Assembly: GCA_951813565.1 (NCBI GenBank)
Contig: OX638351.1
Coordinates: forward strand, 3,072,001 to 3,136,000
Origin: an uncultured Poribacteria bacterium
Lineage (GTDB): Bacteria; Poribacteria; WGA-4E; WGA-3G
DNA length: 64,000 bases
Direction of reading: 5' to 3'
The notes under the pieces were generated by a model. The model had not been told where the DNA came from. It worked only from the letters and a program-made list of their open reading frames with translations, and did not search any database. A program made the translations under genes and the position numbers. Of the stretch, positions 1 through 64,000 are shown piece by piece (position 1 is the first letter of the stretch; every line of letters begins with the position of its first letter).

Positions 1-476
1 TGCCTTACGTCATGGAAGAACGCAACTTCATTATCACACGAACATTTTCAAAAATCTATGGTCTGGCGGGTTTGCGAATTGGTTATGGCATCGCGCCTCC
101 CTCCATCATTGCAACGATGAATACTGTCCGTCAACCATTTAACTGTAATGCGGTAGCACAAGCAGCAGCACGTGCAGCACTCAAAGATACTGAGTACGTC
201 AAGAAAAGCCAAGAGTTAAACGCAGCTGGTAAGGTTTTCCTCTACACAGCATTTGACAAGTTAGGTCTTCGCTATATCAAAACTGAAGGGAATTTTATCA
301 TGGTTTTTGTCAATCAACCTGGTGCTGATTTAGCGGATGCCATGATGAAAAAAGGGGTTATCGTACGGGCAATGGTCAGTTACGGTTATCCTGACGCAAT
401 TCGGGTTACAATCGGCAAGCAGGAGGAAAATGAACGTTTCCTTGAGGCACTTACAGCACTTGTCCGAGCAAGGTAA
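1..476 (+). CDS. hisC: Histidinol-phosphate aminotransferase, C-terminal part (5' end lies before the window)
   Basis: PLP-lysine motif RTFSKIYGLAGLRIGY, then PFN and C-terminal IRVTIG..EN. Confidence 0.9.
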   Translation, partial: PYVMEERNFIITRTFSKIYGLAGLRIGYGIAPPSIIATMNTVRQPFNCNAVAQAAARAALKDTEYVKKSQELNAAGKVFLYTAFDKLGLRYIKTEGNFIMVFVNQPGADLADAMMKKGVIVRAMVSYGYPDAIRVTIGKQEENERFLEALTALVRAR

Positions 477-536
477 GTTTATGTGTGGTTTTAGAATGAA
501 CAGTTTCTGATTTTTGTGGAAAAAAGGCTTCAGGGA

Positions 537-565
537 TGGTATACTTTAAAATAATTTGAAATTAT
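537..565 (+). promoter_or_regulatory. Putative extended -10 promoter and palindromic operator upstream of the RAMP operon
   Basis: TGgTATACT at 537-545; perfect inverted repeat ATAATTT-g-AAATTAT at 551-565. Confidence 0.4.
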
Positions 566-639
566 CACATTGGTTCTATATTCTTCCAACTAATTGTTAA
601 CGCACTATCAACCAATCAAATCTAACAAGGAACATCAGG

Positions 640-2937
640 GTGACATCATTCAACTTTGGACCCATAGCGAGAACTTCAGCAGGTGACACACACGATACTA
701 TTAATCTTGCCTCATTTCCGCTTCATGTCATGCTCAATGCATTGGTTGGCTCAACGAGTGTTGAGGAGTTTATTGCCTGGCTCTGGCACGATCTGTACAA
801 ACCGGCTTTTTATTGGAAAAGGGGAGGTTGGTATCACGTCCCAGGTTTCGGGGTTTTTACTAAGGGTGAGGCTGTATTCGCAAACCTTACAAAAATACCT
901 ATTGGATTAGTGAGTTCTCATCATCCAAAATTAGTGGGACCTTACCATCCACTATGGGACCGGAAGACTAAAAGGCTAGTGGATCCATCTACAAAGCTGC
1001 CTTGTCCTAAGTTCAAGTTGCTTGAATCCGATTTCATTTCAGACCAGAGTGACCAAGTAAACCTTGGTGCCACCGTTAACTACATTCAATTGAGTTTTGC
1101 CGCTGAACCAGCACTGCCCACGCTGTTAACTCGTTCAGTTATTGCCGATGCTTTTATTGAGGTAGTGACAAAAGATGTAGCCGAAGCATTAAAACAGGCA
1201 TTTATTGATGATGGACGCGTGCCAATTGAACGAGTCCAATTCAAATTTGATACTAAGGCAAATATAACTTTTTCTTCACCGCCAACTAACTCTGAAATCT
1301 GGGACAAAATTGGAAAACATTTTGATGTTTACATGGATGGCAACACGTTTGTCATGCGTCATCTCACACCTGTTACCGCATCCAAATATGAATCTTTTGA
1401 TATAACATTTACTGCAGATCTAACAGGAAAATCACTGCTACCTAATGAAATGTTGGATAACAGTGTGTCATTGTCAGAACTGTTGGTGGTATATCAAGAC
1501 AACCGGACAGTAATAATTGCAGTTCCGCAGTCTCAAATTTATTCCGATGACTTATCAAAAAAGATTCAGGAGATTCAGGAAATGACACTTGAAACAAGTC
1601 GTCATCGACTTGAACAAGATTTTAACATATTAACACAAAAAGATGGTGTTGATTATCTTAAAACTGCTTTTGATAACCAGATTGAAATACGTAAAGTTCC
1701 CGGACGCTTAGGTAAACGTCCGTTAAATGATGCCATCCAGCGTCCTGTGGAAATGCTTTCCAATATCAGAAATTCGTCAAATAAGAAAGTCTGCCGTTTG
1801 ACTGGTACTCCGTTTGTTTCAACTCTACCTCCTGCCCCAACAACACTAGACAAGTTGTTTTCAAGCAAGTTTGTTGACACGGAATTTGTTGGTTTTGAAG
1901 AAGATGTTGCCCCATTAACGCATTTATATGTGATCAACTCACCAGAAGCCAAGAAAGGCATTTCCGCTCGAAAGTCACTTCGCGGATCCTTTGCTTTTTT
2001 CGCGCCAGCTTCACACTTTGCTGCAGATGATCAAGAATTGGAAGCAATCGAACAACCACCATTGGATATAGGTGGTCGTTTTCGCAATGAACTCAACCGT
2101 ATTACAGTTACAACTCAGGAATTCACACTTTTTCAACAAATGTCACGGCGTGTAATTGTGAAACTTTGGCAGCAACTCGTCCCAGATGAACGCCTTCCAC
2201 TGCCATATCTTGGTGCTATTGCTTTGACTCACGAATCAAATGATCGTATTCGTAGTCTATTACCACATCTTGACTTTATTTTTTCAGATATTACATTAAA
2301 AGCCTATCCATTTGAGTCAAAGGTGTCACCCGCGATAGAGATTGCCCTTGGATCCACTATAAAACCTGACCGATCTGCACATCAAAAACATACACTGCTT
2401 AAGATGGCACCTCATATCACTACAGTAAATGCCGAATCAACCATACCTATATTGATTGATGACAAGGTGCAAGTAAGTTTGACAAAAGCATTTTTTGAAA
2501 GAGAAAAACTTTTAACAAAGGTCACGAATGAACTCAAACGTTTTAAAAAAGGAGTGAACCAGAAAAACCTATGGCTGAAACTGGTACTTTCTAATAACGA
2601 TCCCGTTACAGCTGTTCTTGATAGTTCTGCAGCAACAATCAATGTAGGACGACTCCCAAAAAATTCAACATTAGAGGATATAGCGTTTAAAGACGCAGAA
2701 AATTTCTGGGACAGACATATTAATATGGGTGATTTTGCCGATAGTTGGAAACAATATGAGGAGTTAAGACATAATGCAGCAAACGCTCTTGAGGAATTTC
2801 CTGCACTCCTGCTACTTTTGCAAGCTCTTCAAAAACAAAAGGAAGTCCCGCAAAAACAGACAAAAGCTGAGAAGAACAAGACAAGTGTACCTCAACAACT
2901 TGATTTATTTTCACCACAAAACACGGATGAAATTTAG
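640..2937 (+). CDS. Putative large subunit of a type IV-C-like effector (HD-domain, Cas10-like), 765 aa
   Basis: N-terminal motif series H..WHDLYK..YH..SSHH..SD; degenerate Zn-ribbon CRLTG..KFVD..VAPLT; first gene of an operon with Cas11/Cas7/Cas5-like genes; AAGGAA RBS before GTG. Confidence 0.6.
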   Translation: MTSFNFGPIARTSAGDTHDTINLASFPLHVMLNALVGSTSVEEFIAWLWHDLYKPAFYWKRGGWYHVPGFGVFTKGEAVFANLTKIPIGLVSSHHPKLVGPYHPLWDRKTKRLVDPSTKLPCPKFKLLESDFISDQSDQVNLGATVNYIQLSFAAEPALPTLLTRSVIADAFIEVVTKDVAEALKQAFIDDGRVPIERVQFKFDTKANITFSSPPTNSEIWDKIGKHFDVYMDGNTFVMRHLTPVTASKYESFDITFTADLTGKSLLPNEMLDNSVSLSELLVVYQDNRTVIIAVPQSQIYSDDLSKKIQEIQEMTLETSRHRLEQDFNILTQKDGVDYLKTAFDNQIEIRKVPGRLGKRPLNDAIQRPVEMLSNIRNSSNKKVCRLTGTPFVSTLPPAPTTLDKLFSSKFVDTEFVGFEEDVAPLTHLYVINSPEAKKGISARKSLRGSFAFFAPASHFAADDQELEAIEQPPLDIGGRFRNELNRITVTTQEFTLFQQMSRRVIVKLWQQLVPDERLPLPYLGAIALTHESNDRIRSLLPHLDFIFSDITLKAYPFESKVSPAIEIALGSTIKPDRSAHQKHTLLKMAPHITTVNAESTIPILIDDKVQVSLTKAFFEREKLLTKVTNELKRFKKGVNQKNLWLKLVLSNNDPVTAVLDSSAATINVGRLPKNSTLEDIAFKDAENFWDRHINMGDFADSWKQYEELRHNAANALEEFPALLLLLQALQKQKEVPQKQTKAEKNKTSVPQQLDLFSPQNTDEI

Positions 2938-2949
2938 GAGAATTCGCCC

Positions 2950-3420
2950 ATGACGCAACAAAACAAGCCAAAGACTTTAGAGGAGACATTAACTGACGCA
3001 CTACAAGCAACTGGGAAACTTGATTTAGATGAATCTGTCAAGTTGGCAGTTCAAACGCTCCTTCTGATGCGAGGTCCGCTTGACCCAAAATTATTTAAGC
3101 GTAAGGATATGTTTAACCCATATCCCGTACTTGTCAAGTATATTCGTGCCTCTAATGCAGATACACTTGGAAGTTTGGTAAATGATGTGCAGTTAGCTAT
3201 TTCCCCCAATTTCATTACATTACGGAGTCTTGGGGAAGTAACTGAAGCAATCTATCAGTCTAAAACGGAACACATTGATGAAGCATTGAGACTTTTGAAA
3301 GAAGAGACAACACCATTGGTAATGCTCATGAAAAAAATCTATCAAGACGCACGGGGAGGAATTGATGAGGCAGATGAAGCCCAACTCCTACTTGAAGGTG
3401 CAAGTGAAGGAGAAGCATAA
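2950..3420 (+). CDS. Cas11-like small subunit, 156 aa
   Basis: Small protein that looks helical, placed between the large subunit and the Cas7-like gene; AGGAG RBS. The call rests on position and size. Confidence 0.55.
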   Translation: MTQQNKPKTLEETLTDALQATGKLDLDESVKLAVQTLLLMRGPLDPKLFKRKDMFNPYPVLVKYIRASNADTLGSLVNDVQLAISPNFITLRSLGEVTEAIYQSKTEHIDEALRLLKEETTPLVMLMKKIYQDARGGIDEADEAQLLLEGASEGEA

Positions 3421-3421
3421 C

Positions 3422-4402
3422 ATGAAACAAACTAATCACACTCTTGTTGATGTAAAGTTAACATTTGCATACCTTGCCGAACAGCCGATTATTCACACAG
3501 AAGAGACTATTGGAAATATTAGTAAACTCAAACAAATGCGCGTCATTTACAAAGGAAAGCCTGTGTCTGTTCCTGCATTGTCTGGTAACAGTTTTCGAGG
3601 TCAACTACGTGACATTCTTGCCGACGCACTCTGTTCGCGCCTTAGTAATCAGGGAAAACAACTACTCAGATTCGATGATAACGATGTCTACACAATCTTG
3701 TATAGCGGTGGTGCACTCTCCGATAAGAGCAAAGCGGGTAATCTGATCTATGATTTTGCTAATCATCTACCTTCAATGCGGTTGATGGGTTCTGCATTTG
3801 GTAACGTGATGCTTCCTTCTAAATTAGCGATGACACATATTGTGCCTTGTGCTGAGGAGACACAGGAAATAATGCAAGGGATGTATGAGTCACTTGATAT
3901 GAGTATTATTCCACCAATGAATGAATGGACAAATGCAAGGAATCTAATCTTTAATGACGGTCCACTCACACGTAAGGATGATAGCAAGGATCTTACGCGA
4001 CAGCGATTCGTTGATCTTGAATCCCAAACGGATGGAACTTCTGCTACGGAAAATCAAGACCCCCAACAGATGATTTACTATGTTGAATGTATTCCTGCAG
4101 GAACTTGGTTATTGCAGCAATTCTACTCTAAATATCCGGTTGATCAGTTAGAACTCGGTTGCTTATTTGATGGGTTGTCAACTTTTCTACAACAACCTAC
4201 AATCGGGGGTAGAAGTGCAGCCGGATATGGACAAGTCCGGACTCAATTTCAAGGATTGGTTGGATCAGAACAAGTGAATTATCCGGGAGATTTTCCGGAA
4301 ACCGTCAAAGATGCGGTTTGTGCCTACCAAAATTATCTAACAGAAAAACGAGATGATATTCTCAAAGTATTAACCGTTCAGACTGAAGAGATAAACGAAT
4401 GA
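3422..4402 (+). CDS. csf2: Type IV Cas7-family backbone RAMP (Csf2-like), 326 aa
   Basis: VPALSGNSFRGQLRD, LYSGGAL, RLMGSAFGN.MLPSKL, QMIYYVE, C-terminal G-loop IGGRSAAGYGQV; ATG at 3422 directly follows the upstream stop. Confidence 0.85.
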   Translation: MKQTNHTLVDVKLTFAYLAEQPIIHTEETIGNISKLKQMRVIYKGKPVSVPALSGNSFRGQLRDILADALCSRLSNQGKQLLRFDDNDVYTILYSGGALSDKSKAGNLIYDFANHLPSMRLMGSAFGNVMLPSKLAMTHIVPCAEETQEIMQGMYESLDMSIIPPMNEWTNARNLIFNDGPLTRKDDSKDLTRQRFVDLESQTDGTSATENQDPQQMIYYVECIPAGTWLLQQFYSKYPVDQLELGCLFDGLSTFLQQPTIGGRSAAGYGQVRTQFQGLVGSEQVNYPGDFPETVKDAVCAYQNYLTEKRDDILKVLTVQTEEINE

Positions 4403-5421
4403 CATTGCGCCGCTCTAATTCAGTGTTACAACCTGACCTGTTAATTAAGCAATTACTCGAAGATGCACAGTACCAATTCGGGGTAAAGACAGGAAAGGAA
4501 ATATATGAACTCCGATTAAATTTAGCAACATCTGCTGTTACTACTGCTGAAAAGTCAAATGCACCTGTCATCGGACTTCCTACGCTTGATGGATTTCTAA
4601 GTTATGTCGCCTTCCGAGCTGCACTTGGTAACGCTTTGAATGCAAACCCCGAACTTTCGAAACAGTTATTGTGGCAATGGAATTTAGCGTTACGTCACCA
4701 GGAGATGTGGATAGACTTTGAATTGCCGTTAAGCAAAATTCCGTTGACTGGATTAAAACCACTTTATGATTGTTCGGTAGGTTTACCCGTTGATGTCAAC
4801 GGTGATGTCCTCATACCTGTTGGGGCATTTTTCACTTCCAATAGTCAGCAATTTAAGGTATATCCTGAAGTTGTAGATTCTATTCCATTACGACGAAGAG
4901 TAAGTGAACCATTTGGTCGTCCGATTCGTCTGAAGAGTACGCTAAATACAGGTGGTGGCTCAACGAAAGCACTTGACAATCGCCTTTATTTTCCACTCAC
5001 TAAAAGTTACGTCTTTTTCTTTCGCGGTGATAAAAGCGGTGTTAAAAAGTTGTTAGATTTCGCACTCAAGGAACAGATTGGACTTGGTAAGAAAACTACA
5101 TTAGGATATGGTCAACTCGCTTCCTTTGAAATTAGACAACGTCCTGACGTAAAAGGCACTTGGGCAAAACCAGTGTCTGGACCGCTATATAGCAATGACA
5201 GGTTAGCGTTGATTAAAGACTTACCCTACGACCGCGTTTTCGCACGAAGAGACATAACAGACATAACGGACACACATAACCAAGAACTTTTCGGTTGTGA
5301 GAAATTTGCATTAGTTGCAACAATTGAGACTTTTGGTGCATATTGTCCACCCTATTGGTTGCCAACACAACGGACTCAGATTGTTCGTTACGGCTCAATT
5401 ATTCAAATCCGAAATACATAA
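4399..5421 (+). CDS. csf3: Type IV Cas5-family RAMP (Csf3-like), 340 aa
   Basis: PTLDGFLSY near the N-terminus, FFFRGD, G-loop GLGKKTTLGYGQL, C-terminal PPYW; ATGA overlap with the csf2-like gene. Confidence 0.75.
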   Translation: MTLRRSNSVLQPDLLIKQLLEDAQYQFGVKTGKEIYELRLNLATSAVTTAEKSNAPVIGLPTLDGFLSYVAFRAALGNALNANPELSKQLLWQWNLALRHQEMWIDFELPLSKIPLTGLKPLYDCSVGLPVDVNGDVLIPVGAFFTSNSQQFKVYPEVVDSIPLRRRVSEPFGRPIRLKSTLNTGGGSTKALDNRLYFPLTKSYVFFFRGDKSGVKKLLDFALKEQIGLGKKTTLGYGQLASFEIRQRPDVKGTWAKPVSGPLYSNDRLALIKDLPYDRVFARRDITDITDTHNQELFGCEKFALVATIETFGAYCPPYWLPTQRTQIVRYGSIIQIRNT

Positions 5422-5504
5422 CACAAACAATTTAAAGATTTAAATTAAATACAATCCGTACAAAAACTTTTTAACTGAAAACCGACTACTGATAACCAAT
5501 AAAT

Positions 5505-6617
5505 ATGAAAGAACTTATTCAGATTGATAATCGGAAACCGACACGAAAAATACAAGTCGGCGCTGTGTGGATTGGCGGTGGTAGTCCCATCTCTATTCAG
5601 ACGATGACCACCACGTTGACACACGACATCAATGCTACGTTAGCACAAGTTGAACGGTGCGCGGAAGCAGGCGCGCAGATTGTCCGAGTCGCAGTGCCAG
5701 AAGAAAAAGACGCGAAAGCACTTAGTGAATTAGTCCAACGTTCTCCAGTGCCAATTGTGTCTGATATTCATTTTAACTATAGATACGCGCTTGCCGCAGT
5801 GGATGCTGGTGTCGCAAAGGTACGCATCAATCCGGGCAACATAGGGAACGAAGAACGAATTGCACAGGTTTTGTCCGCTGCGAAAGCCGCAAATATCCCG
5901 ATTCGTATCGGTGTTAATGAGGGATCACTTGAAAAAGACCTATTGGAAAAATACCCGTCTCCCACTGCAGAGGCGTTGGTAGAAAGTGCGATGCGACATG
6001 TCAATATCTGTGAAGAACACGATTTTACAGATATTGCTATCTCTGTGAAATCCAGCGATCCGCTTCGGATGATAGAGGCGAATCGGTTGCTTTCAGCGAA
6101 GGTTCGCTACCCGTTGCATCTTGGCGTGACAGAAGCTGGTACACCCCGGCGCGCACATGTTAAATCTACACTTGGCATTGGCACACTGTTATTAGAAGGC
6201 ATTGGGGATACGATTCGCATCTCTATCACAGGTGATCCGGTCGAAGAGGTCCTGACCGCCAAAGAACTCCTGCGTGCCCTTGGTATGGCTGAAGATATAT
6301 TAGATGTTATCTCTTGTCCGTTCTGTGGGCGTGGCGACCCTGCTGCTGATTACGAAAACATAGTTACTGTAGCAGAGGAACTTTTGGAAAAACACGGTAT
6401 CAAAATCCCTGTAGCAGTGATGGGGTGTGAAGTTAATGGACCTGGTGAGACGCGTAACGCTGAGGTGGGAATCCATTTGGGTGGGAAGGAGCTTGCCGTT
6501 CTAAAGATTCGTGGTGAACGGGTCCGCACCTTCCGCGGAAAAGACGAGGTAAACCCAGAGTTTTTAGCAAATGCATTATTAGAAGCAGCGCTACAGTGGC
6601 AAGCATCGGATACATAA
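5505..6617 (+). CDS. ispG: 4-hydroxy-3-methylbut-2-en-1-yl diphosphate synthase
   Basis: ISIQTMT, DIHF, RINPGNIG, HLGVTEAG, SCPFCGR, MGCEVNGPGE. Confidence 0.97.
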   Translation: MKELIQIDNRKPTRKIQVGAVWIGGGSPISIQTMTTTLTHDINATLAQVERCAEAGAQIVRVAVPEEKDAKALSELVQRSPVPIVSDIHFNYRYALAAVDAGVAKVRINPGNIGNEERIAQVLSAAKAANIPIRIGVNEGSLEKDLLEKYPSPTAEALVESAMRHVNICEEHDFTDIAISVKSSDPLRMIEANRLLSAKVRYPLHLGVTEAGTPRRAHVKSTLGIGTLLLEGIGDTIRISITGDPVEEVLTAKELLRALGMAEDILDVISCPFCGRGDPAADYENIVTVAEELLEKHGIKIPVAVMGCEVNGPGETRNAEVGIHLGGKELAVLKIRGERVRTFRGKDEVNPEFLANALLEAALQWQASDT

Positions 6618-6669
6618 ACTTTTTTGGGCAGGTGTTCAATCCCGCCTTTTCTTGTAACATTAAGCAAAA

Positions 6670-8178
6670 ATGCATTTTCTCCAAAAAGCGGTCCGATCCA
6701 TTGTTGCACAAGTTTGTGCTATCGCGTTATTTTTCTGGTTATACCACATACTTGTGGTATATATCATGCGCGAGACAGGACTTGACCTTGGCGCGCTCAA
6801 CTATAGCAGACATTTTATCCCACTTTATGCTGTCCCTCAGCTCGATCTAAGTTGGTGGATTTTTCCTGCACTTGTTGTATGTATCGGGTTCTTGTATTTC
6901 TGCTATAAATACCTCCTTCCAAATACCCTTAATCCACGGCGCCTAATCGGTATAGCGATTGTCTGTTTTCTTGCTATCAATATCAGTGTGGCACAAATTG
7001 ATGGGTTCCGAGAATTAGGTACTGAAGACGATCCTAATCAGATTTTAGCAATGTTAGAACCCTACACCCGATCAGGGCTGGAATACTATGGCGACGTGCC
7101 GCGTATTCATGAATTGGGTCTCCGTGCATTTTTGCGAGATTTCAGCAAACCAGAGTTATTCAATACGCTCTCTGGGCACACGCGAACACATCCACCAGGG
7201 GGTGTGGTTTTCTTATGGCTTGTAAGCAAAATCTTTGGTTACAATCTCGTATCGGCATCGTTGGCATCAGTTCTCTTTACTGCACTCACGGTGATACCCT
7301 TCTATAAACTTGCGGAACGTCTTTACGACGAAAAGGTTGCGCTTTATGCGCTGCTGCTTTTCCTTATCACGCCAAACTTCGTGATGTTTACGACAACGTC
7401 TATGGACGGTCCCTTTAGCGTATTCCCAATTCTCAGTCTCTACCTTTTTTATGAAGCGAGAGAAAGAGAAACTGCACCGGACATGACGTTGGGCACATTC
7501 CGTCCCCACAGTTTATTAACAGGTATTTCCCTTGCACTCGGTATGTTTATGACTTATGCAACGGTGGTTGTTGGCGTTTTCTTGTGCGTAATCGCATTGT
7601 TGGAACGAAAAAGGGTTGTGCAGTACTTGAAGGTCTTAGCCTTTGCAGCAACAGGTTTTATCGGATTCTACTTACTGCTTTTTGTACTAACAGGTTTCGA
7701 ACCCATTGAGGCACTCTGGGCAGCGATCAAAAAAGATGAAGCAAGCATGCGAAAAGGTTATGAAAGCATTGACCGTTATTTTCATCTGAGTTTCGCGAAT
7801 CTCTTCGCTTTCCTGATTGGTGTAGGTATCCCAATTACAATAGTCTGGCTACGTCAACTGATATCGGCAGTTAAAGAATGGAAACTGAACAGCGCGTCAC
7901 CCGAACTGGAAAACAATCAGATTCATATTCCATGGATTTTCAACCCTGAAAAATCAGATACTTTCATCATTGGCTTCCTAATAACGCTTCTCTTTTTCAC
8001 ATTTTCCACCTTGTTTACGATGGAGGTAGAACGTATCTGGATCTTCATGGTGCCGTTTTTCGTTATACCCGTTGCCAAATACCTTACGACGCGACCGCGT
8101 TCAGATTTGTATTGGGTTGCGGGCATGCTCGTTGTGCAACTCATTATATCGGAAGTTTTGCTCTATACGTATTGGTAG
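6670..8178 (+). CDS. Membrane glycosyltransferase (GT-C / PMT-like)
   Basis: Many transmembrane segments, HPPG motif, lies in a glycosylation cluster. Confidence 0.65.
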   Translation: MHFLQKAVRSIVAQVCAIALFFWLYHILVVYIMRETGLDLGALNYSRHFIPLYAVPQLDLSWWIFPALVVCIGFLYFCYKYLLPNTLNPRRLIGIAIVCFLAINISVAQIDGFRELGTEDDPNQILAMLEPYTRSGLEYYGDVPRIHELGLRAFLRDFSKPELFNTLSGHTRTHPPGGVVFLWLVSKIFGYNLVSASLASVLFTALTVIPFYKLAERLYDEKVALYALLLFLITPNFVMFTTTSMDGPFSVFPILSLYLFYEARERETAPDMTLGTFRPHSLLTGISLALGMFMTYATVVVGVFLCVIALLERKRVVQYLKVLAFAATGFIGFYLLLFVLTGFEPIEALWAAIKKDEASMRKGYESIDRYFHLSFANLFAFLIGVGIPITIVWLRQLISAVKEWKLNSASPELENNQIHIPWIFNPEKSDTFIIGFLITLLFFTFSTLFTMEVERIWIFMVPFFVIPVAKYLTTRPRSDLYWVAGMLVVQLIISEVLLYTYW

Positions 8179-8209
8179 TGAATCACCCATAAATTGAGAA
8201 ATAGATCAA

Positions 8210-9304
8210 ATGCGAATTCTCTATGTCATTGACTCTATGACAAAAGACGGTGCCGAGTCGCAATTACTCAAGACGTTAACACATTTCGCACCTGACCAAT
8301 ATGAAGTTTTTGTTGTGCTAAGCCGCGCGGAAGGAGAACGTATTGCAGAACTTGCCGCTCTGCCTTGCGTTAGAGATGTAACGACACTCGCAGGTGAAAA
8401 CAAACGGGTAAGATTAATTGAAAAAGCCTTCACACTTGGCGGTATTATTAAGGCAGTTAAACCGGATATCGTTCATAGCTGGTTGTGGTATTCTAATTTC
8501 CTCTGTGGTATTTCCCGTAGATTCGGTTTATGGCGAAAGATTCCATTTATTGCCTCACAGCGCGGTGATTATCACGCGAGATATAGCAAATTTCGGCTCT
8601 GGCTTACAGAAAAACTGATTTACAGTCCTGCGGATTGCCTGTTAACGAATTCAGAACAGATACAACGTCGCCTCCACCAGTTGTATCCAAATAAAAAGAT
8701 TTTCAGCATTCCCAATTTGTTGGAATTACCTACAGAAGTATGGACTCATAAACAAAGAGATGCTGCTGAAGAGAAGTTAATTGTGAGTGTCGGACGATTC
8801 GCATCAGAAAAAGGGCACCGTTATCTGATAGAGGCGTTAAGTTTACTGAATCGCAAGGATGTGAAGTGGCGATGCACATTCCTCGGTGAAGGTGAATTAG
8901 AGTCAGAACTCCGCGCAATCACCGCAAAGCATAACCTGTCGGATAAGGTGATGTTTCCTGGATTTTGTGAAGATGTCTTTTCTACGCTTTTAAAAGCAGA
9001 TGTCTTTGTGCTTCCTTCGCTACATGAAGGTTCACCAAATGCTTTGATTGAGGCAATGGGTGTTGGCATGCCATGCATCGCATCAGATGTGGGGGGCATT
9101 AGAGACCTTATTGAAAATGAGAGAAACGGCATCCGAATTCCGCCGCAGGATTCGGGCGAATTAGCAGATGCATTGCATCGCATGCTGACAGAGCCTAAGT
9201 TTGCAGGAGAATTAGGTAGAAATGCGCGTGCAACTATTCAACAAAAGTTTAATAGCGTAGAATCTATCCGAAAATTAGATGAGATTTATCAAAGTTTCTT
9301 ATAG
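8210..9304 (+). CDS. GT4 family glycosyltransferase
   Basis: GAE near the N-terminus, VGRF..EKG, EGSPNALIEAM..G.PCIASDVGG. Confidence 0.92.
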   Translation: MRILYVIDSMTKDGAESQLLKTLTHFAPDQYEVFVVLSRAEGERIAELAALPCVRDVTTLAGENKRVRLIEKAFTLGGIIKAVKPDIVHSWLWYSNFLCGISRRFGLWRKIPFIASQRGDYHARYSKFRLWLTEKLIYSPADCLLTNSEQIQRRLHQLYPNKKIFSIPNLLELPTEVWTHKQRDAAEEKLIVSVGRFASEKGHRYLIEALSLLNRKDVKWRCTFLGEGELESELRAITAKHNLSDKVMFPGFCEDVFSTLLKADVFVLPSLHEGSPNALIEAMGVGMPCIASDVGGIRDLIENERNGIRIPPQDSGELADALHRMLTEPKFAGELGRNARATIQQKFNSVESIRKLDEIYQSFL

Positions 9305-10212
9305 TGAACATCATGTCTTACCGTCTCGCAAACTTTGCTAAAAATGCAATTTCAGTCGCTATCTACTTACTCGGCATTCCGTTGCTCATCCGAGAATGGA
9401 TCTGCCGAAACCGTGTTGCAATCCTTTTGTACCACGATGTGCAGCCGGAAGTATTCACAAGGCATATCGCGTATCTCTCGCGTCATTATGCAATTATTTC
9501 ATTGGAGACACTTGTTTCAGCCATCTACAAAAAAGATTTTTCCGAAATTCCTCCAAAAAGCGTTGTGATTACGATAGACGATGGTCATGCAGGCAACGTT
9601 ACGCTTTTACCAATTATCAAGCAGTACCGCATTTGTCCAACAATCTATGTATGCACACAGATTATCAACACACATCGGCATTTTTGGTTCAGAATACCTG
9701 ACCGATCCAAAAAAGTACGTTTAAAAAAACTACCGAATGCAAAAAGATTAAAACTCCTGAAGCAGGAGAATAACTTTAAGCCTAAAAAAGAATATCAAGA
9801 TAGGCAAGCACTTAATATAGCCGAAATGAAAGAGATGAGACAAGACGTTGACTTTCAACCACATACCCAATTTCATCCGATCCTGCCACAATGTACGGAA
9901 ACAGAATGTAAACAGGAGATTCGTGGAAGCAAAACGGATTTAGAGAAATATTTAGGGATTGAATGTCTCCATTTCAGTTATCCAAATGGGGATTATACTG
10001 AACGCGAGATTGAAATCGTCAAAGCAGAAGGTTTCCGTTCTGCACGCACGACAGATTTAGGGTGGAATAGTATCAATACATCACCTTATAAACTAAAGGT
10101 TATTTCAATCAGTGATGATGCTGGACTTGTCCACTTTCGCGCAGAACTGACAACAATTCCACAACGGCTTGGTAAATGGGTAAATTCTTTGTTATGGAGA
10201 AAAACGAATTAA
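9304..10212 (+). CDS. Polysaccharide deacetylase (NodB-like)
   Basis: LLYH, ITIDDG, HTQFHP, FSYPNG. Confidence 0.9.
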   Translation: MNIMSYRLANFAKNAISVAIYLLGIPLLIREWICRNRVAILLYHDVQPEVFTRHIAYLSRHYAIISLETLVSAIYKKDFSEIPPKSVVITIDDGHAGNVTLLPIIKQYRICPTIYVCTQIINTHRHFWFRIPDRSKKVRLKKLPNAKRLKLLKQENNFKPKKEYQDRQALNIAEMKEMRQDVDFQPHTQFHPILPQCTETECKQEIRGSKTDLEKYLGIECLHFSYPNGDYTEREIEIVKAEGFRSARTTDLGWNSINTSPYKLKVISISDDAGLVHFRAELTTIPQRLGKWVNSLLWRKTN

Positions 10213-10892
10213 CAAAATGGCACCGTGCCTACATTCAGAACGCTTATCACGAATTGGAACAAGGCATAACACGAAAGCAACTTGGCACACTCAATATCAA
10301 AACTACTGACAGAAAGGTGTTGGATGTTGGGTGCGGTCCAGGAAACCTCCTCGTCGCGCTATCTGCAGACACCCCGCAGCTCCTTGTCGGTGTTGATGTA
10401 GATGCAACCTTTTTAACGCTTGGGCGTTCCAAAATAGAGAAATTAATTACCCCGCCTTCAAAAGTTCCTACCTTGATTTGTGCATCACTTCCGACCTTAC
10501 CTTTTGCGGATGAAACTTTTGATCTCGTAACCTGTTTCCTCGTTATGCCGCATGTGCCTGATGATAAAGTTGCCTTAACCGAACTTGCACGTGTCCTAAA
10601 ACCGGGAGGCACACTCGCTATCTCTGGACATGGATTAGGATTTCCACTTCGCTATCTTAAACGTTTCAGGTTGAAACCGTTGCGGATGTATCTCGCCAGT
10701 TTAATTTATAGATGTACAGGTAAAAAGTGGATACGAAACACGCTTCAAAATGAAAAGCAGATTTGCAACATTTTAAACGACATCGGTTTAACCATAGATG
10801 TCCGAAACTACAATAAAAAAGTACTTGGATGTGTCGCCACCTATTGGATTAGGGCAACCAAAAGCGAAACAATTCCTAATGCAACACAGTAA
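10176..10892 (+). CDS. Class I SAM-dependent methyltransferase
   Basis: VLDVGCGPG, LPFADETFD, RVLKPGG. Confidence 0.9.
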   Translation: MGKFFVMEKNELTKWHRAYIQNAYHELEQGITRKQLGTLNIKTTDRKVLDVGCGPGNLLVALSADTPQLLVGVDVDATFLTLGRSKIEKLITPPSKVPTLICASLPTLPFADETFDLVTCFLVMPHVPDDKVALTELARVLKPGGTLAISGHGLGFPLRYLKRFRLKPLRMYLASLIYRCTGKKWIRNTLQNEKQICNILNDIGLTIDVRNYNKKVLGCVATYWIRATKSETIPNATQ

Positions 10893-11680
10893 TAGGAAAA
10901 TAGAGAGAACTTGCCTCGGTTTAATACGACCAGCAGAAAGCGCAATGCGATATAACCGATAATAAACGAGGTAAACATTCCAGTTCCTATGATATAAAAT
11001 GGAATGGCGGTGTTTTCAATGTCCGATATTTTGAGCGCCACTGCACCGAGTATTGCAGGAATTGAGAGTAGAAAGGAGTATTCTGCAGCAGTTTTAGCGG
11101 GAATTCCCAAAAATAGAGCAAGCGAAATTGTTGTTCCTGAACGCGAGATGCCGGGTGTAATAGCACATCCTTGGGCAATTCCAATAAGCGGCGCGTGCCA
11201 GGTTTTCACTTCACTATTTGAAGAATCGGCACTATCCATATTCCCTCTACGGAGGCGAGGCAATTGAAGGATGATACCGGTAAGGATTAGCATGATGCTC
11301 ACGATGTGGACTTTATCAAAGAAGGACTCTAACTGTGTCTTGAACAACACTGCGATGATGCCTGTAGGAATAGACCCAAGCAGAATCAACCAGATAAACC
11401 TGAGTTCAACTGATGCGTTAACCGTTGTAATCGGTTTTCGATAAAACTGAGCATTTCCAAGCGTTGATAGCCCGCCAATCACTAATCTTCCTATTGCGCC
11501 ACGATATGCGACAAGTACAGCCGCTAATGTCCCTACGTGTAGCATTACATCAAAAAAGACGAGTGATTCTTTTAATCCGAGGTATTGCTGTGCTAAGACG
11601 AGGTGCCCTGAACTACTAACGGGGAGAAATTCGGTTAAACCTTGTAAAATGCCCAGAACAATTGCTTCAAGTAATGTCAT
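10841..11680 (-). CDS. uppP: Undecaprenyl-diphosphate phosphatase (BacA)
   Basis: GILQGLTEFLPVSSSGHL and PGISRSGTT; likely ATG at 11680; 3' end overlaps the convergent methyltransferase gene. Confidence 0.95.
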   Translation of the reverse strand: MTLLEAIVLGILQGLTEFLPVSSSGHLVLAQQYLGLKESLVFFDVMLHVGTLAAVLVAYRGAIGRLVIGGLSTLGNAQFYRKPITTVNASVELRFIWLILLGSIPTGIIAVLFKTQLESFFDKVHIVSIMLILTGIILQLPRLRRGNMDSADSSNSEVKTWHAPLIGIAQGCAITPGISRSGTTISLALFLGIPAKTAAEYSFLLSIPAILGAVALKISDIENTAIPFYIIGTGMFTSFIIGYIALRFLLVVLNRGKFSLFSYYCVALGIVSLLVALIQ

Positions 11681-11688
11681 ATTGCATT

Positions 11689-12498
11689 TTACGCCTGGCG
11701 AAATCCTGTCTCTGTGCGATGCCAATTCTGTCCTTCGTCAGGGTGACGAAAAGGTATGTTTCTACCCAATAACTGTTTTAATACGTCACTTTCATCTGCT
11801 AACACATCATCAGTCAATTGCCGAGGCATATCCTCTTGTGGATAGATGACAGAGCGATTATACATGCCGAGTAACCCAACACGCTGTGTGTCCGTTGTGT
11901 TCGGCAGACACTGATGCCAGATCGCACCGTTTGTGAATAGGATAGAACCTTTTGGTGCGATTGCAACACTCATCTCAAGTCCTTCTGCTTCACCCAATTC
12001 CGGGCGGCGGAGCGTTTTGTGTGAACCTGCAATACATGCCGTTGCACCGTTTTCTGCTGTGAAATCGTCTAACATCCACACCGTTTGTCCTGTCAGTGAA
12101 CCGGATGGAAACGGGGCTTGCATCGCCCAATACGGGTAGTCAATATGCCAACCGCCTGCAGGTGCGCCCGGTCCGACGATGTTTGCTGTGAACGTGGATG
12201 CAATCACATCCTCACCGAGCATCCGTTTCCACACTGCCACCACGGTTGGATGCTGAATCAGCCTCCGAAAAATGGGTGATTTGCCTACAATTGCCCAGAC
12301 GCGTCTGATTTTAGCGTCACCATAACTGTGGTCATGTCCATTCGCGATGTCCTCTTCAACCAGCTCCCAAATAGCCTCACGTGCTTCGTCTGCTTCCTCA
12401 TCTGAAACCACATTCTCAATAATGTGAAAGCCAATTTCGCGTAGGTCATGTTCAACAAGGTCAAGTCTTTCTGAATTTAATGCGGATTTAATTTGCAT
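11689..12498 (-). CDS. Phytanoyl-CoA dioxygenase (PhyH) family protein
   Basis: WHID, WMLDDFT.ENGAT..GSH, IWH. Confidence 0.9.
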   Translation of the reverse strand: MQIKSALNSERLDLVEHDLREIGFHIIENVVSDEEADEAREAIWELVEEDIANGHDHSYGDAKIRRVWAIVGKSPIFRRLIQHPTVVAVWKRMLGEDVIASTFTANIVGPGAPAGGWHIDYPYWAMQAPFPSGSLTGQTVWMLDDFTAENGATACIAGSHKTLRRPELGEAEGLEMSVAIAPKGSILFTNGAIWHQCLPNTTDTQRVGLLGMYNRSVIYPQEDMPRQLTDDVLADESDVLKQLLGRNIPFRHPDEGQNWHRTETGFRQA

Positions 12499-12515
12499 TA
12501 TGTCTCACCTCTATA

Positions 12516-13508
12516 CTACCGAATACGCGGTAGGTTACGAATTGTCTCAATAATCTGATCTTCTAAGTCATCTGCATCGCTATCTGGTACTCGATTGTGT
12601 TTATCCATCCACGCAATATTTTTTGCCACGCTCTCAGTTACCAGAATTTGTGGACTGAATTCGGGTAACGCTGCCGCTAATTTCTCATGACTGAAAATTT
12701 GTGTATGTCCGAAGTTACCACGAAGTCCACTGAACCGTTCTGGTGACATCGCAATAAGTGTCTCTTGAGATACATGCACTATTTCTATGTCAACGCCAAG
12801 CGCTTCTGCAGCAGCACGGTGCCATTCATCCCAAGTGCGTGCTTGCGGATGGACAAGGTTGTATATTTCTCCAAAACATTGAGATTTTCCAAGGATTTCT
12901 GCAAACGCATTACCTGCATCTCGTGATGCAAGGAATTGGAAATAGTTTAGTCCATCGCCAGCGGAGAGGATCGGTTTTCCCTTGCGCAACCGGTCAATCC
13001 AACCACCGTCTCCTCCCACCTGCCGAAGAACATCCATCCCAGGGCCATGTGTATAAGACGGTTTGAAAATGGTTACAGGAAATCCATCGCGTGCATGTGC
13101 TTCTAATAAAAAGTTATCTGCAGCGACTTTTCCGAGTCCATAGCCCGATGTGCCTTGCAACGGTGCTGTTTCTGGTAGATTAATTCCACTGAACGGTGGC
13201 CCATAAGTCATCACGGTGGAGCACTGGACGAAATGTCCGACGCGTCCCTGACATGCACGTAATGCAGACGCGGCGTCTTCAGCATTGAAACTAATCATAT
13301 CAATGACAGCGTCCCAGTTTTCTGCACCGACTTTTGCCTCAAAATCGTCGCGATGTTGTCGGTCACCAAGAATCACACGGACATCTGGCGGTGGTGGGTC
13401 AACATGCTGTCCGCGGTTGAAAAGCACAACTTCGTAATTTCGGTTTTGCAGTGCCGCTACAATTCCACGACTGATGTTGCCTGTTCCACCGATAACTAAG
13501 ACTTTCAT
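12516..13508 (-). CDS. NAD-dependent epimerase/dehydratase
   Basis: VLVIGGTGNIS Rossmann motif and YGLGK. Confidence 0.88.
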   Translation of the reverse strand: MKVLVIGGTGNISRGIVAALQNRNYEVVLFNRGQHVDPPPPDVRVILGDRQHRDDFEAKVGAENWDAVIDMISFNAEDAASALRACQGRVGHFVQCSTVMTYGPPFSGINLPETAPLQGTSGYGLGKVAADNFLLEAHARDGFPVTIFKPSYTHGPGMDVLRQVGGDGGWIDRLRKGKPILSAGDGLNYFQFLASRDAGNAFAEILGKSQCFGEIYNLVHPQARTWDEWHRAAAEALGVDIEIVHVSQETLIAMSPERFSGLRGNFGHTQIFSHEKLAAALPEFSPQILVTESVAKNIAWMDKHNRVPDSDADDLEDQIIETIRNLPRIR

Positions 13509-13599
13509 TTGTTAGATGTCTCCTTTATCAATACAATATCCATTTGATCTGTCTACTATTGTCTTGTTTATGCTAAACATATAGACTTTCTTGAGAATT

Positions 13600-13917
13600 T
13601 TATTCAAAATTGTTGTTCACCTGCACGACAGTCTTATTACGTTTTCGGCGTGAAAAGGAGATACCACCGAATCCACTAATGATGGCGATGTAAAAACCGA
13701 AGTCGTACCACCATCCACTGTTTTGAGGTTCATAGACGCGAATATCCGAATTGAATATACTCCAGATTAGCGAAACCGGTGCAATCCATCCATGCCAAAT
13801 TCCCCAGAAAAATTCTGCAGGTTTCTCTGCGGTATGCTTTCCGTCACCAGGGATGCATCCTACAACCGTGATAAGTGTTATGAATAAAATTAGGCAAATT
13901 ACCTTTTGAGTGTTCAT
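13600..13917 (-). CDS. Small membrane lipoprotein of unknown function
   Basis: Lipobox-like VVGC, FFWGIWHGW, WYDFGF. Confidence 0.7.
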   Translation of the reverse strand: MNTQKVICLILFITLITVVGCIPGDGKHTAEKPAEFFWGIWHGWIAPVSLIWSIFNSDIRVYEPQNSGWWYDFGFYIAIISGFGGISFSRRKRNKTVVQVNNNFE

Positions 13918-13921
13918 CTTT

Positions 13922-14923
13922 CTACTCTATGTTCATTTCAAGTTGTGGATGATCTACATCAACGATTGCTCTTGCTAAAGCCCAATCTAATCGGCGTCGG
14001 TAGTGTCCGTCACGACGTAATCCCTTGAACGCTGTCAAAAAAACGTCGTGAGTTTTTTCTCGGATTGTTGCTAACTGACCATTAAGCATATCAATATCCA
14101 CAGGCCACGGCACACCGATTTTCGTGATTGAACGGCAGTGTGTCCGCACTTTATACTCACCCAATTCTTCTGGTGGACAAAAACGGATAGAGGCAGAAAC
14201 GGTGTTATCTATAGCGATGAGTCCCAGATTTCCTTGCGGTTCATTGAACACAATGCTACGGTTGTTAGCAGGCAATGGCAGATGTTTTCGCAATTCTCTA
14301 AGTTTTCCGAGCAGTTGATTATTGCGCCATACCCTTACATCCGATGTTTCGTGCGGCGCAAACAATGCAAGGCCTACCGGATGTTCAGTGTCATCAAACA
14401 TATAGCTTGTCTTTTTCCCATCATTATCTGGTGTTGTTACATTTTGCGTTTGTGGAACTAAAGAGATAAAATCGGATAACCGATGCAGGAACAGGCTACT
14501 CCGAATGAATGCTTCAGGGATAATTGCTGCGACCCATTCACAATGTGTCAAGCATTTCTCAAGCGCATATTTGTAAAGATCATCGTGGTTAGTTGCTTCT
14601 GGGAAAGGCAAACCTCGGCGTGTTGCGGAGTTGCGAGCAAGCCACGGTGGATTGGTAATGCAAACATTAAATCCTTTAGGAAAGTCCGCGAGTGTGTCGC
14701 GTTGCACAACACCTTTTGCCCCTGGCTCAATATCGTAAAACATCCAATCTTGACACCGTAAATATGCTAAGTCAATCAATTGCGGAATGTCCTTAGCACC
14801 TGCAAAAGGTTCTAATACGATCTGTTGTTCTAAATCAGAATCTTTTGCCCACCTATGGAACGGTTTCAGTCGAAAAGGATTTCCGCGGGTGTAGTAGCGG
14901 CCATTCGCACGTTTTTTGTCCAT
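13922..14923 (-). CDS. Orphan amino-DNA methyltransferase-like protein
   Basis: GRYYT, LEPFAG (motif I), ITNPPW (motif IV), IIPE. Confidence 0.7.
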   Translation of the reverse strand: MDKKRANGRYYTRGNPFRLKPFHRWAKDSDLEQQIVLEPFAGAKDIPQLIDLAYLRCQDWMFYDIEPGAKGVVQRDTLADFPKGFNVCITNPPWLARNSATRRGLPFPEATNHDDLYKYALEKCLTHCEWVAAIIPEAFIRSSLFLHRLSDFISLVPQTQNVTTPDNDGKKTSYMFDDTEHPVGLALFAPHETSDVRVWRNNQLLGKLRELRKHLPLPANNRSIVFNEPQGNLGLIAIDNTVSASIRFCPPEELGEYKVRTHCRSITKIGVPWPVDIDMLNGQLATIREKTHDVFLTAFKGLRRDGHYRRRLDWALARAIVDVDHPQLEMNIE

Positions 14924-15133
14924 TTTCTACTTTTGTCTTATCTATCCAATTTTGTTTCAAAGGATGGAGAACTTTTCTGTAATTTACACATATTCGCGTA
15001 ATATATCAAGCAGAATTTAATAAATATCTTCAACATCCCTTTACAATGTAAAATAAATTTGACAAAACTTGTTTTACCGTGTAGTATATTAGTCAAATTT
15101 AGATTGTTTGGGGTAAAACCGAGTTAATATATT

Positions 15134-16186
15134 ATGAAAATGAGTCTCAATATCATAAAACAAAGATTTAAAGTGTTAGTCAGCGCGTGTTTATTTTTGT
15201 CTTTCTGCGCTGTATATGTTGAAGCAGCAACGCGTGAATACTGGATTGCTGCCGAAAAAGTTGTTTGGAATTACGCACCGAGCGGAAAAAATCTTGTCCG
15301 TCCGAAAATGGGATTAGGTGTTTGGGGTAAGGTGCTCACATACCATAAATATCGCTACATTCAATATACTGATGACACCTATACTAAACAGGTTGAACAA
15401 CCCGAGTGGATGGGTATCCTCGGACCGCAATTGCGTGCCGTGGAAGGCGATAATATTAAGGTGTATTTTCTAAATCGTGCCGACAAACCGCTCAGTATTC
15501 ATGTACACGGTTTGCAATATGATGAGGCAAACGAAGGCGCTGATATGAAAGGACTTGGAGCCGCTGTTCCACCGGGTGGTACGTTCACTTATCATTGGGA
15601 AGTTGGGGAAGACGCTGCACCCGGTCCAAACGATCCATCATCCATCGTCTGGCTTTATCATTCGCATGTTGACGCGGTTACAGAGGTGTACGATGGACTC
15701 ATCGGCACAATTATTGTCACTAAAAAAGGGATGGAACGTTCCGAAAAGGATGCACGTCCAAAAGATGTTGATAAATCGTTTACGACACTATTTCTTATTT
15801 TCAATGAAAACGAACGCGAAATAGCCGATAGTGCATACTACGAAGCTTATAAATCTCCCGAAGAAGCCGAAGAAGGAAATCTTAAACATGCAATCAACGG
15901 ATTTATCTTCGGAAATTTGAAGGGTTTAGAAGTGAACCAAGGAGATAGAGTACGTTGGCATCTTGTGGGGTTAGGCACTGAAGTAGACATGCACACGGCG
16001 CACTGGCACGGGCAAACCGTCTTAAATAGTGGTAAACGCACAGACGTTGTTGATCTGTTGCCGGGCAGTATGGTCACCGTAGATATGGTAGCGAGAATGC
16101 CGGGGAATTGGCTTTATCATTGCCACGTTGCTGACCATATTACAGCGGGAATGAATACACGCTGGCGGGTCGTGCCGAAACATTAG
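15134..16186 (+). CDS. Secreted two-domain multicopper oxidase (ceruloplasmin-like)
   Basis: Signal peptide, REYWIAA, SIHVHG, WLYHSH, HTAHWHG, WLYHCHVADHITAGM. Confidence 0.9.
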   Translation: MKMSLNIIKQRFKVLVSACLFLSFCAVYVEAATREYWIAAEKVVWNYAPSGKNLVRPKMGLGVWGKVLTYHKYRYIQYTDDTYTKQVEQPEWMGILGPQLRAVEGDNIKVYFLNRADKPLSIHVHGLQYDEANEGADMKGLGAAVPPGGTFTYHWEVGEDAAPGPNDPSSIVWLYHSHVDAVTEVYDGLIGTIIVTKKGMERSEKDARPKDVDKSFTTLFLIFNENEREIADSAYYEAYKSPEEAEEGNLKHAINGFIFGNLKGLEVNQGDRVRWHLVGLGTEVDMHTAHWHGQTVLNSGKRTDVVDLLPGSMVTVDMVARMPGNWLYHCHVADHITAGMNTRWRVVPKH

Positions 16187-16438
16187 CCAGACAGGGGCAA
16201 CAACTCTGAACTTATTATCACTTTATCTGTCATAAAACTATGAAGGATGGGTATAATAAACAACCTTGATTATGCTTAAAGGTAGTAGGCACGCTCCGCG
16301 TGCCGTACACAGATTGTTTTAAATAGACGACAAATTACAGAAGCCCTTTGGCGTTAATTTGACAATGAATTGCGCTATTACGAACGCCGTAAATATAAAT
16401 AGAAACGTATAGGTGTTTTAGATTTAACAATAGAGGAG

Positions 16439-17455
16439 ATGACTATGTTTAAAAACCGATCCATTTTATTCAATTACTTTTTATCTATCTTTCTGTTGCT
16501 CACACTCATCGGGACAGTGCATGCCGAAACGATAACACTCTATTCGGGACGTAGTAAGAGTCTCGTTGACCCAATTATTCAGCAGTTTGAAAAAGAGACA
16601 GGCATTGAAGTAAAGGTAAGTTATGCTAATACGACTCAGTTAGCCGCTAAACTTCAGGCCGAGGGTGAAAAAAGTTCCGCATCTCTATTTTGGGCACAAG
16701 ATGCTGGTGCGCTTGGTTCTGTCAACAAGAAAGAATTGTTCACAAAGCTGCCGGAATCAATTCTTATGAAAGTTCCGAAGACCTTCCGTCACGCTGATGG
16801 ATTCTGGGTTGCGACAAGCGGTAGGGCTCGCGTCCTTGCTTATTCCCCTGAGCGCGTAAAAATTGAAGCACTTCCTGAAAGCGTGTTTGATTTAACGCAA
16901 CCGAAGTGGCGTGGCAAAGTCGGTTGGGCACCGCTAAATGCCTCATTCCAAGCGTTTGTAACAGCGATGCGTGCACAAGTTGGTGAGGAGCGCGCCGAAA
17001 AATGGCTACGCGATATGAAAGCCAACGGCGCAAAAACCTATCCCAAGAATACACCGATTATAGAGGCACTTGCTGCAGGGGAAATTGATCTCGGTTTGCC
17101 AAACCATTACTACCTCTTCCGTTTTAAAAAGAGAGATTCAAAATATCCAGTGGAACAGACCTTCTTTAGAGCAAACGATCCAGGCAACCTTGTGAATGTC
17201 GCTGGAATTGGATTGCTGAAAAGTGGCGAAAACAAAGAAACTGCTCTTAAGTTCATTGAATTTCTTCTCTCGGCTAAAGCACAACAGTACTTTGTCAGTG
17301 AGGTTTTTGAATACCCTGTGACTGAAGGTGTGATACCGAATGCCAAATTATTGCCATTAGAAGATTTACTCAAAATAGTGCCGACATTTGATTTAAATGA
17401 AATGGATGATCTTGAAGGTACCATCAAACTGCTTCGACGGGTCGAGATGATGTAG
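16439..17455 (+). CDS. Fe(III) ABC transporter substrate-binding protein (FbpA/FutA-like)
   Basis: LYSGR, AEGEKS.A, RARV..Y, NHYY, EYP. Confidence 0.9.
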   Translation: MTMFKNRSILFNYFLSIFLLLTLIGTVHAETITLYSGRSKSLVDPIIQQFEKETGIEVKVSYANTTQLAAKLQAEGEKSSASLFWAQDAGALGSVNKKELFTKLPESILMKVPKTFRHADGFWVATSGRARVLAYSPERVKIEALPESVFDLTQPKWRGKVGWAPLNASFQAFVTAMRAQVGEERAEKWLRDMKANGAKTYPKNTPIIEALAAGEIDLGLPNHYYLFRFKKRDSKYPVEQTFFRANDPGNLVNVAGIGLLKSGENKETALKFIEFLLSAKAQQYFVSEVFEYPVTEGVIPNAKLLPLEDLLKIVPTFDLNEMDDLEGTIKLLRRVEMM

Positions 17456-17579
17456 ACAGAAATGGAAATTGATTGTTGAGATATTGAGGTGAATCATCAA
17501 TACGCAACGCACCTTAATAATTCAAGTTGGACAAAGATGGTACTTCTTCATTCCTGCAATCATTATTGCTGTCGGTGGG

Positions 17580-19049
17580 TTGATTCCATTAGGATATCTG
17601 ATTGCCAAAGCGTTTGATGTTGAGGGCACTGCGCTGGTGGAAAATCTGTTTCGCTGGCGAAACGCGAAACTTTTTCTCAACACGCTTTTGTTGACGGTTG
17701 GCGTTCTTATTTTTGATATTCTTTTGGCAACCCCTGCGGCATGGTTGACCACCCACTCGGACCTCCGAGGTAAACGGATTTTTAGCGTCTTATGCGCGTT
17801 GCCTTTAGCTATCCCAGGCTATGTGATGGCTTACGCGCTCTTGGCACTTGGAGGAAATAACGGTATATTTGCCGCACTTTTTGGTAAAAGCCTCCCACGT
17901 CTTAGCGGATACTGGGGGGCTTTAATCGCGCTCTCCTTCTATACAAGTCCATATCTCTTTCTGAATTTACGCACAGCACTCTTAGGGCTTGACCCAAGTC
18001 TTGAGGAATCAGCACGAAGTCTCGGTTACCGACAGTGGGACGTTTTCATACGTGTTATCCTTCCACAACTTCGTCCCGCATTCTATGCAGCCGGAATGCT
18101 CATCTGTTTACATGTGCTTGGTGATTTTGGTGTTGTTTCGTTGATGCGTTACGAGACATTTAGTTATGCGCTGTACATTGAGTATAACATGGCGTTTGAG
18201 CATAACTACGCTGCATGGTTGGCGTTGATACTTCTTGCCTTTACGGGTTGCCTACTCTATCTTGAAACACAATTGTTAACTAAAGTAACGCTCCATCGTG
18301 CAGGACATGGCACTTCTCGGCACCGGACCTTAATCCCGCTGGGTAGATGGAAAAGTGCGGGTTATCTTTATTTAAGTTTACTGTTCGTTGCAACTGTCGG
18401 GATACCTGCAGCGACTGTTTTTCTTTGGCTGTTCAAGGGGTTCGAGGTATCAGCATTAGATGGCGTGTTGGAATCACTGGTCGGTTCTATAGGGGTTGCT
18501 GTTCCATCCGCGTTATGCTGTGCAGTTTTAGCTGTTCCATTTGCATATATTGGTGTGCGTTATTCTTCACGTTTCTCAAACACGTTAGCGCGAATTCCGT
18601 ATATCATTTACGCTATACCACCGCTTGCATTTGCACTATCATTCATCTTTATTGTGGGAAGTACTGAGACTATATTTTTACTAATCTGCGCGTGTATTCT
18701 ACACTTCCTTGCAGAAGCGACAGGACCCGTGCGTAGTTCACTCTACCAAGCTTCACCCCACTTGGAGGAAGCTGCGCGTTCACTCGGATGTTCACCTGTC
18801 CAAGCATTTCTCAGGACGCTATTTCCACTCCTCACACGCGGCATGTTGGCTGCCACTGTCCTCGTTTTCCTCGCCACAATGAAAGAATTGCCGCTGACCC
18901 TCCTACTCCGTCCCCCCGAATATGAGACTTTAGCAGTTAACGTGTGGGATTACACAGGAGAAGCAATGTTCGCTCAGGCTGCCCCCTATGCATTTGTAAT
19001 CCTGATTTTTTCAGCCCTCTTTATCGGCACTCTCATCCACAAAGAGTAA
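17580..19049 (+). CDS. Fe(III) ABC transporter permease (FbpB-like); true start uncertain
   Basis: Two EAA loops (EESARSLG, EEAARSLG), DFG, KELP. Confidence 0.88.
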   Translation: MIPLGYLIAKAFDVEGTALVENLFRWRNAKLFLNTLLLTVGVLIFDILLATPAAWLTTHSDLRGKRIFSVLCALPLAIPGYVMAYALLALGGNNGIFAALFGKSLPRLSGYWGALIALSFYTSPYLFLNLRTALLGLDPSLEESARSLGYRQWDVFIRVILPQLRPAFYAAGMLICLHVLGDFGVVSLMRYETFSYALYIEYNMAFEHNYAAWLALILLAFTGCLLYLETQLLTKVTLHRAGHGTSRHRTLIPLGRWKSAGYLYLSLLFVATVGIPAATVFLWLFKGFEVSALDGVLESLVGSIGVAVPSALCCAVLAVPFAYIGVRYSSRFSNTLARIPYIIYAIPPLAFALSFIFIVGSTETIFLLICACILHFLAEATGPVRSSLYQASPHLEEAARSLGCSPVQAFLRTLFPLLTRGMLAATVLVFLATMKELPLTLLLRPPEYETLAVNVWDYTGEAMFAQAAPYAFVILIFSALFIGTLIHKE

Positions 19050-19122
19050 AATGACACAATTTTCAACAATTCTTGGACATATTTGTCTAATTCTGATATA
19101 ATGCGGACATGTAATTTGGTGA

Positions 19123-19836
19123 TTGTATGTCAGTCATCGGTTACCGACATTTCGTAATACCTGCATACACTATGGAAAACATACTTTGTTAGAATTTTTC
19201 ACATTACCGTCGTTTACCGCGCTTGGTGGAAATGCGCTCAGAATACTCCTCTCATTTGTGCTGAGTGTATTTATTGTGCTTATTTATCAGTGGACACATG
19301 CCAAAGCGCCACAAAAATCTTTTACCGATACCCTCATCATCCTTTGCATGTTAATTTCAGTGGTGATGGTCATAATTGGCGATAGCATTGCAAGAGCATT
19401 TAGTCTTGTCGGGGCGCTTTCAATTATTCGTTTTCGCACAGCAATCCAGGACCCGCGCGATATAGGATTTGTTTTTTTCGCGTTAGCAGCGGGTATGGCT
19501 GTTGGTGCTGGAAGTCCAGCAGTTGCAATTCTCGCTACGTTCCTTATAGGGATTATTATCCTTTGTATGTACCATTGGCATCAACATTTTGCAAAGGATA
19601 ACGAATTTACGCTTGAAATTTGTCTGCTTCCCGACCAACAATCCGAAACCGTTTATCGTCCAATTTTCAATAAGCACATCACCTATGAACGTTTAATTGA
19701 AAAACGGATAAAAAAATCACAAGTAGTTGAATTGAACTTCCGTGTAAAATTGGCAAAGCCTAATGAGTGGCTCACATTTTATAATGAACTCTCTAAACAT
19801 GAAAGCATCACTGAAGTTAAATTAGATCAGGAATAA
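19123..19836 (+). CDS. DUF4956-like membrane protein
   Basis: IGDSIARAFSLVGALSIIRFRTAIQDPRD; adjacent to a CotH gene. Confidence 0.8.
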   Translation: MYVSHRLPTFRNTCIHYGKHTLLEFFTLPSFTALGGNALRILLSFVLSVFIVLIYQWTHAKAPQKSFTDTLIILCMLISVVMVIIGDSIARAFSLVGALSIIRFRTAIQDPRDIGFVFFALAAGMAVGAGSPAVAILATFLIGIIILCMYHWHQHFAKDNEFTLEICLLPDQQSETVYRPIFNKHITYERLIEKRIKKSQVVELNFRVKLAKPNEWLTFYNELSKHESITEVKLDQE

Positions 19837-19880
19837 AATACGGACCTCCTTATTTTGGAGTTGTCTAAACCAAAAATGGA

Positions 19881-22382
19881 ATGAAGGAGAATATCGTGAA
19901 ACATATAAAACTCATAGCACTTATTGGCATATTTTTTTGCGTTGCAACGTATGCATACGCTCAAGAAAATGAAGACACATCAAAACTTTCAGAGGAACAG
20001 AAGCGATTTGACCTTGATGGGAACGGTGTACTTAGTCGTGAAGAAGATCAACTCATGCTTCGAATTACAAGTTTAGAGGCGTTCACAGATAGTAAACTAA
20101 GCCGTGAAGAAATTGAGAAGATAGCTGGTAACCGTTCAGATAGAGATGACGGTAGGACACCGACCAATTTTAGAGGGGCACCTCCAAATTTTAGAGGTGG
20201 AAGAGGCGGGCCTCGACCACCGGAAAAAATGGTTGCACGGTTTGATACGAATAAAGACGGAAAACTGACTGGTGACGAGCGGAAAGCGGCACTTGAAGCG
20301 CGCGGTGACGCATACTCACCTGAACAACGCGCGGGAACCCTGATAGGCAATATTCAGAGCGACGTGGAAGCAAGTCTTGCTTCCACACCAAAAGATTTAC
20401 CCGCATTCTATGATGCAGGGACACTCCGTACTCTATATCTCCGTTTCCACGATGAAGATTGGTATGCACAACTAAATGCATTCTATCGTACAGATGTTGA
20501 AGTGCCAGCCGAGTTAGTTGTTGACGGGAAGGTTTATCCAGAAGTCGGTGTTCGCTTCCGCGGCACCTCCTCCTACTTTACTGTTCAGTCAGCAAAAAAG
20601 TCCTTTAACATTGCCGTTGACTATGGCGATGATAGCCAACGCCTTCACGGTTATAAGACGCTCAACTTACTCAACGGACACGTTGATGCGTCTTTCCTTC
20701 GCGAAGTACTCTACAATAGGATTGCACGCGACTACATACCCGCCATGAAAACTAATCTTGTTAAATTGGTGATCAACGGTGAAAGTTGGGGTGTGTATAT
20801 CAATTTGCAGCAATTCAACAAAGATTTTCTGGATGAGTGGTTCGGCACAAGAGATGGTGTCCGTTGGAAAGTCGGTCCCGGGGGTGGTGCTTTGACCTAT
20901 CCCGGAAACGATACAGAAGCATATCAGAGCACATATCAACTTAAAACTGCGAATATCGAAAATCCATGGGAAGACCTCATTGCGCTCTGTGAAATGCTTG
21001 CGCCCAAAACACCTGATGCAAAATTAGAAACGGACCTACCATCAATATTTAACGTTGACCGTGCCTTGTGGCAACTGGCTGTCTCAAACGTCTTTATGGA
21101 TGATGATAGTTACATTCATAAAGGTGGAGATTTTTCCATTTATCAGGATGTCAATGAGAGATTTCACCTCATATCGCACGATAACAATGAAACTTTTAGG
21201 TTTGGTGGCGAGCGTCGTGGTGGTGGACCCGGTGGCAGAGGTCCCGGCGGTTGGTCGTGGGGAGAGTTAATATTAGGGACGGTATCTCCAACGACACACG
21301 CTGAAAATCCGATGCGTCCTGTTATTAGCCGTCTGCTTGGCAATCCAAAATGGAAAGCACGATATATCGCACATGTACATACAGTCGTAGATGAGTGGCT
21401 TGATTGGGAGGTGTTGGAACCGGTCATCAAAGAATACCATACACTCATTGATGCAGAAGTACAGCAAGACGATAAAAAACTTTACGACTACCGCAGTTTT
21501 GAGGAAAGTGTTGATGGCGACCGTGGTGGACGCACGCCGAGTTTCAAGCGATATGTAACCCAAAGGCGAGAGATTTTACTCAATCATCCAGAATTGAAAA
21601 AGCCTACACCAAAGATTATTTCCGTTTCCACACCTGAGAATCCTACGTCAAATCAAACCGTCGAAATTACAGCGAAATTAGATAAAACTGTTGCAGCGGA
21701 TTTGGTGTTACTGTATTATAGTACTGATCGTCATGCAGTTTTTAAACACACAGAGATGTCAAAGAGCGGAGATAAATTTGTCGGTAGTATTCCATCTTTT
21801 CCAGCAGATACAACAGTCTATTATTATGTGGAAGCAAGCGCAGTGAAAACACATGGCACTACAACATTTTCGCCTGCACGCGCAGAGTTCGGCGCTACCC
21901 ATTACAAGGTCACATTACCACAAGCAAAAGAGGTGGTGGTCGTAATTAACGAACTCATGGCAACCAATACCACGAGTATTGTTGACCCGCAGGGAGATCA
22001 CGAAGACTGGCTTGAATTGCACAACCTTACAGATAGCCCCGTGCTGCTCACCGGAATGTATCTTACTGATAAAATGGACAATCCCAGAAAATGGGAATTT
22101 CCTAAAAACACTACGATACCACCGCGTGGGTACTTAATTGTATGGTTAGATGAAGATGGAAAAGCGGCAGAAGGGTTACATGCAAACTTTAAATTATCTC
22201 GCAGTGGTGAAACAGTCATGCTCGTGGATACGGACGCGCGCATGAATCAGGTGATAGATACAATTACATTTGGACAGCAGAAAAAAGATACCGCTATCGG
22301 TAGATTACCGAATGCTACTGGTACTTTTCAAACTGTGCAAATGACACCTGGGAAACAAAACACTAAAAAGAAAACAAAATAA
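19881..22382 (+). CDS. Secreted CotH-family kinase with EF-hand-like motifs and a C-terminal lamin-tail domain
   Basis: DLDGNGVLS and DTNKDGKLT; VGVRFRG.SS..KKSF; HDNNETF; VINELMA..DWLELHN. Confidence 0.88.
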   Translation: MKENIVKHIKLIALIGIFFCVATYAYAQENEDTSKLSEEQKRFDLDGNGVLSREEDQLMLRITSLEAFTDSKLSREEIEKIAGNRSDRDDGRTPTNFRGAPPNFRGGRGGPRPPEKMVARFDTNKDGKLTGDERKAALEARGDAYSPEQRAGTLIGNIQSDVEASLASTPKDLPAFYDAGTLRTLYLRFHDEDWYAQLNAFYRTDVEVPAELVVDGKVYPEVGVRFRGTSSYFTVQSAKKSFNIAVDYGDDSQRLHGYKTLNLLNGHVDASFLREVLYNRIARDYIPAMKTNLVKLVINGESWGVYINLQQFNKDFLDEWFGTRDGVRWKVGPGGGALTYPGNDTEAYQSTYQLKTANIENPWEDLIALCEMLAPKTPDAKLETDLPSIFNVDRALWQLAVSNVFMDDDSYIHKGGDFSIYQDVNERFHLISHDNNETFRFGGERRGGGPGGRGPGGWSWGELILGTVSPTTHAENPMRPVISRLLGNPKWKARYIAHVHTVVDEWLDWEVLEPVIKEYHTLIDAEVQQDDKKLYDYRSFEESVDGDRGGRTPSFKRYVTQRREILLNHPELKKPTPKIISVSTPENPTSNQTVEITAKLDKTVAADLVLLYYSTDRHAVFKHTEMSKSGDKFVGSIPSFPADTTVYYYVEASAVKTHGTTTFSPARAEFGATHYKVTLPQAKEVVVVINELMATNTTSIVDPQGDHEDWLELHNLTDSPVLLTGMYLTDKMDNPRKWEFPKNTTIPPRGYLIVWLDEDGKAAEGLHANFKLSRSGETVMLVDTDARMNQVIDTITFGQQKKDTAIGRLPNATGTFQTVQMTPGKQNTKKKTK

Positions 22383-22501
22383 CGGATCTCCAAAAGAAAA
22401 ACGAACTTTTTTGTTTGTGCTATGTCCTATCAGTTGAAAACGAAATCTAAAACCTAATGATAGCAAAAACTTTTAGAAGTTCATGAACACTGGAGGAGAT
22501 A

Positions 22502-23122
22502 ATGTCCGTTACGACCCTCACTGCAGATATGGAAACCTATTCGGATATAGCCCAAGTGGAAGATTTCGACACCCAACAGGAACGCGAACTTATTTTGCGA
22601 TGCCAAGAAAGAGATACTGCTGCGATGGGAACCTTAATTGTGCAATACCAGCACTGGGTTTACAATATCGCTTACGGTATGCTTGGACATCATGAAGACG
22701 CAGAAGATGCTGCACATGACGCATTCCTTTCTGTTTGGCAAAATATCAATAAGTTCCAGTTCCGATCCCGATTTTCTACATGGCTTTATCGGATTGTAAA
22801 GAATAAGTGTCTCAATCTTATTGACCAACGTAAACGCCGAAAAACAGAACCGATGGAGATTGATGACTCACAACCTTGGGTACCGCTTGACACCAGAACA
22901 CCTGAACAAGAAGCACTGCGCACCGAACAGAGTGAAATACTCCACGCCGCCCTTGACAGACTCAAAGAAAGTTATCGAACAATCTTAATTCTGCGAGAAT
23001 TGCGTGAACTCTCTTATGAAGAGATAGCGAAAATTCTCAATTGCACACTGGGACGCGTCAAGTCCCGCTTACATGAAGCACGAAAAGCCTTAAGAGCTGA
23101 ACTTGAACGTATCGATTGGTAA
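22502..23122 (+). CDS. ECF RNA polymerase sigma factor
   Basis: DAEDAAHDAF, FSTWLYRI, LSYEEIA..GRVKSRLHEAR. Confidence 0.93.
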   Translation: MSVTTLTADMETYSDIAQVEDFDTQQERELILRCQERDTAAMGTLIVQYQHWVYNIAYGMLGHHEDAEDAAHDAFLSVWQNINKFQFRSRFSTWLYRIVKNKCLNLIDQRKRRKTEPMEIDDSQPWVPLDTRTPEQEALRTEQSEILHAALDRLKESYRTILILRELRELSYEEIAKILNCTLGRVKSRLHEARKALRAELERIDW

Positions 23123-23210
23123 GTAGTAGGCACACTCCGCTGTGCCGTAACCCTAAAGTCCAATGCACGCGCTGTCGTGCCGGAACCTCTAACTAATTGA
23201 AGTCATAAAA

Positions 23211-23723
23211 ATGAAACATCAACATATTCAGAAACAACTATCGGCATATTTAGATAATGAATTGGCACCAGCTATGTATAAAAAGGTGGATGACCATCTT
23301 CACGGCTGCCAAGAATGTGCAGACATGCTGGCAGATTTCAAGCAAAACCAGCAACGGATTGCGCAACTTGTGCACCCCGCGCCATCTATGAAGAACGCCG
23401 TTTTGGCAAAGATTAGAGAAGCAGAAGCAGCACCGCAGAAAAAATTGCTTCCAATATTTAGACGTTGGGTTTTTCGTCCTTTCACTGTGGGTGCAACTGC
23501 CTTTTCAACTGTCTGTATCATTGTCGCCTTTTTCATCTTTACATATTCGCCTGCCCCTCAATACGATGAACTCCTCGATTTCTATTTTGGTGTTCATACA
23601 GAAGAGGTCGCGAATAATCCCTTGAAATCGAACGTCGCTACGCCACTTAGCAATCCCACGACATTTACCGAAGATATCGGTGAAGATACAGAAACATTGC
23701 TCAATCTGTATCTGGGTGATTAA
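23211..23723 (+). CDS. Zinc-finger (HxxxCxxC) anti-sigma factor
   Basis: LSAYLDNEL, HLHGCQEC, one transmembrane segment. Confidence 0.88.
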   Translation: MKHQHIQKQLSAYLDNELAPAMYKKVDDHLHGCQECADMLADFKQNQQRIAQLVHPAPSMKNAVLAKIREAEAAPQKKLLPIFRRWVFRPFTVGATAFSTVCIIVAFFIFTYSPAPQYDELLDFYFGVHTEEVANNPLKSNVATPLSNPTTFTEDIGEDTETLLNLYLGD

Positions 23724-23758
23724 TCCGCTGTGGATCTAAGAAATGCATAGGTGATCTT

Positions 23759-24805
23759 ATGTCAACCAAACCACTACGCGCATGCTGCTTTTTAACGCTA
23801 ACTATCTCTCTGTTAGTAGCCAACTATCTCTTTGCCGATGTCGCTACGCTTAAACGCATTGCGGAAGCAGAACGTGATGTTGCTTATATCGGGCTTCGCC
23901 TAAAAACATCCAGTACATCTCGCGGCGTGCGGACGATGGAGGAAATTGTCATTCATAGAACGGCAGAAGATGCTTATCGGAAGGTCGAATCTGTTATTGG
24001 AGAACAAAAGTCATTTGTTAAAGAAAACGAGAGCGACAAGAAACAGGACGACAAAAGCAAAGAAAGAGATGATCGTAGAAGGAGCAGAGAATTTAGATGG
24101 GCACGACAGGGAAGCCAATTCTCTCCAAAAGAAATTGAATTGATCGCACAAAACTACGAATTGGAGCTGCGACGTTGGGGAGAAAAAATCGCGGGTTATG
24201 AGACCGACCTCCTAATTATCAAGCCCAAAAACACCGGTAGACCCACAAAACATATCTACTTTGCACGCAAAAACAGTGTTATCTTACGGGGGGAAGATTT
24301 AGACCCCTCTGGGGTACTCCGAGAAATGTTCGTTTATACCCGAATCAGTTTTGACCCAAAGAGCGTGGAAACCAAGTGGAAAAGTTTACGCGAAAAGATT
24401 AAACCGGAACCACGGAGTTACCACCCCGTTTCTCATGCTGAAGCCGAAAAAGTCCTTAAGAAAAAACCGATTAAACCGCAATACTTACCCCCCGGTTTTC
24501 AACTTCAGAGTCTGTATAAACATAAAATAAGAAGTAGAAATTCAATACGATTAAAATATACAGATGGCTTGTTGGATTTCAACCTATTTGAAATGACTGG
24601 CAAAATACCAAGTCGTGGTGATCGCAATCGAGAGGAGAATGTAATTCAAATTGGCGATACATCTGTGCAGAGATATCAGCGAGGATCGACCCATGCATTC
24701 ACATGGTCAAGCGGGGATGTCCATTTCTTCCTATATGGACCAATGTCTGTAACTGAATTGCAGAAGGTTGTAGAATCTATTATCCACAAAGCAAATCAGA
24801 AGTAG
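23759..24805 (+). CDS. MucB/RseB-like periplasmic sigma regulator
   Basis: Signal peptide, LIAQNY, YLPPGF, YTDGL; third gene of the sigma operon. Confidence 0.75.
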   Translation: MSTKPLRACCFLTLTISLLVANYLFADVATLKRIAEAERDVAYIGLRLKTSSTSRGVRTMEEIVIHRTAEDAYRKVESVIGEQKSFVKENESDKKQDDKSKERDDRRRSREFRWARQGSQFSPKEIELIAQNYELELRRWGEKIAGYETDLLIIKPKNTGRPTKHIYFARKNSVILRGEDLDPSGVLREMFVYTRISFDPKSVETKWKSLREKIKPEPRSYHPVSHAEAEKVLKKKPIKPQYLPPGFQLQSLYKHKIRSRNSIRLKYTDGLLDFNLFEMTGKIPSRGDRNREENVIQIGDTSVQRYQRGSTHAFTWSSGDVHFFLYGPMSVTELQKVVESIIHKANQK

Positions 24806-24820
24806 AACGAGTTATCTATC

Positions 24821-24924
24821 GTAGGGGCGGGTCTCTGTGCCCGCCCATTGTTTGTACAGCAAATATGTCAACTTAACGCTATATGCGCGGACAGCATTCG
24901 GCGGGGCACAGAGACCCGCCCTAC
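24821..24924. repeat. Inverted pair of GTAG-type REP-like hairpins (GTAGGGGCGGGTCTCTGTGCCCGCCC family)
   Basis: Related copies near 26665, 34717-34790, 36194-36354 and 40182-40256. Confidence 0.8.
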
Positions 24925-24926
24925 AA

Positions 24927-25042
24927 TTATAGTAAAATTCACAATTACCTTTACATTGGCGAGGTTAGGAAACCTCGCCAGCGCATGCGTGTGGGAATTG
25001 CTGTTCATTGAAATGTGAACATATTATTGGATTTTACTATAA
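24927..25042. mobile_element. 116-bp MITE, copy 1
   Basis: Ends TTATAGTAAAAT / ATTTTACTATAA, internal hairpin TGGCGAGGTT..AACCTCGCCA; matches 51231-51346. Confidence 0.85.
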
Positions 25043-25080
25043 CTGACCAACCTGTAATAACCACAACCAAAGGAGAAATC

Positions 25081-25902
25081 ATGAAAATCTATCAGGTCCT
25101 AATGTTAACTACCCTCTTAACCGGACAATTTCTTGCAGGCAGCGCAGATGCCGACAATCATGCTGACCCCATAAAAGACGAACTTGAGAAATCACCGCGT
25201 CATGGGGAATGGGTAAAAATCACCGCTGTTGATAAGCGCGAACTCAACGCTTTTATCGTTTTCCCGGAAGTGAAAGAACCCGCAACTGCTATCATTGTTA
25301 TCCACGAGATTTTTGGACTAACCGATTGGATTCGACTCGTCGCAGATAGGCTTGCCGCCGATGGATTTGTCGCTATCTGTCCAGATTTGCTTTCCGGTAT
25401 GGGACCGGAAGGTGGCGGAACAGAGAGTTTTGCCTCTGGTGACGATGTACGGCGCGCAATTCGTGGGCTTACAACGGAACGCGTGACAACAGATTTAGAT
25501 GCTGTGCGCAAATATGTTCACGACTTACCCTCAACGAACGATAAGGTCGCAGTCTCCGGATTCTGCTGGGGTGGTAAGCAAACGTTTAGTTATGCTGTTC
25601 ATTCTGATGAGATCGCTGGTGCGTTTGTGTTTTACGGTTCTGCACCACCTATAGAAGATGTCCCCAAGATTTCTGCACCAGTATACGGGTTTTATGGTGA
25701 GAGCGATAACCGTATCAACGCGACAATTGATGCGACTAAAACTGCAGCGGATGCCGCAAAAGTTAAGTATGAACCTGTTATTTATAAAGGTGTTGGTCAT
25801 GCATTCTTGCGGCGCGGCATGGCGGAAAATGCGAATGAAGCACAGAAAACGGCTACTAAAGAAGCATGGGAACGGTGGGTTACGCTTTTGCGCGGTCTTT
25901 AG
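25081..25902 (+). CDS. Dienelactone hydrolase family protein (secreted)
   Basis: IHEIFGL, GFCWGG, GHAF; AAGGAG RBS before ATG at 25081. Confidence 0.92.
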   Translation: MKIYQVLMLTTLLTGQFLAGSADADNHADPIKDELEKSPRHGEWVKITAVDKRELNAFIVFPEVKEPATAIIVIHEIFGLTDWIRLVADRLAADGFVAICPDLLSGMGPEGGGTESFASGDDVRRAIRGLTTERVTTDLDAVRKYVHDLPSTNDKVAVSGFCWGGKQTFSYAVHSDEIAGAFVFYGSAPPIEDVPKISAPVYGFYGESDNRINATIDATKTAADAAKVKYEPVIYKGVGHAFLRRGMAENANEAQKTATKEAWERWVTLLRGL

Positions 25903-26658
25903 CACCGAAGGTGCGAAAGGTGTATAGTAAACTTGTGTCATTCTAAATTTTAGCCCCAGCGGGGCGACAGGTGTATTATAGATTAAGGAATCACATGATG
26001 GCTGATACCTATACCCAATTGTACGTACATATTGTATTCGCTGTTAAAGGCAGACAGCACCTCATTCCGAAACAACACAAAGAGGCACTACATCAATATA
26101 TAACTCGTATTATCACAAACAAAAAACAGACAGTAATTCGTATCAATTCAATGCCGGACCATATCCATATCCTTGTCGGTCTAACACCCGATATTGCATT
26201 ATCTGATTTGGTGAGAGACATAAAGGCAAATTCATCAAAACACATTAATAAGAAAGGATGGATTATGGGGAGATTTGAATGGCAGACAGGTTTTGCAGCA
26301 TTTTCATATTCTGAATCTCAGTTGGATACGGTTGTTAATTACATCAAAAATCAGGAAATTCATCATTCTCGTCTGACATTCAGAGAAGAATATCTTGCGT
26401 TTTTAGAACGTTTTAATGTTCCTTATAATCCGAAATACGTCTTTGATCCGGATGACGATTCTGAGATTTGAGCACCTTTCGCCCCGCTGGGGCTTTAGAA
26501 TGTTGTTTACGCGTATTTCTATACACCTTTCGCCTCTCCGAGGCTGTTGCAATTTTATGCGGTGTTTCTTTGATGTATTAGCACCAGAGGTGCGAAAGGT
26601 GTATAGTAAACGTATGTCATATACGTTCTTGAGCACCAGCGGTGCGGAAGGTGTATAA
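25901..26658. mobile_element. REP-flanked Y1 transposase locus (IS200/RAYT-like)
   Basis: Six related hairpins (AGC[A/C]CC...GG[T/G]GCG..AGGTGTAT) at 25901, 25952, 26473 (inverted), 26519 (inverted), 26580 and 26632 around tnpA. Confidence 0.8.
25995..26471 (+). CDS. tnpA: IS200/IS605-family HUH (Y1) transposase
   Basis: YVHIVFAVK.R, DHIHIL (HUH), K.NSS, WQ.GF.AFS, YIKNQ..HH. Confidence 0.92.
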   Translation: MMADTYTQLYVHIVFAVKGRQHLIPKQHKEALHQYITRIITNKKQTVIRINSMPDHIHILVGLTPDIALSDLVRDIKANSSKHINKKGWIMGRFEWQTGFAAFSYSESQLDTVVNYIKNQEIHHSRLTFREEYLAFLERFNVPYNPKYVFDPDDDSEI

Positions 26659-26762
26659 AATTGTGAGGCACAGAGACCTCGCCCTACAATGAAAGTGAGC
26701 ATTTAGAAAGAAATCGGGCGGACAAAGCCTCCCACAAAATTGGTAATCAATAAGGAACACAC

Positions 26763-27527
26763 ATGCCAAACCGACTCAAAAATAAAATCGCAATTATCAC
26801 AGGGGCAGCGCGCGGTATTGGCGCGAAAAGTGCTGAGCTTTTTGCTGCAGAAGGCGCGGCTGTTGCTATCTGGGATGTGAACGCGGAACGTGGGAACACA
26901 GTAGCACAACAGATTCAATCTGCGGGCGACACAGCAATTTTCTGCAAATGCGATGTAACCGATGCCACGCAGATTAAAGATGCAGCACAACACATCACAT
27001 CTGAACTTGGCACACCGAACGTACTGTTTAACAATGCGGGAATCGCTGTTGTTGGGGAATTAGAGCATATTTCTGAAGCGGATTGGGATCGGCAGTATGC
27101 GGTCAACGTGAAAAGCATCTATCTTGTTTCACGGGCAATTATCCCGTTGATGCGCGAGGCAGGTAGCGGTGCGATTATCAATATGGCGAGCGAATCTGCT
27201 TATGTCGGGTTTCCGATGCATCCTGCCTATACATCTTCTAAAGCTGCTGTGGTACATCTCACCCGTAGCATGGCGGTGCGGTATGCTGAGGACAACATCC
27301 GCGTCAACAGTCTATGTCCCGGCACGATTAACACGGAGCTTTACCAAGAATTCATCGCACAACAGGATGACCCCGAAGCGGTCAACAGAGAGATTGAAGC
27401 GATGCATCCGTTGGGTATCGGTGAGCCGGAAGACATCGCATGGGCGGCGGTTTATTTGGCGTCAGATGAATCGCGATATATGACGGGCGCACCGATGTTG
27501 GTTGAGGGTGGAATTCTGTCCTTATAA
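26763..27527 (+). CDS. SDR oxidoreductase
   Basis: TGAARGIG, NNAG, YTSSK, IRVNSLCPG. Confidence 0.93.
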   Translation: MPNRLKNKIAIITGAARGIGAKSAELFAAEGAAVAIWDVNAERGNTVAQQIQSAGDTAIFCKCDVTDATQIKDAAQHITSELGTPNVLFNNAGIAVVGELEHISEADWDRQYAVNVKSIYLVSRAIIPLMREAGSGAIINMASESAYVGFPMHPAYTSSKAAVVHLTRSMAVRYAEDNIRVNSLCPGTINTELYQEFIAQQDDPEAVNREIEAMHPLGIGEPEDIAWAAVYLASDESRYMTGAPMLVEGGILSL

Positions 27528-27760
27528 TAAGGTGAACCGTAGGTTGGGTAGAGCGAAGCGAAACCCATAAGTGTCAACTTAAGAAAAAAATGCTGGCTTA
27601 TCTCTTGTGGGAGGGGTTTTCAACCCCGATTTCTTCTCTATGAGAGGTATTCAACTATGAGAAATCAATATATCGGGCAGACAAGGTTTCCCTCCCAGAA
27701 GAAAATATATTATCCTTACAACTACCCAATCAATGTAAAATCAGGCTTACAAAACCTCTT

Positions 27761-27959
27761 GTAGGAGTGAATCAACGCAGCATGCGCGTATGGCATGCTG
27801 CGGATTTTCAACCGCGATAAATCGGCGTTGAAAACGCCTCCCACAAGAAAGGTAAATCGGGCGGACAAAGTTTCCCTCCCACAAGAAAGGTAAATCGGGC
27901 GGACAAAGTCCTTCCACAAGAAAGATAAATCGGCGTTGAAAACGCCTCCCACAAGAAAA
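27761..27959. repeat. Cluster of REP-like units (AAATCGG...CCTCCCACAAGAAA family)
   Basis: Four tandem 34-38 nt units at 27818, 27853, 27891 and 27926, plus an inverted, interrupted copy at 27761. Confidence 0.85.
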
Positions 27960-27970
27960 TGTCCCTTTCC

Positions 27971-28906
27971 CTACAACGCATGATCCGACGGTTTAAGACC
28001 CTTCTTAAACGTACCGAACCCGAAGAAAGTCGGCTCATATTCACCGACATAATCAACATTGCTTTTCTCAGGGATAACGTCCTCCATCCCCATACCCCAA
28101 TAACATCCGTTGACAAGCAGACGCCGCAACCCTTCGCTTTCTAAATCAACAGACGCTCCCATCGTGGTATTGAAGACACGAGACGTATTCCCCAATTCAC
28201 CCGTATATGTCTTTATCCATGCCAACGGCATCGTGACGGTATCCGGTTTCGGTGCATCTGTAGGCTCCATACCGACCAATACCTGTCCGTGTACCAAGAC
28301 CTGTGCATCACCCGTCAACTCCTTAATACCGTAAACATCCGACGGTCCCCATATATCCGAAACACCTTTAAGTATAGGATGATCTTTGTGCCCTTCATCA
28401 ATCACACCCCGCGCGCTCTCTTTACCGTGATGTCCATGATGATTGATCCAAGTCTCTCCAAGCACTTGCCGACCGTAGCCACCATCAAATTCTTTGCTAT
28501 TAAAACTATATTTCGCGTAGGGACTATCAAGGTTACGCGTATAGTTGAAAGCGTGTGTCGCTGTCCGAAGTCCCATCACTGGTTTACCTGCATTCGTATA
28601 GTCTATGATATGTTTCATCTGTTCATCGGGCAGTTCACGGAAACGCGTGAACAACACCAGCATATCCGCTGATTCCAGATGATGGAGCCCTGGTATGTTT
28701 TCCTGATTATTCGGATCAATTTCGCCTGTTTCGGGATTGATAGCGAACAGCACTGTGCATCGGAAGCCGTGATGTGTGGCTAATACTTTGCCTAACATCG
28801 GCATCGCTTCTTCGGAACGATATTCCTCATCGCCACTTACCAGAACAATGTGTTTGCCTTTGCCAGCACCATCGCCACCTTCATAAACAACCCATTCGTT
28901 ATTCAT
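27971..28906 (-). CDS. ThuA-like / class I glutamine amidotransferase-like protein
   Basis: SGDEEYRSEE, GLRTATHAF, HPILKG, RVFNTTMG. Confidence 0.8.
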   Translation of the reverse strand: MNNEWVVYEGGDGAGKGKHIVLVSGDEEYRSEEAMPMLGKVLATHHGFRCTVLFAINPETGEIDPNNQENIPGLHHLESADMLVLFTRFRELPDEQMKHIIDYTNAGKPVMGLRTATHAFNYTRNLDSPYAKYSFNSKEFDGGYGRQVLGETWINHHGHHGKESARGVIDEGHKDHPILKGVSDIWGPSDVYGIKELTGDAQVLVHGQVLVGMEPTDAPKPDTVTMPLAWIKTYTGELGNTSRVFNTTMGASVDLESEGLRRLLVNGCYWGMGMEDVIPEKSNVDYVGEYEPTFFGFGTFKKGLKPSDHAL

Positions 28907-29142
28907 TGATATATTATACTCCAGTCATAAGATTTATATTTCAGAGTATAGCACAGTTTTGGTAAAAAGTCATGGGTGTGTTGTTAATTAATGATTAATG
29001 TCCGAGGCGCAGCATGCCGGACGCGCATGCTGCGTTGATTTGGCAATGAATTGCGCGACTACGAACGCACATAGTCTTGAGATTACGCGATTGCGAACAA
29101 CAATTAAACTTGACAACAATAAAATACACCTTTATAATATAA

Positions 29143-29509
29143 CTATACTTTGGACAATTTTAGCTGTTTTCGTGAGGTTGGGTTAGAGAAAAACATATAG
29201 TTTTCATATTGGACACCTGTCGCCCCGCTGGGGCTGAAGCGGGTTGTTTACCGCGTTTCTATACACCTGTCGCCCCGCTGGGGCTGCCCAAAAGGTATTT
29301 TGGACGAGTTCTTTCAGCCAGCAAAATCGCAGAAAATATAAATAATATAAGATGACACCTTAGCCCCAGCGGGGCGACAGGTATATAGAAGAAGGTAATT
29401 GCCGCTGTCTAAAGCCCCAGCGGGGCGACAGGTGTCCAATATTTTGCTTTGGACACCTAACAGTTTCTCAGCAAGTCCTCGAACAATATGTAAATTGTCC
29501 AAAGTATAG
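29143..29509. mobile_element. 367-bp MITE with 18-bp terminal inverted repeats, 8-bp target duplication and REP cargo
   Basis: CTATACTTTGGACAATTT (29143-29160) / AAATTGTCCAAAGTATAG (29492-29509); TAATATAA on both flanks; four GCCCCAGCGGGGC hairpins inside. Confidence 0.88.
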
Positions 29510-29853
29510 TAATATAAATACATACAAAAAAACTTGGCAAATTTGTGCAAAATTGCTACAATACATTAAAAATCAATAAAATTACCGAATTTCCTATAAT
29601 TTTCAACAAAAATACTTGACAAACTTTGCAACAAAGGGTATACTTAATAGCGTGGCATGCAATCCGTTCAGAATTTTTGCAGCCAACAAACTCAAAAATA
29701 CTTGACAAAGTTTCGCAATTTGTGTTATCATTAAATTATGCGGACAGAGATTCAATTAATACATTACCATATTTTTGCGTTGGTAATACCGGAATACTAC
29801 ATAAATCTCTCAAACGCAATTGTTCTTTACGAAACGCAACCCTCTTATAGGAT

Positions 29854-29970
29854 GGGTTTTTCTTGTAGGAGGGTTTTGAAAGCCCGATAACAGAACCCCG
29901 ATTATTATAGGGTTTTTCTTGTGGGAGGGCTTTGAAAGCCCGATAACAGAACCCCGATTATTATAGGGTT
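29854..29970. repeat. 56-bp tandem duplication containing a GT[A/G]GGAGGG REP-like unit
   Basis: Units start at 29854 and 29910 and are near-identical. Confidence 0.85.
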
Positions 29971-30371
29971 CGCTAAAAGTCAAAAATAGGTTGACAATTT
30001 TTTGTAACCTGTTTAAAATAGGGAACGTAATTTGAACGTAACACCGGAAAAAGTAAAATAGGTTGACATTTTTTGTAACCGATGTTATAATAGGTAACGT
30101 TAAATTACTAAATCGGTTTGACAGGAAAACAATTCTTGTAGGAGGGTTTGAAAGCCCGATTACGAAAACCAAACCGAATCCCTAAAAATGAAGGATGTGT
30201 GCAACGGAAACGCATATATCCGATTTAAAAGGTTAGTAGAATAGATTTCATCCCTGAATCTGTTCTTGATATTTCAAATTGTATTGTCGGGCGCGATAAC
30301 GCAATACACGCACATCGCCCCAAATAGTTAATTGTTTTTTAGAAAGATTTTTAAATGAGGAGAAATTAATA

Positions 30372-33300
30372 ATGCGATTGTCAAATAAATCGACATTTTC
30401 CTTAGCAAGTTTAATTTTGCTGTTGGCACTTGGGGTTATCTTTGGAACTACCTTTGTGATGGCACATGCTCCAGATGATGCTACTGTAGGTCCACATACT
30501 CACCCAGTAACGGAGGAAGTTGCGGCAGACGCCAGTGCCACTCCCCCTGTGCTACCAGTGCCTATACATAATGCTCACCCAAGCCCAGTAATTACGCTAA
30601 AGAGTGGTCAGACTAATGTCCGAGGCAATATGATAGCGCTTGACGCTACTACTAATACTACTTTTACCTTAGTCGTTGATTACGGTATGGATGTAACTGG
30701 TGCTGCCGATAATACTGATACATCGGGTGTTCTGGATACCGATCTAAGCATTGGTGCTGATGATCATGCAACACTGCAAGTTGACAACAATGCGGCTGCG
30801 GACGCAGGTTTTGCTATCACGCGTGTCGTTGGGGATGCTTCTATGTTTGAGGTAGTAGTAACTCCCGGGCTTTATCCGAATGCCGACACGGCAGCCACAG
30901 CTACGAACGATGACACCTTGACGTTCAGAATACAATTACCAGCAGGTGGCTTGTTTAGTCTGCAAACAACAGAAATTGGCACGGGTGTTGATCCAGTAAC
31001 TGTTCCTGGTGGCGCAAGTTTGGCATCAGCACTTTCTGTTTTCACGTTGGTTGATGCGTTGGAGACGATTACCACGCCAGACACAACAGCTCCAAGTTTT
31101 ACGGTTGTCACGACACCTGCCGATGATACCGCACTTACAGCAGGTGACCCAGTTCAGTTTACCCTTACTGCTACTGAGGAGCTGGGAACTGGAAATAATG
31201 AACTTTTGGCGACTAATGTTGAAGGCACAACGAATGTTACATCAATGTCATTTGTTAGAGTTTCAAACACGCAATACGTCGTGATTGTAACGCCTACGGA
31301 TCATACGAAGCCAATAGTTATCACAATTGCAGCGGATGCTGTGTTTGATACCGCTGATACTCCGAATGGCAATGCAGAGCAGACCTTTACATTCACGCCC
31401 GCAGATACTGTAGCGCCAACAGTCACTATTACTTCTGCTGCAGGAACAGGTACTGATGCGGATAAGGTTGTTTTCACATTCACATTTAGTGAAGCGGTAC
31501 AAGATTTTACTGAAGATGATCTTATTAGAAGTACTGGTGTTACGTTAGCAGGAAATCTTGAGTCTGATGACAATACAGTGTTTACAGTGCTTGTAAACCT
31601 AGCTCCAGCAGGTTCTCCGACATCACTAACACTTCGAGCTGGTGCGGTTACGGACGGTGCTAATCGATCAGTAGGGGATAAGCTGCATACGTATGTAGCA
31701 CCTGATGAACCTGATCCTGACCCAGTTGACCCGATGGATCCGACATCTCCAGCGAACATCTCTGGACAGATCACGATCCCAGCAGAATCTTATGTTATTC
31801 TTGTGCGGGATAAGGCTGCTACTATAGGCAATAATCCTCCACTTGGACAACGTTTTGATGGGATTCTGGATCTAAACAATAACCGCGTCATACCAGATGC
31901 CAAAATCATGGAATGGTCAGGTATGCCAGACTTAGCCGAACTCTTTGATAGAGGCGCGACTGGTGGTGGTGGTGCCCTGGTCTTGAGAAAGGCTGTTGGC
32001 GATACTGCTGCACCTGCTGTTGGCACAGTCGGTATCAGCGAAATTATGTGGGCTATTGATGCTGGCTACATCGGTCAAACAAGAGCAAGAGATTCACAGT
32101 GGATTGAACTTCACAATCTCAATACGACTGCTAAGACTGTTTTGATATATGCCCAAACAGGCGCTCAGTTTACGAATAATAATAGAATCGTTGTTGATAC
32201 GCAAGCTGGCGACCGACTTTACGGGAAACTTGGTGAAGCCAATGAAACGAAGATGGTCGTTGATGTTATGACAAACTACTTCAACGGTAGTGATCGTGGC
32301 ACTGAAGGTTGGGATATACCGGGCAGCAACGGTAGTAGCAAAGTAGGTATTGATTTTGTCTCAATGGCACGTATCCCTAAGCGTGACGAGTTTAATCTTA
32401 CTCGTAGACACGAGGACAAGAATGATAAACCGCTTGATGGTTTATATAATAATGCAAAGGGAGCCGAAAACAGCTTAGATGGTAGATCATCAGGTTCTTG
32501 GGCAGCTGCTACAGTGAGTTATCATACTGATGCCACTGATAATCCGGATGCTGCAACGACGAATGTCCCAACAACTTATGACTATCTTGGCACACCGGGA
32601 CGTCCGAATACGCACAAAGCTGCTTCTCACATTACCAAAGATGGCCGCACAAGCGTTCCTGCAAATTCTGTTATTATCAACGAGGTCGCGAACCGCTCTG
32701 ATGCACGCTATGAGTGGATTGAACTTCGTAATCTTACGGATAGCGAGGTAAACATAAGGAATTACATGATTTCCGTTGTAACCTCTAACAGTTCAGATAA
32801 ACCGCTGATCCAGTTACCAGCGAATAATAACGCTAAGATTGCTCCACAAGGTGTTCTACTCTTAGTTGCCTCTGATCCGAGAAACAACCCAGATCACCCA
32901 CTGGCAGTCGGTTGGAACGTTGATCTCGACCCAGAAGATCAAGCGCGCGGTTTGGCTGAAATCGGTATTACTAAAACCTCCAAACACGGACGTTATAAGG
33001 TCGTTGACTTTGAAGGTGGTGGTCTACCTGATGGTGACAGTCAGAAGTTTGTGCTGATTCTACGTAGAAAAGATAACGATGAGGGTCAACGCTCTGGCGC
33101 AGATGGCGGCAAAGGTGTTGCTGAAACAGGTAATGCTGACCTTGATAAAATTCTGGATATTGGTGGATATGACAACAATCTGTCCAAAAGCGGATATTCA
33201 AATGCTGTGTCATCAACCAATCTATGGCCATTGAGGAATTTTGAAGGTCCTGCCAGCAATAAGAACCGGTTCTTGTTAGATCGAGTTATTCGTCGCCAGC

Positions 33301-34622
33301 ATGTTTCAGCAGACGGTGGTAAGAGTGGTGTCGGAACAACACATGGTGACAAAAACCAGGGTCAAGTCGCTTTCGGACCTACTGGTTACACCGGTATCGG
33401 TTACAAACGTCAAGCTGCTGATTCCTCAGTTCACGGTGGCGACCCTGGTTATGACGGTGTCACGAGAAATAGTGCACACGATAGTGACGGTGGTCCCCGA
33501 GTCTATATCAGCGAAATTATGTTGTCTCAAGGTAGTGAACGCACGAAACTGCCACAGTGGATTGAACTCTACAATGCCTCTGATTACGCGATTAACCTCG
33601 CTGGTGGTGATGGTGTCGGTTGGAGACTCGTAATTGAAAATCCGCTTGATCCTATCCGTACCATTAACTTTAGAGATAAAGGTAATGTTAAGACTATTAA
33701 CCCGAAGCAATCGGTGATTGTCGTTTCTGCGTCAGCGCGGAGTTTCGGTAGTGATCACCTGCCTTCAGCGACCGTATTCCCAGATACCCGTGTATTTAAC
33801 GTGTATAAGGAATTGAAAGGTCATTTTGAAATGACAAGTCGCACCTCATCGATTATCAATCCGACAGCATTCAACATCAAATTAATTGATGGTGGAAAAA
33901 AGGTTAATGACGTTGTGATGTATACTACATCAGACGAAATCGGTAACCTTGACGGTAATGCTCGGACGAGTGATGAAGGTATGTGGGATTACCCGGAAAG
34001 TATCACAGAAGATGGATACAGAAGTTCACTCATCCGTATCTTTGATGATGGTACACCACGTGAGGGTATTAGCATGATGGAAAGTGATGTTAAACCTCTC
34101 GGTGGCACTGCTGGTGAGGGTGTAGACGGAATGCCCGGTATTGATTCCAAGTATAGTTGGGTTCATGCCGCGGATACTGATTTCGTTGACATCTTTGTCC
34201 GTCATACTTGGTATGGAAGTGAGAATGACTTTGGTACACCCGCAAACCGTGCAGCACAAGTAACTCCTGTTAACTTGTCCTTCTTCCGTCCAGCATTGGA
34301 AAACGGCGAAGTCGTTATCCGTTGGACAACCGAATCTGAACTTGACAACGCTGGATTTAATATCCTTCGTAGTGAAGAACGAAACGGTGAATACAAGCAG
34401 GTTAACACCGAACTGATTGCCGGTCATGGCACAACAGGTGAACGCCACTCTTACAAGTGGGTTGACCCGACTGCTAAACCTGGTGTTGTTTATTATTATC
34501 AAATTGAAGATGTATCTTTCGCCGGTGAGCACCAAGTGCTTGCTTTGACCAAGTTGAAAGGTTTGATCTCGGCCAAGAACAAACTGACAACGCGGTGGGG
34601 CGAATTGAAATCACAAGATTAA
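30372..34622 (+). CDS. Large secreted protein with Ig-like and lamin-tail domains, 1416 aa
   Basis: Signal peptide; DT.AP..FTF.FSE Ig-like repeats; three I[S/N]E..WIEL.N lamin-tail motifs; WTTESELDNAGFNI; terminal KLTTRWGELK. Confidence 0.85.
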   Translation: MRLSNKSTFSLASLILLLALGVIFGTTFVMAHAPDDATVGPHTHPVTEEVAADASATPPVLPVPIHNAHPSPVITLKSGQTNVRGNMIALDATTNTTFTLVVDYGMDVTGAADNTDTSGVLDTDLSIGADDHATLQVDNNAAADAGFAITRVVGDASMFEVVVTPGLYPNADTAATATNDDTLTFRIQLPAGGLFSLQTTEIGTGVDPVTVPGGASLASALSVFTLVDALETITTPDTTAPSFTVVTTPADDTALTAGDPVQFTLTATEELGTGNNELLATNVEGTTNVTSMSFVRVSNTQYVVIVTPTDHTKPIVITIAADAVFDTADTPNGNAEQTFTFTPADTVAPTVTITSAAGTGTDADKVVFTFTFSEAVQDFTEDDLIRSTGVTLAGNLESDDNTVFTVLVNLAPAGSPTSLTLRAGAVTDGANRSVGDKLHTYVAPDEPDPDPVDPMDPTSPANISGQITIPAESYVILVRDKAATIGNNPPLGQRFDGILDLNNNRVIPDAKIMEWSGMPDLAELFDRGATGGGGALVLRKAVGDTAAPAVGTVGISEIMWAIDAGYIGQTRARDSQWIELHNLNTTAKTVLIYAQTGAQFTNNNRIVVDTQAGDRLYGKLGEANETKMVVDVMTNYFNGSDRGTEGWDIPGSNGSSKVGIDFVSMARIPKRDEFNLTRRHEDKNDKPLDGLYNNAKGAENSLDGRSSGSWAAATVSYHTDATDNPDAATTNVPTTYDYLGTPGRPNTHKAASHITKDGRTSVPANSVIINEVANRSDARYEWIELRNLTDSEVNIRNYMISVVTSNSSDKPLIQLPANNNAKIAPQGVLLLVASDPRNNPDHPLAVGWNVDLDPEDQARGLAEIGITKTSKHGRYKVVDFEGGGLPDGDSQKFVLILRRKDNDEGQRSGADGGKGVAETGNADLDKILDIGGYDNNLSKSGYSNAVSSTNLWPLRNFEGPASNKNRFLLDRVIRRQHVSADGGKSGVGTTHGDKNQGQVAFGPTGYTGIGYKRQAADSSVHGGDPGYDGVTRNSAHDSDGGPRVYISEIMLSQGSERTKLPQWIELYNASDYAINLAGGDGVGWRLVIENPLDPIRTINFRDKGNVKTINPKQSVIVVSASARSFGSDHLPSATVFPDTRVFNVYKELKGHFEMTSRTSSIINPTAFNIKLIDGGKKVNDVVMYTTSDEIGNLDGNARTSDEGMWDYPESITEDGYRSSLIRIFDDGTPREGISMMESDVKPLGGTAGEGVDGMPGIDSKYSWVHAADTDFVDIFVRHTWYGSENDFGTPANRAAQVTPVNLSFFRPALENGEVVIRWTTESELDNAGFNILRSEERNGEYKQVNTELIAGHGTTGERHSYKWVDPTAKPGVVYYYQIEDVSFAGEHQVLALTKLKGLISAKNKLTTRWGELKSQD

Positions 34623-34649
34623 CTCAGGGATATTCTAACTAACCTACCC

Positions 34650-34693
34650 AAAAAAAGCGGGCGTTGGACTTCGGTTCAATGCCCGCTTTTTTT
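34650..34693 (+). terminator. Intrinsic terminator (potentially bidirectional)
   Basis: A7-GCGGGCGTTGGAC-TTCG-GTTCAATGCCCGC-T7. Confidence 0.9.
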
Positions 34694-34816
34694 CTTTTTT
34701 TAGAAAAGGAAACAATGGGCGGGCACAGGGACCTGCCCCTACACTCAAAGGGATCCACTTATTGTAGGGCGAGGTCCCTGTGCCTCGCCATGTCTTGATG
34801 AAGAGAACCAATTAAC

Positions 34817-34845
34817 TTGACATCTCCCCTAAACCATACTATAAT
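34817..34845 (+). promoter_or_regulatory. Consensus sigma70 promoter
   Basis: TTGACA-17 nt-TATAAT upstream of the 34884 gene. Confidence 0.75.
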
Positions 34846-34883
34846 ATAAACAAACAACAGTACCGGAGGACAACCCCAAACCG

Positions 34884-36131
34884 ATGAAAAAGCTCTTTAT
34901 AATACTCATAACACTCACACTTTTAGCCCCCAGTTTGCAAGCGAAGACAACCACCTATAGCGAACACATCGCCCCGATCCTACAGAAACAGTGCCAAGCC
35001 TGCCACCGACAAGGCGAAGTCGCCCCCTTTGCACTCACCGACTACCGAGAAGCAAAAGCGTGGGCAACAGAAATCGCTGAATATACTAAAGCACGACTGA
35101 TGCCACCTTGGAAACCCGCACATGGATACGGCACCTTCAAAAACGAACGCCGACTGACCGACAAAGAAATCCAAATGATAACTGACTGGGCAGAATCAGG
35201 CGCACCCGCAGGCGACCTTGACGCAGTACCGCCGAACCCAAAATTTCATGATGGGTGGATACTCGGAGAACCCGACCATATCGTTGAAATGCCCGTAGAA
35301 TACGAAATTGAGCCGGAAGGTGAAGACGAATATCGGCACTTCATCATTCCCACCAACTTTGACACAGATATATATGTTCAGGCAGTGGATGTGCAACCGG
35401 GCAACCGCAAAACAGTCCACCATGTCATCGCATATCTGGATACAAAGGGACAAGGGCGACAACTTGCCGCACAGGACCCCAAACCGGGGTATGTAACAGG
35501 CGGCACTGGACCCGGTATTGATGTTGTAGGGACGCTCGGTGGATGGGCACCCGGCGTTACACCTTCCGTTCTACCCGAAGGCGTTGGGTATCTGTTGCCA
35601 AAAGGCGCTGATATTGTGCTACAGGTACACTATTATCGCACTGGACATCTTGAGCGCGACCAATCGCGTATGGCGCTTTATTTTTCCAAAACACCCAAAA
35701 CAACCCCGCTGGAAATCAGTTCAGCGATCAACGATAAGTTTATGATCCCAGCAGGCGATGCGAAATATGCTGTCCACGCATCCAGAAGTATCAAGAAAGA
35801 CAGTTATCTGTTAGCCACGATGCCGCACATGCATCTGCTCGGACGCGACATGCGTATCATTGCTAAACCGCCAACGGGCGACCCGATTGACCTTATCTGG
35901 ATACAAGATTGGGATTTCAACTGGCAGGACATCTATCACTATCATAAACCTGTCTTTCTCCCCGCAGGCACACAAGTCTCTCTTGTCGCTCATTTTGACA
36001 ACTCTGCCACCAATCCAGCCAATCCGCACGACCCACCTGTCCCCGTCGGTTGGGGAGACAAAACCACAGATGAAATGTGCATCGGTTTCATTTATTATGT
36101 TGATGCAAGTGAATTTCAGCCTGTGGAATAA
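34884..36131 (+). CDS. Secreted copper type II ascorbate-dependent monooxygenase-like protein with a heme c motif
   Basis: CQACH, MPPW, VHHV, QVHY, PHMHLLG, WDFNWQ, DEMC. Confidence 0.82.
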   Translation: MKKLFIILITLTLLAPSLQAKTTTYSEHIAPILQKQCQACHRQGEVAPFALTDYREAKAWATEIAEYTKARLMPPWKPAHGYGTFKNERRLTDKEIQMITDWAESGAPAGDLDAVPPNPKFHDGWILGEPDHIVEMPVEYEIEPEGEDEYRHFIIPTNFDTDIYVQAVDVQPGNRKTVHHVIAYLDTKGQGRQLAAQDPKPGYVTGGTGPGIDVVGTLGGWAPGVTPSVLPEGVGYLLPKGADIVLQVHYYRTGHLERDQSRMALYFSKTPKTTPLEISSAINDKFMIPAGDAKYAVHASRSIKKDSYLLATMPHMHLLGRDMRIIAKPPTGDPIDLIWIQDWDFNWQDIYHYHKPVFLPAGTQVSLVAHFDNSATNPANPHDPPVPVGWGDKTTDEMCIGFIYYVDASEFQPVE

Positions 36132-36140
36132 AGGCTATAA

Positions 36141-36354
36141 AACTGTAGGTTGGTGTCATAGAATCAACTGTAGGTCGGTTTCATAGAATCAACTGTAGGT
36201 CGGGGTCTCCGTGCCCCGACATGTCCTCCTCCTATTGTAGGTCGGGGTCTCCGTGCCCCGACATGTCCTCCTCCTATTGTAGGTCGGGGTCTCCGTGCCC
36301 CGACAATGTTATAAGTGATATAAACAAAGGGCGGGCACAGAGACCCGCCCCTAC
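36141..36354. repeat. Tandem GTAG REP-like array between convergent genes
   Basis: Two 25-bp units, then GTAGGTCGGGGTCTCCGTGCCCCGAC at 42-bp spacing (36194, 36236, 36278) and an inverted partner near 36328-36354. Confidence 0.88.
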
Positions 36355-36373
36355 AATGGGTGGACAAATAATC

Positions 36374-37057
36374 TTATTTTTCCTTCCGCCCCACAAAATA
36401 CACCGCAGACGCCAAAATATGCGAATGCGGATGCAATAACAACAACATATCCAACAACACCAACGGAAACGTCAACCACCCCACCAGAAGCGACACCGCC
36501 TTTGCAACCAACAAACTCCCGAAAGAACACACAAGCCCAACGTATTCACGAAAAATCCAATGCAGTGCCGTTGTAGGTCCCGCGCATGCCCCACTTTCTA
36601 TCTCATGGAACTGGGAAAACAACGCCACGAACCCAGTCGTCGTCCAGCGTTGATAATCGTGAGGTGATGCGTGATACCCTTGTAGAAATGGCACCGCTGC
36701 GCACACATACCCATCCGGTTTTAGCACACGAGACATCTCTGCTACAACACGCTGCGGGTCGCGGACATGCTCCAGCACCGCCTCAGAGATAACCGCATCA
36801 AACACATTATCTGTAAACGGCAAACAGTGACCGTCTGCCACAACATCCACCGCGGGAGTCGTCTCAATCTCAAGGTTAATCACATTTGGTGCACGACGAT
36901 GCATGCCAGAGCCCAGGTCCAAAACCCGTGCATTAGGTCCCAGTTCTCGGAGCACCCGTTTAACAGCACGATTCCAACGCGGTGCTGGATAAGGGCATCC
37001 CATCAGAGGTGCCAACAATCGGTTTTGCCGTAACTGACGTTTTATCCGTTCAACCAT
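36374..37057 (-). CDS. Class I SAM-dependent methyltransferase
   Basis: VLDLGSG, LPF.DNVFD, VLEHV, RVLKP; start moved to ATG 37057 because the longer ORF reads through REPs. Confidence 0.87.
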   Translation of the reverse strand: MVERIKRQLRQNRLLAPLMGCPYPAPRWNRAVKRVLRELGPNARVLDLGSGMHRRAPNVINLEIETTPAVDVVADGHCLPFTDNVFDAVISEAVLEHVRDPQRVVAEMSRVLKPDGYVCAAVPFLQGYHASPHDYQRWTTTGFVALFSQFHEIESGACAGPTTALHWIFREYVGLVCSFGSLLVAKAVSLLVGWLTFPLVLLDMLLLLHPHSHILASAVYFVGRKEK

Positions 37058-37060
37058 TTT

Positions 37061-37187
37061 TCTTGTAGGAGGGTTTTGTAAACCCGATTTTCTTGTGGTC
37101 TTGTAAGTCTGATTTCCATTTCTTGTGGGAGGGCTTTCTAAGCCCGATTGTATGTGTTTTAATCGGGGTTGAAAACCCCTCCCACAG
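37061..37187. repeat. REP-like cluster (GT[A/G]GGAGGG...CCCGATT family)
   Basis: Two direct copies and one inverted copy; the same family recurs near 26712, 27607, 30137, 38175, 51028 and 57526. Confidence 0.8.
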
Positions 37188-37283
37188 GACAATAATCCTT
37201 AAATTGATTGGCTGCGTGGCAAACGTCAAATACGCGTATGGTATTTGACGCCTCTTACACTCTGTTGATTCATTCGTTCAGAC

Positions 37284-37314
37284 AAAAAAAAACGGGGTCA
37301 GAACTCTGACCCCG
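37284..37314 (-). terminator. Intrinsic terminator of the rpsU operon
   Basis: CGGGGTCAGA / TCTGACCCCG stem followed by T9 on the minus strand. Confidence 0.85.
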
Positions 37315-37325
37315 CCATAACCGAC

Positions 37326-37862
37326 TTATACATCAGGAAACTTTATATTCGCTTCATCCGCCGCCTTAGCCAAATCTTTGACAATCTGCATCGTCAACTG
37401 CGCCAATTTCCGAGAGAATTCAGCGTCAGAAACCCCTCGGTATCGTGATGGCTGCGATGCACCGAGCCGTTCATTTGCAATCGCCATTGCGCTTGTAATC
37501 AGCGGCAACGCTACCTCAATAGGTTCATCGCAGGGCGCTGGCGTCTCAACTGGTTCCGGTATTATGTCATCTTCTGTTTCAACCTCGCCTGTTAACATAC
37601 GTTCGCGGTTTTCAGAGATTGTGTCAAGAACCTGTTTCGCAGCGAATTGGTGAGCCCCCTTCTTCGCACCCGGTATCGGATCAATCGTCTCGTGAACTCT
37701 GTCACCGTAATGGACTGTAACCTTCCAACTCGGTGCGTCTGCTGTGCCGTGTTGTGTTTCAGTAAAACGCGGCTGACTCAACCCACGTTCTTGGCAATAT
37801 TGAATTAAAAGTCCTTTGTAGTTTCCATCAGGATCGGCAACATCAACATCCTGAACGGGCAT
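37326..37862 (-). CDS. Standalone double-stranded RNA-binding domain protein
   Basis: NYKGLLIQYCQ..GLSQPRF..G.ADAPSWKVTV..GAKKGAHQFAAKQVL fits the dsRBD pattern. Confidence 0.75.
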   Translation of the reverse strand: MPVQDVDVADPDGNYKGLLIQYCQERGLSQPRFTETQHGTADAPSWKVTVHYGDRVHETIDPIPGAKKGAHQFAAKQVLDTISENRERMLTGEVETEDDIIPEPVETPAPCDEPIEVALPLITSAMAIANERLGASQPSRYRGVSDAEFSRKLAQLTMQIVKDLAKAADEANIKFPDV

Positions 37863-37886
37863 ATATTACTACCTCCCGGAGCCGCT

Positions 37887-38108
37887 CTATCTGCCGTTAT
37901 CGTAGCGTGGGCGATACTCCATCGTGCGCGGTTTCACTTTCCGCTGGCGTTTCAGTTCAATTCGGCGACGTTTTTCGCTCGGCTTCTCATAAAAACTCCG
38001 TTTTTTGATTTCAGTGACAACGCCCGCTTTACCACACATCTTTTTAAAACGAGCCAATGCCCTATCAAAGGATTCGCCTGAATCAACCGTAACTTCAACT
38101 TGAACCAT
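37887..38108 (-). CDS. rpsU: 30S ribosomal protein S21
   Basis: ESFDRALARFKK..KKRSFYEKPSEKRR. Confidence 0.96.
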   Translation of the reverse strand: MVQVEVTVDSGESFDRALARFKKMCGKAGVVTEIKKRSFYEKPSEKRRRIELKRQRKVKPRTMEYRPRYDNGR

Positions 38109-38478
38109 GTTTACAATCCTCCTTCAACAAATTACTATATTAATCCAAGTTGCCACCTATTTGTGAACGCTCTTGTAGGAGGGGTTTCTAACCCCGATTT
38201 ATATCAGAAAACGTCAGAATCAGCGAGAAATCCTTGTTTTTCAGTAAAAAACGGTGGATGCCTGATCGAAATCTTGTAGATAGCAACTTGGGTTATATTA
38301 GTATATCATATCTCAGCGTAGATGTCAACTTTTTTTGGCGCTGTAACTGTGGTAGGCGGGGTTTCAAACCGTGCCTATATGCAATAGTCTGTAGGTTAGA
38401 TAGAGCAACACGAAACCCAACTTTTCTGGCAGTTAACGAAATGCAGTTCCGACAACTGATAGCTGATAACCGATAGCC

Positions 38479-38780
38479 CAGGGTTATTCAGTTTTATGAA
38501 TTTTCATTTGTCTCGTAAATGTGGATCGGTTCTCCTAAAACAGGGTGTGTTGTCTCCTCAGAAAGTGTGTCAGGAACGTCTTGAAAAAGTTTCTCAATCG
38601 CATCTAAAAGGTCAGGTTGGTTGTCTTTGACAGGGAGCATATAGTCTCCATCACCATCTATGAGTGCGTGGCAGAAAGTTCGCTGTGTCAAAAGCGCATC
38701 CGGGGAATGCCAAACGCGCATTCGGACCGTTGATTTGGTTGTGACGACTTTACCCCTCACATCAAAGGTCTTGAGGATCT
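38479..38780 (-). pseudogene. ISAs1-family transposase fragment
   Basis: GKVVT..DALLTQ..DGDYMLPVKDNQPDL; CAGGG end-like sequence at 38479; both termini missing. Confidence 0.8.
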
Positions 38781-38923
38781 CTGTTGAGAGATGAAGTTAC
38801 ATTATTGCGTATATTCAACAATTATGCTATAATCCCATTGTATCTGATAAACAACATCTGCAACAGATTATTCTAAATTCCCTTTGCTAATGTGGCACTG
38901 GACAACTTCATAAGGAGCAATAA

Positions 38924-40141
38924 ATGTCAAAAAAACAGTTCAAAGTTCGAGCGGCGCATTGCGATTATCGTGCAAGTGAAGAGGAGATTTATCAAATCCT
39001 ACGCCGTATCACGGACCCGCTTACGCAATCTTGGAAACCGATTGAGACTGCCAAAAAGGTTGTCATCAAATTCAACATGATGAAACCACATGAACGTATT
39101 ATATATTTTGAAGGCCGCCGCCGTGAACTGGTAGACGATGCAGTGTGCCGTGCAGTACTGCGATTGCTCAAAGAGCACACAACAGCACAACTCATCGCTA
39201 CAGATACAAACCCGTATACACATGGACATCGGATGCCACCCGGTTTTAACTATGAACATCATCTCAAAGAATTCGGCGTGCAATTTGTTGATTCAAACTT
39301 GCCACCGTTTAAAGTTTACGATGTTCCCGGGGGCGGTTCAATGTTTGACCGCTACACGTTGAGTGCTTGCTTTGACGATGCAGATGCGGTCGTTTCCGTA
39401 GCAAAGATGAAAAATCACGCATTCATGGGAATCACTTTGTGCACTAAGAATTTGTTCGGTTTACCACCGATGCTGCTCCCTGAAGGTAGAACGCGAAGTT
39501 ACTATCATCACCTCATCCGTTTGTCCTACGTCCTACCCGATCTTGCGCTGATTACAAAGCCATGTCTCAATATCATTGATGCGTTAACAGGACAGTGGGG
39601 ACGCGAATGGGGCGGCGAAGGCAGAATTTGCAACGCACTTATCGCAGGCGATCACCCAATTTCCACTGATACTGTTGGCATGCACTTGATGGGACATGAT
39701 CCTGCATCAGACTGGCCTACACCACCTTTTAAACGCGATCGTAATCATATCCTCATCGCTGCACAGCGCGGGTTCGGCACTGTTGATTTAGATGAAATTG
39801 ATTGGGAGAGCGAGGTTACGGCGCCTCTCGCGGAGTTTGACTCGGTGGAAACAGATAGCACACAAATGGTCGCTAATTGGCGCCGCACAACGTGTGAGCA
39901 GGGATTGGTCTATCTCGAAAACCAGAAAAACATGATAGATAAATATCGCGGAGATTTCATCTATTTGCAGGGTGGCGAAGTTGTTTGGAGCGGTCCGGAC
40001 CCATCGAATTTGGGAAGTCGCCGTCAGCTCAGTGGGGAAAAGAAGGATAGCGCCCTTTGGCTCAAGCTCGTTGATGCTGAGGAACACGAAGGGGAACGAT
40101 TTAACGTTTATGAGGAGTGCATGAAAGACTTTGCAGCGTAA
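38924..40141 (+). CDS. DUF362-like protein
   Basis: VVIKFN, VSVAKMKNH..ITLCTKNLFG, IIDAL. Confidence 0.8.
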   Translation: MSKKQFKVRAAHCDYRASEEEIYQILRRITDPLTQSWKPIETAKKVVIKFNMMKPHERIIYFEGRRRELVDDAVCRAVLRLLKEHTTAQLIATDTNPYTHGHRMPPGFNYEHHLKEFGVQFVDSNLPPFKVYDVPGGGSMFDRYTLSACFDDADAVVSVAKMKNHAFMGITLCTKNLFGLPPMLLPEGRTRSYYHHLIRLSYVLPDLALITKPCLNIIDALTGQWGREWGGEGRICNALIAGDHPISTDTVGMHLMGHDPASDWPTPPFKRDRNHILIAAQRGFGTVDLDEIDWESEVTAPLAEFDSVETDSTQMVANWRRTTCEQGLVYLENQKNMIDKYRGDFIYLQGGEVVWSGPDPSNLGSRRQLSGEKKDSALWLKLVDAEEHEGERFNVYEECMKDFAA

Positions 40142-40357
40142 AGTATGTAAACATTTTTGCTAAAATCTACACTCTTCTTATTGTAGGGTGGGTCTCTGTG
40201 CCTACCCGTTGTTTGATATATTCAGATATATGAGGGGCACAGTGACCCACCCCTACAAGAGAATGTCCGAGGCGCAATGAATTGCGCGGCTACAAACGCT
40301 ATAACACCTGAAAACGAGTCAATTTGCACAAGCTCTAAATTATAAGGGAAAAGACAG

Positions 40358-41110
40358 ATGGATATCACGGATGCACAAAAAAAGCAATTAGATGAGCAGG
40401 GATGTATTGTCATTCCAGATGTGCTTTCAGACGAAGAGATAGAAATGTATAGAACCGATATACTTCGGTTGGCAGAGCAGGAAAAACAGAACGGTTCAGC
40501 ACTGCGCCATACTAACGGATTCGGTCAGCATGTGCGTTGGTTGATGAACAAAGGTAAGATATACGAGAAACTCGTTGCACATCCCAAGGTGATGCCTTTT
40601 TTTGAACACCTGCTTGGTGCGGATTATACGTTAAGCACTCTCACCTCAAACATCATTGACCCGGGTGCCCCCGATGGAGGATACCACGTTGATAGTGTTT
40701 TAGGTGGAATGCCAGAACCACTACCCAGTTTTCCTGTGGTTGTCAACAGTCTCTGGTTACTTGACGATTTTACGCCAGAAAACGGAGGCACACGACATGT
40801 TCCGGGTATTCATCGTCAACAGATAAAACCGCCTCCCGGTACTACACACCACCCTGACGAAGTGCGCCTCTCTGCACCGAAAGGTTCTGTGTTTCTTTTT
40901 AATGGAGCAGTCTGGCATTCAGCAGGTGCTAACAAGACCGATCAACAGCGCATCGCACTCATCTGCTTCTGTTGTCGGTCCTTCATTAAACCGATGTTCG
41001 ACTTTGTGCATTACCTTGAACCAGAAGTAATTGAACGCGCTACCCCAACGATGCGCAGAATTTATGGGTTTGATTCCCAGCCAAGACCGCCAGATAAACC
41101 TAAGCAGTAA
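40358..41110 (+). CDS. PhyH family dioxygenase
   Basis: YHVD, WLLDDFTPENGGT, VWH. Confidence 0.9.
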   Translation: MDITDAQKKQLDEQGCIVIPDVLSDEEIEMYRTDILRLAEQEKQNGSALRHTNGFGQHVRWLMNKGKIYEKLVAHPKVMPFFEHLLGADYTLSTLTSNIIDPGAPDGGYHVDSVLGGMPEPLPSFPVVVNSLWLLDDFTPENGGTRHVPGIHRQQIKPPPGTTHHPDEVRLSAPKGSVFLFNGAVWHSAGANKTDQQRIALICFCCRSFIKPMFDFVHYLEPEVIERATPTMRRIYGFDSQPRPPDKPKQ

Positions 41111-41202
41111 TTGTAGATGACTCAAAAGGTTAATGTTCAAATCTAAAGATTCGTGCGTTTTCGCCTTTTTGAACTTGTTTACGACTCACCTCTTATTGAT
41201 AA

Positions 41203-41337
41203 TATAGCGGAGTCTACAATTAACTGGACATCTGAGCTGTCCGAGGGAACTCCGATTCCCGACTAACAGTGGTTTCGTCGCGATTCGGAGATCGCTCGGA
41301 CAGAATATATGTGAACTTATTTACATAATTTACTATA
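41203..41337. mobile_element. Degenerate TATAG-ended MITE-like element
   Basis: TATAGCGGAGTCTACAATTAACTGGACAT ... ATGTGAACTTATTTACATAATTTACTATA, with internal hairpins. Confidence 0.55.
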
Positions 41338-41441
41338 ATTCGTAGCTAAGAGAAATTTATCGTCTTGAATTCAAATAATAGGTGTGTTATAATACTTTTA
41401 AACTCAAAACTTGTAAGAGGGAAAGTCACGTGAATTGCGAA

Positions 41442-42110
41442 ATGAGTGAAACGCGAATGCGAATCCTTCAGTTATTGAAGATGCGTAGCAGCCTGACCGT
41501 AAATCAATTGACAGAAGCACTACATATCAGTGCGATGGGAATCAGACAACACCTCACAATTCTTGAAGAGGAAGGCTTGGTTGAGTATCATAGTGAAAAG
41601 CATGGACGTGGGCGTCCGCATCACATTTATAGTTTAACTGATGAGGCGAATAGTCTCTTTCCAACAACTTATGCCAACTTCGCGGTCGGTTTGATGCACG
41701 AAGTAGCAAAATTTAACGGGCCTGGGTTCATCAACAAGGTTTTTCGAAGCCGCATGAAGTCCCAATTACAGATGTACCAAGAACGACTTGACGGTAAAGA
41801 CTTGGTTGAACGCATCAGGGAACTTGCTCGTATTCGCGATGAAGAAGGTTATATGGCGCGTTTTGATGAAAACGAAACAGATTATGTCTTAGTAGAACAC
41901 AATTGCCCTATCGCAGCGATTGCTCAAGAATATCCACACGTGTGTGAGATTGAATTGGGACTATTCCGACAATCCTTAGGTACAAAGGTATACCGGGTTG
42001 AACATCTCATGCAAGGGAGTCATAGATGTTGCTACCGCATTCCTAAAGACAATTGTCAGAACAAGGATTTTGAGTCAACATCTGATGAACAATCGAGCCG
42101 AAATCAATAG
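41442..42110 (+). CDS. SufR-like / ArsR-type HTH metalloregulator
   Basis: HTH IRQHL..L..EGLV, GRGRP, C-terminal EHNCP..VC..RCCY. Confidence 0.8.
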   Translation: MSETRMRILQLLKMRSSLTVNQLTEALHISAMGIRQHLTILEEEGLVEYHSEKHGRGRPHHIYSLTDEANSLFPTTYANFAVGLMHEVAKFNGPGFINKVFRSRMKSQLQMYQERLDGKDLVERIRELARIRDEEGYMARFDENETDYVLVEHNCPIAAIAQEYPHVCEIELGLFRQSLGTKVYRVEHLMQGSHRCCYRIPKDNCQNKDFESTSDEQSSRNQ

Positions 42111-42164
42111 AGTGCTATGCGTGTTCGCTTCTCAATAATTTAAACCGATTTATAGGCAATTTCA

Positions 42165-42758
42165 ATGTCTGACGAAACAGGTAGACGTGACTTTTTCAAA
42201 GAAGCGTTGAATCAAATTATGAAACCTGTCGCCGAATTCCTTGATGACAGGATTGGTGATCAGTTTCCGTTTGATGAACCGAACCGTGTTATTCTACGTC
42301 CACCAGGTGCTTTGCCTGAACCTGAATTTTTAGAGAAATGCCATCGGTGTGGGAACTGTGTCAAAAACTGCCCCGCAAACGCTATACAACCACTACAAAG
42401 CCAAGACCCTAAACTTGCTAACACACCTTACATTGACCCTGAAGAACAACCGTGTGTGATCTGTGATTCGCTGGCATGCATGTACGTCTGTCCAAGTGGT
42501 GCACTACAAACTGTCTTTGCCGAAGATATCAGGATCGGACTTGCAGTTTTCAATGTTGAAACTTGTCTCCGCACAAAATCGGTTGATTGCAGCTACTGCG
42601 TAGATACTTGTCCTATTGGAGAAGACGCTATTAAGTTCTCGCCAGACGGTAGAGTAGAAGTGCTTGATTCAGGATGTACTGGGTGTGGGGTATGTCAGTA
42701 TGCTTGTCCAACAGATCCAAAGTCTATAGTGGTCGAGCCGTTACCGCTTCCACAATAG
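42165..42758 (+). CDS. MauM/NapG-like multi-[4Fe-4S] ferredoxin
   Basis: RRDFFK, LRPPGA, four CxxC..CxxxCP clusters. Confidence 0.88.
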   Translation: MSDETGRRDFFKEALNQIMKPVAEFLDDRIGDQFPFDEPNRVILRPPGALPEPEFLEKCHRCGNCVKNCPANAIQPLQSQDPKLANTPYIDPEEQPCVICDSLACMYVCPSGALQTVFAEDIRIGLAVFNVETCLRTKSVDCSYCVDTCPIGEDAIKFSPDGRVEVLDSGCTGCGVCQYACPTDPKSIVVEPLPLPQ

Positions 42759-42762
42759 CACC

Positions 42763-43299
42763 ATGCCCGTTCTACCTCAAATTCTTTTTCAGACACCTCT
42801 GAACACCCAAAGACTACGTGACATAAAGCCTCCATTGGATGTTCCACCGAACCTTTTCCTGTATATTCTTCTAAGCGGACTCATTCTTGCAGCATTTGTC
42901 GGAATTGTATGGTTCTATCTCCGAAAACGTCGTCAGACCGAGGTATCTCCTCCAACTGAAGAAGTAGTAACGCGCCCACCACATGAAATTGCTCTTGAAC
43001 AATTGAAAATACTTAATGATGCCACGTACGATATGGAGACTTATCACACCCGAATTTCTTATGTCATTCGCGAATACATTGCAGCGCGTTTTAAAATCCC
43101 CGCTTTAGAGTTGACAACTACAGCACTTCTAAAGCAGATGACACATGAACAGATAGACGATTTATATGTTGAACGTATCCAGCAGTTTCTTATCAATTGT
43201 GATAGCGTAAAGTTTACCAAATATCAACCTGAACGATCCGAAGCAGATGCGCGTATGGCAGACGCTCAATGGTTTGTTGAAGAAACGAAAATACCGTAA
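42763..43299 (+). CDS. Membrane-anchored protein of the type seen in Bat/DUF58 loci
   Basis: LRDIKPP, transmembrane helix, PPHEIAL, ALELTT, D.VKF.KY.P. Confidence 0.6.
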   Translation: MPVLPQILFQTPLNTQRLRDIKPPLDVPPNLFLYILLSGLILAAFVGIVWFYLRKRRQTEVSPPTEEVVTRPPHEIALEQLKILNDATYDMETYHTRISYVIREYIAARFKIPALELTTTALLKQMTHEQIDDLYVERIQQFLINCDSVKFTKYQPERSEADARMADAQWFVEETKIP

Positions 43300-43629
43300 G
43301 TGCCAATTTCAGTTAGCCACAACACGCTTGACTCCCAAGGTCGGTAGGAGCGATTTTCTAATCGCTCCAGATAATCCGCGAAAACCGTTAATTCTTTGAT
43401 GATTATAGAAAGTATCTTGATTAATGTTGTTCTTATATGTAATAATTACGGTATATATTACATATAAGTTTGTATAGAACGCATTCCTATATAACATCAA
43501 ATGAAAAGACCTTGAAATATTTTACAAACTTTGGTATCCTTTTATACGCAATAAAAGATAGTTATTGCTTGGTAATTCTTTATCATACGCATGTGAATTC
43601 GGATTAATCTAACAAGGAGGCAACTCAGC

Positions 43630-44064
43630 GTGGCAAATACACTTTCCAATGACCAAGTGCTCCTGACTATACCGATGCGCCCTGATATGGAACTTGCGGC
43701 CGCCAAATTAGCTTCTGTTATCGCCGAATCAATGAGTTTTGACGATGATCAGATTGAAGAAATTCAATTGGCGATGATTGAATCCTGTATTAACGCATTT
43801 GAGCATAGTAGAAGTCCAGATCAGATGGTCATCATTAAGTACATCATGAGAGCAGACGAATTGGAATTCAAAATTACGGACCAAGGAGTCGGTTTTTCCC
43901 CTGAAAATCGACCGCAGCGTAGAACCAGCAAGCCAGATTTACATCCTGATATGCGAAAGCGCGGATGGGGCTTAGAAATTATTCATGCACTCATGGACAG
44001 TGTGGATATTATGAGCGGGGAAAACGGAACGACAATTAGTATGGTTAAGTGTAAGACTGTGTAA
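43630..44064 (+). CDS. RsbW-like anti-sigma factor kinase
   Basis: E.CINAFEH, ITDQGVGF, RGWGL..LMD. Confidence 0.88.
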   Translation: MANTLSNDQVLLTIPMRPDMELAAAKLASVIAESMSFDDDQIEEIQLAMIESCINAFEHSRSPDQMVIIKYIMRADELEFKITDQGVGFSPENRPQRRTSKPDLHPDMRKRGWGLEIIHALMDSVDIMSGENGTTISMVKCKTV

Positions 44065-44105
44065 AATTGACATAGATCCGTCTCACTTTCAAGGAGGGAA
44101 AAAGT

Positions 44106-44450
44106 TTGGCAAACAAATTTGATATTCAAATCCGTGCTGATCAGGAATACGCTGTACTCGAAACAGCGGGATACTTAAATGATTCACTTGGAGAACAACT
44201 TTCAAAGAAAGCACAAGAGCTCATTCAAAAAGGATATACCCAACTGGTAATCAATCTGGATAAAACCGCACTGATTAACAGCATTGGCATCTCCATTCTG
44301 ATAGAAATTATTGAGGCACTTGATGAACGGAACGGAACGTTAAATTTCTGTGGGTTGTCTGCAACGCAGGAACGTACTTTTCGTATGATGGCAATAGCAA
44401 AATATGCGGGAATCTTTCCAGATGAAAAAACTGCAATAGAAAATTTCTAA
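44106..44450 (+). CDS. RsbV-like STAS anti-anti-sigma factor
   Basis: VINL..INSIGISIL; AAGGAGG RBS before TTG. Confidence 0.88.
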   Translation: MANKFDIQIRADQEYAVLETAGYLNDSLGEQLSKKAQELIQKGYTQLVINLDKTALINSIGISILIEIIEALDERNGTLNFCGLSATQERTFRMMAIAKYAGIFPDEKTAIENF

Positions 44451-44576
44451 CAAACTCTAAACTTAACACTCACCACTACAAACCTATACTGCCTAAGTCG
44501 CCGTTTTTTACCACAAACGGGTCAATAGGATTGGATACCCTACCGTAAGTTTTGAAGACAAAAGGAACAATCCGTC

Positions 44577-46457
44577 ATGCACCTAAGTTCAGCAGAAGAA
44601 ACTATACAAAGGTTAATATTCAGTTTGTCTGAATTGGAACAGTTAGGTCAGACGCTAATTTCCGGACACAGTAACTTTAACGTTTCAAGCAAGACCTATC
44701 TTCGAATTACGCTTGGCACCCTTCAGGCAGCTCGGGGTGCTATCTTTTGTTTCCACCCAACAGATAATTATCTGACAATTGCCGCCTCAACCCCAGAAGT
44801 AGAAATCCCGCCAATTGAAATTGAACCTGACGAAGTTGCAAGTCTACTTGAATGTACTTTCGTTGAATTAGACACACCACCACAAAATTTGCAAAATTTC
44901 ATCAACAGAAACTCGGAACAGCTTAATGGATCTGCAATGCATCGTCTCTGGGTGCCGTTAAAAATCCATGACGAGTTCCTCGGAATCCTGAGTTTAGGCA
45001 AATTTTTAGGGCGCACCGCATTAGAAGACTGGGAACAAGAACTCTTAACCATTCTGGCACACCAAATATCAATTGCAATCGCATATTCTCGGATTGTGGA
45101 AGGTATTCAAAGTGAAAAGTTTCGGTTGTTTATGTTGGCTGAAAGTGCTCCTCAAATTTGTCAATTGTTACAACCAGAAGACGCAGCAGAACAGGTAGTC
45201 CATCAAGCAGTGGCACTCCTTGATGCGAATGTAGGTGGACTGATGCTAATTCAACCACAGCAGCAAAATCTTGAGTTACGGTACGCTTTCCCCGAGACTT
45301 TAATTTCTGAAAACGGTGACCAAAACGGAAAGGATCCAATCTCTATTTCATTAAAAGATATAGAAGCGGACACAGTAGATGTAAATGAAAAAACAGCATT
45401 TGATATGTTAGTTGGCGTTGTTAAAGAAGGCAGGACAGACCGGTGCTCCTTTAAAACGAATACTTTCTTCGGTGGAAAAAACTTGATGGCAGGTCCTATA
45501 CCGGGACGTGATGGTGATATTTTAGGCGTACTTGTTGTAGGAGACAAAGAGGAACGTGGTGGCAGAATTGCTGAATTTACAGACGAAGATGAGATACTTC
45601 TTGATTCCTTCGCGAAACAAGCAGGCGTGGCAATTGAAAACGCTCACCTACATCAAGAGGCACTTGATGCACGCCAATTACAAGCAGAGATGGAGGAAGC
45701 TCGGAAAATCCAAGAAAATCTGATTCCAGACACACTTCCTGACATACCCGGCTACGAGGTTGCGGGACATTACGAACCGCGCGGTCCTGTCGGTGGTGAT
45801 TATTATGACTGTATTGAACTGCCAACTGGTAGATGGGGACTTGCTATCGCTGATGTTTCTGGTAAAGGAATGCAAGCGGCACTCTTGATGGCAACACTTC
45901 GTGCAGGACTGCTTTCTGAGTTAACAAGTTCAAGGGGGCGTGAAGACGAATCCATAGATATGAAAAATGAGTTGATTGACATGGCAATGACTCTAAACTC
46001 ATTACTCTACGTCAGCGGAACTGAAGAAAAATATGCTACGTTCTTTTATAGCCATCTTAATCCAGAAACCGACACACTAACAACTCTAAATGGTGGACAC
46101 AATCCGCCGCTGGTTGTGAAAAACGATGGAAACATCGTATGGTTAGGGGAAGAAGTCGGTGGATTGCCGTTGGGAATGTTCCCGAATGATATGGTCCCGC
46201 TTATCGCTAAATATGAAGCTGAACAAATAAAACTCGAAAGCGGTGATCTTATCATCTTTTATACTGATGGTGTCACTGAAACCGTCAACATTGAGGATGA
46301 ATTCTATGATGAAGAGCGCCTTGAACAGGTTGCCAAAACATGTACCGATAGTGATGCCTCACATATATGTAACTTAATCTATCAGGCAGTAATGGACTTT
46401 CAGGGAGATGCTGACCAATTCGACGATCTGACGTTACTTGTCCTCCGAAAGAAATAG
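44577..46457 (+). CDS. GAF-domain PP2C (SpoIIE/RsbU-like) phosphatase
   Basis: GGDYYD, IADVSGKG, YTDGVTE, DDLT; two GAF-like regions. Confidence 0.92.
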   Translation: MHLSSAEETIQRLIFSLSELEQLGQTLISGHSNFNVSSKTYLRITLGTLQAARGAIFCFHPTDNYLTIAASTPEVEIPPIEIEPDEVASLLECTFVELDTPPQNLQNFINRNSEQLNGSAMHRLWVPLKIHDEFLGILSLGKFLGRTALEDWEQELLTILAHQISIAIAYSRIVEGIQSEKFRLFMLAESAPQICQLLQPEDAAEQVVHQAVALLDANVGGLMLIQPQQQNLELRYAFPETLISENGDQNGKDPISISLKDIEADTVDVNEKTAFDMLVGVVKEGRTDRCSFKTNTFFGGKNLMAGPIPGRDGDILGVLVVGDKEERGGRIAEFTDEDEILLDSFAKQAGVAIENAHLHQEALDARQLQAEMEEARKIQENLIPDTLPDIPGYEVAGHYEPRGPVGGDYYDCIELPTGRWGLAIADVSGKGMQAALLMATLRAGLLSELTSSRGREDESIDMKNELIDMAMTLNSLLYVSGTEEKYATFFYSHLNPETDTLTTLNGGHNPPLVVKNDGNIVWLGEEVGGLPLGMFPNDMVPLIAKYEAEQIKLESGDLIIFYTDGVTETVNIEDEFYDEERLEQVAKTCTDSDASHICNLIYQAVMDFQGDADQFDDLTLLVLRKK

Positions 46458-46469
46458 GAAACCAAAACC

Positions 46470-47432
46470 ATGCAACAAACATCTGAAGGACGTAGATTTT
46501 TAAGTCCCACAATCCTTGCACAAATTGGCAATCTTGAACTCATTGCGAAATTTGTTGTTGAAGGATTCATCTCTGGATTACATAAAAGTCCATACCACGG
46601 GTTTAGTGTTGAGTTTTCGCAATACAGACAATATATGCCGGGGGACGATACAAAACACATCGACTGGAAAGTTTACGGTAGAACCGACCGCTACTACATC
46701 AAACAGTTTGAAGAAGAAACAAATCTTAACTGTTATCTTTTGTTAGATACCAGCCAGTCTATGGCGCACCCATCCCCTGAGGACCTACAAGAGATAGACG
46801 CTGCGCAACAACCTGAAACATCTGAAGGTGTAGGGCCCTTATCAAAACTCCGCTATGCCAGTTTCCTTATAGCCTCACTCTCTTATTTTATGGCGAAACA
46901 GAAAGATGCTGTTGGGTTCGCATATTTTGACGAAAAAGTACATCAGTACTTGCCTGCGCGGAGTAGTGCTTCACACATGCATTCTATCTTGTTGACATTG
47001 GAAAACCTCCAAACTGCCAAGGAAACCCGAATTGGCGAACCGCTACATCAAATCGCAGAACGGTTGACGAAACGTGGGTTAGTAATTCTCATTTCTGACC
47101 TTTACGATGAAAATCCTGATGAGGTAATTGAAGGGCTTGAACATCTCCGTTACGATGGGCACGAGGTTATTGTCTTTCACCTACTATCTCAACAGGAGGT
47201 GGAATTTGAGTTTGAAAAGCTTATCCGTTTCGTTGATGCAGAAAACGACCAAGAAATTATCACAACACCACAAGTCATTCGGGACAGTTACATGAGCAAT
47301 TTTAACGAATTTATTAACCATTACCGAACAACGTTGAATCAATCGGATATTGATTACAACCTGATAAATACATCAACACCGATTGACCGCGCGCTTTCAT
47401 CATATTTAGCGAAGCGACAAGGATTCTTATAA
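46470..47432 (+). CDS. DUF58 family protein
   Basis: GLHKSP..GFSVEF, Y.PGDD, IDWK, LLDTSQSM, ISDL. Confidence 0.92.
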   Translation: MQQTSEGRRFLSPTILAQIGNLELIAKFVVEGFISGLHKSPYHGFSVEFSQYRQYMPGDDTKHIDWKVYGRTDRYYIKQFEEETNLNCYLLLDTSQSMAHPSPEDLQEIDAAQQPETSEGVGPLSKLRYASFLIASLSYFMAKQKDAVGFAYFDEKVHQYLPARSSASHMHSILLTLENLQTAKETRIGEPLHQIAERLTKRGLVILISDLYDENPDEVIEGLEHLRYDGHEVIVFHLLSQQEVEFEFEKLIRFVDAENDQEIITTPQVIRDSYMSNFNEFINHYRTTLNQSDIDYNLINTSTPIDRALSSYLAKRQGFL

Positions 47433-47477
47433 AAGTAGCAGGCACACCGGTGCCGACGCACGAAGGAGACATACACG

Positions 47478-49574
47478 ATGGGTTTTTTAGCTGGGGCGTT
47501 TGCTATTGCAGGTACTATAGGGGCATCTATCCCTCTTATTATCCACTTACTGAACCGGGAACGTGCGCGCAGACTTATTTTTAGTACTGTTCGTTTCATC
47601 CAGATGTCACATCAAACAAATGTGCAACGCCACAAACTAAAGCGGCTACTTCTGCTGCTTATGCGCATCTTGATGTTAATACTTCTTGGTTTCGCCTTTG
47701 CACGACCTTTTTTTGCGGCTGACCCTACAACCGCTCCTGAATTAGGCGGTGTGCGGAATGCAGTTATCATTTTAGATACATCCTACAGCATGCAGTATGA
47801 AGACGTTTTTGCACGTGCGAAAGAAGAGGCAATCAACCGCCTTGACAGTTTAGAGAGTGCCGATGTTGTTGCGCTCATCCTATCTGCAGACAAAGCGCGG
47901 AAAGTTTTGCCTATTGACTCTCAACATAATCACATCAGAACAGCAATAGAAAGTGCAGAGCCTACTGACTATACAACCGATTATCTTGATGCTATCCAAA
48001 CTGCTGATGAAATTCTTCAGGGAATTTCAGTCGGACAGAAACAGATATACCTTATTGCAGACTTGCAGAAAATCGGATGGGAAAACTTCCTTGAAACCGA
48101 CAGGCTTAGTCCCGATGTAGACATCGAATTTGTCAATGTCGCAGTTGAACAACCGAACAACCGCGCAATTACCGACATCAATGTTCCACCAGTAGTACTC
48201 ATTGAACAAAAAGATACTGAATTGGTGGCACGTATTCACAATTTCAGCACTGAAGAGGTTCAAAAACTACCTGTCCGTCTATTTATTGACAACAATAAAG
48301 TCCAAACCACGCAATTGGATATCGCGCCAGAAGATAGCGCGGATGCCATCTTTAAAATGGAAATTGATCTGCAATCAGAATCCATTCATACAGGTTGGGT
48401 TGAAATTGATTCTGATGCTCTTGAAATTGACAACAGATACTATTTTACTGTGCAAAGCATGAAATCTATCAAGGTGCATGCTGTCAATGGCGAACAGAAA
48501 AGATCTGATATTGAAGATGAAACCTTCTTTTTGACAAGAGCATTGAAAAACGTTGGAGATGAAGGCGCCCCTATTGATTATACAGAATCTACCACATTAC
48601 CGTCAGCAGCTGCGCTACAGCGGTACGATGTGCTTATTCTCGCAAATGTAAAACAGATAACAGCAGCTGAAGCCGAAAGATTGAAAACTTATGTTAATAC
48701 AGGTGGCGGACTAATTATCACGCTTGGAGATCAAGTTGATTCAAGCATTTACCAGCAACACCTTGGCGGAACAGAAAACGCACTCATGCCGTGTACTTTA
48801 ATGCAAGCGGTCGGTGACCCAATCGGCAAAGATGAGTTTCAAGTCATCGCGAGTGTTGATTATCGTCATCCTATTTTTACCCCGTTTCGCAATCCAAACC
48901 ATGGAGACTTTGGAAAAGGGCGATTTTATAGATATTTTCAGACGGTCCCCACGCCAGAAGCAGTAACTATCGCTGCTTTTGATGACGGAAACCCAGCAGT
49001 CCTTGAAAAAATTTACGGCAACGGACGAGTCCTCTGTCTTACATCCACGATTGATCGTGAGTGGAACGATCTGCCTATACACGGTGTCTATCTACCTTTT
49101 TTACACGAAACTATCAAATATCTTGCGCTGAAGCAAGCAGGCAAAGTGCCGGACTATCGTGTTGGAGACAGTGTAGAATACAATGGATCTCAAGATAGTG
49201 CAGGAAAAGAGGTGGCTGTTTTCAATCCAGATCGCAAAGAAACACGGATGACGTTGAATGAACAAGGCAGCCTCTTTTATGAAAATACTGAACACCCTGG
49301 TATCTATTCAGTACACGGTTCTGGCGGATCACCGCACTATTTTGTTGTTAATATTGATACTGTTGAGTCCGACTTAACACTTCGGAATCCAGAGGAGTTA
49401 ACCAGCATGCTTGTCGGTTCTACTGAATTTGACCGTGCCCCATCTGAACTTACAGCCGAAGTTAAACAACAATACCGTGAAGATGTTGAGAAAAATCAGG
49501 GTGTCGCGACTTATCTTCTTTTAGCAGTTTTCGCACTTGCAATAACGGAAATGTTCCTCGCAAATCGTGTATAG
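47478..49574 (+). CDS. BatA / VWA domain protein
   Basis: PLIIHLL..FS, ARP, ILDTSYSM (MIDAS), C-terminal transmembrane segment. Confidence 0.88.
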   Translation: MGFLAGAFAIAGTIGASIPLIIHLLNRERARRLIFSTVRFIQMSHQTNVQRHKLKRLLLLLMRILMLILLGFAFARPFFAADPTTAPELGGVRNAVIILDTSYSMQYEDVFARAKEEAINRLDSLESADVVALILSADKARKVLPIDSQHNHIRTAIESAEPTDYTTDYLDAIQTADEILQGISVGQKQIYLIADLQKIGWENFLETDRLSPDVDIEFVNVAVEQPNNRAITDINVPPVVLIEQKDTELVARIHNFSTEEVQKLPVRLFIDNNKVQTTQLDIAPEDSADAIFKMEIDLQSESIHTGWVEIDSDALEIDNRYYFTVQSMKSIKVHAVNGEQKRSDIEDETFFLTRALKNVGDEGAPIDYTESTTLPSAAALQRYDVLILANVKQITAAEAERLKTYVNTGGGLIITLGDQVDSSIYQQHLGGTENALMPCTLMQAVGDPIGKDEFQVIASVDYRHPIFTPFRNPNHGDFGKGRFYRYFQTVPTPEAVTIAAFDDGNPAVLEKIYGNGRVLCLTSTIDREWNDLPIHGVYLPFLHETIKYLALKQAGKVPDYRVGDSVEYNGSQDSAGKEVAVFNPDRKETRMTLNEQGSLFYENTEHPGIYSVHGSGGSPHYFVVNIDTVESDLTLRNPEELTSMLVGSTEFDRAPSELTAEVKQQYREDVEKNQGVATYLLLAVFALAITEMFLANRV

Positions 49575-49845
49575 TTGTGATACAATTTTACTTTAGCAAT
49601 ATCAAAATCTGCCTTATGGTCTTGGACTAATGAATTTGAACGTAATAACGTATCTGAATAATAACATCTCATTAACAAATAACGCGTTTGTAGTCGCGCA
49701 ATTCATTGCGCCTCGGACATTCAACATAAGATAAGTTTAATAATCTCATAAAACTCTGTTATGGTGTTTTATTTATCAGAATTGGTATAATTATTTATTC
49801 TTTAGGTTTGTGTCTCTATGAGATTTAGGAGGATAATATAAACAA

Positions 49846-50769
49846 ATGGGTCCCGAATTAACAGATAAAATTGAAGTTCCAGATGTTGTATCTGATAAGG
49901 AATGTCAATTTTTTATTGAAAACGGATATCTTGTCGTTCCAAACTTGCTATCCGAAAGCGAAATTGAAGAACTTAGGCAAGATACAGTTACGCTTGCTCG
50001 TGGTGGATATGAATGTGATAACATGAAACCTTTGCCCGATAGTGTTACAGACGAAGATGCAATCGGCAGAATTCTTTGTATTCATCAACCGCATTTCGTT
50101 AGCGATACTATTGAAAAGTACGTCAAACACCCAAAAATCTGTGGAATCCTGAGCCAAATTACCGCCGCACACCTGCCTTTTTGGGATGGTAGCGTTAAGT
50201 GTATGCAGTCAATGCTTTTCGTCAAACCACCTAATTTTCAGGGACAGGCGTGGCATCAGGACGAAATCTATATTCCCACGCGCGACCGTTCCTTAATCGG
50301 TGCGTGGATTGCTATGGATGATGCAAATGTGGAGAATGGGTGTTTGTGGGTACTTCCTGGTTCTCATCGGCACGGTTATTTATATCCACAGCGTAATCAC
50401 GAAAATCCTGACGAATTCGATTTCGCGCAGGAAAGTTACGGATTTGACGGTTCAACGGAAGTCCCTGTTGAAGTAACAACAGGAACGCTTGTCTTCTTCA
50501 ACGGCTATTTACTGCATCGTTCCCGCAAAAATAGAGGAAATACATTCCGTCGAGTCCTTGTCAACCATTACTGCAATTCATGGTCATTGCTTCCGTGGTC
50601 AATCCGAGAAGGAGAACGACCTGCAAGTGCTGACCGACGTTGCATTATTCCTGTATCTGGGGTTGATCCTTATTCATGGAAAGGTTATGACGAACCCGGC
50701 AAAAACGTAGGGTTGCGAACATGCAAAGCGATTGACGAATTGCCGCCTATTGCGGCGGAAAGTGAGTAA
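49846..50769 (+). CDS. PhyH family dioxygenase
   Basis: WHQD, WIAMDDA..ENGCL..PGSH, LHRS. Confidence 0.92.
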   Translation: MGPELTDKIEVPDVVSDKECQFFIENGYLVVPNLLSESEIEELRQDTVTLARGGYECDNMKPLPDSVTDEDAIGRILCIHQPHFVSDTIEKYVKHPKICGILSQITAAHLPFWDGSVKCMQSMLFVKPPNFQGQAWHQDEIYIPTRDRSLIGAWIAMDDANVENGCLWVLPGSHRHGYLYPQRNHENPDEFDFAQESYGFDGSTEVPVEVTTGTLVFFNGYLLHRSRKNRGNTFRRVLVNHYCNSWSLLPWSIREGERPASADRRCIIPVSGVDPYSWKGYDEPGKNVGLRTCKAIDELPPIAAESE

Positions 50770-50773
50770 TACG

Positions 50774-50977
50774 ATGACAACGGAACTGACATTTGATCTA
50801 CAGAACACATTGGAGACTATGTTAAACCGTATCGCGACAGGGGACGACATCACTGAACAACTTCTCAAGATTGAGCAGTTATCTACGGACATAGAGTCTA
50901 CTGCGCCAACAATGCTTAAGCATTATCTTGAACGGAAAAGTTATACAAAAGCATTGGATTTTCTTAAAGATTTGTAA
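50774..50977 (+). CDS. Small hypothetical protein
   Basis: 67-aa ORF directly after the PhyH gene, ending LKHYLERKSYTKALDFL. Confidence 0.6.
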   Translation: MTTELTFDLQNTLETMLNRIATGDDITEQLLKIEQLSTDIESTAPTMLKHYLERKSYTKALDFLKDL

Positions 50978-51230
50978 AATTCTGTTTTGTCAATGTTTAG
51001 AGGTATTCAATTGTAGAGAATTACTCTTGTTGGAGGGGTTTGTAACCCCGATTTAATAACAAACGCGTTTGTAGTCGCGCAATTCATTGCGCCTCTTTTT
51101 ACGTTTTTAGATGTGAAAAACCGAAAATTGAATGGCTCTGTTTCCGCTATTTGTAAACCTTGACAAATCTGAAGTTCTGTGATACAGTTCCACCAATAAA
51201 GCAGTGCCAACTTTTTATAGGCATTGCTTT

Positions 51231-51346
51231 TTATAGTAAAATTCACAATTACCTTTACATTGGCGAGGTTAGGAAACCTCGCCAGCGCATGCGTGTGGGA
51301 ATTGCTGTTCATTGAAATGTGAACATATTATTGGATTTTACTATAA
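51231..51346. mobile_element. 116-bp MITE, copy 2
   Basis: Matches 24927-25042 by eye; flanks unrelated. Confidence 0.85.
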
Positions 51347-51394
51347 CATAAAACTACTGTTGAGCCGAAGATTCAAACTTGAAATGAGGACTAC

Positions 51395-52153
51395 ATGATC
51401 AGAGAAGATGGACGAAAGACAGATGAGATGCGTCCTATTACAATCAGACGAAATTATATTAAACACGCTGAAGGTGCCGTTCTTATCGCAACTGGAGATA
51501 CTAAGGTAATCTGCACTGCCTCCGTTGATGAACGCCAACCCCGTTTTATGCGTGACCAGAATATCCGAAATAGAGGATGGGTTACAGCCGAGTATTCAAT
51601 GTTGCCGCGCTCTACTTCTCAACGCATGCAACGCGAAGCATCGCAAGGCAGACTCGGTGGACGAACACAGGAAATCCAACGACTTATCGGTAGGTCACTC
51701 CGTGCTGCTGTTGACCTTGATTCATTGGGTGAAAGAACAATTTGGGTAGACTGCGATGTCATCCAAGCCGATGGTGGTACCCGGACGGCAGCAATTACAG
51801 GCGCTTTTATGGCCCTTTGGGATGCTTGCAAAACGCTGCAATACCAAGGCAAGATTGATGAACTGCCAATCTTAGACAATATCGCAGCGACCAGTGTCGG
51901 GATTATTGACGGCATCCCCATGCTTGACCTCTGCTATTCTGAGGACTCTGCTGCCGATGTTGATATGAACATTGTTATGACAGGTGGTGGAAAGTTTATT
52001 GAGATTCAAGGGACTGCTGAACAAAATCCTTTTTCCCGCGAAGAATACGACCACTTGCTTGACCTATCTATCAACGGTATTCAGCAACTCATCCGCTTAC
52101 AAAATCAAATGATGCTTGAGGGCCTTAATGAAGCTTGTTTTGGCAACCCGTAA
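51395..52153 (+). CDS. rph: Ribonuclease PH
   Basis: [40 protein letters not shown]. Confidence 0.97.
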
Positions 52154-52748
52154 CCTCGGCAAGGTGAAAGAACTTACGGCAATGCTTAATACAGATCGAC
52201 AACTGGAGAGTATACAAATCCTTTCGCTTCAAGATTTTCCGGATGCGCCAGAGGTAATTGAGGATCGTGATACTTATGAAGAAAATGCTTCAAAGAAAGC
52301 CACAGTCATCGCTGATTATACAGGGCTTCGGACACTTGCTGATGACGCTGGCTTAGAAGTTGATGCTCTCGGTGGTGCGCCAGGTGTTCACTCCAAACGG
52401 TGGGCAGGTGATGATGCAACTGATGCTATTCGCGTTCAGAAGTTGCTTAAGGCTTTGGAAGGTGCCACCAATAGGAAAGCACGATTTGTGGCAGCAATTG
52501 CTATCGCGGAACCTACTGCACCTAACAGCAGTGATTTTGTAAACAGAGTACAAGTGGTAGTAGGAAAATGTGAAGGACATATCACCCACGCCCCTGCTGG
52601 GAACAGCGGCTTTGGATACGACCCAATTTTTGTGCCTAACGGTTATGAGAAAACTTTTGCAGAATTGGGCGATACAATTAAAAACCAAATCAGTCATAGA
52701 AGTGAAGCACTGCGATTAGCACTTAAATTGTTATATAGTGAAATATAA
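52128..52748 (+). CDS. rdgB: dITP/XTP pyrophosphatase
   Basis: [37 protein letters not shown]; follows rph. Confidence 0.95.
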
Positions 52749-52907
52749 AATTACTTGGACAGTTCTTTATAGGTTTGATGCGTTTGTAGTCGCGCAATTC
52801 ATTGCGCCTCTTCTTGTAGGAGCGACCTCTAGGTCGCGACTTTAAAACTGTAGAACACTTTGTCCGTGCCGAGTGACAATGTCCAGTTAATTGTAAAATC
52901 CACTATA
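52734..52907. mobile_element. TATAG-ended MITE-like element overlapping the rdgB stop codon
   Basis: TATAGTGAAATATAAAATTACTTGGACA / TGTCCAGTTAATTGTAAAATCCACTATA, with two GTAG REPs inside. Confidence 0.65.
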
Positions 52908-53010
52908 AGATTCTCTGTAGGAGTTATAGTTAGATTTATGGCAAATTTCTTATAGACGTATTTTAAACTGAGAACACAAATCGAAATATATACTTCTGTA
53001 TTATTAGAAA

Positions 53011-53331
53011 CTAAAGTTTGGACATTTTTTAAACGTGAGTTGATACGAAATTAGTTCACCACCTATGTTGTTCAAGTCAACACACAACGGACAAAACGGA
53101 AACCTCCTTTGCTCCAGCGGAGCAATATGTTTATAGCAACATTATGAAACGACATATCCGCTCCAGCGGAGCGGTCCGTGATTCCCGACACATAGCACTC
53201 CGCTGAAGTGTGAGAATGTGTGGACACCGTTTTCTATAGATATAGCACTCCGCTGGAGTGCAGCATTTTCGCGGTGTTCCACTGATATGTGAAACTCAAC
53301 TTTCACGAGGTAAGAATTGTCCAAACTATAG
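53011..53331. mobile_element. 321-bp MITE with 17-bp terminal inverted repeats and 9-bp target duplication
   Basis: CTAAAGTTTGGACATTT / AATTGTCCAAACTATAG; TATTAGAAA at 53002-53010 and 53332-53340; four GCTCCAGCGGAGC-type hairpins inside. Confidence 0.85.
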
Positions 53332-53349
53332 TATTAGAAAGGAAATTTA

Positions 53350-53907
53350 ATGGCAGCACTAAACGATTTACGAAACGGATTAGTCATCCGACTTGATGAT
53401 GTTGTCTACACTATTGTAGACTTTCAGCCTGTGAAGCCCGGGAAAGGTGGCGCATTCACTCGGACAAAAATTAAGCGGGTCGCCGATGGCGCGGTGCTTG
53501 ATCGCACCTTTCGCGCCAACGAAACCATTGAAACCGTCAGACTCACTGATCAAGAAATGCAGTTCCTCTACAGTGAGGGGGATATGCTATGGTTTATGGA
53601 CAACGAAACTTTTGACCAGCATGCGCTTCCTAAAGCACTCATTGGGGATGGTGTAAAATACTTAAAAGAAGGTGAAACTATAACGGTCAAAATGGATGTT
53701 GATACGCCGCTTGCCGTAGAATTGCCGACTTTTGTAGAGCTCAAAATTGTTGAAACGGACCCCGGTTTACGAGGAGATACCGTCAGCGGCGGTTCAAAGA
53801 CAGCAAAATTAGAAACTGGGGCTGTCGTAAATGTCCCTCTCTTTGTTAAAAACGAAACTGTTATCAAAGTTGACACTCGGACAGGGAAATACGTTGAAAG
53901 GGTGTAA
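53350..53907 (+). CDS. efp: Elongation factor P
   Basis: VKPGKGGAF, PGLRGDT..GGSK.A.LETG, KVDTRTG.Y..R. Confidence 0.97.
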   Translation: MAALNDLRNGLVIRLDDVVYTIVDFQPVKPGKGGAFTRTKIKRVADGAVLDRTFRANETIETVRLTDQEMQFLYSEGDMLWFMDNETFDQHALPKALIGDGVKYLKEGETITVKMDVDTPLAVELPTFVELKIVETDPGLRGDTVSGGSKTAKLETGAVVNVPLFVKNETVIKVDTRTGKYVERV

Positions 53908-53910
53908 AAT

Positions 53911-54399
53911 ATGAAGCAAAAAAAGCAAAGTGAGAAAGTTGACTCTCCTGCTGATACAGAAGTTACTTCTGACCCTCTATTAGAACGCCTTGAAGACCTC
54001 ATCGCAATTGCGGAGAAATCGGATTTGGCAACGGTTCGAATTCGCGATGGTGAAGTCGAGATAGAACTTTCGCGCACGACCTCTCAATCAGTTGTACCGT
54101 CTACACTGCCCAACCCGAATATCACCGCACCAACACTCGTCACAGAAAACGAAGCAGGTGACGACATTATTCGCTCACCGATGCCAGCACGTTTTTATCG
54201 ATCCCCAGCACCCGATGAACCGCCATTTATTGAAGTCGGTGATACTGTTACTGCCGGTGCTTCCTTGGGCACTTTGGAAGTCATGAAAACTTACAACGAT
54301 GTTGAGGCACCTTTCAACTGTGAAATCCTCGAAATTCTTGTTGAAGATGGGGACGCAGTTGAATACAATCAACCGCTCTTTCGAGTGAGGCAAACTTAG
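53911..54399 (+). CDS. accB: Biotin carboxyl carrier protein
   Basis: SPM..FYRSP.P, EVMK biotinylation motif. Confidence 0.93.
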   Translation: MKQKKQSEKVDSPADTEVTSDPLLERLEDLIAIAEKSDLATVRIRDGEVEIELSRTTSQSVVPSTLPNPNITAPTLVTENEAGDDIIRSPMPARFYRSPAPDEPPFIEVGDTVTAGASLGTLEVMKTYNDVEAPFNCEILEILVEDGDAVEYNQPLFRVRQT

Positions 54400-54403
54400 G
54401 ACT

Positions 54404-55762
54404 ATGTTTGAAAAAATTTTGATTGCAAATCGCGGGGAAATTGCTATCCGTATTATCCGTGCCTGTAAGGATATGGGTATTAAGACTGTTGCTATTTTTT
54501 CTACAGCAGACAAAAACGCTCTCCACGTCGAATATGCCGATGAGGCATACTGTATCGGGCCACCCCCTTCTACCGAAAGTTATCTTAAATATGCCAACAT
54601 TACTGCTGTAGCGGACTTTGCCAATGTCGATGCGATACACCCTGGCGCGGGATTTCTCGCTGAAGATGCACAGTTCGCTGAAATATGCGAAGCACACCAA
54701 ATAAAATTTATCGGTCCGTCCATTGATGACCTCAATACTATGGGCGACAAGGTCCGCGCACTTGAAACAGTCGCAAAGGCGGGTTTGAAACTTGTCCCTG
54801 GTAGTCAAAGCAGGAAACGAAAAAAAGACAAAAAAGCAACCGTTGAATCTGCTGAAGAAGCAGCTGAACTCGCTGAAAAAATCGGATATCCGATTGGAAT
54901 CAAGGCATCCGCAGGTGGTGGCGGGCGCGGTATTCGCATCGCATACAACCGTCCCAGTCTGTTTAACCTGTTTCACATCGCAAAAGCCGAGAGCGAAGCC
55001 GCGTTTGGTAACGGCGATGTTTACATTGAAAAATGGATAGAAGAAGCACGGCATATTGAAGTACAAGTTTTGGGAGATTCTCACGGTAATGTCGTCCATT
55101 TCGGAGAACGCGAATGCTCAATCCAACGCAAACAGCAAAAACTGCTTGAGGAAGCTCCCGCTGCATCCATTTCCCCTAAACTTCGGAATGAAATTTGTAA
55201 AGCAGCCGTTAAAGCAGCGAAGTCAATCGGATACACAAATGCAGGTACAATTGAGTTTGTCGTTGATAAGGACGAAAAATTCTATTTCCTTGAGATGAAT
55301 ACGCGCATTCAAGTTGAACATACCATCACCGAAAGTATCACTGGCATTGATCTGATTAAGGAACAGATTCGTTTGGCGATGGGAGAGGAACTCGGATACA
55401 ACCAATCTGATATTCGCATCAAAGGACACGCTATTGAATGCAGAATCAATGCTGAAGACCCTGCCAATCAGTTTATGCCTTCACCAGGGTTAGTTACAGA
55501 CTATCAACTTCCCGGTGGTATCGGTATTCGTGTTGACGGGTATATTTACACTGGCTATACGGTGCCCCCCCACTATGACTCACTTATTGCAAAACTTATC
55601 GCTACCGGTAGAGATCGAGACGAAGCGATTGCCCGATTGAAGCGAGCACTTTCCGAATTTAAGATTGAAGGCATCAAAACTACAATTCCACTCCATCAAA
55701 ATATTCTGAATGATGAGCGGTTTCTAAACCGAAATATTTTCACTAACTTCCTAAAAACATGA
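54404..55762 (+). CDS. accC: Biotin carboxylase
   Basis: KILIANRGEIA, GGGGRG, EMNTRIQVEH, YDSLIAK. Confidence 0.97.
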   Translation: MFEKILIANRGEIAIRIIRACKDMGIKTVAIFSTADKNALHVEYADEAYCIGPPPSTESYLKYANITAVADFANVDAIHPGAGFLAEDAQFAEICEAHQIKFIGPSIDDLNTMGDKVRALETVAKAGLKLVPGSQSRKRKKDKKATVESAEEAAELAEKIGYPIGIKASAGGGGRGIRIAYNRPSLFNLFHIAKAESEAAFGNGDVYIEKWIEEARHIEVQVLGDSHGNVVHFGERECSIQRKQQKLLEEAPAASISPKLRNEICKAAVKAAKSIGYTNAGTIEFVVDKDEKFYFLEMNTRIQVEHTITESITGIDLIKEQIRLAMGEELGYNQSDIRIKGHAIECRINAEDPANQFMPSPGLVTDYQLPGGIGIRVDGYIYTGYTVPPHYDSLIAKLIATGRDRDEAIARLKRALSEFKIEGIKTTIPLHQNILNDERFLNRNIFTNFLKT

Positions 55763-57483
55763 AAACCTTTATAGGGACAACAACGGAGGAATGGCGCACC
55801 CTCAAGTATGTTCTGTGTTTTGTGGTACTCATGTTTATCACACCCCATGCACTTTCACAGTCTGCTACCTTCGTTGATGCAACACACGAATCTGGCATAC
55901 GTTTTCAGCACGCAGAAGGTTCGCGTTCCAGTTTACTGCCTGAAGATATGGGTTCTGGCGCTGGTTTTGCCGATATAGATAATGACGGTGATCTTGACCT
56001 CTACATTGTAAACATCCCCGGTCCTTTTAAAATAAACCATTCCAACAAACCTACTACATCTGCAAATGTGCTTTACCGGAACAACGGTGATGGCACATTT
56101 ACTGACATCACAGATACTGCGAAAGTCGGAGACACAGGATACGGCATGGGGTGTGTCTTCGCAGATTACAATGGTGACGGCAACGTTGATCTCTATGTGA
56201 CGAATTATGGTGAAAATGTGCTTTATCAGAACAAAGGTGATGGCACATTTACTGATGTAACAAAAACTGCCAAAGTCGGGTGTCCGTTGTGGAGTACAGG
56301 TGCTGCTTTCGCTGATTACGATGGTGATAACGATTTGGATTTGTATGTTTGTAACTACGTCAACTATGATCTTGAGCAGTTCCAACAACAGAAAGAAGAA
56401 TCCTTACAATCCGGGAAATTAGTGCCAAATGCCCTGAATCCCACCGTCTTTGAACCGCAGGATAACGTGTTTTACCGTAACAACGGTGACGGGACGTTTA
56501 CCGATATAACCGCCGAAACAGGTGTTGCAGCACCAGGCGGCAGGAGCATGCAAGCCATTTTTAGCGATTTTGATAATGATAACGATATGGACCTTTACGT
56601 TGCAAACGACACGTCTGAAAACCATGTTTTTCGCAATGACGGTGACAGAACTTTTACCGATGTTAGTGCTGAGTCATGGGCTGCGGATTTTCGCGGATCC
56701 ATGGGGTTAGCAGCTGGGGATTACGATGCAGACGGAGATGTTGATCTCTTTATCAGTCATTGGATTGACCAAGAATATGTGCTTTATAGAAATCTGTTGA
56801 CAGAGAATAAAACAGCAGAGCATCTCGCTACGAAACGTATCCGATTCGTAGATGAATCCTATTCTGCTATGCTTGCAGAAGTTACACTAAAGGAAATAGG
56901 GTGGGGTGTCTCTCTTTTTGACTACGACAACGATGGCGATTTAGATATTTTTGTTGTAAATGGAAGCACATTTCAAAAACTGGATCAACCTGAAATGCTT
57001 ATCCCACAACATAATCAGCTGTTTCGCAACGAAGGCGATGGGACTTTCAGTGATATAAGCAAAAGTTCAGGTATTGCCAATCTTCCCGCGCGTGTTAGCC
57101 GTGGTGCTGCATTTGGCGACTATGACAACGATGGCGATGTAGATATTTTCATTGCCAATAACTATGACCGACCAACCTTATTGCGGAATAATGCCACCGA
57201 TATGAAAAACAGCAATAATTGGCTGCATGTTAGGTTGATAGGTAAAAACCTAAACCAAAACGCTATTGGTGCGAAAATATTACTGAAAACTGCAGATTCT
57301 ACCCAGATACGAGAAATTTACGCTGGTGAAAGTTATATGTCTGCTAACAGCTTTATTGCTGAATTCGGGTTAGGGAAAGCCACTCAGATTCACACGCTGC
57401 AGGTTACCTGGACCAATGGTAAGACACAAACGCTTCAGGATATATCGGTAAACCAGTTGATACAGATTATCCAAAAACCGTAA
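55759..57483 (+). CDS. FG-GAP repeat / ASPIC-UnbV (CRTAC1-like) secreted protein
   Basis: Repeated D.DNDGD.DL and LYRNNGDGTFTD motifs; C-terminal AIGA..FGLG. Confidence 0.9.
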   Translation: MKTFIGTTTEEWRTLKYVLCFVVLMFITPHALSQSATFVDATHESGIRFQHAEGSRSSLLPEDMGSGAGFADIDNDGDLDLYIVNIPGPFKINHSNKPTTSANVLYRNNGDGTFTDITDTAKVGDTGYGMGCVFADYNGDGNVDLYVTNYGENVLYQNKGDGTFTDVTKTAKVGCPLWSTGAAFADYDGDNDLDLYVCNYVNYDLEQFQQQKEESLQSGKLVPNALNPTVFEPQDNVFYRNNGDGTFTDITAETGVAAPGGRSMQAIFSDFDNDNDMDLYVANDTSENHVFRNDGDRTFTDVSAESWAADFRGSMGLAAGDYDADGDVDLFISHWIDQEYVLYRNLLTENKTAEHLATKRIRFVDESYSAMLAEVTLKEIGWGVSLFDYDNDGDLDIFVVNGSTFQKLDQPEMLIPQHNQLFRNEGDGTFSDISKSSGIANLPARVSRGAAFGDYDNDGDVDIFIANNYDRPTLLRNNATDMKNSNNWLHVRLIGKNLNQNAIGAKILLKTADSTQIREIYAGESYMSANSFIAEFGLGKATQIHTLQVTWTNGKTQTLQDISVNQLIQIIQKP

Positions 57484-57569
57484 GTCGTGTTATAGAAATT
57501 CAATTTTCTATGGGATGGATTGCCTTGTAGGAGGGCTTTGTCCGCCCGATTTTTTATTACCCAACTACC

Positions 57570-58979
57570 ATGAACACCAACGCTAAACTCCCTGAACAAA
57601 CATCTCCTTCAACCTCACCAAAATCCGCCCTATTAACAGAATCCGAGATGGCACTGTTTGTCGACTACTATCAACTCACGATGGGGCAAGCAGATTTCAA
57701 AAGCCAAAACGATGCTATCATTACCGCTAATTACTATGTCCGTAAAATCCCACAAGGTGAATATCTTGTGGTGGCAGGTCTTGAGCAGGTTATCCATTGC
57801 ATTCTCAATTTACGTTTTACCGATGATACACTCAACTGGTTAGCAGAACGCGGCGAATTGAGTGAAGACTACCTTGAATCGTTGAAAGATTTCCGATTTG
57901 ACGGTTCTATTTATGCTGTTCCTGAAGGCACTATCGTTTTTCCCAATGAACCAATAATCAACGTTACCGGCAGATCTCGTGATGTTCAAGTTTTTGAAAC
58001 CTACCTGCTCTGCGTAATGAACTTTCAAACGTTGATTGCGACAAAAGCTTCACGAATTGTGCGCGCAGCAAGAGGAAAACCTGTTTTTGATTTCGGTGCA
58101 AGACGCGCACATGGGAGGGATGCGGGTATCCTTGCTGCACGTGCTTCATTCATCGGTGGTGCAAGCGGCACATCGCTTGTGCTGGCAGGACGTTATTTTA
58201 ACATCCCTTATGTCGGCACAATGGCACATAAATTTGTCATGGAACGCCCCACAGAGGTAGATGCTTTCCGAGATTACGCTAACGCCTTCCCACACAATAC
58301 AACACTTCTGATTGATACCTACGATACGTTAGAAGGGGCAAAAAATGCCTGCATCGTTGCACATGAGATGGAAGCGCGCGGTGCCAGACTCAAAGCCGTG
58401 AGATTAGATAGTGGTGATCTCTTGTCGCTCAGTAAAGAGGTTCGCCGTATTCTTCATGCAGAAAGACTCAATTATGTTCAGATTATTGCCAGCCATGATC
58501 TTGATGAATTTGAAATAGACAATTTACTTAAAGAAGACTCACCGATTGATGGATTTGGTGTTGGCACTCGCCTTGCAACTGGTGCTAACTTTAATTCTCG
58601 GACAGGTGAGGGTGGACCTTCCGCGCTCGGTGGTGTTTTCAAGTCAGTTGAACGCGATGGTATTCCTGTGGGTAAACAGTCGCTTGACGAACCTGACAAA
58701 GCCACTGTCCCAGGAAGAAAACAGATCTATCGGCAAACCGACTCCAACGGACACTACTGTAAAGACTGTGTAATGCACTGGAATGAACCGATATCCGGTG
58801 GAGAACCGCTCTTAATTTCCATTGTCAAAGATGGGAACTTGGTGTATAATTTTCCAAATCTGACAGCCATTCAAGCACGGGCGAAGACTGAACTTATGAA
58901 ATTGGATGAATCTCATAAAGTTTTAATAGATGCTAAACCGTATCCGGTTGAAATAAATTCGCGGTTGAAAACAGAATAG
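57570..58979 (+). CDS. pncB: Nicotinate phosphoribosyltransferase
   Basis: D.YQLTM, DFGARRAH, GTMAH, LIDTYD, VRLDSGD, FGVGT. Confidence 0.95.
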   Translation: MNTNAKLPEQTSPSTSPKSALLTESEMALFVDYYQLTMGQADFKSQNDAIITANYYVRKIPQGEYLVVAGLEQVIHCILNLRFTDDTLNWLAERGELSEDYLESLKDFRFDGSIYAVPEGTIVFPNEPIINVTGRSRDVQVFETYLLCVMNFQTLIATKASRIVRAARGKPVFDFGARRAHGRDAGILAARASFIGGASGTSLVLAGRYFNIPYVGTMAHKFVMERPTEVDAFRDYANAFPHNTTLLIDTYDTLEGAKNACIVAHEMEARGARLKAVRLDSGDLLSLSKEVRRILHAERLNYVQIIASHDLDEFEIDNLLKEDSPIDGFGVGTRLATGANFNSRTGEGGPSALGGVFKSVERDGIPVGKQSLDEPDKATVPGRKQIYRQTDSNGHYCKDCVMHWNEPISGGEPLLISIVKDGNLVYNFPNLTAIQARAKTELMKLDESHKVLIDAKPYPVEINSRLKTE

Positions 58980-59021
58980 TGACGAAGACACGTCGTATAT
59001 TTCCCTTTAACAACCTTACCC

Positions 59022-59870
59022 GTGATCAGGGACAGGCTTGTTCTGATATGCCAGGAGAAAATAATGAATATCCTAAAAGACTTTGAATTCAAGCAAAGAA
59101 AGTATATGCCTGTCTTTCCAAAAGCAAATGGCAAACCGACTACCTACATTGAAGGATACCCCTGTGAGGACGATGAGCCTATGGCTGCAACAGGATTTCA
59201 TGGTGTGCAGATTAATACCTTTTATGACCAACTCTCGCGATATTTCGCTATCAATGAACAGATATACATCGGTGTTGACAGTTTTATTTACTATTGTGAA
59301 GGAGACATTACAAAGTCCGTTGCTCCTGATGTGTACGTCGTCTTCGGTGTTGCTAAAGGTCCCGAGCGTCGTAGTTTCTATACGTGGGCAGAAGGGGCAG
59401 CACCCGTTGCTGTTTTTGAGTTTCTCTCTGATTCAACAGCACATCAGGATCGGAATGAGAAAGTCGGTGTGTATCTGAATGATATAGACGTTCAAGAATA
59501 TTTTATTCATCGACCTGAGATGGAGAAGCCTGCAGAGTTTCGTGGGTGGCGGCGGAGTCCATCGGATAATATCGTTGAGATGGAACCAGATGCGGAAGGT
59601 GGCTTGTTCAGCGAAGCATTAAATCTCTGGTTTCGCTGGAAGGAGGATCAGACGACACACGTGAGACTTTTACGTCCATATTTGCCCGATGGCACTCCCA
59701 TAACAACGTCTATGGAAGAAAAACATCTGCGAGAACAAGAAAAACACCTGCGAATGGAAGCGGAAGCGCGCGCCGAAGAAGCTGAACGAATCGCCAAAGA
59801 AGAAGCTGAACGAAGACAGGCATTAGAAGCCGAGTTAGAAAATCTCCGTGCACAACTTCCCAACCGCTAA
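59022..59870 (+). CDS. Uma2-family (PD-(D/E)xK-like) putative endonuclease with a coiled-coil tail
   Basis: PMA..H, VAPDVYVVFG, EFLS.ST...D..K, EYF; true start may be a downstream ATG. Confidence 0.85.
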   Translation: MIRDRLVLICQEKIMNILKDFEFKQRKYMPVFPKANGKPTTYIEGYPCEDDEPMAATGFHGVQINTFYDQLSRYFAINEQIYIGVDSFIYYCEGDITKSVAPDVYVVFGVAKGPERRSFYTWAEGAAPVAVFEFLSDSTAHQDRNEKVGVYLNDIDVQEYFIHRPEMEKPAEFRGWRRSPSDNIVEMEPDAEGGLFSEALNLWFRWKEDQTTHVRLLRPYLPDGTPITTSMEEKHLREQEKHLRMEAEARAEEAERIAKEEAERRQALEAELENLRAQLPNR

Positions 59871-59881
59871 GACGAAAGCGC

Positions 59882-60079
59882 GTGACACTTTGGAATGAAC
59901 CGATATCCGATGGAGAACCGCTCTTAATTTCCATTGTCAAAGACGGGAACTTGGTGTATAATTTTCCAAATCTTACCGACATTCAGACACGAGTGAGATC
60001 AGAACTTTCAAAATTGCAGGAATCGCATAAAGTCTTGACAGATGCTAAACCGTATACGGTTGAAATACATCTGCATTGA
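59882..60079 (+). pseudogene. Duplicated 3' end of pncB (copy 2)
   Basis: WNEPIS.GEPLLISIVKDGNLVYNFPNLT..ESHKVL.DAKPY.VEI matches 58779-58955. Confidence 0.9.
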
Positions 60080-60256
60080 GAGAGTAAAACGAGTTACATT
60101 GATTCTCCTCGCGAGATGTGGTATTCTTAATCTAACATTTTATATATAAAAGCGTCACGCGTCCAAGAACTTGCGATGCGGCACGCACACATTTTTAATT
60201 AAGGCATAACATCGCTGTTATGCTTGAAAGCTAAATGCTGAAGGAACACAAAATTA

Positions 60257-61441
60257 GTGTCTAAAGAACCAAGCAATTCGCGTTCCGCCGATGCGGCGGA
60301 CATTGTTCATCCTCAACCTATACCTTTTATATTGGTTCACCTCGCATGTTTTGCCATCTTTTGGGTAGATGTCCAACCCACCGATTGGATTATATGCGGC
60401 GTTCTTTACGTCATCCGTATGTTTGGTATCACAGCAGGATTTCATCGTTATTTTTCACACAGAGCATTTAAAACAAGCCGTGGCTTCCAATTCTTTTTGG
60501 CATTTCTCGGACAAAGCTCAGCACAACGAGGCACACTCTGGTGGGCAGCGAAACATCGGGAACATCATAAGTATTCTGACACAGAGCAAGATGTACATTC
60601 ACCAGTTAAACATGGATTTTGGTACTCCCATATAGGTTGGATTTTGTGTAAACGCGGGCTGAGTGTAGATTACAGTCTGATAAAAGACTTCCGAAAATAT
60701 CCTGAACTTGTTTGGCTTGGGAAATTCCATACACTACCCGCAGTCCTATTAGGTATTTTCGTTTGGGCAATTGCAGGCTGGTCTGGACTCGTCGTAGGTT
60801 TTATAATAAGTACTGTGCTTCTATATCACGGAACTTTTGCTATCAATTCTCTTTCCCACATTTATGGGAAACAACGTTATGACACCGGAGATAATTCTCG
60901 CAACAACATTTTTCTCGCCATCATTACATTGGGGGAAGGATGGCATAACAATCATCACCATTTTCCGAGTGCTGCCCCGCAAGGTTTTCGTTGGTGGCAA
61001 ATTGACATCACGTATTATATTTTGAAAATTTTATCCGTTTTTAGAATCGTTTGGGACCTTCGCTTACCTCCCGCGCATGTCGTTGCGGGCAAACGTAAAC
61101 TGTCTCTCGCTGCCATAGAGAACGCAGCTCAGCAACTTGCCGCGAGTTTTTCGATTGAACAGATTAGCAAAACGGTTTTACAAGTATGGGCACATACACC
61201 AAAATTAGAAGAACTCCGTAGACGCGCTCGTATCGGTCAAACAGAGGTTGAAGCATTTCTCAAAGAGATGAAGATCCTTGAGTTACCGAAAATAGGGAAT
61301 CTTACAGATAAAGCACAAAACATGTTTACTCACATCCCATCCTTAAATCCGATTGTTGAGCGGGCAAATCATATCATCGTTCAGGCTGTTTCGGTGTGGC
61401 TGCTTCAGAATGAAATGATTGAAACTGCGGTTGCCGTGTAG
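60257..61441 (+). CDS. Delta-9-type fatty acid desaturase
   Basis: His boxes HRYFSH, HREHH, GEGWHNNHH. Confidence 0.93.
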   Translation: MSKEPSNSRSADAADIVHPQPIPFILVHLACFAIFWVDVQPTDWIICGVLYVIRMFGITAGFHRYFSHRAFKTSRGFQFFLAFLGQSSAQRGTLWWAAKHREHHKYSDTEQDVHSPVKHGFWYSHIGWILCKRGLSVDYSLIKDFRKYPELVWLGKFHTLPAVLLGIFVWAIAGWSGLVVGFIISTVLLYHGTFAINSLSHIYGKQRYDTGDNSRNNIFLAIITLGEGWHNNHHHFPSAAPQGFRWWQIDITYYILKILSVFRIVWDLRLPPAHVVAGKRKLSLAAIENAAQQLAASFSIEQISKTVLQVWAHTPKLEELRRRARIGQTEVEAFLKEMKILELPKIGNLTDKAQNMFTHIPSLNPIVERANHIIVQAVSVWLLQNEMIETAVAV

Positions 61442-61500
61442 TGAATGCTGATAAGGGTTGGGTTAGACAGAAAGTAAAATCTAACCCCGCCCTAACGGCG

Positions 61501-61569
61501 CAAGAATCTCATAAAACCTTAACAGAAGCTAAACCTTATCCGATTGAAATATACGGGAGGCGGAAGTAA
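61501..61569 (+). pseudogene. Short duplicated pncB 3' end (copy 3)
   Basis: Translates QESHKTLTEAKPYPIEIYGRRK*, matching pncB DESHKVLIDAKPYPVEI. Confidence 0.75.
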
Positions 61570-61605
61570 ATTACATTAAAATCAAACTCTAAAAAACACA
61601 TTTTT

Positions 61606-61884
61606 ATGGATAATCCGCATAAATATGTTGGACTGCCTTTCACACCGCTTATGGCACAAGAACTCATTTTAGAATTATTCGGTGGACAGGCCGCTGGAAA
61701 AGAGGAGATCGCAGGTATTGTTGAGGAAACACATCTTAAACGAGGTGGAAATCAGCCAAGGTCCCTTCAGCATCCTATCACACGAGCACTGACACTTTTG
61801 AAGCAAACTGGACTTGCAGAGAATCCAATACCCGGTTTTTGGTCAATTCGTTCAAATAAATCAGAAGACGTAGGAAAGGATTAG
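61606..61884 (+). CDS. Small hypothetical protein, possibly winged-helix (Mrr N-terminal-like)
   Basis: ITRALTLLKQTGLAENPIPGFWSI resembles a winged-helix recognition helix and wing. Confidence 0.5.
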   Translation: MDNPHKYVGLPFTPLMAQELILELFGGQAAGKEEIAGIVEETHLKRGGNQPRSLQHPITRALTLLKQTGLAENPIPGFWSIRSNKSEDVGKD

Positions 61885-62095
61885 AACGTACTGAGACTGC
61901 AAATTGCACCAAATCAACATACAGACTCACTGCCCTATTCCGTGCAGTCGAATATAAGCCTGCACCTTTTTGTGCAGTTCTCTCAGGTATTTCACAAAGC
62001 AATCTGTCAGTTATGCAGATTATCTAAACAAGATTAACAAATCAAGTTATATTTATGCTAAAATATTAAAAATTATTATTTTGGAGGTATTTCCC

Positions 62096-62629
62096 ATGAC
62101 ACAGCAAAACGATCCAGCACAACAGAAAGATCCAACACAACAAAACGATCCAGCACAAACCCTTGAAGCCACAACGTTGCGTGAGAGGTTTCAAGGTCCT
62201 GTGCTGCTCGTAACTTATGACGGTATCAAAAAGGTAAATATCACAGAAATAGAGAAATATGAGATCCATACATCTACAGGTTCGTTCACCAAAATAGATA
62301 TTCTCTTCTGTCTGATGCCAGAATCCGCGGATGAATTAGGAAACGCTTTGCGGATAAACAAAGAAGTTGAAGCCGAAAAACTCCGAACCGATAAAGATCC
62401 ACATAAACGACCAAAAATCATCGGGAAACGCCCTATGCGCAAGTTGGTACAGAAAAACGTCAAGGTGACATTCCGAAACGGGCACATCCTTTACGGTATA
62501 CCGATAGAATACAATGAATATAACTTTACAATGAATGTAAATAACCAGATGATACTCGTCTATAGACACGCTATCTATCAGTTCGAGATCGCCAATCCAA
62601 AAAAGGATAAATCGACAGATACAAATTAA
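62096..62629 (+). CDS. Hfq/Sm-like domain protein, 177 aa
   Basis: C-terminal VKVTFRNGHILYG..YNEY..LVYRHAI fits Sm1/Sm2; GGAGG RBS before ATG 62096. Confidence 0.7.
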   Translation: MTQQNDPAQQKDPTQQNDPAQTLEATTLRERFQGPVLLVTYDGIKKVNITEIEKYEIHTSTGSFTKIDILFCLMPESADELGNALRINKEVEAEKLRTDKDPHKRPKIIGKRPMRKLVQKNVKVTFRNGHILYGIPIEYNEYNFTMNVNNQMILVYRHAIYQFEIANPKKDKSTDTN

Positions 62630-62818
62630 GAAAGCACGCTCCTTAGCCAGCAAAAATAGAATATATTTTAGATTGGCACAGAATTTGCTTTAGTTTTAAT
62701 GTAAGTTAGACTAAACCTATAGGTTGGGTTGAACGGACACTTATTTTACGTGTTAGGTTTTGAAACTCAACCTAACCTACGCGCTGCTTTTTCTAAATTC
62801 AACCAAAGGAGCTGTCCA

Positions 62819-63715
62819 ATGGAAACCGAACAGAAATATCGTCCTGCACCACCCGGATTCACATCGGAACAGTGGGATACTTTTAACGAAGACGGCATCA
62901 TCTTTATTGAAGATGCTATCTCCGATGAAGACATTGGGACCTATAAACATGCGATAGATCGCGCCGCTGCGACCAATCCGAAATATAAGCCAGGCGGCTA
63001 CCTCGGCATGGAGAACATTGTTGAACGCGATCCTGTTTTTACCAGCTTGATTGATCACGAGCGGCATGTCGGTTATGCCTACGATCTTTTCGGTGAACTC
63101 CTCAAACTGCATCAGAGCCAATTTTTTCTTCGACCACCCGGTGGTAAACAATACAATATCTGGCATCCGGATGGTGCACGCGCGCTGCCCTACGGCGTGT
63201 TTTCACCTCAATTACCGTTGCAAATCAAAATCGGGTATTGGTTGACGGACTTACCGCATGAGAAGATGGGCAATCTCGTTGTGCTACCGGGAAGCCACCG
63301 TCAGCAGTATATGGACGGATACGATACCCACAACAGCGTTTCGGGAGAGATGATTGTCTGTCCTCGTAAAGGCACAATGACGGTGATGCACTCCAGCATT
63401 TGGCATCGCGTAGAACCGAACGAAAGCGATGTAGTGCGCTACAACATCTTCGTGGCGTATTGTCCGTCATGGGTTACATCTGCGGATCGATTCCACTCCT
63501 CCCCAAAATGGTTAGAGACGCTCAATCGTGAACAGCGCATCATCATGCGGAGTTATAGCCACGCGTATCACAACGCGAAACCGCCCGCGTCCGAATTTCC
63601 ACTATTTTTAGACCGTGAAACAGGTGCCGATGCAGATGCAGGGACATATTTGGATCACGTTCAATTACACAGACGAAAACGGCAGACAATGCATGAACGT
63701 ATTGCAGAAATATAA
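62819..63715 (+). CDS. PhyH family dioxygenase
   Basis: WHPD, WLTD..GNL..LPGSH, IWH; AAGGAG RBS before ATG 62819. Confidence 0.88.
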   Translation: METEQKYRPAPPGFTSEQWDTFNEDGIIFIEDAISDEDIGTYKHAIDRAAATNPKYKPGGYLGMENIVERDPVFTSLIDHERHVGYAYDLFGELLKLHQSQFFLRPPGGKQYNIWHPDGARALPYGVFSPQLPLQIKIGYWLTDLPHEKMGNLVVLPGSHRQQYMDGYDTHNSVSGEMIVCPRKGTMTVMHSSIWHRVEPNESDVVRYNIFVAYCPSWVTSADRFHSSPKWLETLNREQRIIMRSYSHAYHNAKPPASEFPLFLDRETGADADAGTYLDHVQLHRRKRQTMHERIAEI

Positions 63716-63726
63716 GGCTAATCTAA

Positions 63727-64000
63727 ATGAAAAATCTGTTCCTTAAAGACATGCGTTATCGCCAAGCACGTGTTGTACTAACAGCACTTGGTATCACCGT
63801 GCTGATTTCGCTGATTCTGTTGTTAGGCGGTATTATGAACGGCATGCGTATACAAGCACAGCAATATGTGAAATCTACAGGTGCGGACATTTGGATTTCT
63901 GCCGAAGGCTCTGGCGGTGCTTTCATTGGGTTTTCACTACTTGATGAGGAACACATGGCATTTCTTAAGGCATCGCCAGGATTAGTTCCCGACTCTGCCT
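63727..64000 (+). CDS. ABC transporter permease (FtsX/MacB-like), N-terminal part, runs off the window
   Basis: MKNLFLKDMRYRQARVVLTALGITVLISL..GIMNG..GADIWI, read directly from the sequence. Confidence 0.75.
   Translation, partial: MKNLFLKDMRYRQARVVLTALGITVLISLILLLGGIMNGMRIQAQQYVKSTGADIWISAEGSGGAFIGFSLLDEEHMAFLKASPGLVPDSA

Follow-up and report, generated by a model that had tools for sequence, protein, structure and literature searches.

The 64,000-nucleotide window, meaning the whole stretch of DNA that was analysed, holds a four-gene operon that, judging by sequence, almost certainly encodes a CRISPR-Cas effector of type IV-C composed of Cas10IVc, Cas11, Cas7 (Csf2), and Cas5 (Csf3). On the same grounds, the locus is a member of the bacterial clade IV-C2 defined and catalogued by Pittman et al. 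(2026; PMC13676074), and it carries the complete core gene set of IV-C2 in intact form. Overall, the operon is read here, at a probability of roughly 0.7, as a stand-alone IV-C2 interference module that is inserted between hisC and ispG of the sponge-associated Ca. Poribacteria and would receive its guides in trans.

All four genes lie on the + strand of a chromosome that consists of a single 5.43-Mb contig, with the order kept and all frames intact (Table 1). The tight coupling pointed out in the preliminary description was confirmed in the list of open reading frames, with a 12-nt gap between genes 1 and 2, a 1-nt gap between genes 2 and 3, and an ATGA overlap of genes 3 and 4. The length of gene 3 is counted from the ATG at 3422; the mechanical list begins this frame at an upstream TTG. 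Two candidate promoter matches fall within the 163-nt gap preceding gene 1, in a stretch that is nearly identical in locus L031, and the underlying sigma-70-like consensus scan was weak (18 sites against 11.5 ± 3.4 in shuffles).

Table 1. Features of the operon and its flanks (positions within the window).
Feature	Position	Strand	Basis
Upstream flanking host gene, hisC-type aminotransferase (3' part)	1..476	+	TIGR01141 best model, Pfam PF00155
Two sigma-70-like promoter matches, candidate operon promoter	517..584 (517-545, 556-584)	+	consensus scan, 9/12 matches each
cas10IVc2 large subunit (gene 1), 765 aa, GTG start	640..2937	+	IV-C2 homology, PADLOC, AF2/Foldseek
HD nuclease motif series	724..1044	+	conservation in 81 homologues and catalogued IV-C2 members
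Degenerate zinc-finger region, residues 385-425	1792..1914	+	aligned against 8 distant cluster representatives
Six-helix C-terminal domain, residues 616-726 (IV-C2 extension, predicted)	2485..2817	+	AF2 helices
cas11 small subunit (gene 2), 156 aa	2950..3420	+	PADLOC, identity to catalogued loci
cas7 (csf2) backbone subunit (gene 3), 326 aa	3422..4402	+	PADLOC, TIGR03115, PDB 11FS match
cas5 (csf3) (gene 4), 340 aa	4399..5421	+	PADLOC, TIGR03116
ispG (gcpE), downstream flank, host gene	5505..6617	+	PF04551 E 4.8e-132; TIGR00612 (382 bits) and NF001540, over cut-off

The chromosomal housekeeping context that had been proposed also held up. Downstream, TIGR00612 was matched over its cut-off, while the match of the upstream aminotransferase to TIGR01141 (E 1e-46) stayed below the whole-protein cut-off for the 157-aa part inside the window; the complete gene has 369 aa and extends beyond the window start (locus L009). 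The operon can be regarded as an insertion, as had been supposed, because hisC and ispG adjoin in 26 of the 30 genus loci examined (fetched out of 39 genus matches), with the end of hisC at most 1.5 kb upstream of ispG, and three of the remaining four hold these cas genes instead. No array was found anywhere in the window, neither cas6 nor adaptation genes accompany the operon, and its flanks contain no repeat remnant, the best matches there covering 15-17 of 30-37 bases. The 20 largest repeat families shown included no flanking repeats as a mobile-element mark, the list of open reading frames no transposase or integrase at the site, and GC at the locus showed a small dip (0.39-0.42 against 0.43 genome-wide).

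The description of a type IV-C-like effector operon, with an HD-containing Cas10-like protein next to Cas11, Csf2, and Csf3, is supported by profile matches and by colinearity with catalogued loci. A comparison with Cas profiles, which had been recommended as a check, matched PADLOC type IV models to all four proteins. The best model for gene 3 was Csf2_0_IV (E 1.8e-50), with Csm3 models scoring far lower, and TIGR03115 followed at E 1.8e-13 and 50 bits, under its 130-bit cut-off; the top one of seven PDB sequence matches was Cas7c of P. abyssi IV-C1 (11FS, E 2.6e-14) over nearly the whole length, others being Csf2 in 7JHY (E 3.8e-8) and Csm3 (E 0.13). Gene 4 was matched by Csf3_0_IV (E 1.7e-16), by CAS-IV-C G5 (E 4.7e-6), and below cut-off by TIGR03116 (E 1.1e-6). 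The Csf2/Cas7 motifs SGNSFRGQLRD, SGG, and GGRSAAGYG are present in gene 3. For gene 4, the reported LDG and PPYW were found, but the glycine-rich loop reads GLGKK-x3-GYG, with three intervening residues and not two. Gene 2 had been taken for Cas11 from its size and position, and this was corroborated by Cas11_0_IV (E 0.0018) and by 60% and 91% identity to the gene in second position at R. danica and RHO3_bin_69, respectively; its all-helical model is of low confidence (pLDDT 51.5). Matches of gene 2 to the antitoxin ParD in NCBIfam and Pfam (E about 0.02) were treated as chance.

Gene 1 was matched weakly by the PADLOC IV-C Cas10 models (E 0.011), at residues 31-67, which correspond to the HD stretch, and no Pfam family was found for it. 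The HD motif series ascribed to this 765-aa protein comprises H29 (724-726), H50-D51 (787-792), K54, H94-H95 (919-924), E129, and D135 (1042-1044), and its conservation bears out the earlier claim: across 81 homologues each residue of the series is invariant (H29, H50, D51, K54, and H94 among them) or at least 90% conserved (as are H95 and D135), and the HD residues are also kept in catalogued IV-C2 members. By a hand reading of the HD-mutant primers from the PMC13676074 supplement, the core W-H-D-L-Y-K-P matches the motif that surrounds the mutated D94 of P. abyssi. GGDD was absent in all 24 large-subunit sequences checked, including gene 1. In the zinc-finger region one of four cysteines is left (C385), and FVD stands where distant homologues have FTD, a state also seen in R. 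danica. Both CxxC pairs are kept in eight distant cluster representatives, while R. danica and O. trichoides share the cysteine loss, which has been described for a subset of bacterial type IV-C members (PMC13676074). Gene 1 is read as having two palm/RRM-like regions and a helical C-terminal domain, for which the AF2 model (pLDDT 77, pTM 0.83) predicts helices at residues 616-629, 641-650, 655-666, 678-693, 699-719, and 723-726 in a block of pLDDT 82-93. As to the Cas11-like structure that marks this domain in variant IV-C2, a profile comparison with gene 2 gave no signal (probability 0.1%, E 0.43); the model of gene 2 is too poor to superpose.

Elsewhere the chromosome carries three arrays along with genes of I-B, III-A, and III-D-like systems, and the genome offers arrays compatible with the operon as well as two Cas6 genes. 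Array 1 (C1:1198128-1201322) has 48 repeats of 30 nt and the predicted 5' tag AUAGAAAC, and its locus includes Cas6 (C1:1217333-1218082) and Cas1/Cas2/Cas4. Guides would most likely come from this array, cut by that Cas6, with spacers supplied by Cas1/Cas2/Cas4 of the same locus, and the IV-C2 complex would serve as an extra effector drawing on the spacers that the type I-B and III-A effectors also use. What points to array 1 is the arrangement in relatives: in four of ten family loci the operon sits inside a cas6...cas1-cas2-array locus, so the 30-nt-repeat array and its Cas6 are likely the guide source. Locus L046 (from genome G092) runs from cas6 through the four operon genes, a cas4 remnant, cas1, and cas2 to 64 repeats from that 30-nt family. 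Identity to the proteins at array 1 is 80% for its Cas6 and 86% for its Cas1, and no effector other than IV-C2 was found in G092; in L027, L029, and L032 the operon also lies within this cas6 locus, either by itself or next to genes of I-B or III-A. The array-1-type Cas6 is present in nine of ten family carriers of the operon, a co-occurrence that is uninformative by itself since 73 of the 112 family genomes have the same Cas6 and related genomes do not count as independent. Arrays near two Chloroflexota IV-C2 loci (L033, L042) also end in ATTGAAAC. Taken as guide source of the complex, array 1 is a reasonably probable candidate, and the Cas6 of its locus a likely crRNA processor. Array 3, which belongs to the type III-D-like locus and carries the tag AUUGAAAC, may also be loaded. 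Array 2, part of an IscB module and with another tag at its end, was rejected.

No PAM or protospacer was derived from searches of spacers against the family genomes and this genome. The matches listed for the G092 array against the 112 family genomes were array-to-array, 191 further matches lying outside that listing; of 1,431 spacers pooled from the fetched loci, one had three 91-92% matches in this genome, and its own spacers gave only self matches of 17-18 nt. Regulation of the operon by a spacer was considered and dismissed for arrays 1-3 (best match to the locus 65%) and for a two-repeat mini-array, the top genome matches of whose spacer are not at the operon locus.

Genome G021 (one contig, 95% complete) has the operon intact at the same site upstream of ispG, with Cas7 98% identical, and targeted queries there detected neither cas1 nor a full-length cas6 nor any of the three repeat types; all that is left is a set of III-B-like genes whose cas6 is truncated. 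This would suit an RNA-guided complex that is no CRISPR-fed nuclease but silences by binding, like IV-A, or uses non-CRISPR small RNAs, and could therefore persist where arrays are missing, as would the six of ten family loci away from a cas6 locus and the degenerate zinc finger. Such a complex is nevertheless unlikely given the invariant HD residues and the four loci that combine the operon with cas6 and an array, one of them with no other effector found. Moreover, the CRISPR locus of G021 may have disappeared only recently, as the cas6 stump suggests, or the genome may be incompletely assembled, and one comparable orphan IV-C is on record in T. pacificus (PMC13676074). On balance, the complex probably works as an HD nuclease that is guided by crRNA and activated by DNA.

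All 15 related loci long enough to show it carry these four genes in this order; the remaining two of 17 end inside gene 1. Among the 112 family genomes the distribution is patchy, with ten full-length matches and one 31-residue fragment, at least four different insertion sites among the ten loci, and a Cas7 gene split by an inserted element in L030. It could be argued that the operon is a decaying passenger, once functional in a cas6 locus, then relocated, and now unused. I found this slightly less plausible still, because the four tightly coupled frames of the window operon are intact, synonymous changes outnumber non-synonymous ones (for Cas7 and Cas11, for example, 19 against 5 and 17 against 6 relative to L028), compatible arrays and two Cas6 genes are at hand, and the site upstream of ispG is occupied by the operon in three genomes. 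A sponge RNA library contains a 5,335-nt contig of a ~89%-identical relative covering all four genes, from one study and with DNA carry-over possible. Sequencing runs X6-X8 at the locus add only the presence of related DNA.

Foldseek searches with the gene 1 model returned type III Cas10/Cmr2 chains in the top rows (best E 8.9e-3, weak), and the fold comparison with VIA was weak as well (Z 5.4, rmsd 5.7 over 271 residues). These type III matches may be the nearest available because the IV-C1 large subunit is absent among the listed matches of a structure library ending in April 2026. Searching the gene 1 sequence against a PDB copy gave no match at E<=1 though the copy contains 11FS Cas7c, so the large subunits of IV-C1 and IV-C2 are distant from each other and may not be alike in how they read a PAM or in substrate range. 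That target RNA activates the HD domain in a type III-like manner, and not PAM-flanked DNA, could be read from these fold matches, from a C-terminal domain regarded as inherited from type III (PMC13676074), and from the L032 operon following a III-A gene set, but is very unlikely with a Csf2-type Cas7 that is closest in PDB to the DNA-targeting IV-C1 Cas7c and without GGDD. Equally improbable is a bolder reading of bacterial IV-C2 as a mobile plug-in effector, able to run a CRISPR system by itself, whose complex at the hisC-ispG site has non-CRISPR guide RNAs or a role beyond spacer-guided defence, an idea that arises because G092 holds a complete system with IV-C2 as the sole effector found and G021 an intact operon without found Cas1, full Cas6 or known arrays.

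Type IV-C systems are seldom encountered, and IV-C2, their bacterial half, is known from sequence; the literature search found no IV-C2 study other than PMC13676074, and experiments so far cover IV-C1 only (PMC13676074). The window locus adds no new system, and the kind was already known, including four catalogued Poribacteria loci (PMC13676074); new here is the operon in a cas6...cas1-cas2-array locus in four of ten related loci. The relatives point out a repeat family, a 5' tag, and a Cas6 that are likely cognate and are needed for reconstitution, and G092 offers a natural self-contained IV-C2 locus for expression. The family is also larger than published, with 159 clusters at 90% identity, counted over near-full-length proteins among 7,999 scored candidates, compared with the 17 bacterial loci that PMC13676074 tabulates. 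If target-activated collateral activity holds true for IV-C2, the enzyme of a marine sponge symbiont might work at lower temperature than those of hyperthermophiles.

Among known systems, type III Cas10 (Cmr2/Csm1) and type I-D Cas10d share the N-terminal HD and, weakly, the whole-protein fold with gene 1, whereas the window locus has no GGDD cyclase motif, a Csf2-type Cas7, and no Cas3 or CARF effector; type III was ruled out by the missing GGDD, no match to PF22335, and Csm3 models far below Csf2. IV-A and IV-B likewise have Csf2- and Csf3-type subunits, but with a short Csf1 and DinG or CysH; they were ruled out by the 765-aa HD large subunit, which has no Csf1 profile match, and by the chromosomal hisC/ispG flanks, neither DinG nor CysH being encoded there. 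The operon instead has the marks of type IV-C, namely the core gene set, a Csf2-group Cas7, an N-terminal HD without GGDD, a zinc-finger region, and a chromosomal, array-less site with other CRISPR systems elsewhere in the genome. IV-C1 of Pyrococcus abyssi and Thermococcus onnurineus (PDB 11FS, 11HC, 11HD) has the same Cas10-Cas11-Cas7-Cas5 core and HD core motif and takes crRNA from distant arrays (PMC13676074), as is presumed here. For IV-C1, crRNA loading, PAM-dependent dsDNA binding, and target-activated ssDNA/ssRNA cleavage were demonstrated, the GGG PAM and collateral activity being shown for this archaeal clade only, which lacks the extended C-terminal domain (PMC13676074). The extended large subunit with a predicted six-helix C-terminal domain places the window operon with IV-C2, and pairwise identities point to the bacterial clade: genes 1-4 are 52/60/61/55% identical to the Ca. 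Ribeiella danica locus (L038), the model IV-C2 locus of PMC13676074, 51/61/62/53% to Oscillochloris trichoides DG6 (L036), and 74/91/74/85% to RHO3_bin_69 (L040), whose catalogued start coordinate, 57351, is the start of L040; gene 1 aligns to the R. danica large subunit over residues 3-731. The locus table of PMC13676074 lists R. danica and O. trichoides alongside the four Ca. Poribacteria loci, and the suggestion of an undescribed variant falls with the listed RHO3_bin_69; the close homologues that would speak against novelty exist as a catalogued locus, though not as an experimentally characterised one. In RHO3_bin_69, R. danica, and O. trichoides the four genes follow one another as they do here, on the chromosome with no array adjacent, and the long HD large subunit has a degenerate zinc finger, no GGDD, and a six-helix C-terminal domain; the window operon differs from them only in its hisC-ispG insertion site and by strain-level divergence.

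The preliminary description had correctly recognised a type IV-C effector operon: all four ORFs, with the spacing and motifs it quoted, are present in the window sequence, and the housekeeping flanks it named were borne out as an aminotransferase of the hisC type on one side and ispG on the other. The Cas-profile check it had proposed, run with PADLOC models, matched gene 3 to Csf2_0_IV (E 1.8e-50) and gene 4 to Csf3_0_IV (E 1.7e-16), while gene 2 matched Cas11_0_IV (E 0.0018) and residues 31-67 of gene 1 matched two IV-C Cas10 models (E 0.011 and 0.024). NCBIfam Csf2 and Csf3 models also matched genes 3 and 4, with scores under the model cut-offs, and the top PDB sequence match of gene 3 was the Cas7c chain of 11FS (E 2.6e-14). 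The window sits on a single 5.43-Mb contig, gene 1 homologues are labelled Ca. Poribacteria proteins in their source records, and the closest loci come from Poribacteria MAGs.

Searching PDB and Pfam sequences with gene 1 gave no match. Modelled with AlphaFold on an alignment of 81 of the 120 listed homologues (pLDDT 77, pTM 0.83), the protein retrieved Cas10/Cmr2 chains at the top ranks in Foldseek (best E 8.9e-3, none below 0.001) and type I-D Cas10d first in VIA-align (Z 5.4, rmsd 5.7, 271 aligned); both fold comparisons are weak but agree in direction. Across 81 homologues no change is seen at H29, H50, D51, K54, H94 and E129, and almost none at H95 and D135; the H50-D51 core matches the P. 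abyssi motif as deduced manually from the primers for the HD mutant, the mutation being given as D94A in the accessible text of Pittman et al. (2026; PMC13676074). By its position in the motif series D135, which is E in distant homologues, is a candidate counterpart of the switch residue E159 described there for IV-C1. The partly available account of Pinilla-Redondo et al. (PMC7038947) defines IV-C by an HD domain, a zinc finger and the absence of GGDD. GGDD was found in none of 24 large-subunit sequences, and in the zinc-finger region of gene 1 one of four cysteines is left and FVD replaces FTD, a state that Ca. R. danica and O. trichoides share; both cysteine pairs are retained in eight distant representatives and one Caldilineaceae locus. 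Four more distant IV-C-like large subunits (P0128, P0129, P0130 and P0134; 556-734 aa) have an intact zinc finger and match the profile mainly at positions 3-496. Residues 616-726 of gene 1 form six confident helices in the model, and six helices are also described for the IV-C2 C-terminal domain (PMC13676074, accessible text); a profile comparison of this domain with gene 2 gave no signal.

Coordinates and features of the operon, the arrays and related loci (G000, genome of the window; L-numbers, fetched loci)
Feature	Location	Description
Gene 1, Cas10IVc2	window 640-2937 (+)	
Gene 2, Cas11	window 2950-3420 (+)	
Gene 3, Cas7 (Csf2)	window 3422-4402 (+)	ATG start at 3422 (326 aa), same start in homologues
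Gene 4, Cas5 (Csf3)	window 4399-5421 (+)	
Dispersed repeats	window 24800-57600	many, 24-56 nt, several families, some short tandem stacks, without CRISPR spacing
Array 1	G000 C1:1198128-1201322	48 repeats, 30 nt; adjoins cas2, cas1, cas4, III-A set, I-B-like set, cas6
Cas6 of array 1	G000 C1:1217333-1218082	
Array 2		26 repeats; beside IscB
Array 3		54 repeats, 37 nt; adjoins III-D-like set with own Cas6 and Cas1
IscB	G000 C1:2828763-2832391 (L006 8764-12392), region of IscB and array, outside window	518 aa (RRXRR + HNH), ~355 nt from the 26-repeat array; between the two lie a segment like an inverted repeat and a leader similar to that of array 1; a CRISPR-associated IscB whose array is long
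Mini-array	G000 C1:1211201-1211300	two repeats, between cas3 and III-A cas10; spacer has a tied second-best genome match (27/40) ~200 nt off within that intergenic region; either promoter autoregulation or, the DNA being T-rich, chance could explain it
Orphan repeat, array-1 type	G000 C1:4216797	single, far from its own array
Orphan repeat, array-3 type	G000 C1:4072992	single, far from its own array
Operon in G021 (relative)	G021 C1 about 1001200-1005900	intact; Cas7 98% identical
III-B-like set in G021	about 2768000-2777400	with 122-aa cas6 stump
Self-contained cas6 locus of G092 (relative)	L046 (G092 C61) 1529-13314	cas6, IV-C2 four genes, C-terminal cas4 remnant, cas1, cas2, 64 array-1-family repeats
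Interrupted Cas7 of a related operon	L030 13095-13961	~870-nt insertion with two opposite-strand ORFs, probably an insertion sequence
III-A Csm2 ORF	L044 6247-6894	N-terminal cold-shock domain (PF00313 + PF03750)
Cas10IVc2 + Cas11 in one frame	L039 9986-12676 (one Chloroflexaceae MAG)	896 aa, Cas11 start methionine in frame; one record, either genuinely fused or misassembled

No CRISPR array was found inside the window, all three arrays of the genome lying outside it. For the likely guide source, relatives are the telling cases. The G092 assembly (130 contigs, 96% complete) yielded one cas1, one cas6 and a single RAMP match, the IV-C2 Cas7; a Cas10 palm was not found and the Cas3 model gave weak helicase matches only, which makes IV-C2 the only effector found in that genome. 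In three further cases (L027, L029 and L032) this cas6 locus likewise houses the operon, which follows short ORFs, a I-B set or a III-A set. Since the accessible text of PMC13676074 calls T. onnurineus unique for an array adjoining IV-C, these contexts appear to extend the published picture, although Fig. S1 of that paper may already include some of them. The degenerate repeats of the G092 array mark its far end and thus place the leader of array 1 on the cas2 side, from which its predicted tag is AUAGAAAC; that of array 3 is predicted as AUUGAAAC. Because the array of L027, of the array-1 family, ends in ATTGAAAC, identical to array 3, both arrays may be loaded. The guides of the window complex would probably come from array 1, perhaps from array 3 too.

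Other results weigh against this source. Array-1-type Cas6 is present in 9 of 10 operon carriers, which is little enrichment given its presence in 73 of 112 family genomes. The fragmented assembly of the relative G051 holds only five imperfect matches to the array-1-family repeat, and in G021, a single contig, targeted queries found neither cas1, a full cas6 nor the three known repeats. Neither a PAM nor a target was found among the matches listed when own and pooled spacers were compared with G000 and the G092 array with the 112 family genomes. The G021 case is among the grounds for the most probable alternative, namely that the complex only binds, or takes non-CRISPR guides; set beside the cas6 and array contexts of the relatives, I consider it unlikely.

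Of the 30 ispG loci fetched from the genus, 26 have the end of hisC 30-922 nt upstream of ispG; in three of the other four (G000, G021 and G051) cas7/cas5 take its place, and in one something else does. The operon is thus an insertion into a conserved gene pair. No transposase or integrase was found among the ORFs at the site, nor a flanking repeat among the largest repeat families listed. Besides one 31-residue fragment, gene 1 has full-length matches in 10 of the 112 family genomes. These 10 lie at no fewer than four sites: three at hisC-ispG, four in the cas6 locus and three at two further sites. When 16 loci were concatenated for a tree, leaving out the partial loci L034, L041 and L043, one cas6-locus copy clustered with one hisC-site copy (support 0.99), which shows that the module moved or recombined between sites, with no direction implied. 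That this operon is a decaying passenger seems slightly less probable than the binding-only or non-CRISPR-guide alternative: synonymous to non-synonymous codon differences were 19:5, 50:27 and 80:54 in three comparisons of Cas7, and 17:6 and 24:16 in two of Cas11. In one sponge metatranscriptome assembly, a 5,335-nt contig from a relative (~89% identical) covers, as three segments, window 703-5407 and hardly anything more. This is a weak hint of expression, as it comes from one study and another strain and may include DNA.

According to the accessible text of PMC13676074, IV-C1 takes crRNA from distant arrays, binds dsDNA in a PAM-dependent manner, has an HD site that is activated allosterically with ssDNA and RNA being cut collaterally, and confers about 25-fold plasmid interference. 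Carried over by analogy, the window module would act in the same way, and a cell equipped with it would gain a further effector drawing on one spacer pool. That RNA is the activator is the least probable alternative.

The suggestion of a possibly undescribed variant did not hold, as the operon belongs to a named one: the accessible text of Pittman et al. (2026; PMC13676074) recognises two branches of IV-C, with IV-C1 in archaea and IV-C2 in bacteria. Makarova et al. (2025; PMC12669027) term IV-C uncharacterised in the part available. Literature searches, covering few subscription journals, returned no further relevant study on IV-C2 CRISPR or Cas10IVc, and general sponge studies only on Poribacteria CRISPR type IV. 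What this analysis adds is a likely source of the guides and, in G092, a naturally stand-alone locus on which IV-C2 could be tested. The locus table of PMC13676074 holds 17 bacterial loci, 4 of them from Poribacteria, and three listed loci were recovered by the genome scan. The window operon is close to RHO3_bin_69 (L040, same contig and start as listed), with identities of 74/91/74/85% to genes 1-4, compared with 52/60/61/55% for Ca. R. danica (L038) and 51/61/62/53% for O. trichoides DG6 (L036), and the nearest PDB sequence to its Cas7 belongs to the P. abyssi IV-C1 complex. It is thus a real, further member of IV-C2.
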